Origin: Camelus dromedarius
Lineage: Eukaryota
Length of the DNA: 64,000 bases
Assembly (NCBI RefSeq): GCF_036321535.1
Contig: NC_087436.1
Span: forward strand, 6,634,001 to 6,698,000
Direction of reading: 5' to 3'
A program made the translations under genes and the position numbers. The notes below the pieces were generated by a model. It made no database searches. It had not been told where the DNA came from and saw nothing but the letters and a program-made list of their open reading frames with translations. The first letter of the stretch is position 1, and each line of letters begins with the position of its first letter. Below are positions 1 through 64,000 of this stretch, piece by piece.

Positions 1-689
1 AGTTTCCTGGGTGTAAAAGACTAATCCACATGTTACTCTCACTTATCTAGACTTTTCACAGGAAAGTCACAGCTTTATATAAACTGTCATATTCCTAGAA
101 CCAACCATATAACAGAATCATACCTTTGGAAACCTCTCCAGAACCAAACTAGTAAGATAAATCCTTCTCATAGATGACAAACTGTCTCATTGTCACTCTG
201 CTTACTTAAGACAGGGTTTCTGAGTTCTGAAGTTCTGAGTTCTGAAGCCTCTGTGTAGCCAGGAACAGAGCCAGAACTATGCACTATTTCTTAAGGCTAA
301 GGACACAATTTAATCTGGATGGAGGGAGGAGAATTTGCTCTAAGAGCCCTATGATTATTGTTTCCATCTCTTCCTACTAAATGTGGCAGGATAATATTAA
401 CAGATACGTCTGCCAACCAGCATTCTCCTCTCAGTGTTTCTGTGCTTTGCTGGACCCCAAACAAGCAGCTAGGGATTCGGTGCTAGTTGCTTTAAGGAAA
501 CAATGTGACAACAAAGAAAGAGTAAAAAGAAAAAGTCCTTCCTGCCTGGCTTTGCGGTTGCCAAAGGGTTGGCTCTGCAGGAACCAAAAAGACGCCTGGC
601 ATATAATAGCAAGAGATTTGAATAAAACATCTTTTGTAAGAGGACAGCTTTCTACTTGCAGGAAACATTAGAACTCAAGCAAAGAAACC

Positions 690-1365
690 CATGTGCTGTG
701 TTGGGAGTGAAGAGGTTGTGAGTGGTGGAGATAGGAGAGGAGGAGAAGCAGGTGGGTCGACTTCCACTGTCGCAGAAAAGGGGAGTCTGAACCGTGTTCC
801 CCGGTCACATGCCTGCAGAAAAGCAAACCTCCATGGAGCTGCTGGTGAGCTCTGAGAGCAGAAGGAAAGCGCCCAGACTCCTGAGTACAGCCCGGGCGGG
901 CAGCGGGCCCTAGAGAGAGAATGTGCATTCGCGGTGGGAGTAGGTAGGTCCGGGGTGGGGGAGACAGACTCCCAGAGATTTCCTATGCCCGGACTTGGAG
1001 TGAGAGCAAAACAGTATCCCTGTACATCCAAGTGTGCCGTGGAAGAGGAAAGACAGGCGGCCTCCACACCTAAACGGGAGCTTGCAGAAGGGGTCTCTGA
1101 ACTCAGTGGAGGCTTGATGACTGAGTTAGTCAGGTTCCTCCCTGGATGCCTACATACAGAGATGACATTAGGAACCAGAGGCTCCCAACTTGCCACCAAA
1201 AAGTAGACGTTCTCAGATTTAGGTCCAACCCAGCTGGGAAAAGGTGGGATACCAGAAACTGGCAAAGAATATGGTATTACCGATCCTTTGGAATAGGCCA
1301 TTCAAAATCGAACTGAAGATGAGTTACAGAAAAATAAACTTGTGTTTCATCCACACCTGAGCTGA
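690..1365 (+). mobile_element. Possible ancient LTR (MamGyp/ERVL-like)
   Basis: Ends in AATAAACTTGTGTTTCATCCACACCTGAG, which resembles the 3' ends of ancient mammalian LTRs. Boundaries and family uncertain. Confidence 0.3.
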
Positions 1366-2204
1366 CACCCTCACATGGGCACAGGCCATGGATGACTGAG
1401 ATCCTCACTAGGACCCAGACAAGTTTGAAGGAAAACCCAAGCGCCTTGTCAAAGGTAAGAAATCAGGAAGGACACCAGAATTTGGGGAGAAAGATTCAGG
1501 ATCCTATATGTAACACAGTTAGGCTCTGATCGCAAAATTAGAAATCCGAGGGGGGCCAACATAGAAATCCTTAAGGAGACAACGTTATTCTGCTCCCAAA
1601 GGGAGCACTTGGTGTCAATGAGTGGGAGACAGCCCTAACTAAGGCCCCCCACTCTGAATCATATAGAGAAATGCTGCTTCCACTACGAGATCAGTGACCA
1701 CAGACAGAATGGAAGAGGCGCTGTCAGGCCCTGCCTGCTAAATGGGTGACTCTCCAAGGCTGCTGACTGTAGGTGTTCTGAGCTGGAACACTGAGCCAAT
1801 GGAAGACAGCAGATGCCACCAGGGCACCGCCAAGTCTCTGCCACCAGCAGAAATCATCCCACAGACAGAAATGGTGTGGAGGGCTCTCCCTGGGGACTCC
1901 CAGGAGGACAAGATTCTTCTCCCAGGAGCGGGACGCGATATGACAAAAAACAGATGTTGATATCAGTTCACAGTAACCCCAGTGAGGAGGGTTTGCGTCT
2001 GTTCTTTTTCTGAGGAGCCATAAGATTAACTGTTTTCAGTTGCAAAGTTTATATTTACCTGCTGAACCAAAATCAGTGATACACTGATTTGAACCAATAA
2101 GACCACTGTTCAAGTCCTTAGTATTCCTTTTCTCCAAAGGAAAAAAATTCACATTATTCTGAAAAGACTTCCTCAAAATGGATTTTTTGATTATCGCAAA
2201 CAAA

Positions 2205-2645
2205 AATAATCATAAAGAGCATCTACTGCCCATTGCTGTGTGCCAGCCTCTGTGCAAAGGACTTTACATACTTTTAAAAATTGACTTTTTTAAATTGAAG
2301 AATAGTTGATTTCCAATGCTGTGTTACTTTCTGGTGTACAGCACAGTGATTCAGTTACATATATATATTCTTTTTCATTATAGGCTATTCAAAGTATTGA
2401 ATATAGTTTCCTGTGCTACACAGTAGCGCCTTTTTTTTAAAATCTATTTTATATACAGTAGTGTGTGTCTGCTAACCCCAAACTCCTAATTTATCCCTCC
2501 CCGGCCAGTGTTTTACATACTTAATGTTATTTAATCCTCAAAATAATTGTGTCACTGGTGATCTTAACATCCTATTTTATTTAGCAGATAAATAAGTGCT
2601 AGTGAGGTTAAGGAAGTTGCCTCATGGGATTCCAAAGCCGACTCA
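2205..2645 (-). mobile_element. MIR, interrupted by an L1 3' fragment
   Basis: TGTGTGCCAG...TTTACATAC...TTTAATCCTCA...GAGGTTAAGGAAGTTGCC are antisense MIR core motifs. Confidence 0.7.
2274..2502 (-). mobile_element. 5'-truncated L1 3' UTR fragment
   Basis: TTGAAG..TAGTTGATTT..AATG..GTGTTA..TTTCTGGTGTACAGC..GTGATTCAGTTA signature; TSD TTTACATACTT at 2263-2273 and 2512-2522. Confidence 0.9.
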
Positions 2646-2700
2646 CTATGTACTAGAAAGATAGAACCTGACAACTATCTTTAAACCTGTAAGGTTTAAA

Positions 2701-4406
2701 TATTGTGTTAAGATGGTCACACTGCCCAAGGCAATCTATAGATTTAATGTGATCCCTATCAGATTACTGAAGACATTTTTCACAGAATTAGAACAAATAA
2801 TCCTAAAATTTATATGGAATCACAAAAGACCCAGAATTGCCAAAGCAATACTGAAGAAAAAGAAAGAAGCTGGAGGAATAACCCTCCCAGACTTCAGACA
2901 GTACTACAGAGCTACAGTAGTCAACACAGCATGGTATTGGTACAGAAACACACATATGGATTAATGCAACAGAAAAGAGAGCCCAGAAATAAACCCAGAG
3001 ACCTGTGGTCAATTAATCTTTGACAAAGAAGGCAAGAATATACAATGGAGAAAAGACAGTCTCTTTAGCAAATAGTGTTGGGAAAACTGGAGAGCAGCAT
3101 GTAAATCAATGAAGTTAGAACACTCCCTCACACCGTACATGAAAATAAACTCAAAATGGCTTAAAGACTTAAATATAAGACAAGATACAATAAACCTCTT
3201 AGAAGAAAACATAGGCAAAACATTCTCTGACATAAATCTTAGCAATATTCTCTTAGGGCAGTCTTCCCAGGAAAAAGGAATGAGAGCAAAAATAAACAAA
3301 TGGAACTTAATTAAACTTACAAGCTTTTGCACAGCAAAGGAAACCATAAGCAAAACAAAATAACAACCTACGGAATGGGAGAAAATATTTGCAAATGATG
3401 AGGCTGACAAAGGCTTAATTTCCAGAATATATAAACAGCTCATGCAACTTAATAACAAAACAAACAAACAAACAAACAACCCACTCCAAAAATGAGCAGA
3501 AGACCTAAACAGTCTCCAATGAAGACATACGAATGGCCAATAGATGTGAAAAAAATGCTCAATATCGCTGATTATCAGAGAAATGCAAATCAAAACTACA
3601 ATGAAGTATCACCTCACACCAGTCAGAATGGCCATCATTCATAAGTCCATGAATGATAAATGCTGGAAAGGGTGTGGGGAAAATAGAACCCTCCTACACT
3701 GTTGGTGGGAATATAGTTTGATGCAGCCATTATGGAAAATACTCTGGAGAGTCCTCAAAAAACTAAAAATAGACTTACCGTATGACCCAGTAATCCCACC
3801 CCTGGGTATATATCCAGAAGGAACTCTAATTTGAAAAGACACACGCACCCCAACGTTCATAGCAGTATTATTTATAATAGCCAAGACATGGAAACAACCT
3901 AAAGGTCCATCGACAGATGACTGGATAAAGAAGCAGTGGTATATATATACAATGGAATACTACTCAGCCATAAAAAAGAATAAAATAATGCCATTTGCAG
4001 CAATATGGATGGACTTAGAGATTGTCATTCTAAGTGATGTAAGCCAGAAAGAGAAAGAAAAATACTGTATGATATCACTCATATGTGCAATCTTAAAAAA
4101 AAAGAAAGACAAGAAAAAAGGACACTATGAACTCATCTACAAAACAGAAACAGACTCACTGACATAGTAAACAATACTGTGGTTACCAGGGAAAGTGGGT
4201 GGGAAGGGATAAATTTGGGAGTTTGAGATTTACAAATGTTAGCCACTATATATAAAAATAGATTTTAAAAAAAGTTTCCTCTGTATAGCACAGGGAAGTA
4301 TGTTCAATATCTTGTAATAACCTTTAATGAGAAAGAATATGAAAGCAAATATATGTATGTATATGCATGACTGGGACATTGTGCTGCACACCAGAAACTG
4401 ACACAT
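2701..4406 (+). mobile_element. L1 fragment: decayed ORF2 C-terminal part plus 3' UTR
   Basis: Broken frames encode [40 protein letters not shown] (Cys-rich domain) and [10 protein letters not shown], typical of L1 ORF2; stops and frameshifts; followed by the L1 3' UTR. Confidence 0.97.
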
Positions 4407-5089
4407 CTAATAAAAGTGAGAAACCAAAATGCACAGTTATTGAGGAAAAAGCTAGTGCAGCCTGATGGTCTACACATGAAAGCCAAGTTGAAGAAGAATT
4501 CTCCATTTATTCACAATTCAGCCCAATTTGCTCAAAACTCAGAACTATAAGCAAAATTCGACCATAAATAAAAATTCTAGAATATGTTCAGTATTTCCAA
4601 TCCTTCTTCAAAATCTAATAATGTTTGAGAGAAGCTTAAGTGATACCTGTTATCTCCATAAAGCTCTCAATTGCTCCAAGACTAACGCCTGAGAAATTTT
4701 CATTTGTATCCGGAAAACTATTCCTTCTAATCATGTTCTTTGCAGAAGTAGATTTTTTTAAATTAGCAGATACTCTAATACCTTTCTGAGAAGTGTGAAT
4801 GATTACAGACCCAGATTGTGGGACTTCATGAGTTAAACAAAATGCCTTTACAATTTATAAGAAGACAAATTGTATTGTTTAAAATTATATATGTATTATA
4901 AAATCATTTATGTATTATAAATTATTTAAAATTAGTCCTGTATTATAAAATCTGTAGTGTTTAAATTTTTAAACAGTGGATTTTTAAAATTCTCTGGGTA
5001 TCTTTATTTTAGTGGAAGATAATCAGTTACCATTAAGCTGAAATTTTAAATAAGCACTAATACATGTTGCATGCTTATGTAGCATGAGG

Positions 5090-5940
5090 GTTTTATATAC
5101 TTTATATTGATTTATTGTTAAAAAATAAGATACATATTCACAGCATATAATCAAAAGATGAAAAGAATATATGGCAGAAAACTTTCTGGCCACTCAGGAA
5201 ATTCTTAGAAAATTTACACCAGGAAATTCGAGCCTTACAGGGCTACCATTTTCTTGAGTGTTTCTCTTGAGCATTTCTGTGATTACACCAACAAATATAT
5301 CTAGATATGTATTTATATAATATATTACACGTTATAAGTATATATTACATACTTTCCATTCCCTGTTTTGACACAGTGTTCCACAGTTTGCTCCTGCTGA
5401 TTAGCATTGTCTCTTGGTATCCCATTCAACAACATAAATATTTCCTTGTTTTTTATTACAGCATGGTATTTGATTGCATGTGTCCATCAGGACAACCCCT
5501 TCTAGATGGAAATTTAGGGGTTTTTTTCCCCACTCTACTTTTACTGTAACAGTCCTGCAAGAAATATCGGGGAGGGGGAGTAAGTGTAGCTCATCATGCA
5601 TGAGGTCCTGGGTTCAATCCCCACTACCACCATTCATTCATTAATTAAACCTAATCACCCCCGCAAAAGGAATATCTGCGTACAGTTATCAGTTTGTTCA
5701 TTTCTAAGTACATCTGTTCCATAAATTCCAGCCAGAGGAATTGCTGGTCAGAGGTACGCGCATGCATTTGATAGGTATTGCCAAGCTGCTTTTTGTGGTG
5801 GTTGTATCCACTGACACCCCGCACCAAGCAGCGTATGAGAGTTCCTGTCTCCACCAGACCCTCAGCACCAAACGTATTATTAAGCTTTTTGATCTTTGCC
5901 AATCAGATAGGAAGAAAGCACCTTACTTGTGCTTTAGATG
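5090..5940 (-). mobile_element. Old L1M (L1ME-like) fragment interrupted by a SINE
   Basis: ATAAATTCC..GAGGAATTGCTGGTCAGAGG..TGCCAA..GAGTTCCTGT..TTTGCCAATC are antisense L1M 3' motifs. Confidence 0.7.
5569..5666 (+). mobile_element. tRNA-derived SINE (Vic-1-like) with internal deletion
   Basis: TAGCTCA joined directly to TCATGCATGAGGTCCTGGGTTCAATCCCC; CCTAATCACCCCC tail; TSD AAGAAATATC 5559-5568 / AAGGAATATC 5667-5676. Confidence 0.88.
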
Positions 5941-5949
5941 GGTTTTCTT

Positions 5950-6250
5950 ATTAATCCCCATAACAGTAAGTCCTGTTTTATATATGAGGAAATTAAGGTT
6001 TGCAGAAGTTGGGTTACTTGCCCCAAGTTACTCAGATTGGGGGTGGTATAGCTCAGTGGTAGAGCACGTATTTAGCACACAGGTTCAATCCCTGGTACCT
6101 ATATTTAATAAATAAATAAACTTAATGATCCCCCAAAAAAATACAAAAAAAGAAAAGAAAAGAAAAAAGTTACTCAGCTAAAATGTGGAAGAATCAAGAT
6201 TAAACTCACTCTCATCTGCGTCTTGAACAAAACTCCTAACCATTACATCA
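5950..6250 (-). mobile_element. MIR split by a SINE
   Basis: TTAATCCCCATAAC..ATGAGGAAATTAAGG..TTACTTGCCCCAAGTTACTCAG, resuming after the SINE. Confidence 0.7.
6039..6166 (+). mobile_element. tRNA-derived SINE (Vic-1-like)
   Basis: A box TAGCTCAGTGG, B box GGTTCAATCC, A-rich tail; TSD AAGTTACTCAG at 6025-6035 and 6167-6177. Confidence 0.92.
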
Positions 6251-7109
6251 TACAGTATTTCCATTAAGGAACACAGCCAAATAGCCTTGAAACAAATGAC
6301 ATTTCTCATAATTATTTTTGATGACTCAGAACTTAATTCCAAAGCTACAGCAGGATTTTGCAGCATCTTAGTGTCAGCATTATTAATATAATTATCACTG
6401 AACAATGGACATGTGTCCTAGTTTAAAAAGCATCCTTGTAGACAGATGCCAGTAGACCAATTTAATGGTCTCTTATGACGTCACCAATGCTGAAAAATTT
6501 CATCTCATCCCCCAGAATGTCAGCTCTCCTAATCCACACCCAGTGTCCTGGTTTCACAGCTAGTTGAGCACTGAGGGATGAACTTAATTGAAATGAAACC
6601 TCGTTAGGTCTCGAATGCTGGTATCACGAGAACACGCTGGAAATCTAAAAGGCAGCACGAGGATTCCCAGCACCTTCCCTCCCCACAGTTCACTGTGGTT
6701 TGTCAAAGTCAAGTGCGGGTCTTCCTAGCAGGCTGATGGGGTAAGTCTGCAAAACAAACAACCCAAACACACATGACTGTTCCCTGCCACCTCCGGACAC
6801 TATTGGAGAGACTGTGCGTGGGATGGAGGAGCTGACTATGTGAGAATCAGGTGCTCCAGCACTCCACGCTGCAATTTGGAGACATTGCATGTGCCTGTAC
6901 TGGGTGTGGGCTTTCTGCTTGTTACAGGTTTGACTTGTTCGCAGCTCTTCGTGGCATGTGTGAGGTCTCTGCCTGCCAGGAGAGATTTCACAAAGAGAAA
7001 ACACTGCTGCCTCGACCTCAGTTCACAAGCATGAAAGTCTGCCCCAGAATCTCCTGATTTCCCCATTTCTTTCCCCTTCTCCATTTCACATCAATGGAGA
7101 AGACATGGA

Positions 7110-7760
7110 AAATCCAAAAAACAGGGTGGGGACCTGAAAAAACAAAAAAGTTGGACATATATCTCACCTCCTGCGCCAAAATGAATTACAGATGGATATA
7201 AGATTTAAATGTAAAAAAAAAATTGTGATAAAAACATTATCTCAGATGAGAGAGGATGCTATGGTGTGATACAAAACTCAGAACCCCTAAAAGAAAATAC
7301 GAATGAAATAGACTTCCAATTTTTAAAAAATTCGGCATAGAAAAACCCACCACAAATAAGGTCAAAGACAATTGACAAACTGGGAAAATATTTATTCCAA
7401 TTCATATCAAAGTCCAAGTACTCATTTCTATTGTGGATAAAGAGCATCGACAAATAAACGAGAAAAAAACCCAACATCCTTAGAAAAGTGGACAGAAAAT
7501 ATGAGCTTAAGAGTTTTCGGAAATGGAAATACAAGTGGTTCTTAAACTGATGCTCAAACTCTTACACAAGAAAAGAAATGCATGTTAAAGTACACCATGA
7601 CTGTCAAAAATTCAAATGTTGTTAAGTTTGATTTGGCCAGGCTACAAGGGAATCATGTAAGTGCCTATGTGATGAGTGAAAGTAACTGGGTCTTATTTTC
7701 ATATTTATCACAACACAAATGCTGATGCTCTTGGACCTGTCAGTCCTACGTCTAGGGGAA
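7110..7760 (+). mobile_element. Old L1M ORF2 3' fragment
   Basis: ATCTCAC..AAAATGAATT..AGATGGAT..AGATTTAAATGTAAA..ACAAACTGGGAAAATATT motifs. Confidence 0.75.
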
Positions 7761-8049
7761 TATAATCCTATAGAGGGGAGTCAGGAAAGGACTTGACAGA
7801 AAGGCAGAGCCTGAAGGTGGTGAGGGAGGGAGCAGTCTGATTTGGTGGGAAGGGTGAGAACATCACAGGCATAGCACCAAATGCTAAGGTGCCTGGAGAG
7901 AGGACAAGGCTTGTGGCACAACAGGAGGAGGGCCAGTGTGGGCAGAGAGGGGACTGGAGTGGGTAGGACATGGTGAGGAGATGGCAGAGACGTTTGGCTG
8001 GAGCAGGACATGGAGGGAGAGTCTTACAGGTCATTTCAAAGACCCCAGC

Positions 8050-8173
8050 TTTTTTGGGAGGGCAGTAATTAGATTTATTTATTTTTATTTTTTAATGGAG
8101 GTGCTGGGGATTGAACCCAGGACCTCGTGCATGCTAGGCATGCACTTTACCACTGAGCTGTACCCTCCTACCC
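8050..8173 (-). mobile_element. tRNA-derived SINE (Vic-1-like)
   Basis: GGGGATTGAACCCAGGACCTCGTGCATGCTAGGCATGCAC..CCACTGAGCT..ACCCTCC with antisense tail GTAATTAG. Confidence 0.92.
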
Positions 8174-8276
8174 AAATGCTCAACTTTGATTGTAAAGAAA
8201 TGAGAAAATCAGTGAGATTTTCTGAGCAGCAGAGTGATGTGATGTGACTTAACCAACATTTTTAAAAGCTCACTCT

Positions 8277-8422
8277 AGGGAACTAATTCAATATCTTGTA
8301 ATAAGCTCTAATGGAAAAGAATATGCAAAGAAATATACATATATGTATAGCTGAATCACTATGCTGCACACCAGAAATGAACACAACATTGTAAATTGAC
8401 TATACTTCAATTAGAAAAAAAT
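8277..8422 (+). mobile_element. Short L1 3' end
   Basis: AGGGAACT..TTCAATATCTTGTAATAA..CTGAATCACTATGCTG..ACCAGAAA..GACTATACTTCAAT followed by an A tail. Confidence 0.88.
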
Positions 8423-8597
8423 AAGAAATGAGAGCTTAGGAAGAGAGCTATGAGATCAGTAAGTAAAAAAATCAATTTTATTTGTATATACCCTCAAGAG
8501 TTAGGAAGTGTAATTTGAAAAGGTGACAGTGTTCATAACAGCAATGAAAATCATATGATATGTGAGAATAACCTAATAAAAAATAGGCAAGTCATGC

Positions 8598-8681
8598 AGA
8601 AAGAAAGGAAGGAAGGGAGGAATGAAGGAAGGAAGGGAGAGAGAGAGAAAGAAAGAAAGAAAAAGAAAGGAAGGAAGAAAG

Positions 8682-8776
<95 letters not shown>

Positions 8777-8808
8777 GGAAGGAAGGAAGAGAAAGAAAGA
8801 AAGAAAAG
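8598..8808 (+). repeat. (GAAA)n/(GGAA)n microsatellite
   Basis: Long pure GAAA run with GGAA/GA variants at the flanks. Confidence 0.98.
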
Positions 8809-8898
8809 CTTATGCTAGCTGCTGTGCTAAGAACAAGGGAGGGGGTCAGAGAGCAGTCAGGAGGCAAGAGGTGACAATGGGCTGAATCAAGATGACAG

Positions 8899-9563
8899 TA
8901 TAGAGATTCCTTAAAAAACTGAACATAGACTTACCCTATGACCCAGCAGTCCCACTCCTGGGCATGTATCCAGATAAAACTATAATTTGAAAAGACACAT
9001 GCAACCCAATGTTCACAGCAGCACTACATACAATAGCCAAGACATGGAAACATGCTAAATGTCCACTGACAGATGACTGGATAAAGAAGTTCTAGGATAT
9101 TTATACAATGGAATACTACTCAGCCATTAAAAAGAATGAAATAATGCCATTTGCAGCACCATGGATGGACCTAGATATTATCATACTAAGTGAAGTCAAA
9201 GAAAGGCAAATATCATATGATATCACTTATATGTGGAATCTAAAAAAAGATACAAATTCTGTTTACAAACCAAAAATAGACTCACAGACATATAAAACAA
9301 ACTATGGTTACCAAAAGGGAAAGGGAAGGAGGGATAAATTAGGGGTTGGGAATTAACAGACACACATTTTATAAAATAGATGAACAAAGACCTACTGTAT
9401 AGCACAGAGAACTATATTCAATTTCTTGTAATAACTTATAATGGAAAAGAATATGAAAATGAATGTACGTATGTATATGTATAACTGAATCGCTTTGCTG
9501 TACACCTGAAACTAACATTGTAAATCAAGTACACTTCAATAAAAAATAAAATAAAATGTAAAA
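8899..9563 (+). mobile_element. 5'-truncated L1 (ORF2 end plus 3' UTR)
   Basis: [17 protein letters not shown] frame, 3' UTR and A-rich tail; TSD AAGATGACAG at 8889-8898 and 9564-9573. Confidence 0.95.
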
Positions 9564-10189
9564 AAGATGACAGCAGTAGAGGCAAAAGTAAATACGCAGA
9601 CTAGGGGTATATTTTGAAGATAGAGTCCCTTGGAATTGCTGACAGAGTCTATTTGGGGTAGAGAGAAAGGGTCTAGAATGATCCTAAGATTATGAACCCC
9701 AGGCTGGAAAGACAGCTTGTCATCCGCAGAGATGAAGCCCAAGGGAGGAGTGGATGGGGAAGGAGGTCCGCATGGAGTCCCGGGCAGCAGCACCTGGAGA
9801 TGCTCAGAGACACTCACCTGGGAACGTCAGCTGGGCGCTGGCGGTATGAACTTGGGTCTGGGGGAGACCCGCACGGCGCTAAAGCGAGGAAGTCGGCATG
9901 TGTGAATCGGTGATGAGAGCCTGAACTGGGTGAGATGGTCAGGGAGGAGGGGTGGAGGACGACTCTCCAGAGCTCCCACCTTGAGAGGTTCAGACTGTCA
10001 CGAGAAGCCAGAAAAAGAGATGGTGGAAGAGCGACAGGCGAGGTAAATGGGGACCCCAAGTGTGGAATCCGGGCAGCCAAAGAAGTGGGGGTGCCAGGGA
10101 GAGTGAAGGGGTCATGGCCGCAGGAAAAGGAGGGCTGAGAATGAGCCACCGCCTTAGGGACAACGACCTCAGTCGTCAAGAAGCCTGAC

Positions 10190-10704
10190 GGGGCGTGTAG
10201 CTCAGGGGTGGAGTGCGTGCTTGGCATGCGTGAGGTCTGGGTTCAGTCCTCAGTGCCTCCGTTAAATAAAATAAAGTAAATAAAATAATGATTTGGCTTT
10301 GCAGCTGTATCCCTTTGCTTAACACATTTCCCCCTTCTGCTAAATTAAAAAAAAAAAATACTTAAATAAGATTTTATTCTTGATAAGAAAAACATGCAAA
10401 TAATTCTGAAAAACATACCATACTCCTAAAACGATTCCTGAACGCCCAGCCACGTCCATCCAGGCCAGAGTTACTGCCTGCGGACGCACTTACCGCTCCT
10501 CTGAAAACTCAGTCTCTCATCACTGACACCATCAAGGTAAAAAATAAGTAAGGAGGAGGTGGTATAGCTCAGTATAGACTATGTGCTTAGCATTCACGGG
10601 GTCCTGGATTCAATCCCCAGTACTTCCTCTAAAAAATAAATAACGTAAATAAATAAATAAACCTAATTACCAAACAAACAAAAACAAAATTAAATTAAAA
10701 AAAA
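10190..10704 (+). mobile_element. Composite SINE-spacer-SINE, copy A
   Basis: SINE monomer about 10190-10290, non-SINE spacer about 10290-10551, second monomer 10552-10704. The spacer is homologous to the reverse complement of 30678-30910. Confidence 0.88.
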
Positions 10705-10734
10705 GGGAGTGTGAGTGACCACACACACAGCCTT

Positions 10735-11342
10735 AGACAGGAGGACCATGAACGTGAGACCCCCACGATGCAAGACAGCAGGGAACTGAGCCTCAATTTA
10801 CAGGAAATATAGGAGAGAAAAAGGAACATGTTGGACAAAACCATGAGGATTCAGGCAGCCAAATCCAGAATGTGGAGACGTCTACAGGAAAAATGACCTT
10901 TGTAAAAACAAAACAAAACAAAACCCCTCTCCCCCAGAGTAAAACACGTAAGTGGCATGAAAAAAGCGGGGAGAGACACTGTTAGAGATGGAAAACTGCC
11001 TCTAAATGCAATGTGTTTAGAGCCTGGTTGGAGCAAATCTATTGTAAAAAAAGATCTTTGCGAGACAATCTAGGAACTTTAAACCCTGATTATGTATTTA
11101 GACTTGCAGGACGATACTGGTATGCGACGGGTATTTTCTACAGTCCTTATCTGTTAGCGGTGCCTGCTGGCATGTTCACAGGTGAAATGCTGTGAGGTCT
11201 GGAATTTGCTTTAAGACACTCCAGAAGACTTAGAAAAGAAGGGTGCGTGAAATCAGACTGACAAAATGATACACAGAGTTCATTATACTGTCTCTCTACC
11301 TTTGTGTATGCTTGAAATTTTTCAAAATAATTTAAAAAAATA
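10735..11342 (+). mobile_element. L1MC/L1MD-like 3' UTR fragment
   Basis: AATTTACAGGAAATA..CAGCCAAATCCAGAATGTGG..GTTCATTATACTGTCTCTCTAC..TTTGTGTATGCTTGAAATTTTTCA..A-tail. Confidence 0.75.
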
Positions 11343-12249
11343 AGAAGACAAAAGCTAAGTTCAAGAAATAGAGATACCCTTTTCAGGCTTTTTGCCATTT
11401 AAACATGAACAGAGAGGTGACATGAAAGCCATCAGGCAAGGGAGCTGGCTGGGAAAGGGTTTTAAAATTCTTCAGGGTGGGAGAAGTAGAAGAATATTTG
11501 TACGCCATGAGAAAGACCACCAGGTCGTCTGCATCTAACATGCTCCCTGCTTAAAAGACCAAGTCTGTGACATTTAGGCAGCAGACATCCTTTTTATTTT
11601 GGATTTTTTCTTCTTTTTTTGGTTTTGTTTTTTGTTAGATTTTTTTTTTTAATTTTTCTTTCTTTTTAGCAGACATTCTTTTTAAAAGAAAATTTTAAAT
11701 TATCTTTGCTATTCAATGGAAATAGCGTTTCAGGAACCCTCACATGAAGAAAACCTTTTGCATTTTTCTCAAAGCCTGAGGAAATCAGAAGCATCTATCT
11801 ATCTCCTCGGGCTCTCTGAGTGAATCCACACTGGGGCAATTTGCTTAATATCCAGGTCATTTTGTTTCTTACGTTAAAAAAAAAATCAGACAGCTTGTCA
11901 AATTTCTCATGTGGTATAACCAAGCCACAATATGTCATCTATTTCTAAGGAACTGTAATTCTTTTGAATCTTATCCTGGAATGCCCACCCCCTCCTCCAA
12001 CTCCAAGTCTTCCTGCTGGATTTCTAGCTGATGAATCAAGGCTTTCGTTCATTCATTTATTTAACACATATTTCTTTCCTTAGCAACTATGCCAGCATAG
12101 CTTTGTGTTACGCACTGAGGAGGTTGTAAAGCCAGTCTGTTTCCAGTCTTGTGCAAGTTTACAGTCCATTCCAGACGTCAAGAGAAAAAGAAGGAAGGAA
12201 GGAAGCAAGAGAGGGAGGGAGGAGAAAAAGAAAGAATGCATTTAAAGTG

Positions 12250-12680
12250 GCCAAAAGAGATGTGTTATCTTACATTCAAAAAGCAGCAGTGAAACCCATG
12301 AAACAAAACCCAGAAAACGTCATCGTGGGACATGAAACAAGGCTTGCCTAAATGAACAGACTCGCTGAGTTCCCAGATTGGGAGACTCCGTATTGGGACA
12401 ATATCAAATATGCCCAAATTAATCTAAAATTCAGTGCCCTTCAATAAACAGCCTAACCTAGAGTTTCAGAAATTTGACAAGTTGATCATAAAAATGACTG
12501 AGAAAGGTAAATATGAGCCAAAAAAAAAAAAACTTTTTAAGAGAAGAAGAGTCAGGAGGAACTTGCACTGGCGAGAAATCAAAATATCCTCTAAGTCTAT
12601 AATAATTAGTGTCATATTTGACTGGGCAGGAAAAAACTAGTATGTAGAAGAGAATAGAAAGTCTATTAAAAACAATCAGG
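12250..12680 (+). mobile_element. Old L1M ORF2 fragment
   Basis: CCTAAATGAA..GATTGGGAGACTC..CCCAAATTAATCT..AATTTGACAAGTTGAT..AAAAT motifs. Confidence 0.7.
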
Positions 12681-12681
12681 T

Positions 12682-12792
12682 AGTAACCTTTAATGAAAAA
12701 GAACATGAAAATGAATATATGTATGTACATGGACACCGTGCTGTACACCAGAAATTGACACATTATACCTGACAGTACTTCATTTAAAAAAA
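12682..12792 (+). mobile_element. Short L1 3' end
   Basis: AACCTTTAATGAAAAAGAA..TGAAAATGAATATATGTATG..GCTGTACACCAGAAATTGACACATT. Confidence 0.88.
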
Positions 12793-12889
12793 TTTTTACT
12801 AAAAACAGTTGGAATTTAATGCTAACTTAACATAGCATGTTTTTTACATGTTAGATGACCGTCTAATTTTTACTATTTAGAACACAGTG

Positions 12890-13500
12890 ATTTTTTTTTT
12901 AAAGAATGACTTAGAAGGAAAAACTTACAGTGCTGTAACAAAACTCCCTCCAATCTCATCGACTTGCTTATGTAAATGAGGTTTCACAGCATTTACATCT
13001 ATAAAAAGAAACAAAAAGTATAAATTACTGTCGAGCCCATCTGATTCTTGCAATGAGTAATCTTTATCCCTAAGAGTGAATAAACTGAATTTACCTTCAT
13101 CTGTCATTGAGACATGCATTTATCACACAACTTTATTTTGTGTATGTTTAAGAATTACAAATTGATGCTACATTGTTACATTTTGTACTAGAATGATGGG
13201 ATATTTTAATTAAGAGATTTATTATCCCAGAAGTAAATTCATTTAAATTTATATCTCTGTTTGTTACAGTGGATAATAATTGAACAATCAAAGATTTTCA
13301 AGTATAGAAATTGTTTTGCATGAAGATAAAATTATGTGGGGGAAGTGAATAGAATTATTAGCTCAAGGATATCAAAGAATGATGCAAAATCTTTGGCTGT
13401 TAATGGAGAGGTATCATATTTGGGGGACATTCATATTTAATTTGATATATTTTTTGTACTGATTTTTTCCCCAAAATTAGTGATGTTTAGATTCCATTTG
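12890..13500 (+). mobile_element. hAT-Charlie DNA transposon remnant
   Basis: 12932 onward translates AVTKLPPISSTCLCK*GFTAFTSIKRNKKYKL, a decayed hAT dimerisation motif (LLPF.STYLCE.GFS...IKTK.RN.L). Outer boundaries approximate. Confidence 0.7.
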
Positions 13501-13954
13501 TGCCTTGATTAGAAATTATTTAAGTAAGCTATGTAGCTCAGAGAATAAACCTTGACCTGGGGGCAGAACTGACGGTGCAGTCTTGCTAAGTAATTGGAAG
13601 CCAGAGGGTTGCACGAAGGTGTCTCCTACTAAGTCTTGAAAGAGAAGGAGCTCAGGGGAGGCAAATCAGTTCAGAAGGGGCTGAAAGAAGGAACCAAGTC
13701 CAAAAAGGAACAACAGAAATGGACATTTGAAACCATTATTTAGGCCATCGTTTCAGAAAACGTGTTCCCTAAAGCATGAGGGTCTCACAAGATGTCAGCA
13801 GATAGCTGTTCCATGAGAAAAAAAAAATTTTGGTAATGATTTTTTCCCTTTAAAATGAATCTTTTAAAAAATCTACACATAAGTAAATATCATATAGTAC
13901 ATTGACATAATTGTTTATGTGACTGTTCCTCTGCAATAATTTGTCCCGTGAGAG

Positions 13955-14200
13955 TGTATATAGCACAGCAGTTAAAAGGGTACGGTTCTGGGCCAGACTG
14001 ATGGTTTCATTACTCAGCTGTTCACTAGGTGGTGGCAGCTACTTAACCTTGGGTATCAGTTTTCTCATCTGTAAAATGGGAGTAATCATATTACTTCCCT
14101 CATAGGGTTGTTGCCAGGGTTAAATGAGAGAATAACAGGAAAATGCTTAGAACAAGGTCTGGGACAGAATAAGTGTTACAGATGGACTTGCTATTATTTT
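13955..14200 (+). mobile_element. MIR, near full length
   Basis: TAGCACAGCAGTTAA..TCAGTTTTCTCATCTGTAAAATGGGAGTAAT..CTCATAGGGTTGTTG..TTAAATGAG..TGCTTAGAACA. Confidence 0.92.
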
Positions 14201-15355
14201 TAAGAAATAGTGTACTGCACCTAAGAATATCATTGATCTATTAATAAGGAACTTTGATGTGCAAATTAGTGTGCAATCTGCTTAAATAACTAATAATTAC
14301 CACACTATATGTTATTATTCCTTCAACAAACATTAATTTATTGGCTACTGGTTTGTACTGGTCTATGCGATGTGTCTTTTTAAAATATTTTAGACTTTTT
14401 ATAGTCACCAAAATAAAAAAAGTAATTTCTCTAGCATTTTAATGTATAAGATTTAAAGAAAACAGATGAATCAAAATTTAATTCCTTCCAGCAATTAATC
14501 TGAAACCATATTTTGCTGTCTAGTTTAATCCAAATGACAAGTCGTGAACTCCTGTCATGTTTTATAAAGACAAAAGCAATTTTTAAAAAATTGAAAGGGT
14601 AAAGAAATTTGAGGAAGGCTGGCTGACACTGTAAAATTACTAAAATGTTGAATAAAAATACAAGGTTGTCAAGATACGCACATTAAATTTTCCAGTTGGA
14701 CTCCAGCACTGGTATATAAAGATACCATTGAATGACAACATAGAGATATTTTTTCCAACCGTATGAAACTGAACTCTAGGCTTGGTCGACATCGCTGGTA
14801 GATGCCAGCAAATCCACACTGACTTCTTCAAACCACTGGGTTTATATCCAGTGCACTGCAGTGATCATGCTGTAGTATTCTCCTTGTAATGTGCTCAACA
14901 GTGGACTGAAAATTCAGCCAGTGCTTTCCTGTCTATACGCTCAATGAGCTTTATAAAGTGCTTAACCCACTACAACAATAATTAGGTCTGCATCTGACCT
15001 TAAATAATTAGCAGAATCTCATTTATTCTTGGAAGGAAGGCAGAGCTAGAAAAACAATGTTTGAACTTATTTGGGCTTGGGGGCATCAGTGAAAATCAGG
15101 AAAGTATAGACTTTTTCTGAAAGACTGCACATTCTTGCAAAACTCTGCACAGAACTTCAGGGGATCTGTGTGATGTGTCTCAAAGCGTTGTCTGTGAACC
15201 GTCTGCATCCAGATTTCTTGAGGTTCTATTTCAAGTTCATTTCCTGAGTCCTATTCTTACTAGATTGGAATCTCATAGGATCAGGCCCAGAAAGAGGACT
15301 TTTAACAATGCCCACAAGTGAGACGATTTAAAAATAAACTTTTTTTTAATCAAAG

Positions 15356-15360
<5 letters not shown>

Positions 15361-15388
<28 letters not shown>
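15361..15388 (+). repeat. (CA)14 microsatellite
   Basis: Read directly from sequence. Confidence 0.97.
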
Positions 15389-15389
<1 letters not shown>

Positions 15390-15392
<3 letters not shown>

Positions 15393-16880
15393 CATATCCA
15401 CGTGTATCACTTTAAAAGTCAAATAGTACTAAAAGTCTTAAAAAAAAACCCCAGCAGTCTCCTGCTCCACACTTTCCCACCCCACCCCAGCCCTACAGGT
15501 TCCCACCCTCAACTTTTCTAGCTAGTTTCGTCATTTTCCTCCATATATTTTTTTTAAAATTACATGCATATGTCACGATTTCTTGGTTTGCCAATTTCAG
15601 TCCTGTCTCTTGACTTCCTGCCACTGTGAATAAATACGAGATCATTGCTTCCCTCCCCCAACTCCATTTTTTCTTATTCCCTCCCCATATATAACTATGT
15701 ATAATTTTTGTTAAATCAATAGCCCACATTACGTTAGAGAGATGATGTAATAAATATTGGTCCCTGAGCCAAGTAATGTGCTGAAAGCACACTTTTTCTT
15801 TCCCTGTGCAAGCTTTCTCTTTTTTTCCCTGAAGTTAATCATTGCCTCACTTTATCACCTGTTTGGTTTCCCAGCTACCTAATGCTAATCTTTTCCTAGG
15901 GTTCCAGCATCTCTGCCGTATCCTCTTTACGTTCCCATACTTACAGTGCAGCTTTCTTGCAGCCTCAGGAGCCCATCCCTTCTCCTTCCCTGGTCTGGCT
16001 GTTTTCTAGAGGCCCTGGGCTGCCCCTTCCTGCCACCTTGCTGCTTTTCTTTCTAGGATCTTCCTGCCCCATACTCCCTTTTCTTGTTTTCATCCTCTAT
16101 TTTGCTAACATGCATCTCCCAGCTGCTTAAGAAAGGATGGAGGTATGATGTCTGAGACCTTGTGTGTCCCAAAGTGTGTGTATTCTACGTGACGTGATGT
16201 GTAGTTTAGTTTGGGGAAGGATCCTAGGCTAAAATAGTTTTCTCTCCACCTGTTTATGGTGTGCGCCCTAGTCTCCCTTCACCAAGACCAGCCGGTAATG
16301 ACTCTGATGCTTTTCTGAGTTCTGTTTGGTTTTTGTGAACTGCTTTCTTCTCTGAAAGGTCTTTTAACTTTTTTCCTTACACAAGATGTTCTGAAATTTA
16401 ATGATGCTGTGCCCTAAAGTAGATGAAGAAAATGTATTCTTCTGGGTGAGCCCTACCAACATGGGGACTCATATCCTCAGTCCCAGGAGATTTTCTTCTG
16501 TTGTTTCTTTGATGATATGTTCCCCTGTCTTCGCTGATCTCCTTTCTGACAGTCCTCTTGGGAAGTCCATGAATGGATTCTCTAATGTTCCACCTTTCCT
16601 CTTCAATTTTCCATCCTTCCCAATTTTATCCTTCACTTTTTTTTAATTGAGTATTTTATTTACATCATCATATATTGAATTTTCAAGAGTACTTCCTTGT
16701 TGTGTTTTCTTTTTTCATCTCTTATTTTTGTTTAGACTAATCAATTCCAGTTTCTGAAGTCCCTTTCTCCCTGCATGGTCTCTGTTCACCCCAGATCCCT
16801 TTCAGCTCTGTGTGCATTTTCCTTTCCATGCTGGTGGTGTTCATCAAATACTGAGTTGTTCTTGGATTGCCCTTTGTATT
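15390..16880 (-). mobile_element. Degraded old L1M sequence (antisense)
   Basis: T-rich, with antisense L1M-type motifs (CTGAGACCTTGTGTGTC..TATTCTAC, GTTCTGAAATTT..ATGATG..TGCC, TTTTCAAGAGTACTTCCTTGTT). Confidence 0.5.
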
Positions 16881-16896
16881 TAAGAATCAGACTCTT

Positions 16897-17039
16897 GGGA
16901 GGGGGGAGGGTGTAGCTCAGTGGTAGAGTGTGTGCTTAGCATGCATGTGGTCCTGAGTTCAATCCCCAGGACCTCTGTTTAAAATAATAATAATAGTAAT
17001 AATAACAATAATAATAAATAAACTTAATTACCCCCCCAA
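16897..17039 (+). mobile_element. tRNA-derived SINE (Vic-1-like) with (AAT)n linker
   Basis: A and B boxes present; TSD AAGAATCAGACTCT 16882-16895 / AAGAATGAGACTCT 17040-17053. Confidence 0.94.
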
Positions 17040-18559
17040 AAGAATGAGACTCTCAACGTGTGATGAGAGGCTCTGTGTGGAGAGCCGATTCGTGGAATCC
17101 ATGAGTAGATACTCCAGTGGTGAACCAGCATCCACGGGGCTCCTACCATCACAGCTGTCTGCAGAGCTATTCTTGGCTGCCCTCCCCTCGCTGGGAGCTC
17201 GGCACTCGCCTAGTCCTTTTCTGGCCCACGGAGGGACAGTGTGGGTGAGGGCAGGAGGGACCTGGCGTCTGACTACTACATGTGCAGACCTTTCCCTCCC
17301 GAACGGCGAGGCCGTAGAGAGTCTCTGAGGGAAAATGGTCCTCATCTTCATCCTTGGGTTTTGAACTCCTCCTCTTTGATCAATTACTTACCCCTCCTTC
17401 ATCCACTTTCCGACTTCCAAGCACTCGTCCTTGGCCAAACATTTGCAGAAACCTCAAATTCTCTGTCTCCCTCTCCCTTTTTGTCTTTGTTCCTTGTAGG
17501 CCAACGCCTTCTTTTTTTATTGCTTTGCTGTTATTTTTGTGGTCTTTGAAGAGGTGGGGGATGGGACAGAATACCTGTGGGCCAATCACGATTTTAAGCA
17601 GAATTCCACAGTAATTCTTGTGCAACAAACACTTCAGGGTCACTGGCCAGAGCACAGTGGTGTTGGAACACTGGATGACTACTGGCTAAATACATAAACT
17701 AGATGAATTTATGTAGAATTAATGATTTAAGAACAACAAACGATGATGTTTGTTGAACTATTGACTTAGGCAGTCATCAGATCCCAAAATGAAAATCCCT
17801 GTCAAACAAATGAACAAAAAGGAAACAGAAAGAAAAGGGAAAGAAGGAAGAAAGATCACAAACGTGTTACTGTAGCTATTTCCATCTGCTCAGGGTGTGG
17901 GATGGAGACATCACTATATTCTTCCCTGTACTTTTCTGCATCCTCTACATTTTACGCACTGGGGGTCATTTGAGTGTGAATGCATGTGTGGGACTGAGTT
18001 TCTGTCTCTCTCCCAAGACCTCACCTTTGGAGGCAAAATAAAGTCCACAGAATCTGAAATATGTGCTTTAGTTGAAGAAGCTTTTACTGAGTGCCTAGAC
18101 CAACGTTATACACCTCGGAGGCATTAATAAATAGGTAAATACTACCAGAAAAGAAACTATTGTTTTGAAGTTTGGAAGAAGAAAGTGTCGTGTGGGTAAT
18201 CTTTTTAAGCTGAGAAGGAACAGTATCTTATCAACATTTTGACATTTAATTTGTTCAAAATAACCTACATAACTGGCACTTCTTATCTCACAGAATCTAT
18301 GCACGGAGCTGGAAATGAAAAAACCCATCCCCCTCTGTCCCACCCCAGTCTAAGCAAGATTCCAGAGTCATGGCACAGGGTCCTTGAAAAATATTCAGAG
18401 AAAACATAGCTGTCAGCATTTTATAATTTATAAATTAATGTATATAAGGCCAACTTTCTTGATTGCTTACCCAACGATCACCCTCCCTACTCCCTTGCTC
18501 TCTTTGTGAGAGCCTCAACTCACTGGAGGCAGGTGGGGTCCTTAATGAAGAATGGAGAT

Positions 18560-19570
18560 TGAAAGAGTCAGGCAGTCAAGGTGTGAGGAGGTGACTTTCA
18601 GTTGAAAAGGGAAAGATAAATAAGGGTTAATGAGACAAAGAGCTGTGGGATGGGTGGGGGTCTCCCTGGAAGAGGAGTCCCGGTAGAAGTGAAAATGCAC
18701 CATTGAGGCTGGAGGACAGCCAGGGAGTGGGAGGGTGGGGGGCTATGAATTGGGAGGGGGCGGGAGGGAGGGACGCGAACACAGGGGCCTCAGTTGGCCA
18801 CACTAAAGGTTCTGGGTGGCACCACATGCAGTGGGAGGCCTTTAAAATGTTCTGATCAAGGAAGTGACACAAAACAACTCACATCTTTAATCGATCTTTA
18901 CGGCGGCACACGTAGAGTAGGCTGGCAAAGGGGAGAGAAAGAGATCAATTCACAGCAGAAGTCCAGGCAGGGGATACTGATGGCTGATACAGGGTGACAG
19001 CGGCAGCTGAGAGGGAGGGGGACGGATGTGGGAAATGTCTTGATGATGAGGAGAGAGGGTCAAGACCGCTCCCCAAGTTTCTGTTTTAAACAAACATGTA
19101 GAGGGAGGCGCTGTGTTCTGAGGAGAGGAAGACGCAAGAGATGCAGGATTTGGAAGAAGCAAAGATTAAGAGTTGGGTGTGGGATGCCTGTAAAATATCC
19201 AACTGGACACATGGGGTAGATAGCTGGTTATAAAAACCGAGAAGAGGTCTGGATCAGAGGTAAAAGGCTGGGTGTCGTCAACGTATAGGTGGCATTCAGA
19301 GTCCCAGGAAGGGAGAGGAGGGGCACGGATGAGGGGAGAAGGAGTACTCTGGCCGAGATGGAAGAGAAACCCCGAGGAATCTCATGCTTTAAAGGATGGG
19401 GAAGGAGGAGCCTCCAGAGGAGACTGCAGGAGCAGCTAGGAGGGATGTGTAACACTAGAAGAGGTCTACAGCAGCAATGAGTGGGGATTTCAAAAAGGAA
19501 GAAGCGGTCAACTGTATCGACTGCAAAGACAGGGGGGTGCCTTGATTTCCACACCAGGGAAGTCACCGCT
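18560..19570 (-). mobile_element. L2 fragment
   Basis: GGAGGTGACTTTCAGTTGA.., GAAGTCCAGGCAGGGGATACTGATGGC, AGAAGAGGTCTGGA.CAGAGGT are antisense L2 motifs. Confidence 0.75.
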
Positions 19571-20132
19571 TGCTATGGCGAGATTATCAAGTGTTCTGTT
19601 GCAAATGCCAGAGACTCAGTTTACAGTGGATCAACCCTTGTGACATCAGAGTCCACTGAATCCAATTTTAGATTTTGAGTTTCTTTTCTGAGAGGTTCTA
19701 ACTATTTATTGGGATAGATATTTCACGACTGTCATTCTTTCTTAGACTTATATTATCCAAAGAACAAAAAGTGAACCTACTGATTAAAAATATAAAAAGA
19801 CTCATTCTGTCCTGCAATTACCATATGGGTCAATTAGACCCTTTCATAACTAGGTGATCTTAATTTCCTCCAGCTTTAAACATTTTACTATATCATTATC
19901 CTAGGAATTATTTCAACATTACTCAACAATTATTTCCAACTATGCTAGAAAAGACAAAGATAATAAGAAAACAGAAGACTCTGAATCACCTAGAAGGCTG
20001 GCTCAATGGTAACACATCATTATTACATCATCCTTTTATTACCTTATTGTATTGCCCAAAGTCCTGCATCATCTTTTAAGACAGGATAGGAGAAAAAAAA
20101 AGATGCTGGACACAGTGTCCTTGTAGTTTTTA

Positions 20133-20228
20133 TTTTTTATTTTATTTTTTTGATGGAGACACTGGGGATTGAACACAGGACCTCCTGCATGCTAAGCACA
20201 TGCTCTATCGCTGACCTATACCCTCCCC
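20133..20228 (-). mobile_element. tRNA-derived SINE (Vic-1-like)
   Basis: Antisense head GGGGATTGAAC..CTATACCCTCCCC; TSD TTGTAGTTTTTA at 20121-20132 and 20235-20246. Confidence 0.92.
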
Positions 20229-20516
20229 TACTCTTTGTAGTTTTTAAGTTAAAGCTTCTATCAATCACTGGTGATAATTCAGAATTCAGAAATTTCATTT
20301 TCTTCTCATAATAGCAAAGAAAAAAAGAAAACTGATAGAGAAAAACACTTCAGATTATTAGAAAACTCAGATGATAAATGCAAGAAGACAGACAGAAGCA
20401 CTCCAGACTTTAATGATGGAATTTATCAGAGAAGTGAAACTGCAGGCAATGAGTCTTTAGCTGATGCCGCCCTAGATAAATTTTCTCAAACTCAAGAAAA
20501 GTTTAACTGAACTTTT

Positions 20517-20610
20517 AACTGAATCACTACTATGCTGTACACCAGAAATTAGCACAGCATTGTAGACTGACTATACTTCAATTAAAAAACATTTTTTAAA
20601 TAAACAAAAA
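20517..20610 (+). mobile_element. Very short L1 3' end
   Basis: AACTGAATCACT..ATGCTGTACACCAGAAATT..GACTGACTATACTTCAATT followed by an A-rich tail. Confidence 0.85.
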
Positions 20611-20910
20611 TCAGGTTTGAAACAACAACAACAAAAAAATCAACGATTTAACAATATATATTTAAAGATGAAAAGGAAACATGGCATTTTTATCCAGTTA
20701 GCTGTTCAACAGGAACAATTTCATTATTCAATGAACCTGGGCTACGCTAAAAAGATGTGTGATGTATTCAGTTATCTTTTACGATGTTTTACATCAAATA
20801 TACTTGCTGCAGTTGTCAGTCAACAAATGCTAAAAACAATGTATACACAAAGGAGACTGGAAAGAAATGCATAAGGTAGAGATGAAAAAAATCCATCGAA
20901 TTGCTAATTC

Positions 20911-20972
20911 TACCTGTCCCCCAGATTTACTGAGATACAATTGACATATAACATTGGGTAAGTTTAAGGTGT
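20911..20972 (-). mobile_element. Very short L1MA/L1MB-type 3' end
   Basis: TTTACTGAGATACAATTGACATATAACATT..AAGTTTAAGGTGT; perfect TSD GAATTGCTAATTC on both sides. Confidence 0.8.
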
Positions 20973-21430
20973 GAATTGCTAATTCCAGCTGGTGTTTATA
21001 AATCTAAAAATGAAAATATTTTGCAGCTGAGAAGATAGTTATCCTCCCATCAACAAAATTACAAGCCATCTAAGTTTTCAGAAGTGTTGCTGAAAAATAA
21101 GATAGAAAGTTATTAATAAGATAGAAAACTAAGATAGAACTATTAGAGATGTTTTTGAAATCTGGTGTTAATATTTACGAGATGATTGTGTTCTGGGTTC
21201 ATATATGTTGATCGAGTTGTTCAAGGGACATGGTCCATTAGGGTAATATTCCTTCAAATGTAGGAAAATAAGGAATAAAAATTGAGTTTGTTTGAATTCT
21301 TATTAAAATTCATTTAAAATTATTTTTCACCATTCCTTTATTTTTCCTCTTGTAAACGATTTGCAAAATGATGTAAAAATATGAAAAAATAGAGCAGGGC
21401 CATTGGTGACAACTGTTTTCTCTGGTGTAC

Positions 21431-21874
21431 TGTGGGTTAAGCAGGTAGGGTGTATCTGTCTCAAATAATAAGCTATCGAGGACAGAAAACAGGACCCTCT
21501 CTTGGACACTGCTTTTGGCTTCAGATGATAGAAATATAATCTCATCAAAGGGGGAAGGTCAGCTCAGGGTGGAGGGATTGTGGTTCAGTTATGTTATGAA
21601 GGGGCACAGCTGGTTTCATGCTCACACTGATAGCAAGATAGTCAACGGCATTACACGTAAACGTACAGCGTCCACAGGGAAGGGAAAAACCCCGCATCTC
21701 TCCTTATACCTCTTTCTAGAGTGAGGAACCATCTTCCAGAATGGCTTCTTCTTCTCCAGAGGTTGAGATGGTGTCAGTGTGTCCTGAGGCACGCTGGCCT
21801 GGGGGAGGGATGGACACCTGAATAAAACTGGGGTTCTGTTGGGAGGAAGAGGGTTACGGGGCAATAGCGCCCAC
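21431..21874 (-). mobile_element. MaLR solo LTR (MLT1J/K-like)
   Basis: TG...CA ends; CTGCTTTTGGCTTCAGATGATAGAAA and AAACTGGGGTTCTGTTGGGAGGAAGAGGG are typical antisense MLT1 motifs. Confidence 0.65.
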
Positions 21875-22786
21875 AACAGTCTAATTGTGGACGCAAAACT
21901 CCTAAAGCAATTTACAGGATACACACTGATTGGAGGGAACTCTGACCAGCGCTTCGAATGGAACCGGGTAAGTCAGCCAGCCGTTTTTCAATTCCCCCTT
22001 CGCCATCTTGGTGCTGTTCTGCACCTCCAGACGTCCAGGATATTGTTTGACTCCCTCCTCCTCTGGACGGCTGCCTATAGGGGCAGCAGCTAGTATATTT
22101 TCCAAGATGCAGTGAGTGGAATGAAGTGGATGAGATGTATGGACCAATTGGTGCTGGAGACTGGGACTGTGGCAAGCCTCAGGGATGAGGCAGTGACCAA
22201 CCGGTCACAGGTGAGAGATGGGATGTCTGAAGAGGCCTGAACAGCCAAGAAGAGAGATAATGAAACTGCGGTGCGAGAGCTGTCTGGAGCTCAGCTGCCT
22301 CCCAGAACTTGGTTGGTTAGGATTTTTGTAATGCTTCAAAATCCAAAGAGAGGTGTGGCCAGAATCAGGATGAGGAAGAACGTGGTGCTAAGAGGAAGCA
22401 CAGTGAGAAAAGGGAGATGGGGGACCATTTCAGTTCCTTTTTTCTCTCCTAAATGAAGTGTTGTCATTAATAGTTTTAAAATTAAAACCACACTTTTCCT
22501 TTATAGCTGCCCAGTCAGGTCCGAGGATGCTGGCTGCCTGATTTTTTTCATCTCATCTTTTGGATGATTCTGTACACCTGGACTGGCTGGGACAGGAACA
22601 GCCCCTGGAGGTGAGGACACCATGCCAAATTTCTCTCCAGTACGCAGTTACAAAAGGCACTAGGCACACCAAGAATATGCAGGTTTTAGTCTGAAGAATA
22701 AAAGACATTTCTTTTTTTGTTGTTTTTTTAAAACCTACTTTTATATAACAATTGACTTCTATAGCTTTCCAGAAGTCTTGTATAGA

Positions 22787-22926
22787 TTTTTTTTTTCCTT
22801 TTTTCGGGAGGAGGTAATTAGATTCATTTATTTACTTTTTTTTTTCTTGATGGAGGTCCTGAGGATTGAACCTAGGACCTCGTGCATGAGGCATGCACTC
22901 TAGCACTGAACTTTAACTACCCCCCC
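22787..22926 (-). mobile_element. tRNA-derived SINE (Vic-1-like)
   Basis: GGGAGGAGGTAATTAG tail; GGATTGAACCTAGGACCTCGTGCATG head. Confidence 0.9.
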
Positions 22927-23038
22927 TTTTTTTAAATGTGAAGTGTAGTTGATTTATAATGTTAGTTCCAGGTGTACAGCGAAGTGATTCAGTTATACAT
23001 ATACATACATATACTTATTTTCTTTTCAGTTTCTTCAT
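22927..23038 (-). mobile_element. Short L1 3' end abutting the SINE
   Basis: GAAGTGTAGTTGATTTATAATGTTAGTTCCAGGTGTACAGC..GTGATTCAGTTATAC. Confidence 0.88.
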
Positions 23039-24764
23039 AAAAGACATTTCTGACTAGATGGGGTAAGGGAGGGTGGTATGTTTCTGGCCATAATGTGACT
23101 TGTCTTAATAAAGTCACAAGAGATGAGACCAATATCTGAGATACAGGATACTGACCAGTACTGGCAGTTCTACTGAGGTACATGCTCCCAGTAAACAGAG
23201 AGAAACAGCAAAGTTGCAAATTAGGGTCCTGTGTACCCTTCATCCTGCAAAAGGATGCACCAGCACGAACACAACCCACCACTTTAACAGGAAAAATCTG
23301 AAGGAAAAACATAAACGGAGTTTCGGTTTCTACCACTTTCCCCTTACCTTTGTGAATTTCAGCACTTCACAGTTACTATCCTACCGAGGCCCAAAACCTA
23401 CACAATAAAAATTGACGATGCAAATGAAAATGGCCCAGAAGAAATATTTTTTATTATTTCTATTTATGTAAATCCATTTGCCTTTTTGATTTCTCCTTTG
23501 AACAAGTCTCAGAGAACCCTGGTGAACCACTGCCCACTGCTGAGGCAGGAGATGCGGAGAGCCAAGGTGGGACTCTTCCCATCGTCAGAAAAACTGGAGA
23601 GCCAAGGATATAAGACTAAGGTTAAGAAGCTGCTTTTAGTGTGCTAAGCTCCATTACACCACAGGTGGCGATTTCTGCACCAAGGGGCGAAGTTTCACGG
23701 AGGCCAGAGTGGGCGGGGGGGGGGGGGGGAGGTAGGAAAGTGAACTCAAGTTTGGCAGCTCCTCCCTATCCGCACCAAAGAGTCTGCCGTAGACCCCACA
23801 TTAGGATGTGCTCTGACTGTTAAACACGTATTAGGAAAGCAGCCCTTTGTTGCAAGGTAGCTTTAGTTTCTAAACCTATGTAGTAAATTCCACGTGTTTT
23901 GTAATTGCACTTTCAACTTTCTACGTAACTGTGGGACGGTGGCCCAAGACGCCGAACAGAGCAAAGTATTCGACCAAACATTTAAATTATTAAAAAAAAA
24001 AACCACTAAACAAAAGCACATCTGCAGAAATCTAACTTGGATATCGCCGAAGTGCCAACACCTCGGGTGCAATGGGAGTCCCATCCGATCCGCGAGGCAG
24101 CAACCAATTGTATTCATCTCCCCCCGCCCCCAGCGCACGCCCCCCCAGGAGGTAGACCGCGCACCTGCCCAAGGCGGGGACCAAGTGCACGGCCTTTTGT
24201 CTCCGGAGAACAAAGAGCCGCCTTGCGCTCTCTGGCTGCGTCCTGGGACCCATGCGGTCTCCGGGACCCCGCGCTGTCAGCCGGGCCGCGCCCAGGGGCA
24301 GCCCCCACTTTAGACGCGCGACCCTCTGGCTCCCACCAGCCTGGGTCCCAACCCCGCCCCAGGGCCCCACCTCACCAACAGGGTTCCGCCCTCGGCCCCG
24401 AGCGCACCAGGGCCCCGCCCCCGCCTAGCCGCGCGACCCCCGACATCGGCCCCCAGTCGCGCGCCCCTGCGTCCCCCAGGCCTGTCCCCACGAGCCCGCA
24501 GATCTCTGATCCCTCGTTCCCCCCGCCGCCTGACCCCCGGGCTCCCGGCCCTCCAAGCGGCTCGCCCCACGACCCCCGCTCCCTCGCTCACCAGGGCTTC
24601 GCCCCAACCCAGTCACACACCCCGCCTCTGGGCCCCAGCACCCGGCGTCCCAGGCCTCCGCCCCCGCGAGGACCCGGGGCCCCTGTTAGCCACGGCCGCT
24701 GGGCTCTCCTGCTCCTCACCCAGTTGAGAGAGCAGGGCGGGGCCACTGGGCCAATGGCGGCCGC

Positions 24765-25325
24765 GCTCCCCTCTGCGCTCCGCCCCCCGCCCCCCTCTCC
24801 GCGCTCCCCCCCCCGCTCCAGCCCCTCCTCCGGGCTCCTCCCTCTGCGTTACTCCCTCCTCCCCTGCTTCACCCCCTTCGCGCTCCTCCCCCAACGTTCC
24901 CCTTCTCCCAGGCTCCTCCCCTCTCCCCGCCCGCGTTCCCCCCTCCACCTCGCGCTCTCCCCGTTCCACACCGCGGGCTCCTCCCCTACCATCCCCCCTC
25001 TGTTAACCTCCCCAGGCTCCTCCCTCCCCCCGGGCTCTCCCTCTACCCCGCTCTCCTCGCTCCTTCCCCCGGGCTCCTCCCCGTTCACACCCCACCGCGC
25101 TCCCCTCCCCCCCGTCTCCTCCCCCTACCGCGCTCCCCCCGTTCACCTCCGCAATCCCCCTCTCCGGGCTCCTCCTCCCTCCTCCCTTACTCTCCTCCCC
25201 CCGCTCCCCGCCCCGCGCTCCCCCTCCCCCCGCGCTCTCCGCCTTCCCCCCCCGCCGCGCTCCCGCTCCTCCTAGGGTCCCCCCTCCCTCCGCGCTCCCC
25301 ACCTCCCCGCGTTCCTCCCCTCGCC
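24765..25325. repeat. C-rich/pyrimidine-rich low-complexity tract
   Basis: About 560 bp of CTCCCC/CGCTCC-like degenerate units with very few A on the + strand. Confidence 0.9.
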
Positions 25326-25440
25326 CGCGGGAGGGACCTGTCAGCGCGCGGCGGCGGGCCAGCGCCGTCATATGACCGGCCGGCCGCCCCGGCGCCCAGC
25401 ACAGCCCCTCCGCCCCCGGCCCCGCGCGCCTGCCGCCGCG

Positions 25441-25497
25441 ATGGCCCCGCCGCCGCCGCCGCCGCCTCCGCCGCCGCAGCCCCCGGCCGCGCGCTGA
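25441..25497 (+). other. Upstream ORF in the FNIP2 5' leader, 18 aa [18 protein letters not shown]
   Basis: GCCGCCGCGATGG context (G at -3, G at +4). Ten consecutive Pro codons, TGA at 25495-25497, 58 nt before the main ATG. A weaker in-frame ATG at 25372 could extend it to 41 aa. Assumes the TSS lies upstream of 25441. Confidence 0.7.
25447..25476 (+). repeat. (CCG)6 CCT (CCG)3 trinucleotide repeat in the 5' leader
   Basis: Read directly from sequence. Confidence 0.95.
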
Positions 25498-25555
25498 GCC
25501 CCTCGAGCGCCGCGCGGACCGGATCCGAGCGGAGCGGAGCCCGAGCGGCCGCGTC

Positions 25556-25662
25556 ATGGCCCCGACCCTGCTCCAGAGGCTCTTCAACAAGAAGGGCGGC
25601 GGCGGCTCGGCGGCAGCGGCGGCGGCCCCGGGCCGGGCGCCCCGGGAAGGACCCGCCTTCAG
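25556..25662 (+). CDS. FNIP2: FNIP2 (folliculin-interacting protein 2) coding exon 1
   Basis: ATG at 25556 in strong Kozak context (GTCATGG). Translates [35 protein letters not shown] + AG, then donor AG|GTGAGG at 25663. Matches the recalled human FNIP2 N-terminus [35 protein letters not shown](S) with the same length (35 codons + 2 nt, phase 2). Lies in a CpG island. Confidence 0.96.
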
Positions 25663-26329
25663 GTGAGGGGCGCAGCGCGCCGGCGGGCGAACGGAGGGAT
25701 GGAGGCGGGGGATGAGGGATGGAATGAGGGGGATGAGGGGAAGGGAGAGGAGGCGGTGGAGGGGAGGGGGCGGGCCGCCCGGACCCTGCAGCCCCAGGCT
25801 CCTGCCCGGCCGGGCGTCGCGGGCACTCTCCAGCGCGGCCCCGAAGCCTCCGTGCCCAGGAGGGTCCCTCGCCCCCCTCGCTCCCCTCACCCCCTTCTCT
25901 CCTCCCTCCGGCTCCTTCCTCACCGCTTGGGGTCCCTCCCCTCCCGGAGTTGTTGGGGCTCAGGGGGAATCCCCACTTTGCTCGGGCCTGGACGCGGAAC
26001 CGGGGGTCCCTGGGGTCCCGGGGTCTGGGGACCCCTCCCGCAGAGCCGCCGGGCTGCACTGTCACCCTGGGGGCAGCCCAGCCTATTGTGTACGTGACAG
26101 TGTCCTGAACTTGTGAAGGAGCAGCTGTCGCCAGCAAGGCATCTTTCTTGTTCCTTGCTGTAGGTGACCAGTTCTCAGACGGATGATGAAAGTCTCTCGT
26201 TTGGAAGGGTGATGCCGCGTGAGGTCCGCAGGGGGCGGGATGCGTTCCCCATCTGCTGAGACCCTCTCACAAAGCTGATGCCGCGTTTAGGAGGGCTGAC
26301 CTGAGTGCACACCTTTAAAGGGGCACTGC

Positions 26330-26520
26330 TCTCATTGCTGGAGCGTTTCCCATGCTTTATGTTGATTTTTCTCATTCATTTCCCCGACAGCCTTGTGAGG
26401 TGGGTGCGATCTAATCCCCCTCTGACAGCTGAGGGGACTCAGGGTCACGGAGGACCCCAGCAGCTTGCCCAGAATCCACAGCAGTATGAGACTGAACCTG
26501 CTCTCCACCCCAGCTGTTTG
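26330..26520 (-). mobile_element. MIR
   Basis: CTCATTCATTTCCCCGACAGCCTTGTGAGGTGGG..GAGGGGACTCAGG..CTTGCCCAGAATCCACAGC. Confidence 0.65.
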
Positions 26521-27987
26521 ACCATAGAACCCAGTCTTTGTAACCTCTTTCTGCTTCCAAGGGCTAACTTTTAGAAGAGGCCTTAGAATGACCTAGACTG
26601 CCTTTCAGCACACTGATCTTGAGAAGTTCGTTTATTTACCATTAACAGTTTTTTTTCCCCAGCAAATATTTTATTGAGCGTCTACTTCCAACTCTGACAT
26701 TCTGCTAGGTGCTCTTTGGCCAAAATGTCTTGCAAAAACAGTGTAATGTTAGACCCAGACTTCTAGACCCAGTATTATAAGCCTTTTAAAAGTTTGAAGT
26801 GAAGATTTGGATACATTTGGGATTAAGTTTTATGTTGTGGGTTTTGCTTTTCTTAAATTCCATTCATTTAACTCCTCACTGCAGTTAGGTGAACATTCCC
26901 CATATTTTGTGTTTGTGGAGTGCGCATGTGTGGTGTTCTTTGGAAGGTGAGTTGCCAGGGCGTGACACCACCTTCGTTAAATTTGCACGTTTTCTTTAGG
27001 CTGCCCAAATGCTTACAATTTGGGTAGGGAATTCTATTCCTCTCACTGCTTTCAGTCCTGTGTCCCTTCTCAGAATGGTAGAATTACTTCAGACCCAGGG
27101 TGTGTAATTTCTTCTCTTCCCTCCCAGTGACCCAGACTCGATCAAGGGAACAAAGCCTGGAGAGAAAAGGGTGTGTGTTTCAGGTGTCCTTGTTTTGACA
27201 GCCCCTGTCAAGGACATGTAGAGCCGTTTCCAAGGCTGGCGGAGATGGTGGAGTTCCAGGGCCATTGTTTCCTGTGCTCTTTGCTCACTTGCCCACCACT
27301 GTCTTCTCCCATCCACAAGTTATAACTGAGTGTATTTTGAACAACAACAACAACAAAAAGCTGTGGCTATATTTAGGGTCTGGCCATATTAGGGAAATTG
27401 GTTTAACTTTGCGGGAACATTTTCAGTGTAGTGTTCCGACTTCCCATTGGTGTCTAATGAAGAGCACAGAATTGTGCGAGGGAATGTCTTTTGGTTTCCT
27501 TTTTGGTGACCTCCTTAGGATTTTCTACAAGTTTTTAAGGTAAATGCCTTTGAGAGAATTGGAGACCTCAGGGGCCTTCGGCAGTGGCCCTGCTAAGGAC
27601 TTATCGTGGAAAAAGAAGTGACGTTGCAGATGTTAAAGACTCAGGAAGATGAGGACAAGTCACCCATGACACACTGCATGGAGGAAGGGCGCCCAGCAAG
27701 CCTTTCCCCGGCTCGCCTCACCTGGCTTCACTCTTAGGTGCTGTGCAGCCTTCCTGGGAAAAACCTCCTGGAAAAGTCCCCTTTCTTGCCCTGCAGAGCA
27801 ATGACCTTGCGTTCCGTCTCATAAAGATTTAACCAAATAGGAGCTGTCATGTGCTGTTCGGGGAAAGGGTACCTCAAATAGGGGATGAGCTGCCCTGGGA
27901 AGCCTACTTTGTAGTCGAACAGACTTCCAAAAGTCCAGGTGAAACCCTGAGGTTAAAACTCTAGTATGCCTAGCATGAATCTGTATG

Positions 27988-28222
27988 CTTTTCTTTTTTT
28001 TTAAAATTGAAGTATAGTTGATTAACAATGTTGTGTTGGTTTCAGGTGTACAGCATAGTGATTCATAGATATATATTCCTTTTCATATTCTTTTTCACTA
28101 TACGTTATTAAAAGCTGTTGAATATAGTTCCCTGTGCTGTACACTAGGACCTTGTTGTTTATCTGTTTTGTATGTAGTGGTTTGTATCTGCAAATCCCCA
28201 GCTCCTAGTTTATCCCTCCCCA
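27988..28222 (-). mobile_element. 5'-truncated L1 3' UTR fragment
   Basis: L1 tail signature; TSD CATGAAT(C/T)TGTAT at 27974-27986 and 28225-28237. Confidence 0.92.
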
Positions 28223-28994
28223 TCCATGAATTTGTATTTTTCAGTGCATTTAAATACAGGCTGTACATGTAGATTTAAGAATGAAAGGAAGATTCAGGTA
28301 GACTTTGGGGGGGGGCAGTTTTGTAGCATAGATTACCATATATTTGGGGAGAAAAACCTAAGTAAAAATAAGATCTAATTTTTTATGTGTATCTTGTTGC
28401 TGCAGAGCATTTAGCTCTCTTTTCTCGTGGTGATGGACTTGGGTAGTTCTCAACCTTTTCTCCAAGTCTCTACAGTCTCACCCTGTACATTAGTCTGTTC
28501 ACTCTGTGCATGTCCTCGTCACTCCCCCGAGTTTCCTGTGTGCTCTGGTCCCTCTGGTTCTCACCGGACTTGATTAGGGAGAGTCTTTTCTGCCCAGTGT
28601 GAGTAGCTTACAGCGCAGGTCATTTTCAGATCTTCATCCTTTCCGGCCTTCCACCTAAAAAGAGAATCGTCACAGTTGAGATTCCTTCTTAAGTGTATTT
28701 CTTTTAGGGTCTCCACAAGAAGCCCTTTTCATAGCTTTGAGGAAACAGGTTCCTAAGAAAACAGAAAAAGAATCCGAAGTGATTGAATTTACATGTTCGG
28801 GAGATGAAGTTAGGAGCACAACGTGATTATGGTATTTGTGAAGTGTGGACTCTAAAGTTATAAAATTGCACTATGGTCTTGAAATTTGACAGGATTCTCT
28901 ATTAGCTGGTTTTGACAATGTTTTCGCCTTTAATTCATCACTACTTAAATATATATTTGAATAACCCTTTTTAAATTAAGGATAAATCTTAAAC

Positions 28995-29094
28995 CAAAAA
29001 GAATATGAAAATGAATATATGTAGGTATATGCATGACTGGGACATTGTGCTGTGCACCAGAAAATGACACATTGTAACTGATTCAATTTTAAAA
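28995..29094 (+). mobile_element. Short L1 3' end
   Basis: AAAAAGAATATGAAAATGAATATATG..GCATGACTGGGACATTGTGCTG..CCAGAAA; AAGGATAAAT on both flanks. Confidence 0.88.
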
Positions 29095-30244
29095 AAGGAT
29101 AAATTAGCCACAAAGGATAAATTAGAACAAAATGAGATTATTTGTCTGGTGGCTTGAATGCAAAGTAGAATCGGTTCTTGGTTACCTTGAATCTCGGGTC
29201 AGCATGTTCACAGAGGGCGATTAAAAAGCCACAGTGTGCCCAGTGACTTCTTGCGTGTCTGGTTCAAATCTGGTGCTTTATCTTAAGGAGTTTTTTTTTT
29301 AAATGTCTCTGGTAAATTATTGGACCAGTTTCCACCTCAGACGTGTACACGAGAGGGAGGTGATAAAGATCACAGGTCATCGTACGTTTTATTCTGGACT
29401 AGTCAGATGGAGAGAAGAAGCTTGTGTGTGTATCATCTGGGATATGAGGAGTAAACAAAAGCACCTCAGCTGCTCGGTTGGGTCGCGAGCTGGGTAAGCG
29501 CTGGGACGAAGAGACCCCCCCACCCCGCCTCCTCCGGTGCTGAAGGGCTCAGGCCCCATGGCCTAGTTAGTGCTAATCCACGTTGTTCTGTTAGAGCACA
29601 TTTAAGTCATCTGTTCCAGGGAGAGTCTAAGCATAATTTAATCCGCTTACCATCAGGATGGCAGGGGGTCTGGTGCTCCTCTGCATGTGGCCCGTGTGAG
29701 TCCAGGTGGGCCGTCCGGGGTCCTGCCTGCGGGAGTTTGCAGATCACACACCAAGACGACCAACAGCACATTGGAACCTGTAACAGGAAGGTCACTTGGA
29801 CACCCGTAAAGAGTCCGTCTTTACCCGAAGTCCAGCATGAAGAACGCGCGCTTCTCATCCTGGGTGTGACCAAGGGCAGGACTGGGATTTATCTTCCCTC
29901 TGACGGAAGTGCCTCCTGCCGCTGCAGCTGCCTCCCAGCGTTTCTAACGAGGTTTTCCCGGGTAGGGCAGAGAATATTCTGGAAGAAGCACAGAGCAGTT
30001 CCACTGCACTCAGACTTAGTGACTATATAACATAAGGCCCAGGACACATAAATGACGGCTTTGATTTCTTTCTCCGGCTCCCTAAAAGTCTCCCCGGGGG
30101 TCTCCCTGCTGCTGCCCGGGGCCCCTCGGCACACCCGTCACATTCCATGTCCTTGTCCCGAGCCGGGCCGCACGCCGAGGGGGTCTGCGGCACCTGCGGC
30201 CGGTCCCTCCCGCGGGCCAGGTTCTGTTAAGAGCGGTCGGAGGA

Positions 30245-30395
30245 CGGATTGAGGAGCTGGCCATTTTCAGCCCTTCTTGTGCACCGTGTGGACGCAGGAT
30301 CCACCATGTCCCTCCACCCCTCTGGGCCTCAGTTTTGTCATTTCTAAAGTGACAGCGCCCATCCTGTGCCAGGAGGTTGTGGTAAGGAGGTAATA
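30245..30395 (+). mobile_element. MIR fragment
   Basis: CTCTGGGCCTCAGTTTTGTCATTTCTAAAGTG..GGTTGTGGTAAGG core. Confidence 0.6.
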
Positions 30396-30575
30396 TTTTT
30401 GAAGATTTTTTGAAAAGAATAAAATGCAGTGGGAAGTGATTTGAAGTATTACCAAGAGCCATTTAAGTCATGGAATTCAGTGTCATCCATATTGAGGTGT
30501 CACTAACATTACATTTTCAGAGGCTGTTTTCTCCCTCTGTAGTTGGGAGACTTGAGACAGAACTGAAGGGACATG

Positions 30576-31030
30576 TTTTTATTTACTTATTATTTTTTAA
30601 TGGAGGCACTGGGGATTGAACCCAGGACCTCGTGCATGCTAAGCACACACTCTACCCCTGAGCTACACTCTTCCCCCTTACTTGTTTTGTTTGTTTTTTT
30701 TTTTTACCTTGATAGTGTCATTGATGAGGACATTGAGTCTTCAAAGGAGCATTAAGACCGCCCACAGGCAGTAACTCCAGCCTGGATGGAGGTGTCTGGG
30801 CGTTCAGGAAGTTTTAGGACTATGGTGTGTTTTTCAGAATTATTTGCAAGTTTGTCTTATCAAGAATAAAATCTTATTTATTGGAAAGGGATACAGCTGT
30901 GCAGCCATGTCTTTATTTTATTTATTTATTTAATTTTATTTTATTTATTTAATGGAGGTGCTGGGGATTGAACCCAGGACCTCATGTATGCTAAGTACGC
31001 ACTCTACCCCTGAGCTACACCCTTTCCCCC
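30576..31030 (-). mobile_element. Composite SINE-spacer-SINE, copy B
   Basis: Monomers at about 30911-31030 and 30576-30677 flank a spacer (30678-30910) homologous to the spacer of copy A at 10290-10551. Confidence 0.88.
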
Positions 31031-34000
31031 AAATCATTAATTTATGTATGTTTATACACATACACACACTTGCACATATATCCACACACGTGTACATATA
31101 TTTATATGTGCATATGGAAAGGTGCTCTCTAGAGAAAGTGAAAACAATATACAAATTTACGAATAATATTTCAAATAGGAGCGTGTGACTGATGACGTGT
31201 GGAAGAGAGGTCAGGGCACTGCACCCCCGCACGTTCACAGTGGGTGGCAAGGGGTGGGTGAAGGATTTGTCGTACTCCTCTGTGTCTTCGCTCTTGCTGG
31301 TGTTTCAGATTTTGCTCTAGCGAATCTGGGTTGCCTTCGTGATGTAACTTACTTTACAGGTTAAGTGGCCTTTGGAGTTTTTTACATTGTCACATAACAC
31401 TTGTGGAGAAGCCTGATCTGACTAAAAACTCTTCATAGACTTTTTTCCTCTTTGTTAAAATAACTGGTAGTTCCTGTTATTGAAAGTAATATGCTGTTAA
31501 TTTTAACGTACAAAACCTAAGTCCACTGCGATCCTTAGGAAGCCAGTTGAACTGGAGAAGTTGATCACTGCAGGCAACACACGTGCGCAGTTTTAGCTGG
31601 TGGAGCAGGGTCCCGACTTCCCCGAGCCTCGCTCAGCCCAGCGTGGTCTCCTCCAGGGCTCCGAGCGCAGTTTTGGATCTGCGACCAGCTCTCCTGCTGC
31701 TGATCAAGAGAGATCTAAGTAAGATTTGTCTGAAAGATGCTTGGAAAAAAGTGACACAACCGTCTAGGTTGGGGGAAGAGTTGGGAAACTTACGGGGCTT
31801 GGATCGGATGTTTTTGAAGCTGAGACGGCTCTGTCATGTTAAGTTCTGAAATGTGATTGTGTTGCACGTGGTCATTTGACTCCGCAGATGGTCTTGAGAG
31901 ATGGGCCAGTGGTCTTTTAACGCCCAGAGTGCAGCTCCAAAGAGAGCGCTGGGTTCTTTTGCTGTGGCTTTAGGTTGTGTTTCCATGGTTTGCTCCTGAG
32001 GTCAGCTCAAGGAAGCCACTGCTGTTGTGTTTCCTTGGCACAGGAAGTCGTAAAAATGGTCCTTGCCCTGGTGGAAAGACTTTGAGGCCGGCGTGAGCTC
32101 CTGGCGGGTGAATCGGATTTGGGAACTGGCCCTGCGCTCATTCCCCCAGACGCTGCTTTTCTCGGTGTGGGCGAAAAAGAACCAGCGTGTTGTCTCGACT
32201 GCCCAGGCCCTGGCCTCGTGGGCGATCACGTCCTGGGCTGTGGAAGTCAGTCTTTCCCTCGCGGGTAACAGTGGGTCCCTACTTACCAAGTGTTCTTTTT
32301 ATCTCAGGTTTGTGAAAAATGATTATTATGTGAAAGAGGAAAAACAGGATGGACGTTTCCAGCTAACTGGGCATGTAATAGTGATTTCCTTCAACTCCAC
32401 CCCGTCTGGAAATGGACCGTCTGTGACTCACCGCTCAGGGCCACACAGGCGCTTTTGTGAAGGGTGCGTGGAGGGGAGGCCGGGGTGGGGTCCCCCTTTC
32501 GTTCAGCCGGAATCTGGCCAGCTGCCTTGATAACAGACTTCTGGAAAGGACAATGTGCCTTCTCACATACTGTGCTACAAGCTTTTTTCTTGTTGCACTC
32601 TCTGTTTGGGCCAAAATAACACAGTATATTAAGTGCAGTAAATGGGGCCATTAACATTCTAACGTGGGTGTGCGTCGTGTGGCAGGGTGTGTAACATTTT
32701 ATCATTAATAGGAGTCTGGAACCCCGGACATCGTATTTCTAACTCTGTGCTTTCCATTTCTCTGTATACATAGAACATCTTTCTGGTTATCTGTCACTGA
32801 ATCTTGTTGAATTTGTAGCTCTTGCCCTAGAATTAGTGCCCAGCATAGTGTTATGAAGAGATACATGTCTGCTTTATGAAGATGGTGTTATCACCACACC
32901 TGACACTTTTTCATCATAAATGAGAGCATTTCTCTATTTGAGATAATACATCTTTAAACAACTGATTGCAGGTGTCTGAAAATGACTGCCAATTCACACA
33001 GGGTGTCTCAGTGACGATGGTGACTGGCTCAATATAAATTTGTCCCCCAAAGCTGATAGGGACGGACTGAGACCCTGCCTGTCTGGTGGGAACCTGAGTC
33101 TAGTTTCCAGTGAGGACAGTTGTGTGTTGGAAGGTAATCATGTAATCACATGGCATATGTCAGCAACCTAAATAAACTGTGTGTTTATGATAGAAATATT
33201 TTTCTAGGAAAATTGATAGCCTGTTTGTTTGAACATACCCTAGGTTACATTGTGTAATAGATACCAGTAGAAATGAAACAGGTACACAAATGTACTTGAT
33301 GATTTAACACATCCTAAGAAATATCCTAACTTTAGAAGTCTCTCTTTTTCCTTGGTTTAAGAATCCTGGAGACCTTGCAATACTAAATGCAGCATTGCCA
33401 AGATTTACTGGTCAGATGGTCATTGTTTAATTTTATTCATTTGTGGCCCGCTCTGACCAAAAGGTGTGTGTGTGTTTAAACATTTTATCCATGAAACTTT
33501 TCACAGAACATAGTATCATTTGTTTTGATGGCTTAACAAACAGAAAACTAGCATCTGCTTACAAGTGCACACGCATTAGTTAAATGGAATTGAGTGATTT
33601 TTGCATTTCACTGGTAAATTCTGCTCCTGAAACTTTTCATTCAGTTGTCATGGCAACTCTATTCCTTCACAAGTTGAAGACAAGGCAGATGTTAACCTGC
33701 ATGTTTCTCAAGAGATGAAACAGGTGTGATTTAGGATGTGTTAAGAAGAAGCAACAAAATCACCTGTCTGATCAGCTCTGCCTTTTAACACCTCATAAAT
33801 ACTAAAGATCGCCAACTCTTTTTCCCTAGTGCACCCAAGAAATCAGACATTTTCCTTCTTCTGTCTTACAGTTGAGACCCTTGGGGTGAGGGGGGAAACA
33901 ATTCAGTGTTTCTTCTCATTTGGCTCTTAATTAACCATCCTCTTTTGCTCAAATTCTTTTGTAAAAGACAATTGAAAAATAGTAACAAGAATATCTTTTA

Positions 34001-35318
34001 AATTTGCCATTTGAAAACATATTTGCAAGTGATCGAATGAAAGAAGCGAACGTCCGTGTTGTGGTTGGAGGGCAGATATGGGGGCTGTTCTAGGCCTGGG
34101 TGTGCCCCGTCCTGGCTGGAGGGCTCAGTGCAGCGCTTGGCAGGACATTGCACTTCATAAATAGTTGTTAAGCGGATGAGTGAATGAATGAGAGTTTTGC
34201 AAATGATGATCCTCAAAGATTCTCTGGTATTCCAGAATCTGACTTCTTGATATATTATGTTGTTGTTTTTGGTTTTTTAGGGTTTTTTGTTTTTTGTTTT
34301 TAGCAGGGAACTGCCTTTCTTGATGTTTCTCACGTGCAGTGTGTCATCTTTCAAGGGAATCTTGTTACAGACAACTCAATTTCCTTCTTGCCATTAATAT
34401 TAATGAATTGTTTTTCTGGTATCAAAATCATTGGGTAAATACTCAAGGGACCTGTCCTCTCAAAAAAACAAACAAACAAAAAAAAAACGAAAAAGAAAAA
34501 TCAACAGCTAAAAAAGACACATAAGAAATATGTCTGAAACCCAGTTATAAAATCCCACAGCTGTTGAAAGCAACCTAGGGAAAATTATTTAATTTAAATA
34601 ACATCTGCGAACCTCTGAAATCACTAGCTGTGCGTCGGTAACGGTGAAACTCTGTTCTGTACTTTTTAGATTCGTTGAGTTTTTGCATGGCTTGGTAAAA
34701 CGGAAATACATTACAGAGTGAAGTTAGCTAGTCGGTTCTTTCAGATTTAAGATACAGCACACTTAATCATAAAAACTGTGCCAGTATTCCAAACCCTGCA
34801 GACCATGTTCGCCTGTTACAGGAAGTAAGTGCCTTGGAGGAAAGGTGGAACCATCTCTGCTTTCCATGCGTGATGCGTCCATTCGAAAAACTAACTTAGA
34901 AATGGGTTTCTGAATCTGCCGTGTTCTTTGGGAAGAGTTAGCTCAGAACCACATGTCACCGACGATGGCCTCACCGTGTGAGGAAGTGGACTATGAGTAA
35001 ACATTTTCCCCACGCGCTTTGGCCATGACTGTTTGCTTTAGGATGGTCCATTGAGCAAGTCAGCTGCTAGGGCAGAAGGAGGGGGAGGGCAGGGACAGCT
35101 GTCTCCACCCAAAGGGCAAAGAAGGCTCCTCGGTCCTTTCTGAGTGAGCCGGGCTCCTTGGGGACCCTGAGGACACTGGTCCTGGCCCCTCCTGTGGGAC
35201 ACCGTGCCCTGCCTGGCGCCACGTGGTCCTGAGAAATGGCTAATACATTAAATTATGAGTTTATTTTGTTCAAGATAATTCATTTTTAAAGGCACCTGAT
35301 TAAAAATCAAACCCTGTA

Positions 35319-35470
35319 GGGGAGGGTACAGCTCAGTGGTAGAGCGCGTGCTTAGCATGCATGAGGTTCTGGGTTCAATCCCCAGTACCTCCATTAAACG
35401 AAAAAATACATAAGTAGATAAATAAATAAATCTAATCCCCCCCCAACAAAAAAAGAAAAAAAGAAAAAAA
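35319..35470 (+). mobile_element. tRNA-derived SINE (Vic-1-like)
   Basis: GGGGAGGGTACAGCTCAGTGGTAGAGCGCGTGCTTAGCATGCATGAGGTTCTGGGTTCAATCCCCAG with A-rich tail. Confidence 0.94.
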
Positions 35471-35711
35471 ACCAAACAATACAAGATTATATGCATTTAA
35501 ATATAAGCGCCTCTCACTTTTCACCCCCTGATCTCTCTTCGTAAAGGCTACCAGTGTTAACACTGGTTTCTTTTAGTATACCCTACTGGAAATACTCTGC
35601 TCAAATACAAGAAAAATACATTCTCTTTCATTCACACAACACAGCTGTTCAGCATGTTGCTCACAGTGGTCTCATACTCCATTGACTGAATGCGTGTCGT
35701 ACTCTGCTTTA

Positions 35712-35865
35712 CCCGGAGTTCTCAGGTCTGCTGCACACCACGGGGGCCCCGAAAGAGCGATGTGCCCAGACCTTCTCTGATCCTGATGTAACTGATCTGG
35801 GTGCCCACGTGCCTGTCTTTATGAACACCCCCCACCTCAGGTAATTTTAGTGTGCAGCCAAGTTC
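35712..35865. mobile_element. MER5A-like hAT MITE
   Basis: GTTCTCAGG..CTGCAC..CTGATGTAACTGATCTGG..CAGGTAATTTTAGTGTGCAGCCAAGTT. Confidence 0.55.
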
Positions 35866-37412
35866 GCTCATTTTCACCAGTCCCCTATTGATGGATATTT
35901 AGGTTATTTTCAGGCATTTTTATTTTGTTAGAGATGTTGAACTCCTTGGTTGGAAGATTCTTGTGCATTAGCTCAAGTGTATATGATGTATTAATTACAA
36001 CATATTTTATATGTATATAATATGTTATACATATATAATTTGCTATAATATATTAAATTTAACATAACACTCATATAATCAAATGTTTGATATGGTAAAT
36101 AAACCAAAATCAATTGGTACCTACAGATGAATACATTAGTAAAATATGTAAATGTATGACCAAGGACTGGAAAGGAAAACAGAAAACCACAACAGGTGAT
36201 GTCATGGGGTAATGAACTTGCAGGCAAATATCCTTTAAAAAACATTTCTTTACTATTATCAGATAGTGTGGGCAAAAAATAAAAATTAAGAAAAAATTTA
36301 TTTTATAAGGCATATAGCTATTTGTGGTTTTAAAGATGCATGTTCATAGAGTAAACCTCATTAATTAGTGGTCATATTATGGACTATCTACATAGGCAGC
36401 TTCTCTGGGACCTTTTGAGAGGCCAGTAGTAGCTGCTTCTCCGAAAGGTCAGAGCAGACCCTCTGGTGTGTGTGGAGGAGGGACTGTGTTCACGCCGTGC
36501 ACACGTGTGTGCAGAGCAGAGCTCTGTGCTGTGTGGCTTTTCGGCGTCACCCTCCTCCTGCCTCACAGTTACCCTCTGGGAGTGGGCGTTTTCTTAGCTA
36601 ATCTGTAGATGGTGAGGTTGTAAGCGTTTACAGAAGAAAACCCTGAGGCTCGCTGGAGGTTGCCGTGTGGTTAGCAATGACCTGGGAATCCAAGCCCAAG
36701 GCCAGGCGTGGTCTGTGTCCCCTCTCTGCACGGTGACACTTGAAGTACCTGTGACATTGATGTTCCGTGGGGTTTATAAGGAAGTGTGGGGTCTAAACGT
36801 CACTTCTGGGGGCTTCCTACTGAATGGCGCAAGCAATAGACACTAAGTTGAGACAGCGAATTCTACTCCGGGGCCGTAGTTCAGGTCCAAGTCTCCACTG
36901 TCCTGTTAGGATGAAAGCAGCGGGGGAGCCTCTTGGTCTGGCTGGTGAGGGGAGGCACCCCTGAGGGGATGAGACCAGATGGGTGGGATTCAGAGAGGAG
37001 CAAATGAGGAAGACTTCCCACCGCAGGGGTGCGCTGGGGCAGCGAATGCGCTGGTCTCTCTGAAAGAAGAGGGCTCTGTGAGGCTAGCCCTCCGGGACCA
37101 GGTTGTGGAGGGAGGGCCTCGCAGCTTTGTTTGTGTTACATTTTAGATTTAGGGGACCCCAAAGAGTAGGTGGGAGTCCTCAGTCTGTACTTTGAGAGTT
37201 AATGGATAGAGCTGGGACTTTGTTATGTATTTGCCTTCCTGGATCACTTACACTCACCTTACAGCGCAGGACACATCCTCTCTGAATTTCTCTTCTGTAA
37301 AGTGGGTGTAAAATTGCTTCTCTTGCAAGATTTGGAAGGCTGGAGGTGACACACGTTGGTGATACCTACTGCACGTGCTGGGCACCAGTGGGCCTTCAGT
37401 GAAAGGCAGCTC

Positions 37413-37650
37413 TTTTGTTTTCCTTTTTTTTGAGGTATAGTTGATTTATGATGTTGTGTTAGTTTCTGGCTAAGGCATAGTGATTCAGTCATATAAATAC
37501 ACACTGCTTTTCATGTTCTTCTTCATTATAGACTGTTACAAGGTGTTCAGTATAGTTCCCTGCGCCGTGCAGCAGGCCCTAGTGGTTGATCTATTTTATA
37601 TACAGTCGTGTGTTTCTGCTAATCCCACACTCCCAATTTGTCCCTCCCCC
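37413..37650 (-). mobile_element. 5'-truncated L1 3' UTR fragment
   Basis: L1 tail signature; TSD AAAGGCAGCT at 37402-37411 and 37651-37660. Confidence 0.9.
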
Positions 37651-39591
37651 AAAGGCAGCTTTTGTCTCAGGGTTGAGTGTCGTCCATCTTTCCCTCCAGC
37701 TCCTCCCCTGCATTAATCCCATCTCTGGGTGAAGCCAAGACAGTAGGGACATGGCAAGGAGCTTGTCTTCATCAAAAGGTGGGCTTCCCGCTCTCAAGGC
37801 GCTGGCTCAGCGCAAACACCTGGCATTTGGATGCTGGGAGCCAGGCTGGTGCAGTGTTACCATCTGTGACGTTCCTCAGTTTCCCCCCCTCCAAACCCCA
37901 GACTTCTCTTACCTCCATAGGGAAGGAACAAAACTGATATAAGCCCGGAATGTCACACTCCCACCTTTATGGTTACCCCCAAGCCTATGGCAAAAGCCAT
38001 ACTTGGTAAACCTACCAAGTTTGACCAATCAGTCTCTCTCTCCTTAAATAATGACCTTATCTGTTTAGAGCTGTTTGAGGTTCACAGTGGACCTGAGATC
38101 AGGTTGCAGATTTTCCTTCTGCCTCGTGCCCCCACCCATGCAGAGCCTCCCCGGTCGTCAGCCCCACTCAGCAAAGCGATCCGTTGCTTATGGAGGACAG
38201 ACGGACACCCGCACAGCCCAGTCACAAAGCCGCGGGTTGACCTTTGGGTCTGCTCGCTGCTGTGCCCTGTGAGAGTCTGGACAAGCGTACCATGCCGGTC
38301 TCCACCCTTACAACATCACACAGAGTGTCTCCACGGTCCTGCACATCCTCTGTGCTCTCCCCAGCCCAAAGAGCGCTCTTTTTTGGGCTCAGGAGCTCCT
38401 TTTCATCCCTGAGTAGTTTCCAACTGTTCCGTTTCTTGTACTGATGAATTCCCCCAGTATTTGTTAAGAGCCAGTTTCCTGAAGTGTAGACCTCTTCCAG
38501 GCGGGGGAGTTTGTGTCTGAGCACTCGTCGATTTTTACAGACAGAAAGGGAAGACGTTTCCCCGGGGAAAGGAGAGAGCGGCATTTATCCCAGAGCTAGA
38601 AGGAGAAGGAGCTTCCTTTTGTCCCATGGGCTCCTCTGGCCAAAGTGCTGTGTGCGGCCCCTCGTGTAGGGGTCCTGGTTGGATAACCCGCACCCCTGCC
38701 CCCTCTAGTGGATGTCGCTGCGGGCAGCCTGGTCCCAGGAGGCACAGCTCCAGACACGTAACCTCTTGTCGCCGGGCCAGCCCTCCTCCGGCAGCCCAGG
38801 TGCGCTGGGCTTGGGTCTCACGGCCGCTGGCTGTGGAGCAGCTGTTTAACAGGGGGGCTCTTTCCAGAATTGAGTCCAGATCAGCGCTCGTGGGTCAGGG
38901 CTGCTGTGTTCCAGTCGGCGGACCCTAGTTAGTAGGTCACTTCCAGGGGAGACAGCCTTGCCCGCACGTGTTAGACCTGCGCCATCTCCCTGTGTTCTAG
39001 AAACCTCTCTGTGCAGGGCCGGGACCCCCAGGACCCCGGAGCTAGTGTGGGGCGAGGGACGCAGCCATCCCTGAGGATGAAATGACAAGGTGTCTCCTCT
39101 CCTCCAAAACAAATCCCACGTGTGTTCACCCGCAGTTGCACCCTCTGCCCAGAAGACTCCCCCTTTCTCCCTGTCCCCCTAGTGTCTGGGACCGGGGACC
39201 TTGGCCAGCTCTGCCCCGAGCACTGGGGGCAGCAGACTTCACTTTCTTTTTCTATCTCTTTTCTTTTCTTTCTGTCTGACATTCTCAGTAAGGATCACCA
39301 GCAGATTAATTCTTCTGTGGCCCTTGTGGGCTGAGGAGGTGGCCTGACCTGCGTTGGTTCGGTCTGGCCCGCTGACCGGGATTGGAGGCTGAGATGGGGC
39401 CTCCATGCTGAGCGAGTGATTATGGGTTTATCTGTCTTCCATGACTTTCCCCGCATGTGGTTTCCTTGGGGACCTGACCTGGATGTGTGGAGGAATGTGC
39501 GTGGAGCCTGTTTCAGAGGGGAGACCAGACAGGGCATGAGAGGGACGGGACTGTAAACAGAGTAAACAGTCCTTAAAAGGAGCAGTGTATG

Positions 39592-39978
39592 ATCAGACAG
39601 AGGAAGGCAAATATTGTCTGGTATCGTTCTATGTGGAATCTTAAAAAAAAAATGATACAAATTCTATTTACCAACCAAAAACAGACTCACGGACCCAGAA
39701 AACAAACTATGGTTACCAGAGGGGAAAGGGGCGGGGAGGGATGAATTAGGGGTTGGGGATTAATAGCCACACATGACTGCATATAAACTAGATAAACAGT
39801 AAGGATCTCCTATATAGCACAGGGAACTACGTCTATTTCTTGTAATAACATATAATGGAAAAGAATCTGAAAAGAAAAAACATATATGTATGTATATGTG
39901 TAACTGAATCACTTTGCTGTACACCTGAAACTAACATCACAAATCGACTACACTTCAATAAAAATTTTTTTTAAAAAA
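39592..39978 (+). mobile_element. L1 3' UTR fragment (sense)
   Basis: TCAGACAGAGGAAGGCAAATAT..ATGTGGAATCT..GGTTACCAGAGGGGAAAGGGGCGGGGAGGG..ACTTCAATAAAA. Confidence 0.92.
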
Positions 39979-40219
39979 GCATTATGTGAAACAGTGCCCA
40001 GGGTTTGGGGCTGAGTCACCTGGGAGAATGGTAGCAGAATTAGTGGAAATAGGGCCGTCACAAGGGGAAGTGACTTTGTAAAGGGGAGTACGGGCATTTG
40101 TTTTTGCAGAGGCCACGCTGGAGGTGAGTTGGACACTCCAGTGATGCTGTTTGTGGGGCAGTGGGGGTTGGGGACATGTTAGGCCAGCGGGCCCAGAAAG
40201 CATATATCTTGCTCTTAAG

Positions 40220-40478
40220 ACTTTTTGTTTCTTGTTTTTTGTAGTTAAAAAGTTTGATCCATAATTGGTATATAACATTGTATTAGCTTCAGCTGTACAA
40301 CATGATTCGTGATTTGTATATGTTGTGAAACAGTCACCTCGGTAAGCCCAGTTAACATCCATCGCTTGACACAGTTACCAAAACATTTTTTCTCATCATG
40401 AGAATGTTTAAGATCTCTTTTCTCAGCAACTGTCAAATACGTAGCACAGTATCAACTACAGTCACCGTGCCGTACAAG
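40220..40478 (-). mobile_element. L1MA/L1MB-type 3' end
   Basis: ATAATTGGTATATAACATTGTATTAG..GTACAACATGATT..TAAGATCTC..CTCAGCAACT.TCAAATAC. Confidence 0.8.
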
Positions 40479-43400
40479 ACTTTTCCTTTCCTATTTCCTT
40501 CCTCAAAATTACTTTGGTCAAAATTCTGTTTGCTCATCCAGACTCCGTTCAGATGCCACCTCTGATTGTCTTGCTGACTGCCCCAAATGGACATGCTCTC
40601 TGACTCCGGAACTTACTGGATTTGGGGGTTTTTTTGTTTGTTTTGTCTTGCTGGCACTGACAGCATTCCACTGGCTGGTGTTCTGAGTATCCGGAAACCA
40701 CCGGGTTCCACCTTGAGAACACGGAGCACCGTGTGTCTGTTGCGTGGTACCCAGCCTGGCACTGAGGACGCTGGGGAGCTCCCAGTGTCTCAGTATGTTT
40801 ATCTGAGCTGCTTTTTGTTCAGCTGGTATCACTCCTTAGAGGAACATAAATTATCAGCCATTGTATAAAGCTCCTCTTTGTGCCCAAACTCGCCTCTAAA
40901 GCTTGAAGAACCTCTCCCGGTGCTTGCATTTCAGAATTTAACCAGTACATGTGTGTAGGGTCCTGTCCGTGCCTCTGCCTGTGTTTACCCCTTTTTTGTT
41001 CTTTCTTTTCAGTTGCAGAGTTAAGTTTTTTTACGCCTTAGAGCCCCTTCTCTATGGACTATTTTATCTTCTTCTATATCGGTTCTAGTTTAGATTTCTG
41101 AGGTTCACTGCCAAGAAATGGAGTATTCTGCTAAATATTAATATTCTGTCCTGTTCTATCCTATTCCATTCTATTCTGTTCAAGAACAGAGTCCTCTGAG
41201 AGCTTTGTTTCCTCGGAAGAACTTGAACATAAGCCTTCCCTGAATGGACCACACCTTTGCCCACTTGCTTGTCTGTGTGTTCAGAGGCCCCTGAAAGAGC
41301 TGCCTGTGTGCACTCTTCAGCTGGGCATTGTCGTGCCATTGGCAACGTGGCCTTGACCCTGGCCGGCCCGTCCCTCAGATCAGCCACGAAAACGCTGAGT
41401 CCACTCTTCACCCCCTGCCACTGAAAAGACCGCCCTGTTTCTACTCCTCCTTCCAGAGAAGTGTTTGTTTAGCCCGTCTTCTGTGTTCTGGCCCTAATCC
41501 AGCACTCCGTCCACGATAAACATTGACTGGCTTCACACCGTTCCATCCTCCTACAGACAAGGGACCAGATACCCGTGTACCAGCGCAGTTCCCACAGTAC
41601 AAGCGTTGATGGCAGGGGAGATGCGGGTGAATGGAGGAGTGCTTGTTTGATTTCTCATGGCCGTCCTTTAAAAACACAAACCGCCCAAGTTTACTGGTGC
41701 ATCAGTCCTAGACGCTTGCAGCTTCCAGGGGCTGCCAGACGTTTGTTCCTCCCGTTTGAGTTTTGCAGATGTCAGTTTTGAAATAAGTGGGCCAACTAGG
41801 GCTTGAGACTGTTTATTTCCCCCATAAATTGTGGCTGTCTTCAAATGGCAGTGAGGTTGACAGTGGTTTTTATTTCCTAGTGAACACAGCTTGGTTTGGG
41901 AAGAGGCTCCGATAGTCACCCTCTGCAACCTTTGTTCTGTGACAGTCTTGGTCCCTTTTTCCTGGAAAAGCGGTGATAAAGTGACTGGCGTCAGACGTAT
42001 TGCAGTCTTGATCTCCTGGGGTTTCCTTCTCCTTCTGACCTTCTGTGATTTCCTCTGCACGATGCTGTGCCCTTAATTTGCCGCTTTAATCAGCTCAGAT
42101 GAGGTAATCTCCTAGTAGGGAGTCGGGGTAGGAGACACAGCTTTCTGAGTATTGCTTCTTAAAGCCCTAGGTCCTCTTTTAACCCCCGAGTCTGTGACCT
42201 GACTTGTACGTCTGAGACAGATGCACCTGTGACTCCAGGTGGAGCTCCCATCTCCTGGAAGTCTGGAGCTGGAGGGTCTGGTGCTTAGATCTGTCGGGAC
42301 AGTTAGGAATCTGCCCGTCCCCGATGAGTGCAGTCAGCCCAGGTCCTCTTAATTAGATCTCCTCTTTTCCTTGGGAAAGGCCGGAGAAGATCCGTTTCGT
42401 CTGTGAAATGTAGTGGTGATGGTTTCAAAGTAGAAACAAGCCAAGCTGGAGGTTTAGGATGCTGAAGTTGGGAACCACGTTGCTGCATAAACCAATTTTC
42501 CCTGCAGTTTTCTTTTCTAAACAGCGTGGTGAGAGAGGTGCACATGGGTCACACGTGCCCCTGGGTGCTAGAGGCCAGTGTTTCAGAGAAAACATTGTTG
42601 ATAAGACAGACTGAACTGCAATCGTTCACATCAATGTGGATTTTCTTTCCTAAGTAGGTGTGTTTGTCTCCTAGAACAAGGAAGCAGGCTCCCCGCCAAG
42701 GCGCTGGTGGCCTGCGCGGGTGGAGCGGGTCGGAAACGCAGACCACAGTTCCTGCATCAAGCCTCTACTGGTTTCCAGTCCTACAGATGTGGCTGCTTCC
42801 CTTGTCTTGCACTTGTGAAAAATTGTTGTGACTTTGCAGCCAAAATGCATTTTATATTTTTTAATGATCGTAAACCTGTCCTGCTGTGCGTTGTGAACCC
42901 TTGCGTTGTTTTCACGAGATCTGTGCGCCTTCCTGGCACCGAGATGCTCAGAGCCCCTCAGACTCCGGTCCAGGCTCCTGCACGCGGCAGGGCGGGGCTG
43001 CTCTCTCTGGGCTCTGCCCCAACCTCGGCACCCTCAGCTGAGCTGTCTCGCTTCCTCACACAGTTCTGAGCTTTCCCTTCCCGAAGGTGTCTTTGCCTGG
43101 AGCTGGCCCCTCCCTCCACCTCTCACCCGCGGACTCCTGCCTTGTGAGGGTGGGCGCAGTGGGGGCTTGGAGCCCGACTCCAGCCGTCCCAGGCGACAGC
43201 ATCGCTCGAGGCTGTGTGATCTTGCTCCTTCCTGGGCCTCTCTGTGCTGTGCTGCTGGGCTCCCGCTGGTACTTCGTGGTGTGGTTGTGAGATGTCGGCC
43301 GGCTGGTCTCGTGGAGTTAGAGCAGTGCGTGGTCCATGGTAGGTGCTCTAACAGCTGGTCGCACCCACCCCCCAGCGGACCAGACAGCCCTGCCACCTCC

Positions 43401-43624
43401 TGTTCATCATGCACTGTGGGCACCGTCCCACTGGGCTGTCCCCGCCTGTGCCTGACTCTGCCCAGGCCCACTAGGTCAGGTGACATGCCATGTCCGTGTG
43501 TTCACAGGGGACCCGGTGCCTGGCACGTTGACCAGAGGGCCGGTTAGCTCAGGCCGTAAGCTTAGTGTCTGACCTCAGCTTTCCTTTCCCCATGTGAAGA
43601 CCTTTTTGGCTTTTTTTGGCGTCC

Positions 43625-44260
43625 TTTTTATTTGGAGTATAGTCAGTTTACAATGTGTCAATTTCTGGTGGACAGCATCATGTTTCAGTCATAGATATAC
43701 ACGCATGTATTCCTGTTCATATTCTTTTTCATTATAGGTTACTACAAGGTATGGAATATAGTTCCCTGTGCTGTACAGAAAAAGCTTGTCGTTTATCTGT
43801 TTTATATATAGTAATTAGTATCTGCAATTCCTGAACTCCCAATTTATGTCTTCCCACTCCTTTCCCACTCAGGTAACTGTAAGTTTGTTTTCTATGTAAG
43901 TCTGTTTCTGTTTTATAAATAAGTTCATTTGTGTCTTTTTTTTAGATTCCACATATAAGTGATATTATTTGATATTTGTCTTTCTCTGTCTGACTTAATT
44001 CACTTAGAATGATGATCTGTAGATTCATCTATGTTGCTGCAAATGGCGTTATTTTATTATTTTTATGGCTGAGTACTATTCCGTTGTATAAATACACCAC
44101 AACTTCTTCATCTACTCGTCTGTCAGTTGACATTTAGGTTGCTTCCATGTCTTGGCTGTTGTAAACAGTGCTGCTGTGAACACTCGGGTACATGTTTCTT
44201 TTTGAATTAGAGTTTTCTCTGATAGATGCCCAGGAGTGGGATTGCTGGATCATATAGGTT
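43625..44260 (-). mobile_element. 5'-truncated L1 (ORF2 end plus 3' UTR)
   Basis: GAGTATAGTCAGTTTACAATGTGTCAATTTCTGGTG..AGATTCCACATATAAG..GCTGCAAATGGC..GGAGTGGGATTGCTGGATCATAT. Confidence 0.95.
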
Positions 44261-45132
44261 CCTTTTAAGCTTTTATTTGGGCTTTTGATGAGAAGGGAGA
44301 TGAAGGAAACGACCGTCTCCTGGTTCAGCCTGGGGTCCTTTGTGGGAGGTTTGAGGCTGTAACGTGCGCTGCCTGGGAGGAGGGGCGGTGCACGCGGACG
44401 GGCCCCTGGGATGGTGCCATGTTCTCCGAGGAAAGGTCACAGAGGGCCCCACGGAGAGCTGGCTGGACTCTGGAGGAGCAGCTGGTCAGCACTGACGCCG
44501 GGGGCAGTCACGGCCACCGCCCCCGCTCTGAGCACGTGCTCCCAGGCTGTCCCGGCACCCGCCTCTGTTGGCCACGACGCAGCCGGAGAAGCCCTGGTGT
44601 TCTCCCCTTGCGTGCTCCGTCTGTGGCCAAGAACAGAAACGGTGTGAAGGAAAGGCTTCTGCGAGGGTAGAGTCGTCTCTGGCCACGAAGGATGAGAAGT
44701 GTTTCTGCCCTGGGGGTGATTGCTGGTCCTGGCCGCCCAGGGGCAGGCTGCCCTCGGGGAGAGCGCTGCCTCTCCTGGGGCAGGGGTGGGGAGGGGCTGG
44801 CTGCGCTGCTCTGAGCCCTTTGGTCAAAGCCATCCGAGGCCTGGCGCACTTGGGGAGTGAGGCCGGCAGTGGACTGCTGTGGACTGGCTGCAGATTGGAC
44901 CCCCACAGCAGTGTAATTTGGCACAGGTCCCGTGTCTGAGCTTGCCCCTGCGCCCTCCATCCGCGCTGGCCCGAGGGGACAGTGGTGTGGGCACAGTTTG
45001 GTGGGCACGGACTGCAGGCAGCGCCGCTCCAGGCACTTCCCAGTAGAGCTGCCGAATGTGTTCTCATGACTGTTTATATGTGGGGCCTCGTCTCCTTCTG
45101 AAGAAAGCAAGGCAGGACGCATAGCATTAGGG

Positions 45133-45182
45133 GTGTGTGTGCACACACGTGTGCATGTGTGTGCGCGTGCGTGTGCGCATGT
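45133..45182. repeat. 50-bp perfect alternating purine-pyrimidine tract
   Basis: GTGTGTGTGCACACACGTGTGCATGTGTGTGCGCGTGCGTGTGCGCATGT. Confidence 0.9.
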
Positions 45183-45919
45183 CCCACCTCTTATCACGAT
45201 TAGCTCTGTGGTTTGGGGCAAATTGCTCTCCGTCTCAGTCTTTGTACCTGTGGGTGGAAAGAACGTCCCTGTTAGATGAGACGGTGAGAGCATGGTGACC
45301 TCTGATTGTGACAGGCATCCAGGGAAACGGATGAACAATTTCCGAGCGTTTTGCCGGTGGGCCTTGCTGGGCAGGGCATGAGGGGCGGTTCCCAGTGCTC
45401 CTGAGAGTAAGGGCCAAGGGCACAGTCACTCTGCCCAGGCTTCCCAGGCCCTTCCCGGTCCCCAGGCCACCCTGTCCCTGGCTCTTGGTCTCTGCAGAGT
45501 CAGAGGAGGTGGGGGCGTGTGTCTCCACACCTGGCTGAGCCCCTCTGCTCCGGCAGGCGTGCTGCCCCCGGGGACGCGTTCACCCAGATGCAGCTCTGCT
45601 TCTACAGGTCCCTGTGCTTTCGCGGTGCCGTCCTGCAGCAGCTGCTCTTCGTCTGCTGGACGCTGCCCAGTTTCCCGCCACACCCCCCACCCCGCCCGCG
45701 GAGCCTCGGAAGGAGCAGGCTTGGGGGTGTATGTGTGTATGTGTAGCATGGCAGGCTCTTCCCGCCTGGAAGTCATTCTCACATGGTTAAGACATTAAAG
45801 ATGTTATTGTTAGGAGGAACAGTTGGTCCATTTATTTGTTAGAATAATGGCTCTGTTACAGGCTAACCTGGGTTTGTAGGACAGCCAGGTACTCTGGCCG
45901 CCTCTGTCACAATGCTTCT

Positions 45920-46427
45920 TTTTTTTTTTTTAACATTTTTTATTGATTTATAATCATTTTACAATGTTGTGTCAAATTCCAGTGTTCAGCACAATTTTTC
46001 AGTCATTCATGGACATATACACACTCATTGTCACATTTTTTTCTCTGTGAGTTATCATAACATTTTGCATATATTTCCCTGTGCTACACAGTGTAATCTT
46101 GTTTATCTATTCTACAATTTTGAAATCCCAGTCTATCCCTTCCCACCCTCCACCCCCCTGGTAACCACAAGTCTGTATTTTCTGTCTGTGAGTCTATTTC
46201 TGTCCTGTATTTACGCTTTGTTTTTGTTTGTTTGTTTGTTTTTGTTTTTTAGATTCCACATATGAGCGATCTCATATGGTATTTTTCTTTCTCTTTCTGG
46301 CTTACTTCACTTAGAATGACATTCTCCAGGAGCATCCATGTTGCTGCAAATGGCATTATGTTGTCGGTTTTTATGGCTGAGTAGTATTCCATTGTATAAA
46401 TATACCACATCTTCTTTATCCAGTCAC
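45920..46427 (-). mobile_element. Young 5'-truncated L1 with a distinct 3' UTR
   Basis: Pure poly(T) tail; perfect 16-bp TSD CTGTCACAATGCTTCT at 45904-45919 and 46428-46443; intact ORF2 end frame (..[19 protein letters not shown]..). Confidence 0.96.
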
Positions 46428-47811
46428 CTGTCACAATGCTTCTGACGTGTGTTCTGAGCTAGAAAAGCAGACTTATGCGTGAACTCCGGGACCCCACACA
46501 GTACAGCCTCATTCAGAAGTATCTGCTGGGCGTCTCCATGTTCCAGGCACAATGAACTGTTAGGGCAGGGAATGAATGGTACGTCCCTGCCCTGGGGCAG
46601 TTCCGTTCATGTAGGTGTGTTCCACGCTGTTCTGTCCTAACGTGCACGAGAGGAGCGAACCCTGTGCCGAGAGGTAGAGGCGGGGTCTTGCCGGAGCCCC
46701 TGGTGAACGTCATTAGTGACTGGGGTCTAAGCCGGTGGGTTCCTGCAGGTTTCAGGTGGACTTTTTTTTTCCATTCAGGACTTTCTTAGGCTTTTTAATC
46801 TTACCGTTTGGAGAGTTAGATACTAAATATATATATACATATATATATATTTATATTTATGTTGGTATAAATAATATACTATATATGTACTATATATATT
46901 TAAGTCAATTTGCTATTTGAGCTCATGATTTTGTTTATTCTTATTGTCCTTCCATCTTCTCTGTAAATGATTTTCTAAAAATAAAACCCAAATTACCCTG
47001 ATTAGAATTTGTTCCCCAGTTTTCAGAAAACCTGGCTCAGTGGGGTGGAGAGGTGGGGGCTGAGTGTTGGGGGGTGGCAGCAGATGCAAACATGGACTTT
47101 CTGGTAGGACTTGTGGTTGCTCCGAGACACGCTCGGGCTGCAATGTCTCCAGCCTCCTCTCTAACTTCATTTTTATTTTCAGCGTCCACCGATACTCTGG
47201 GCTTTAGCTGTTTTCTTCTGTATGGAGAGGCCTAAAGAAGTCTCTGCACTGGGGTTCTGGTGATACTAGGAGCTTTACCAGTTACACCAGCGATGGTTAA
47301 GATGCAGGAAATCCTCCTTTGGGGCGTCACCACTTCCCACGGGCTCACAGAGCACGGCTGTCGGCAGGGACCTCAATGTGCCCCATGTGTTCCCTCTCCT
47401 GCACGCTCTCCGCATTGTGTGGAGTGACACAGGAGGGCTGTGTGAGTCTGTCATCGACCCGGACAGAGCTGCGTAGAGAGACGGGTTATAAGTGGTATAA
47501 GGTGTGTTTTGGGCCGGCGGGGTGGGCATCTGATGGAGCCGTGTCCCTGAGCAGGTGACAGACACGGGGACCCAGGCAGCAGGGTCTTCTGGTCTTTTTC
47601 TTCCCCTGGAGGAAGCAAACCTTTCCCCGTGGAAGGAGGCACAGGCCATGTGGGTGAGGCTCTGGGTGACAGACATTCCTCCAGTGCCTTCTGCTCGCCC
47701 AGCACTGAGCTGCTTTGTGGGGGCGCAGGGAGGACTACGACACGGTCTGCTTTTCTGGAGCTCACGGTCGAGTAGAGGAAACGGTCACAAAAACCGTCTC
47801 AGGTACTGGTC

Positions 47812-48450
47812 CAGTCAACCCGCATCACCCGCGGGTTCCCCGTGTGCAGGTTTGCCTGCCCACCGAAATCAGTGCGTGACCTTCAGGTCAACACTTGCGC
47901 CGTGTTCACGGTCATTCAGGGCCGTGGGCAGGTGGGCAAAACCCTGCGGGCTCCCTAGTGCGCCTTCGCAGCGGAGGTCAGACGGGGTGGCCGCCCCTGC
48001 TGGTTTCAGCCCTCCTACGCAGACAGGAGTCTGTTTTACAGTCCGTTTAGTGTGCAGGTGTTGTTTTTCCTTTGCATTTCTGTGCTTTTTGTTAGTGGTT
48101 TTGCTGTTTGAAATGGCCCCCAAGCTTAGTGCTGAAGTGCCGTCTAGTCTTCCTAAGACAAAAAGAATGTGATGTGCCCTGCGGAGAAAATGCATGTTTG
48201 ATGAGCTTTGTTGGGGTGAGTTCTGGTGCTGTTGGCTGTGATTTCAGTGATCATGAAGCAACAGTACATATTAAATAGAGGGTCTTTAAACAGAAACATG
48301 CATAAAACAAGATTAAGGACTCATCACTGTATGAAATCTTGTGGCCAGAGACTGGCAGGAGCCGAGCCCTGTGTCTCCCCTGAAAGCAGTGGCTCGTTAA
48401 CCAGTTTCCATAGCGACCGTGTGGCGCACAGGACCAGGTGATGGGGCAGC
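47812..48450. mobile_element. TcMar-Tigger non-autonomous element (MER82-like)
   Basis: TGTGCTTTTTGTTAGTG..GAAATGGCCCCCAAGC.TAGTGCTGAAGTG..TCTAGT..TCCTAAG..GTGATGTGCC..GGAGAAAAT..GTCTTTAAACAGAAACA matches the recalled MER82 consensus; starts with CAGT. Confidence 0.75.
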
Positions 48451-49426
48451 ATCCGCAGGCAGCTCAGGATCGGCACCTGATCCCAGGACGAGTTCTGAGG
48501 TCGTTCCGGCCAAAGGACTGATGAGGTGAGGAGTCAGAGCAAGGGCTCGTGGGGCTTGAGAGGTAAGAAGTAAGACCCAACAGTTTCATGGGAAGGGCAC
48601 TGGAAGCTGAGGAAGTCAGGGCAGGCTGGAGAGGGTGGGACGGCTGTGTGGCAGGGCTGTGGTCTGAGGCGTCCTGGAAAACCGCTGGTGGAGAGGGCGG
48701 GAGCCTCGTGGTCATGGTCAGCATTCACAGCCGCAGGGCTCTGAGACTCAGAGATGCGGAGACTCAAGGCCCCGAGAGCAGCACAGGTGGTTCAGCGTCC
48801 ACGTGTGCGGCCGTGTGCGCGTTCCCGGGGATTCCCAGCCCCTGACCTGTGATCGGGAATCTCGAAAGCCCAGGTGCAAAGAGGCAAAGTGTCAGATGAG
48901 TGGCTGGGATCCTGATGGCACAGAGGGAGGTGCTGCTTTGGTTTACAAGTCCCACCTCCTTTGCCCCGTGGGGAGGCCCTGGGGCAAGAACCAGCAAGGT
49001 TTGTTGACGGATTAGATTTGGGAGGGCGCGGGAGGGAGTGGTCAAGAGTTGCCCCCAGTGTTGACTAAGAGTCACGAGATACTCTTTCTTCTGCAGAGAG
49101 TGGAGCGAGCTCACATGTCCGGAGTGTTCTCTGTTCTCCCTTGGTGGCCACAGTCCTTCAGTTTTCGGTTCCCTTGTCATGTGACTGTCATTACTGCGGC
49201 ATCAGAGGTTGGCGACCGTGTGCAGTTGACAGAAAGAAGTAGTGAGCCCTCTCGGGTCTCTCTGTGTGGCTTTGGGAGGTGACCGCTTCCTCTCGGGCTC
49301 TCAGAGGTTTCGCTCTGGTCACCTCCAAATACTGCTCCTGCCGGCCTGGACGGAGCTGGGTGTCTTTCTCACGGTCTGGAGGTGGAGGGGAGGCAAACGT
49401 AGTTCTTCAGAGTTTCCCAGGGCTGC

Positions 49427-49631
49427 GGGCGCTGCCTGATTCGGTGGCCACCAGCCATGCGGGGCTGGTCTGAGCGGTGTTCTCTGCATATTAAACTCAC
49501 CCTGGATTTCAAAGACTGTGTGAATTATTAAAATTCACTCCGTCTGTTTCTTTTTTGCTTTTTTAAATGTGAGTACTAGAACGTTTTAAATTACACGTGT
49601 AGCTCACAGTACATTTCTGTTGGACGGTGTT
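49427..49631 (-). mobile_element. MER33/MER3-like hAT MITE
   Basis: TACTAGAACGTTTTAAATTACACGTGTAGCTCACAGTACATTTCTGTTGGAC resembles the reverse-complemented MER33 terminus; GGTGGCCACCAGCCA at the other end. Confidence 0.7.
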
Positions 49632-50385
49632 TCATTGCTCCCTTTGGATTTCTAGGGAATAATTTGAAAATACTGTTAGATGGTACTAGTTATAAAGATC
49701 AAGTTCTTGGGTCCACTCGTATTTATAATTCCGTGGAAGTTACTAACGTACCTGAATGTAGCTCTTGTAAACAGGAGTGCTGTCATGAATACGAAAAAGG
49801 TCTCTGCCGAGAAAAACTCCTCCCTAAGAACTGTGTTCTTCGTTTTGTTTTGTGGAAATTCTGTGATTCTGTCCTGAAGGCAACATTCACAACAGTTCTG
49901 CTGGATGGACTGCAACTGAAATCTTTAAGAACTGATATAAAGGTTAGCGTTACCTCATGCTCTGGGCAAAATACAGGCAGATTTTTAAATGTGCAATTAT
50001 TTTTCAAAGGAGCACCCGAATCTGTGCCACCTTGAGCCGTACTGTAATGAGGTTTTGCTGTCTCCGAGGGTGACTGTTTCCAGAACCCAGGTGAACCGCC
50101 GTTCTTGCGGCAGCCTGAGGGAATATGGCAGGAAAGAGGTTACTTCGAACTTCAGAGCCGTTGCCTCAGTGCCTCCTCTGCTCCGTGGTAGCTCACCTAC
50201 ACAAGCAACACGCAGGAAAGGTAAAAGACGCGGTGTGCACGTCCCCAGAAAGTGCCTCGCAGTTTAGGAGTCGGTAACAGACATCCTGACACCCGGCGTG
50301 TGTGGCGGGGAGAGGTTAGCACTTCACCGTAGCAGCTAAAGCGTGGAAGACTGAACGTGATGTTTTACAGAAAGGCACAAAATAT

Positions 50386-50614
50386 CGAGATTCGCAGATA
50401 CTGACTACTGTGTATAAAATACATAAACAAGGACCTCTTGTACAGCACAGGGAACTGTATCAGTATCTTGTAATAACATATAATGGAAAAGAATCTGAAA
50501 AGGAATATGTGTATATTCATGTATGACTGGGACATGACGCTGTACAGCAGAGACTGACAGACACTGTAAACTGTACTTCAATTAAAAAATGAAAAAAATT
50601 TTTAATTAAAAAAA
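50386..50614 (+). mobile_element. L1 3' UTR fragment (sense)
   Basis: GAGATTCGCAGATACTGACTAC..ACAGCACAGGGAACT..ATGACTGGGACAT..ACTTCAATTAAAAA. Confidence 0.9.
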
Positions 50615-52746
50615 ATGTGATTCAGGGCGACTTTGAGTGAGCATGTGTGTTCTTTTAGGGGAATGTGCGTGGCCAGCAGCTGATCTGCCCCACACCGTGA
50701 CAGGTCTCCCTGGGGGTGACATGGGGATAGCGTCCGGAGGGGCAGCCGAGGGCAGGGGTGGCAGCAGCTGAGGGAGAGGTGCTGAGCCTCCCGGTGGGGC
50801 ACTGTGCGTGGAGTCTGTCCACATGTTAGAGATGTTGGAACATCTTCTGAGAACGAGTCCTCGCGGGCAGTGTTCAAGGACAGGTGGCCCTGGGTGTGCG
50901 TCCAGAAGGACCTTGAGGACCTGACCTGGAGAGTCAGGTGGCAGGTACTTCAGGAGGGGCAGCTGGTGTGATGGAGGCGACACAGGAGGTGGGAAAGGAG
51001 CTTGTCGGGGGAAGGAAGGATGCCCTCTGTCAGTTTGACAACTAATTGTTTCATAGATTTAATTTTCTCGCTGTTGCCCTCATTTGTTCTAGCGTTTGTG
51101 GTTCCCAAGGGAGTCTGCTGTGGTCTGTTTCAGAAGCTTTGGTTGCCTGGAGCATCCAGAGAGCTGGTGGTGTGTGGGTGGGGAGGTGACTGACTTTCTG
51201 GGGAGAAGGGTGACTTGCCCGATGTCGCTGTGGCCGGAGTTACTTGTTCTGGCCGCACGTCGTGTGCATACAGGGTCTTCGCCCGTGAGCGCAGCAGCTC
51301 AGACAGGGCAGTGCGTGCTTTTGGATGGGGGTCGGAAAACGGAAACCCGTCTCAGCCATCCGGTGTCTCGGGGGGACTCTCGCAGGCTCACAGCGAACAT
51401 CTTGAACGACCTTCTAAGATTGGGGAGTGAGTGTCGTCATCAGCCGAGGAGACCGAGGCTCCAGGTCACGTGGCCGCTGGGCGATGGGCCTGAGCGGCCG
51501 GAGCCCTGGCCCTCCCCCTGGGTCCTGTCCCTGGGTGACAGCCCTCACCGCGTCACGAGGAACTGACTCAGAGGAACGAGTCTGCTGATTCAGGCCGCAC
51601 ATCCTTTCCCGCCTCTCAGTTCCAGCTTTCTCTTCTCATAACTTGAGTTCCACCGGCGCCCAGGCAGCTTCCCTAGTCTGTGTGGCCCTGGAGCACTCAG
51701 AGCAGCAGAGAGGCTTTCTCTCTTAATTTACTGGCAATGAACTTACACGAGAAGCTTGTAATTTTAGCTCTGCTAGGGAAGCGCCCCTGTTGCCGCCTGT
51801 CGGACAAACCGGAAGAACAGGAGGCGCCCCTTCTGTCAGTAGGTGACCCCTCACCTGCCCTGAGTAGCCCTCACTGACTTTGTTCTGCTGTGTCCGGTGA
51901 CTGTTCCATGAATGGGTCCTCGCAGACCAGGATGGGGGTTGGGGGGCCAGGAAGGAGGCTGCTGCACCAGTCCTGGCACGCTGGGGCTGGACGGGATGGT
52001 GGCAGTGAAGGTTGTGACATGGGCTGTCATCTCTCCGTGGAGGAGCGGTGGTAAGCAGGAGCCAGGAGTCCACGTGCTCCAGGTAAAACTTTGACCCCTT
52101 GCCCAGCATCCATGCCCCCAGTGGTGAGGGGAGAGAGGGCCTGAACGCTCTGGGAACTTCGGGAAAGACCCTCTCCCACCACCATGGCACGGCCAGCCCC
52201 GTCGCACCATCACCACACCCGCCTTGAGATTGTGGTCACACTGATTCTGCTTACCTCTGTGTCATCAGTGTCCTGAACAGGGCCGGCCACATTGGTATTT
52301 GAAGGGCTGAATGGATGGAGTCCTGCATCCTTAGATACATATTTTAAAGGCAGGTCTATACATTATTCTGCACAACCAGTGAGATATCTTAATAAATTGT
52401 AGAAGAACATCAAATGCTTTTTATTTTGTTGAATCTTAGTTGGTGGTTTATTTAATTACAGCATGAATTGATTAATAACTCCTAGTTCTTCCAAAACTAT
52501 CTCAATGGCTGTAAGAGTTACAATAATAAGAGTTATTACTGGATACCATTGCCAGTAGTTTGATCGAATCGTTTATTCCTCTCTGAGGTAAATAGTGGTA
52601 CACCCCCACCACCAATGTTATAAATGTTAAAAAATTATACATTCCTAAAAACATTTTTTTTAACGTAAGAGAGAAGGGGAGACAAAGTTCTTTTCACCAC
52701 AGAACTCTCCTCCAGGAAGATTCAGAGCTGGCTTTTGGGTGTGGCT

Positions 52747-52831
52747 CAGGTGTGGCATTTACCTGGGGGAACCAGAGCTGTGAGGTGGGGCACAGGTGTG
52801 GCATTTACCTGGGGGAACCAGAGCTGTGAGG
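52747..52831 (+). repeat. Direct tandem duplication, period 46 bp
   Basis: CAGGTGTGGCATTTACCTGGGGGAACCAGAGCTGTGAGG (39 bp) is identical at 52747 and 52793. Confidence 0.95.
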
Positions 52832-53368
52832 AGGTGGAGGACGAGGGAGAGGCTCAGCACAGAGGGTCCAAGTGCTCAGCCAAGGGGGCCCGAGTGCATC
52901 AGTGGTGGCTTGACTCCGCGAGCTGCCCTGTCTCCGTGCTGACAGCATCTTGGGACTGGACCCCGCCTGGACCACTCTGCATTGCACTCAGAGTGGCCCA
53001 GGCTGCATCCAGTTCACAGTGTCTACAGAAAGGCTGAATTACGTGATAGCTGTACCTGCACATGGAAGGGAGGTGCAGATAGCTGAGGGCCCTTGATTGG
53101 GTATTTTTTGAAACTGCTCCTGAGTTACATGGTGGCAGTTTTGATAGGGACATTGGAAAAACTGGAAACTGGCGGTTCTGCAGAGCTGCTTTGGGTCAAA
53201 TAGGTGGGGTGAGCAGCTGTGCTGAGGAGGGGTTTCTACAGCTGCTCCTCCAGGCCGCTTTGCCTGGACTGTCCCTGTGTGCGCAGGTCACACGCGCTGC
53301 AGAGGAAGGGAGCTCTGGGAACAGTTCAGCGGACGGCCCCGACCCAGGAGCTCAGCCTCCAGATTCTT

Positions 53369-53731
53369 TTTTTTAGTATTTCGTTTTGCTTATTTTTTAG
53401 TTTGTTTTCATTTTGGGAGGAGGTAATTAGGTTTATTTGTTTACTTATTTATTTTTATTTATTTTTTTCTTTTTTCGGTTTTATTGGTAGAATTGTTACA
53501 GTTTGACTGCACATACACATTATATTGCATGTAGATGCATATATACAATATACTGAACGTTTTTTTAGTTTACAATGTGTACTGATCACTGTTTCTAAGA
53601 ACAGATTAGAGTTTTAGCTTTTTAAACTTACGTATTTATTTACTTATTTATTTAATGGCGGTACTGGGGATTGAACCTAGGACCTCGTGCATGCTAAGCA
53701 TGCCATTTACCACTGAGCTACACCTTCCCCC
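53369..53731 (-). mobile_element. tRNA-derived SINE split by a nested insertion
   Basis: Head at about 53654-53731 and tail GGGAGGAGGTAATTAGG at about 53415-53431. Outer TSD CTCAGCCTCCAGATTCTT (53351-53368) / CTCAGACCCCAAATTCTT (53734-53751), 15 of 18 identical. Confidence 0.88.
53455..53632 (-). other. Unidentified polyadenylated retro-insert inside a SINE linker
   Basis: Minus strand ends ..CAATTCTACCAATAAAACCG followed by an A-rich tail; flanked by TATTT(G/A)TTTACTTATTTATTT at 53434-53454 and 53633-53653. Confidence 0.6.
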
Positions 53732-56700
53732 AACTCAGACCCCAAATTCTTAAGCAGACCTGGAGGGCTGGCACTTTTGCTAAGGTCCAAATGCTAGTGA
53801 GGGCCTGGCCTGGAGTCAGAGTTAAACTTTAAAAGGTGTGTACTATTTTGTCGCTGCTGCGTTTCTAACTTTGGGAAGTTTTCAAAGCCAAAGTTGTGTG
53901 TGGTGGTGGTTAATGTCAGAGAATGATGGGGATGCGCTGTAAAAATCATAGGGAGAAAGGATTGTAGGTTGAAATCTGATACTGTACCTTAGAGAAAAAT
54001 GCTGGAAGTTTTTATCTGAATTGCTGGTTACCTAGCTGATTCCAGAAGGGGTGAATCATTGCACCGAGACGCGAAGACAGGCAGTGCCCCTTGTTGTGGG
54101 CGGAGAGTTAACTCTGCAGAGCCTCCCAGCCTGGAATGAGTGCGCCTGGCCCAGCCGCCTCTTCTGTTAAAGTTTAGATGTGAGGTCGTCAGAGCCACGG
54201 TTCTCCTGTGGCCTCCTTTTCCCTTGGAGGCCGGGGACCTCCTGGAGCCTCATTTCCCTCTTTCTTGTCCCTGTGTCCTCAGCCCCCCGGTCCTGGGCTA
54301 GAGAGAGAGCCTTTGAGTAGCGCTCATTCCAGGACGGTGTTTGCGTGGCGCCTAAAGCCCCCTCACCGCTGCGTGTGCTGTACCACTGCTGGGGCCATCT
54401 CCAGAGTGAGGGAAGCCGGGGAGGCTGGTTTTCAGTGAGCTGTCTCACGGTCCCGCAGCCGCAGCTCTGTGCTTCTGCCGGCTCGACGCAGTCGCATCGA
54501 AGGAAGAACCGTGTGCACGGAACTGCACGCTCACAGGTCGCTTTTCCTTCCCACCGTCTGAGATTGTTGTGGCTCTGACAGTTTCCTTACAGGAAAGCCT
54601 GCAGAGCTGTTACAGAGTGAAGAAGTCGAGTGATCGTTACCAGTTTGGCAGCAGGAGCTTTTAAAAAATCAAGTCATTTTCTCCACTGTGTGTAAATAAT
54701 CCATACCTATCGCTGAAAAATGGAAAGTAGAGAATAATAAAGGAAACGCATTCCGAGGCTCGCTACTCAGCGATGTTCTGTTTCTTTCTAGTTCTCTTTT
54801 CTACGTTTGGTGTTTAGAAAGCACTCTTGTCCTCGAAGTGCATTCACCCCTTTGCATCCTGTTCTTTTTATTTAGCTTTGTAACATAAGGAGTTTTCTAT
54901 GTTTCCTGGATTTCCTGAAGACGTAACACTCCTGCGTTCGCTCTTCCCTTTCCCGGGTGCCTCTTCTGCGCTGGGTGCTGGCCGCTCTGTCTTCAGAGCA
55001 CGGGGAGACAGACAGGAGAGGAAGTGGTCTGCACCGTCAGGAGCCGCACAGCATCCTGATGGTCACTTTTATCTCAATCTGAAAGCTAAATTGTCTCCCA
55101 GGTGGTTCCTCATTTTAAGTCACAGCAGAAATATTGGTTGATTTTGTTGTACGTTTAATCTGACTTTGTACGGGTCAGAAAATCCCTCTGCGTAGGTGTC
55201 AGACCGTTGGCTGGAAGTCAGAACCCAAGGTGAGAGGGCGGTAAACTCTGAGCACCTCTCTACCAAGGAAATGGAGGCTGGGAGGTGTGCAGACTGAAGT
55301 TGGGGAGAAATAGTGACATTAGAGAAATGGACAGCATCGGTCCCTAAGATACAGGTCACGTCCTGACACATACACCACCAGGACAGCACTAGCTCCTTCT
55401 CCTCTTCTGTCCTTGGATGTCAGTTAAAGGCTGAGTCAGGGGTCTAGAGTTCCCTGTGCCGTCCAGCCTGGTTTGTGCTCAAGGGAATCCTTTCCTACTG
55501 CAGTGTGAGTCTTATTTCATCCCCATGTCCCTTGTAACCGCGTCATCATTTTTGTCTTTTTTCTGGTCATTTAAAAAATGTTTGCATTATCTGGATAGGG
55601 TATAAAACTTGCATTTTTATAACAACGTTTGAAGCCTTTGGAAAATGTGAAATATGGGACTGATTGAACGGCTCTGTGGCTAACTTCTAGGTAAGTGTGT
55701 GCACAGAATGCATACTTAGAAAGAGTTTACGTCCCAGATGAATATCTTTTAGAGACTGAAGTTTTGAAAGCGAAATTCATTTACTTTATACATAAAAAGT
55801 GGGATGTGCTTGTTCCCCCAGTGATTCCCCTACATATTTTATAAAATCTGGCTTTGGGGGCATTTTTCAAGGCCTCACCTTCTGGGCACTGCACTGTGCG
55901 GTCACTGCGGCGGTGACTGAACACAGGGGAAGCCCGGGAGCTGGAGGCGTCGACCCAGGGGTGGGGTAGGGGGGGCAGTACCTGCATTCACGCTCTTCTG
56001 GCCCTCTTGCAAAGAAGGGAAAGTGATTGAAGGAAGCAGCCAGGGTCTCAGCAGGGCCGTGCACTCAGGCCTTAAGCTCAGCGTGTGTTTGCTCCCCTTC
56101 CTGGAGACGTGCGCTCATTTTCCCTGGTCCTGTCTTGTCTCGGCATCAGCTCAGCTTGTGCCGCAGAGAAGTTGGCGGTCATCACAGTGCATTACAGGCT
56201 TTCCCTCTCAGAGCAGGGTGATTTGAGACCTTCTGCGGGTTGGTTACAGAGGAACTTTAGGGTCACACGTGTAGTGAAGTCTGGGCAACTGAGGCCCCTG
56301 CTACACCATTTGATTTCCTCACACTTGCGGAGTGAGGTGCCTGTGGCTGCCCTAGTGTAAAGATGAAAATCTCCCAAAACTTGTCAATGAAAAAAATGAA
56401 TCAGTAGTCTAAGAAAGAAATGGAAATTTTTCTTCAAGCCACCCTGAGGATTATAACCAGGAGACCATCTTTCAGGAAGCTTTGAGGACTGTTCCGCCCA
56501 TTAGAGGTCAAAGCACAGTTATATATGTTTTTGAGCCAGAGGGTTAACATCACATGATGTACTGGCAGTTTACAGAATCCAGATCTGCACGTACAAAGTG
56601 AGTAGAGGGTCGTCTGGACCCTTACAAGACTCAGAAGGATGGTGGTCTCCGAAGGAGGCCAGGTGCGCGCAGCCGCACAGCGCACGCTAAAGGTGGTGAG

Positions 56701-57997
56701 GCGGGGGGCCCAGATGGGCAGAGAAACATTTTATGTTTAGATTTTTCTTGTCTTGCCAAGAATTATGAATTTTATTTCGTTAAACTAAAGACCCAGTCAA
56801 GGGTCCATCTGATGTTAGGGATCTGTTAATGTTTTCTTCAGCCAGATTCCAGGACGACAGATGGAGGAGGAGTCAGGCCAGCCTCTTAGAGTTTTCTGTA
56901 TCCAGACGTGACCTGTGTGTCGGGGACCTATGCTTTTTAAGCTCTTCTGAAAGAAAAATTCTTTTTTCCATGAATTTACAGTGGCGTGGAAAAATCATAC
57001 TGACATGTATGATGTATCAATATACATCATAGAACATATATAAAATATAAACGTATAAAATATATGGAGTATGTACAAATACAAAATATGTATCATAAAA
57101 AGCATCCTGGCGTGTGTGACATATCAGTGCCTCCCTCGTATAGCGCTGAGATACGACACTATAGTGTTATTCTCAATTTTGTGGTTGAAGTGTGCTCGTG
57201 TCAGAAGTCACCCGCTTGAACTGCTTTTGTTCTTGGTGGCTCGGGGCTCGCTCAGCTTGGATATGGTTAGGAATTAAGAATTCTTCACAAGAGTTCTGAG
57301 GACGTATGGCTTCTCGTTTACTACTCTGTTTCTTGCGGATGCACATTACATGATGTATCCCTGCCCGCCCTGCAGGTGTCCCCAGTGTGGGAAGCCCTGC
57401 CCAGCTCTGTCGTGGGAACCCTGCCTCCCTCTCCCCTGCTGGGGGTGGAATCTTGCAAGGTTACAGAGTAAGTCCTGTCAGCTGACACTGGCTCACATGA
57501 GAGCCCTTCGGAGGGTGGTGGCCAATGTCACAGCAACCTTGCAGCTGAAGACGAGTCACGCCTTGTGCCCGGAGCCTTGCGGGCCACATGAACAGGTCTT
57601 GTGATCCATCAGTCGAGCACTGCTCGGTCCCCAGCCGTGCCTCGGATGGAGCGCGTCAGTCCCAGTGGCTCCGCCTTTGGCTGACCGGTGGAGCACAAAC
57701 CCAGGAGCAGAAGTAGGACTCGGACTTGTCCGTGAAGAATGGGTTTGCTGAGCCACGTTTCATAACATGATGGGTGCATCGGACTTCCTGAAACATGGGC
57801 GGGCTTCATTTACGTAACAAATGAATGTTCCTTTTTTTTTTTTTTTTAACTTTTGAAAGAGGAAATCAGTAGGCTGCCACCGAGAAGCCTGTCTCACCTA
57901 AGGCATCTGTGCAGGGAGCGCGGGGTCCTTCCCTGCGGGAACTCCTCCAAGCACGGGGTCTCCCACGCTTGGTCCAAGGCCAGCTGAGGGTCAGGAG

Positions 57998-58173
57998 ATG
58001 TGCGGGGGCCCCTCGAAGGGCGCGGAGCAGCCCGGGAGCCGGAGGGACCCAGCTGGCTGCGTGAGCGATGCCGTTTCTGGTGCTTGGAGGACCCAGAAGA
58101 CGCTTTTATGTGAAAAGCTTCGCAAACAAGCCAGGATAGGAAGGGGCCCCGACCCCACGGAACTCAACCACAG
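57998..58173 (+). CDS. FNIP2: FNIP2 alternative first coding exon (alternative N-terminus, 58 codons + 2 nt)
   Basis: ATG at 57998 (GAGATGT). Translates MCGGPSKGAEQPGSRRDPAGCVSDAVSGAWRTQKTLLCEKLRKQARIGRGPDPTELNH + AG, then donor CAG|GTTTGA at 58174. Same phase-2 AG ending as exon 1, so compatible with the same exon 2. Resembles the MCGG...QP...DAV.G...LLC.K...D.TEL N-terminus recalled for a longer human FNIP2 isoform. Confidence 0.8.
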
Positions 58174-59025
58174 GTTTGAAACTTCAGTTCTGTTTCAGGA
58201 TCTCAGAGAAACTCTGATGTAGTTTGCCACGTGGTAAGGAGAGAAAAGTGTGCTGATCTGAGACTCGTGTTTCCAGACTGCCCCTAGGCAGAGACTACCC
58301 CTAGGCAGGCGGCTCAGGTGGGGTGGGGGACGGGCAGACAAGTCCTCTCCTTCCTCGGGGAGCTGGGGGCACGAGCATTTTTCTGTGGCTGTTTGGATTC
58401 AGCCACCACGTGCTTCCCTCTTCACTTCCCACGGCCCCGCGGGAGCCACCATGAGCAGCGTTGCGTCCTGTCCCGAGGAGGCTTGAACACAGTGGTCATC
58501 AGGGAAGGGGGTGCGGCCCCGAGGGCAGTGCCGTGACAGATGTGGCGCATGGCGGGCATGCTGGCTTCTCAGCCTGACAGGTGGGTGGAGGGCCGGGCGT
58601 CCTGGCTGGCGGTGGGGAGGGGAGGGAGCGCCCGGTCTTGTCTTCTGGAGACTCCTTTCCTGGGCAGGATGCTGTCAGGACGAACTGGCCAGTAACGCAG
58701 CTCATCAAAGGAATACCATCATCCTCGCTGTCTTCTCTTAGGCTGATTATTTCATCCACTTGGGAAGAATTCATTAATTTTATTATCAGTAGCTCTCAAC
58801 TGAAGTGTTATTTGTAAAGAGCGTTAGTGCATATCAGTGAGACAGGAAAACCCTTTGAGAATTGCACTTTATTTCAGAACGTTACGTGGATAGACAGCAA
58901 GGAGAGCCGAAGGGTGAGCTCCCGTCTCGTGGCTGGTGTGAAAGTCAGTTTCTCCATTGGCTTAAATGTTGTTACCTTTTTCCTTGTAGAAGTCTTATCA
59001 AAGTTAACATGACTCATAAACTGTT

Positions 59026-59204
59026 TTTTTTTTCCTTTTCTTTTTATAAATTGAAGTATAGTTGATTTACGACATTGTGTTAATTTCTGGCATACAGCAT
59101 AGTGGTTCAGTTATACACATATATTCCTTTTTGTGTTCTTTTCCATTGTAGGGTATCACAAGGCAGTGAAGTTGCCTGTGCTGTATGGTAGGACCTTGCA
59201 GTTT
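59026..59204 (-). mobile_element. Short L1 3' end
   Basis: AATTGAAGTATAGTTGATTTAC..TTTCTGG..TACAGCATAGTG; TSD ATGACTC(AT/CC)AAACTGTT at 59009-59025 and 59205-59221. Confidence 0.9.
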
Positions 59205-62200
59205 ATGACTCCCAAACTGTTCATCCCATCAATAAATTTCTTGGTTAACAGATAATCAGGACATGATTTCTGTCATGTAAAAATCATTGGATTTCTTCAG
59301 TGGAAACTTGATAAAATGGTACACAGTTCCCTGTGGTGTAAGTGCCCATAGATCGGATAGAGAGCTGGGGGGAAGTGTGGCGATCACACACGTGCTGTGT
59401 TACAGAGATGGGTTTGTGGAGGAAACGGTGGTGAATGACGGTACAACAGTACATGTGAGCGCTCAGATATGAGGTCCACTTTTATACTGTCTGTTTCTTA
59501 CCAAGAAAGGGGGCTGAGTGACAGGAGAGGGGGAAGGCTTGGCACTCAGCCTTCTTGGGTCTTGATCCGGATCTGGTCCTGACCCCCAACTCTGCTGCCC
59601 AAAACCTTATAACCGGGGTGGGGGCATCTCCTGCCTTTTGGGGTCTCACCCTCAACTGTTAAGCTGTGTGGTTGGTTCAGATTGCTTTTAAATAAAGTTC
59701 TTCCCTCTCTGACTCTTCCATGTAGCATCGGGGCCTTCTGCATTTCCTATTTTTGTCACTCACACAACTCTAGATTCCCCAGGGAAGTGTTCGGGGGGGC
59801 TGGGGACCCCCAGGAGAAGATAATGTGCGGCCACAGCAATTTTCACAAAACTTCTAAGGTTTTTGGTGTAATCCTCTGCTTCTCACTTTTCAGTGAATTT
59901 GCCAGGATTCTCATCGTTTCCATTTTAACAACACTTTAAACTCAACGAAACATTTTCACATCCATTTTCTCCTTTCCTTATTTTAACTCCCTTTAGATTT
60001 ACTTTTCAGATCTTGAGGTTTCTTTTTCAATTCTGTCCGATGCTGACGTGTGTCATTTCCTTGGAATTCATCTCTATTCAGGCCACTGTCTGGGTCGCTC
60101 TTCCACTTTCTCTTCCCCGTCCTACGATCTTGAAGAGGCATTAGTTACAGGCAGGGCTGTGCTTTGGTTTCCTGAGCTTCTTCAGAACTCAGGTGGGTCT
60201 CGGGGGTGAGTGAGTCACTGACGGGAGCTTGCGCTGCCAGGACCTGCCTCCGCGGTGCTCCCCAGCGATGTGTGTGTCCCGGGCGGGGGCAGTCGGGCAG
60301 GTGCCTTCCAGCGCCTGCTTTGCTCTCGGGGATGTCAGTGCGGTAGTTTTAGGTGGCTGTCTCAGCTGAGCACACTGGTAAGTAGTTTTTTCTTTTTCTT
60401 TTTCTTTTGTTTTTTTCTCCTGCTCGATTTTTCAGTTGTTTGAAGGTTGAAGAGGAAGATTCCACAGATACAGTGGAATCGTTACAGGTCCCTAGCAGTA
60501 GCGCAGGGTAGAAGGGACAGGATGCAGGACAGAGAGTCACATTCCTCTCCCCACCAAGGCTCACGCGGAGTGAAGCGTTTCAAGGTAGAAGTTTGTCCTT
60601 TGTATCTTCGCGTCTGCTCTCCTTAACCTCTAGAGTGACAGACATGGGGCTTCAGTTTATTTTACAACACTCCAGAATCAGTAGAAACTGGTAGTGTTTG
60701 ATGAGGTGTCTGAAATGGTTTGTCAATTAAAAATTCCTTGCTGAAACTCAATTCGGATCTAGTAACTGAACTGTGACGCTGGGCATGTGGTGAAGTCTTC
60801 AAATGGAACTGCTTCCCAGTCTTTTTTCTTAAAATATCAACCACAGCAATGCTGCAAATAACTTGATTTTTTCAAACTTTCCCAGCCAGTGAGATCCATC
60901 CCTAGGGCTGCTGGTTTGAGGAATCTGGGAGGGTTTGCCAAGCGTGTCTGTGAGTCACTGTTTCTCTATTGACGAGAGGACGTTTGACATAACCTCACCT
61001 TAAAAAGTGTCGTGCCTCCACTCGCCGAAGAGGAACCGAAACAGCACTTCAGGGTTGATTGTGCATGAAGTTTCGTATATGTTGAAATTTGGGTCCTGAG
61101 GGGATGCGTTACTGCTTTAGACTCACTGGGGGATGGAGGGAGCCGGAGAAGTAATGGATGGAGAACTCTGATTTATCCACACTTTGGATAAACTAATTTT
61201 ATTAAAAAAGAAAGAGCCCTGGCTTCTTTGCACAAGTTGCTTAACAAGAAAACAAGTACAGAAACCAGGGTGTGTTTTCCACTAGTGACCTGCTTCACGG
61301 AGATGAGCCGACAGTGGTTTTACCACCTGGCTCTGCTGAGAGGGGTTAGGATTACCGAAGATTCGGGTGCAAGACTGTTAAAGGGAAGTCTGCTGCAGGC
61401 TGCAGGGGCGGGGACGGTGTCCCCAGGGTGTTCCGCGCTGCCACTTGGGAAACGTGGCTGCTGGCTGGGGCGAGGGTCATGTACAGGGAACCCCAGCCCT
61501 GGGCGGCTGGTGGTCTTGTGCTGGTGACGAGCTCCACGGGGAGGCTGTGGGCTGCGGGGTGTGACTCCCCCAGGTGCACCGGGCATCGCTGTCACCACAC
61601 GCTGCCCCTCCTGCGTTCCTTCCCGTTTCACTGACCCGACGCACCACGAGGAATGTTCTGTGAGTCGTTAGGAGAGTTTGTTCCCACTGGCTGTTGGTCG
61701 GATTCCGGGATGTAATGTGAGAATGAGTGACTGGAGGACCGGACGCAGGGGTAACTCGGTATTGCGGCAAAGTCCAGTGGGCTTCAGGGCGAAGGAACAC
61801 GGGTCTGTTCCACGAGGCCACGTCTCTCGGGAGTGAGTCAGAGCAGGCTCAGCTCCCGGGCCGGGCAGCGGGCTGGGCCAGCTCCATCGAAGCTGACAAC
61901 CTGTGTGAACTCCTGTCTGGGTATTATTTTGACAAGTGTTGATGACCGGCAGGGTAGAGCTCTTGTTATCAGTCACCATAACCAATTGGGTCCAGAATGA
62001 CAGCGTTCCAGACAGCAGGCAAGGGTACTCCACTGCCCGAGAAGAAAACAAAAAAAAACAAAACAAAACCTTGGTAGAGCTAAGCTAGTTTTTTTTCTAC
62101 TTAGTAATTCTTTAAAAAATTCAGCCCTAACCCCAGGTGAGAATGTGGACTGCAGTACCAGATTTAGGGGACCCTCCTCTGATCTGGGGTCGGCTCTGCC

Positions 62201-62997
62201 TTGATCCCCTGATTGAGGGTTTGTCTCAACCTCACTGCATCTTCTATTTTCCCTTCTAGAAAAAAAATTAAAGTGGTGGGCTGGGTGAGTCATCCCCAAA
62301 AATGTAGTTTCCTCACTTCAGATCCATTGGACCAAATTCCTGGAAGTGGAGCCCCGTGAAGGTTTGCTCATTAAAAACAAACAGATGCAAAGAGCTTCTA
62401 GGGTCTTTCTAGTGATGAGTCAAGTCTGGGAACCACCCGCCGGAGGGCGGGCGGTGTCTGAGCCCCATCCAGCTCCAGCATTCTGATGTCCGCCAGTACT
62501 GACGAGACTCAGAGGGGCTGGAGAAATGTGAAGACCTCGGTAACCAACAGGGTCCAAACTATGTCAGTGGTCATTTTTTCCCACCTCGGGGAACACACCA
62601 CGTGGATGTTTGAGGAAAGGTGTTCTCGAGAGAGGGAACAGCAAGTTCAGAGATCTTAAGGCAAAAGCATGCGTGATGTGCATGCTAAAAAGTGATGCCC
62701 ATGATGCAGGGAGGGAGTGGTCCTTTGTGGGAGGGGAAATGGGCTGGGTGTGCTGGTGGTCAGGACCAGCAGCTGCTCACTGGGACCTGACAGGACTGAG
62801 AGGAGGGGGTCTGCAAAACTTCGGAGCCAGGACAGAGACGTTTGGTGGCTGCAGCCAACACTCAAGTCACGTGTCCTTGGTTTCGTCGCCACAGGGACTT
62901 CTCTAGCAGTTTATAGTAGTAGACCAAAATGATCTTCCCAGAATATCGCCATGACAGACTTTAAAACAGTGCTCATTACTCAAAGTTCCTGTATTTT

Positions 62998-63140
62998 GTT
63001 TTGTTTTTGTTTGGCGGCGGGGGGGGGGGGTAATTAGGTTTATGTATTATTATTATTTATTTAATGGAGGGACTGGGGATCAAACCCAGGACCTCGTGCA
63101 TGCTAAGCACGTGCTCTACCACTGAGCTATACCTTCCCCT
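62998..63140 (-). mobile_element. tRNA-derived SINE (Vic-1-like)
   Basis: Full head and tail; perfect 18-bp TSD TCAAAGTTCCTGTATTTT at 62980-62997 and 63141-63158. Confidence 0.96.
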
Positions 63141-63180
63141 TCAAAGTTCCTGTATTTTAAAAGTTCCCTTGGCCATTGAA

Positions 63181-64000
63181 TTTTTTTACAAAACAGATTT
63201 TATTTTTTTAGAGCAGTTGTAGGTTCACTGCAAAATTAAGCAGAAAGAAGAGTTCCTCTCTCCTCCCTGCGCCAGGCTCCCAGCCTCCCCACTGTCCACA
63301 CCTCACGCCAGAGCTGGACACCCGTCACAAGGGCTGGCACCACAGCCGACACCGCATGTCGCTCCAACCTTGGCTGACGTTTGAGGGTCGCTCTTGGTGT
63401 TGCTCATTCTGTGGTTTGGACGAACGTGTAACAAAACCTACCCACCGACGTAGGGTCACACAGAGGCATTTCACTGCCCTAAAAGTCCTCCGTGCTCTGC
63501 CTGTTCTCACCCCCGACCCCGGCCACCACGCTGGTTTTGCCTCTTCTAGACTGTCATCGGGCTAGAACCACACAGGGTGCGGCCTTTTCAGGTGGCTTCT
63601 TCCACTTAGTGATCTGCAGTAAAGTTTCCTCCGTGAGTTTTCATGGCTTGATGGCTTCTTTCTTTCTTTTTTTTGTTGAAGTATAGTTGATTTACAATGT
63701 TGTGTTCGTTTCTGGTGTACAGCATAGTGATTCAAGTAGCTCATTTCTTTCTAGTGCCGAATAATGTTCCATTGTCTGGATGGAGCACAGTCTGCTTACC
63801 TGTCCGTCCACCGGAGGGCATCTTGGTGGCTTCCAGGTTTTGGCAGCCATGACTCGAGCTGCTGTAACTGTCCATGTGCAGGTTTTTGTATGTTCCTAAG
63901 TTTTGTTCCTTTGGGTGAATATCAAGGAGTGTGATTCCTAGGTTGTAAGGTAAGAGTTTGTTTAGTTTTATAAGAAGCTGCCCAGCTTCCAGAGTGGCTG
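63181..64000 (-). mobile_element. L1MC/L1MD-type 3' end with a nested short L1 tail (about 63657-63735)
   Basis: TTTTTAGAGCAGTTGTAGGTTCAC.GCAAAATT.AGCAGAA..TTTCACTGCCCTAAAA.TCCTC.GTGCTC..AATAATGTTCCATTGTCTGGATG. Confidence 0.85.

Follow-up and report, generated by a model that had tools for sequence, protein, structure and literature searches.

[quoted passage not shown] The coding part of exon 1 ends with AG in phase 2 and is followed by a GT donor at 25663-25664. Exon 2 lies outside the window, at G000:C1:6712995, where the letters C TGG TCC TGT TCT GAG TTC GAC follow ccatag; the reading frame of exon 1 continues into it once an intron of about 53 kb is removed. The Pfam profile FNIP_N (PF14636) matches twice downstream of the window, at C1:6712995-6713096 and at C1:6717925-6718032, and the related proteins found (P0003-P0005) bear the name FNIP2 and contain the FNIP_N, FNIP_M and FNIP_C domains (PF14636, PF14637 and PF14638). 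These domains, together with an N-terminal exon joining in frame, place the gene in the FNIP family, and the identification as FNIP2 made in the first-pass annotation of this DNA is borne out by the in-frame join of exon 1 and the FNIP_N match of exon 2. The FNIP_N profile also matches a paralogue of FNIP2 on C3. No Pfam match was found in 37 of the 296 stop-to-stop ORFs of at least 70 aa, these being the long ones outside the CpG island in the window.

The alternative first coding exon, with its ATG at 57998, offers several GT sites, and the phase-2 donor at 58174 (cag/GTTTGA), weak in appearance, is the one used by the annotated models. A stronger-looking donor, GTGAGC at 58061, was rejected, since it would leave a phase-0 exon that does not keep the frame of exon 2. 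The 58-residue peptide read to 58171 is 98% identical, over 100% of its length, to an entry named 'folliculin-interacting protein 2 isoform X3 [Camelus ferus]', and 98% and 90% identical to entries from Camelus bactrianus and Vicugna pacos, respectively; homologues were seen in camelids only (3 matches among 8 candidates). The first-pass annotation had also proposed an alternative first exon at this position, and it is indeed the annotated model N-terminus in Camelus and Vicugna. Judged from these sequence matches, a route to FNIP2 that does not include the uORF is thus annotated in close relatives.

Table 1. Features at and around the two first coding exons of FNIP2, in window positions (., no strand assigned).
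Feature	Position	Strand	Basis
CpG island; presumed promoter of FNIP2, with leader and exon 1	24200..26200	.	composition
Degenerate, C-rich tandem repeats preceding the leader; GC skew between -0.5 and -0.78	24760..25330	.	
Upstream in-frame ATG in weak context, within the palindrome GTCATATGAC	25372..25374	+	sequence
AUG uORF, 18 codons and stop	25441..25497	+	sequence, translation
Imperfect (CCG)n microsatellite, corresponding to the proline run	25447..25490	.	Tandem Repeats Finder
Spacer of 58 nt; pairing partner of the CCG run (3' half) in the predicted fold	25498..25555	+	
FNIP2 exon 1, coding part, ...GPAF	25556..25662	+	joined in frame with exon 2
Alternative first coding exon, MCGGPSKGAEQPG...PDPTELNH	57998..58173	+	camelid protein models

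Direct reading of the forward strand gives an uORF that opens with ATG at 25441-25443 and closes with TGA at 25495-25497, with the letters ATG GCC (CCG)6 CCT (CCG)3 CAG CCC CCG GCC GCG CGC TGA. The predicted peptide is Met-Ala-Pro10-Gln-Pro-Pro-Ala-Ala-Arg-stop, with 18 sense codons and the proline run at codons 3-12. With an AUG and an in-frame stop upstream of the main AUG, it is in sequence a classical AUG uORF. The upstream ATG (uATG) stands in the context GCCGCCGCGATGG, preceded by the letters GCCGCCGCG, and has G at both -3 and +4. The upstream positions of the Kozak consensus are GCCGCCRCC, and the uATG agrees with eight of these nine, with a mismatch at -1 only. The main ATG of FNIP2 at 25556 has the context cgcgtcATGg; it lies 115 nt from the uATG, and the uORF is therefore out of frame with the main ORF, whose own frame is open upstream as far as a TGA at 25373. 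An 18-codon polyproline ORF with a near-optimal start, ending 58 nt before the FNIP2 ATG, was what had been described at first, and it proved exact on re-reading, as did, after re-reading and translation, every other sequence statement of that description. Among these is that the uORF and the main ORF have the same opening letters, since both begin with ATGGCCCCG; the chance of a 6-nt extension common to both starts is about 0.008 given the local base composition, although this is a post hoc figure.

Further upstream, a second ATG shares the frame of the uORF and has a weak context (cgtcatATGa); if transcribed, it would give a 41-codon version of the uORF. It lies within GTCATATGAC, a perfect palindrome of 10 bp (25367-25376) about 70 nt upstream of the uATG, with the core CATATG. 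The CLEAR element bound by TFEB/TFE3 is GTCACGTGAC. The palindrome has CLEAR-like flanks, but its core is CATATG, and a canonical CLEAR element or E-box in the promoter was rejected because there is no CACGTG within 24000-26300.

To what does this uORF owe its form? Tandem Repeats Finder reports a CCG array of period 3 over 25447-25490 (14.3 copies, 80% matches) and a GC-rich array of period 12 over 25425-25474, which spans the context of the uATG too. The proline run is what a decaying microsatellite yields when read in the CCG frame, and the Kozak context of the uATG is a product of the same GCC/CCG periodicity; the ORF reads through a CGG-family microsatellite, as is the case for uORFs derived from CGG/CCG repeats. 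The proline run and the Kozak context may look designed, yet they have one ordinary cause in the CCG/GCC repeat, and since the microsatellite covers the whole uORF including its start context, an incidental origin has to be the default. The microsatellite nature of the uORF, Kozak context included, had been missed in the first-pass annotation. A second triplet repeat, a coding (GGC)n at 25595-25626, is present in FNIP2 exon 1, 148 nt downstream of the CCG repeat.

Chance expectation was estimated from 5000 dinucleotide-preserving shuffles of the candidate leader, taken as 176 nt or 256 nt. ATGs were common in the shuffled leader (on average 0.74 per 176 nt and 1.1 per 256 nt). By contrast, only 0.2% of the 176-nt and 1.6% of the 256-nt shuffles had an ATG in strong context whose ORF ended ahead of the main ATG, since a sequence so rich in GC contains few stops. 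This rarity is mild evidence that the uORF is not due to chance, leaving some room for selection on stop and start, under a null that disregards ascertainment and the purging that uATGs overlapping the main start have likely undergone. Throughout the genome the configuration ATG-NNN-(CCN)10 was found 12 times (8 forward, 4 reverse), as compared to 5 times for the reversed control pattern. Half of the 12 sites, including that of FNIP2, are in CpG-island-like DNA, and the FNIP2 site has the best start context among them; the configuration is rare but not unique. The CCG stretch itself has at least 40 look-alikes elsewhere in the same genome.

Three other ATG-started polyproline ORFs in CpG-island-like DNA, at G000:C9:70588218 (L134), C9:80232541 (L135) and C10:33180063 (L136), are 80, 53 and 49 codons long with up to 24 prolines, and may be further repeat-born polyproline uORFs. 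CCG-rich look-alikes were also observed in tandem at a spacing of about 3.5 kb over G000:C30:25294662-25361300, as well as on two small contigs (C73 and C101), an arrangement that suggests a GC-rich macrosatellite or a multicopy unit.

Repeats of this kind have been catalogued in human. A catalogue of 6101 human CGG-family repeats, covering all frames and strands and annotated by ANNOVAR against refGene hg19, places 1836 of them in 5'UTRs (PMC7844047), so that such tracts are ordinary leader content. Among the entries of this catalogue is an FNIP2 repeat labelled 'UTR5' at hg19 chr4:159690283, with 6 units in the reference, a median of 7, a range of 6-7 and a cohort polymorphism of 0.49; a second FNIP2 repeat labelled 'upstream', with 5 units in the reference and a median of 6, lies 186 bp upstream at chr4:159690097 (PMC7844047). 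Human and camelid thus share a repeat at this place, which in human falls in or on the annotated 5'UTR and differs between people by whole codons. The catalogue of human Ribo-seq ORFs reportedly has a lower length limit of 16 residues, so a human FNIP2 uORF with 6-7 prolines could be missed by it, and reads from repeats map poorly. That table holds 7,264 ORFs, among which the uORFs of FLCN and AZIN1 are present and FNIP2 has no entry; at least six consecutive prolines occur in six of its ORFs (MIR205HG, RAB26, HS3ST4, C16orf74, RBM15B and CNOT7), and all six are labelled 'young' (PMC10032668). A text search retrieved no published FNIP2 uORF and no link between FNIP2 and hypusine in the portions of the literature open to it, including those of PMC11770079 and PMC7640403. 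An orthologous leader was not found by blastn of 24300-25550 against 126 loci, which returned only the CCG look-alikes of the same genome and chance matches of 21-33 bases; a metagenome scan with a 16-base promoter word gave at least 119 stretches. For an antisense ORF (P0002, 181 aa) in the codon register of the uORF, none of 8000 candidates matched at E <= 0.001.

For the uORF to act on FNIP2 it has to be in the mRNA, and the position of the transcription start site (TSS) is therefore decisive. Many CpG-island leaders are shorter than the 115 nt that separate the uATG from the main ATG, and the TSS could lie within or downstream of the CCG tract, in which case the uATG would be mostly outside the mRNA and the ORF without effect. 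At the TSS of strong (Class I) CpG-island promoters in human, the skew climbs sharply to positive values (PMC3787257). In the island, where the GC content is 0.72-0.90 and CpG observed/expected is about 1 between 24800 and 25700, the GC skew is -0.6 to -0.78 over 24800-25275 and makes a first step up at about 25300-25340. By 25350-25375 it is at about -0.15; over the CCG run it declines again to -0.34, and it then becomes positive near 25560, with a maximum of +0.73 at 25725. With this profile a TSS is possible either near 25300-25350, with the uATG included, or near the main ATG, with the uATG excluded. The negative skew over 25425-25525, with positive values only from about 25560 onwards, would fit the latter, and the earlier rise at about 25300-25340 fits the former equally well. 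The human annotation is also open to two interpretations: the human repeat is given as 5'UTR and not as upstream, which argues for a transcribed repeat, although ANNOVAR assigns 'UTR5' on mere overlap (PMC7844047), which would allow the human repeat to lie across the annotated TSS.

Some further indication came from sequencing runs. The stretch was present in 20 of the 24 runs listed, and one of these 20 (X4) is on record as RNA. This recorded RNA-seq run contained 0.90 of 29 sampled words of 25330-25665, whereas RNA starting at or after 25441 could by simple arithmetic yield at most about 0.64 of the sampled words of this region. Since the reads of X4 may come from DNA or pre-mRNA, the word share is a weak hint that the uATG is transcribed; the shares of 0.59-0.62 in X12-X14 were not counted as evidence. 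Weighing these observations, we regard a uATG outside most FNIP2 transcripts as possible but rather unlikely, and think it fairly probable that a substantial part of the transcripts includes the uATG.

Just inside intron 1, at 25680-25780, we observed a G-rich repeat block of the GGGATGAGGG type with skew up to +0.73, and the strand-asymmetric DNA that flanks exon 1 is a candidate for i-motif/G-quadruplex formation or for being R-loop-prone. The GC-rich repeat could be imagined to act as nucleic acid, through leader structure, promoter chromatin or R-loops that limit scanning, with the ORF being incidental. The predicted folds are indeed deep, with minimum free energies of -69.4 kcal/mol for 25400-25550 (151 nt) and -120.2 kcal/mol for 25330-25550 (221 nt), and include a hairpin in which the 3' half of the CCG run is paired with the GCGGAGCGGAG spacer. 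However, these folds are no more stable than those of dinucleotide shuffles, and a special RNA structure was rejected (z +0.96 and +0.19): 172 of 200 shuffles of the shorter and 116 of 200 of the longer stretch folded at least as well. Nor was any Rfam family matched within 24000-25550, where the sole hit had an E value of 0.59 and was far below the gathering score. A strong AUG would moreover still be read by scanning ribosomes, and we find it improbable that the effect of the repeat is of this kind.

If the uORF is translated, its most conspicuous property would be the proline run. Peptide bonds between consecutive prolines need eIF5A, and pausing at such sites is increased in human cells in which EIF5A or DOHH is knocked out (PMC6917043). 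A stall motif takes three or more consecutive prolines, translated, and the uORF frame holds ten consecutive Pro codons. The first-pass annotation had rested its argument on this dependence and on the AZIN1 element, which was said to use a PPW pause, and PMC6917043 and PMC9788402 agree on both points. In the upstream conserved coding element (uCC) of AZIN1, a weak non-AUG start gains use when ribosomes queue behind a conserved terminal PPW (Ivanov et al. 2018, as described in PMC6917043 and PMC9788402). The FNIP2 uORF resembles it as an upstream coding element with a proline pause, relieved by eIF5A, that has been suggested to govern how the main ORF is translated. It differs in that its start is a strong AUG and not a weak non-AUG codon, in that its peptide ends QPPAAR and contains no Trp, and hence no terminal PPW, and in that its proline run is N-terminal and the element a microsatellite. 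With a strong AUG, the choice of start site cannot be the regulated step, unlike in AZIN1. The FNIP2 uORF is thus not an AZIN1-type uCC, though it might behave in a related way; of the parallel drawn in the first-pass annotation, the biochemistry of the proline pause and eIF5A stands, and the weak non-AUG start and the terminal PPW have no counterpart here.

More generally, loss of eIF5A causes pausing and queuing at PP motifs located up to 67 codons downstream of an upstream start, and start-codon fidelity on MYC, PLOD3 and other genes depends on eIF5A (PMC6917043). By sequence the FNIP2 uORF belongs to 'group 1' of that study, with the difference that the upstream starts that gain use there are weak and the one in FNIP2 is already strong. 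There is a likeness, too, to human uORFs such as RAB26 c16norep12 (MP11) and CNOT7 c8riboseqorf15, which are AUG uORFs that read a CCG-type repeat as polyproline in a CpG-island leader (PMC10032668). The uORF of RAB26 also lies on a polymorphic CGG-family repeat in the 5'UTR, which ranges from 5 to 36 units in people (PMC7844047). These uORFs belong to other genes, are all young, and are given in the accessible data of PMC10032668 without a demonstrated regulatory role. For FLCN, the partner in the same RagC/D GAP complex, uORF control has been reported (PMC11770079), but the human FLCN uORF peptide MPDPFGSSLVCGGLVWTVEA is unrelated to that of FNIP2, has no proline run and, in what that source provides, no link to eIF5A. 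A wider comparison is with FMR1. In this gene, translation upstream of the main ORF through a CGG repeat yields FMRpolyG, and antisense FMR1 holds an AUG-initiated polyproline ORF. In FNIP2, as in FMR1, a CGG/CCG repeat in the leader would give a homopolymeric upstream peptide, which can influence the output of the main ORF; FMRpolyG differs in its non-AUG starts and in being polyglycine, and its repeat is far longer and disease-linked.

Taken together, the reading that we prefer, and to which we give about an even chance, is that of a microsatellite-born AUG uORF in a CpG-island leader, which, if transcribed, would repress FNIP2 in a generic and probably mild way and be incidentally sensitive to eIF5A. 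We infer its transcription, translation, repressive effect and dependence on eIF5A from the anatomy of the locus and from what is known of such elements. By the rules of scanning, on a transcript that starts upstream of 25441 most 43S complexes would initiate at the strong uAUG, and FNIP2 from the exon-1 promoter would be made by the minority that scan past it and by re-initiation. Re-initiation decreases with the length of an uORF and with slower translation of it, and it needs intercistronic distance (PMC5389480); an uORF of 18 codons with a spacer of 58 nt would normally allow some of it. Ten prolines starting at codon 3 would lengthen the transit, and a ribosome stalled there would stand near the uAUG, so that following complexes would queue upstream; ribosomes paused in a leader are known to give rise to queues that impede scanning complexes (PMC6917043). 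The FNIP2 uORF would in this way be more repressive than the average uORF of 18 codons. At low eIF5A activity, stalling and queuing would increase, with stronger repression and less FNIP2 from the exon-1 promoter, and the 57998 exon would be a route to FNIP2 without the uORF. S6K2 was not lowered upon eIF5A knock-down despite its polyproline motif (PMC9788402), and a proline run is therefore no guarantee of a measurable eIF5A effect. The sensitivity to eIF5A would be a biochemical by-product of the repeat and not a selected sensor.

A more ambitious interpretation, in essence that of the first-pass annotation, is a dedicated, selected eIF5A/polyamine switch, in which transit through the polyproline run sets FNIP2 output and would thereby couple the hypusine or polyamine status to signalling through FLCN-FNIP2, RagC/D and TFEB. 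Ten consecutive prolines are among the strongest eIF5A-dependent motifs (PMC6917043, PMC9788402), and the rarity of a contained strong-context uORF under the composition null points in the same direction. It would also be coherent with the uORF regulation of the partner gene FLCN (PMC11770079) and, as a second input, with the reported need for hypusinated eIF5A in TFEB synthesis (Zhang 2019, cited in PMC9788402). Against selection stand the lack of FNIP2 from the human ORF table (PMC10032668) and from the published uORFs retrieved by our search, the length polymorphism of the human FNIP2 repeat (PMC7844047) and the classification of all human polyproline Ribo-seq ORFs as young (PMC10032668). 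Neither the weak non-AUG start nor the terminal PPW that define the AZIN1 element is present, and FNIP1 and the uORF-free alternative first exon would buffer any effect; we consider a dedicated switch unlikely. Very improbable in our estimation is that the polyproline uORF actually reports the level of hypusinated eIF5A to the FLCN-FNIP2 RagC/D GAP. In that event ribosomes would, at low eIF5A activity, stall within the ten prolines and obstruct the leader, and less FNIP2 would be made, thereby freeing TFEB/TFE3 from mTORC1 control just as TFEB synthesis becomes eIF5A-limited; whole-codon CCG changes would tune FNIP2 dosage between individuals and species, with the 57998 exon as bypass.

Returning to the generic, repeat-born uORF, the most likely case is that FNIP2 adds one more to the repeat-born uORFs in CpG-island leaders, a kind already catalogued in human leaders. 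For annotation of the gene this case would be of use in pointing out a strong uAUG, a structured GC-rich leader and a uORF-free alternative first exon. Should the uORF be both transcribed and sensitive to eIF5A, FLCN-FNIP2/RagC/D/TFEB nutrient signalling would gain a translational input from polyamine and hypusine status, in addition to what has been reported for FLCN (control by an uORF) and for TFEB (synthesis dependent on eIF5A). In that case FNIP2 would also offer a natural instance of uORF strength being set by a repeat of variable length.
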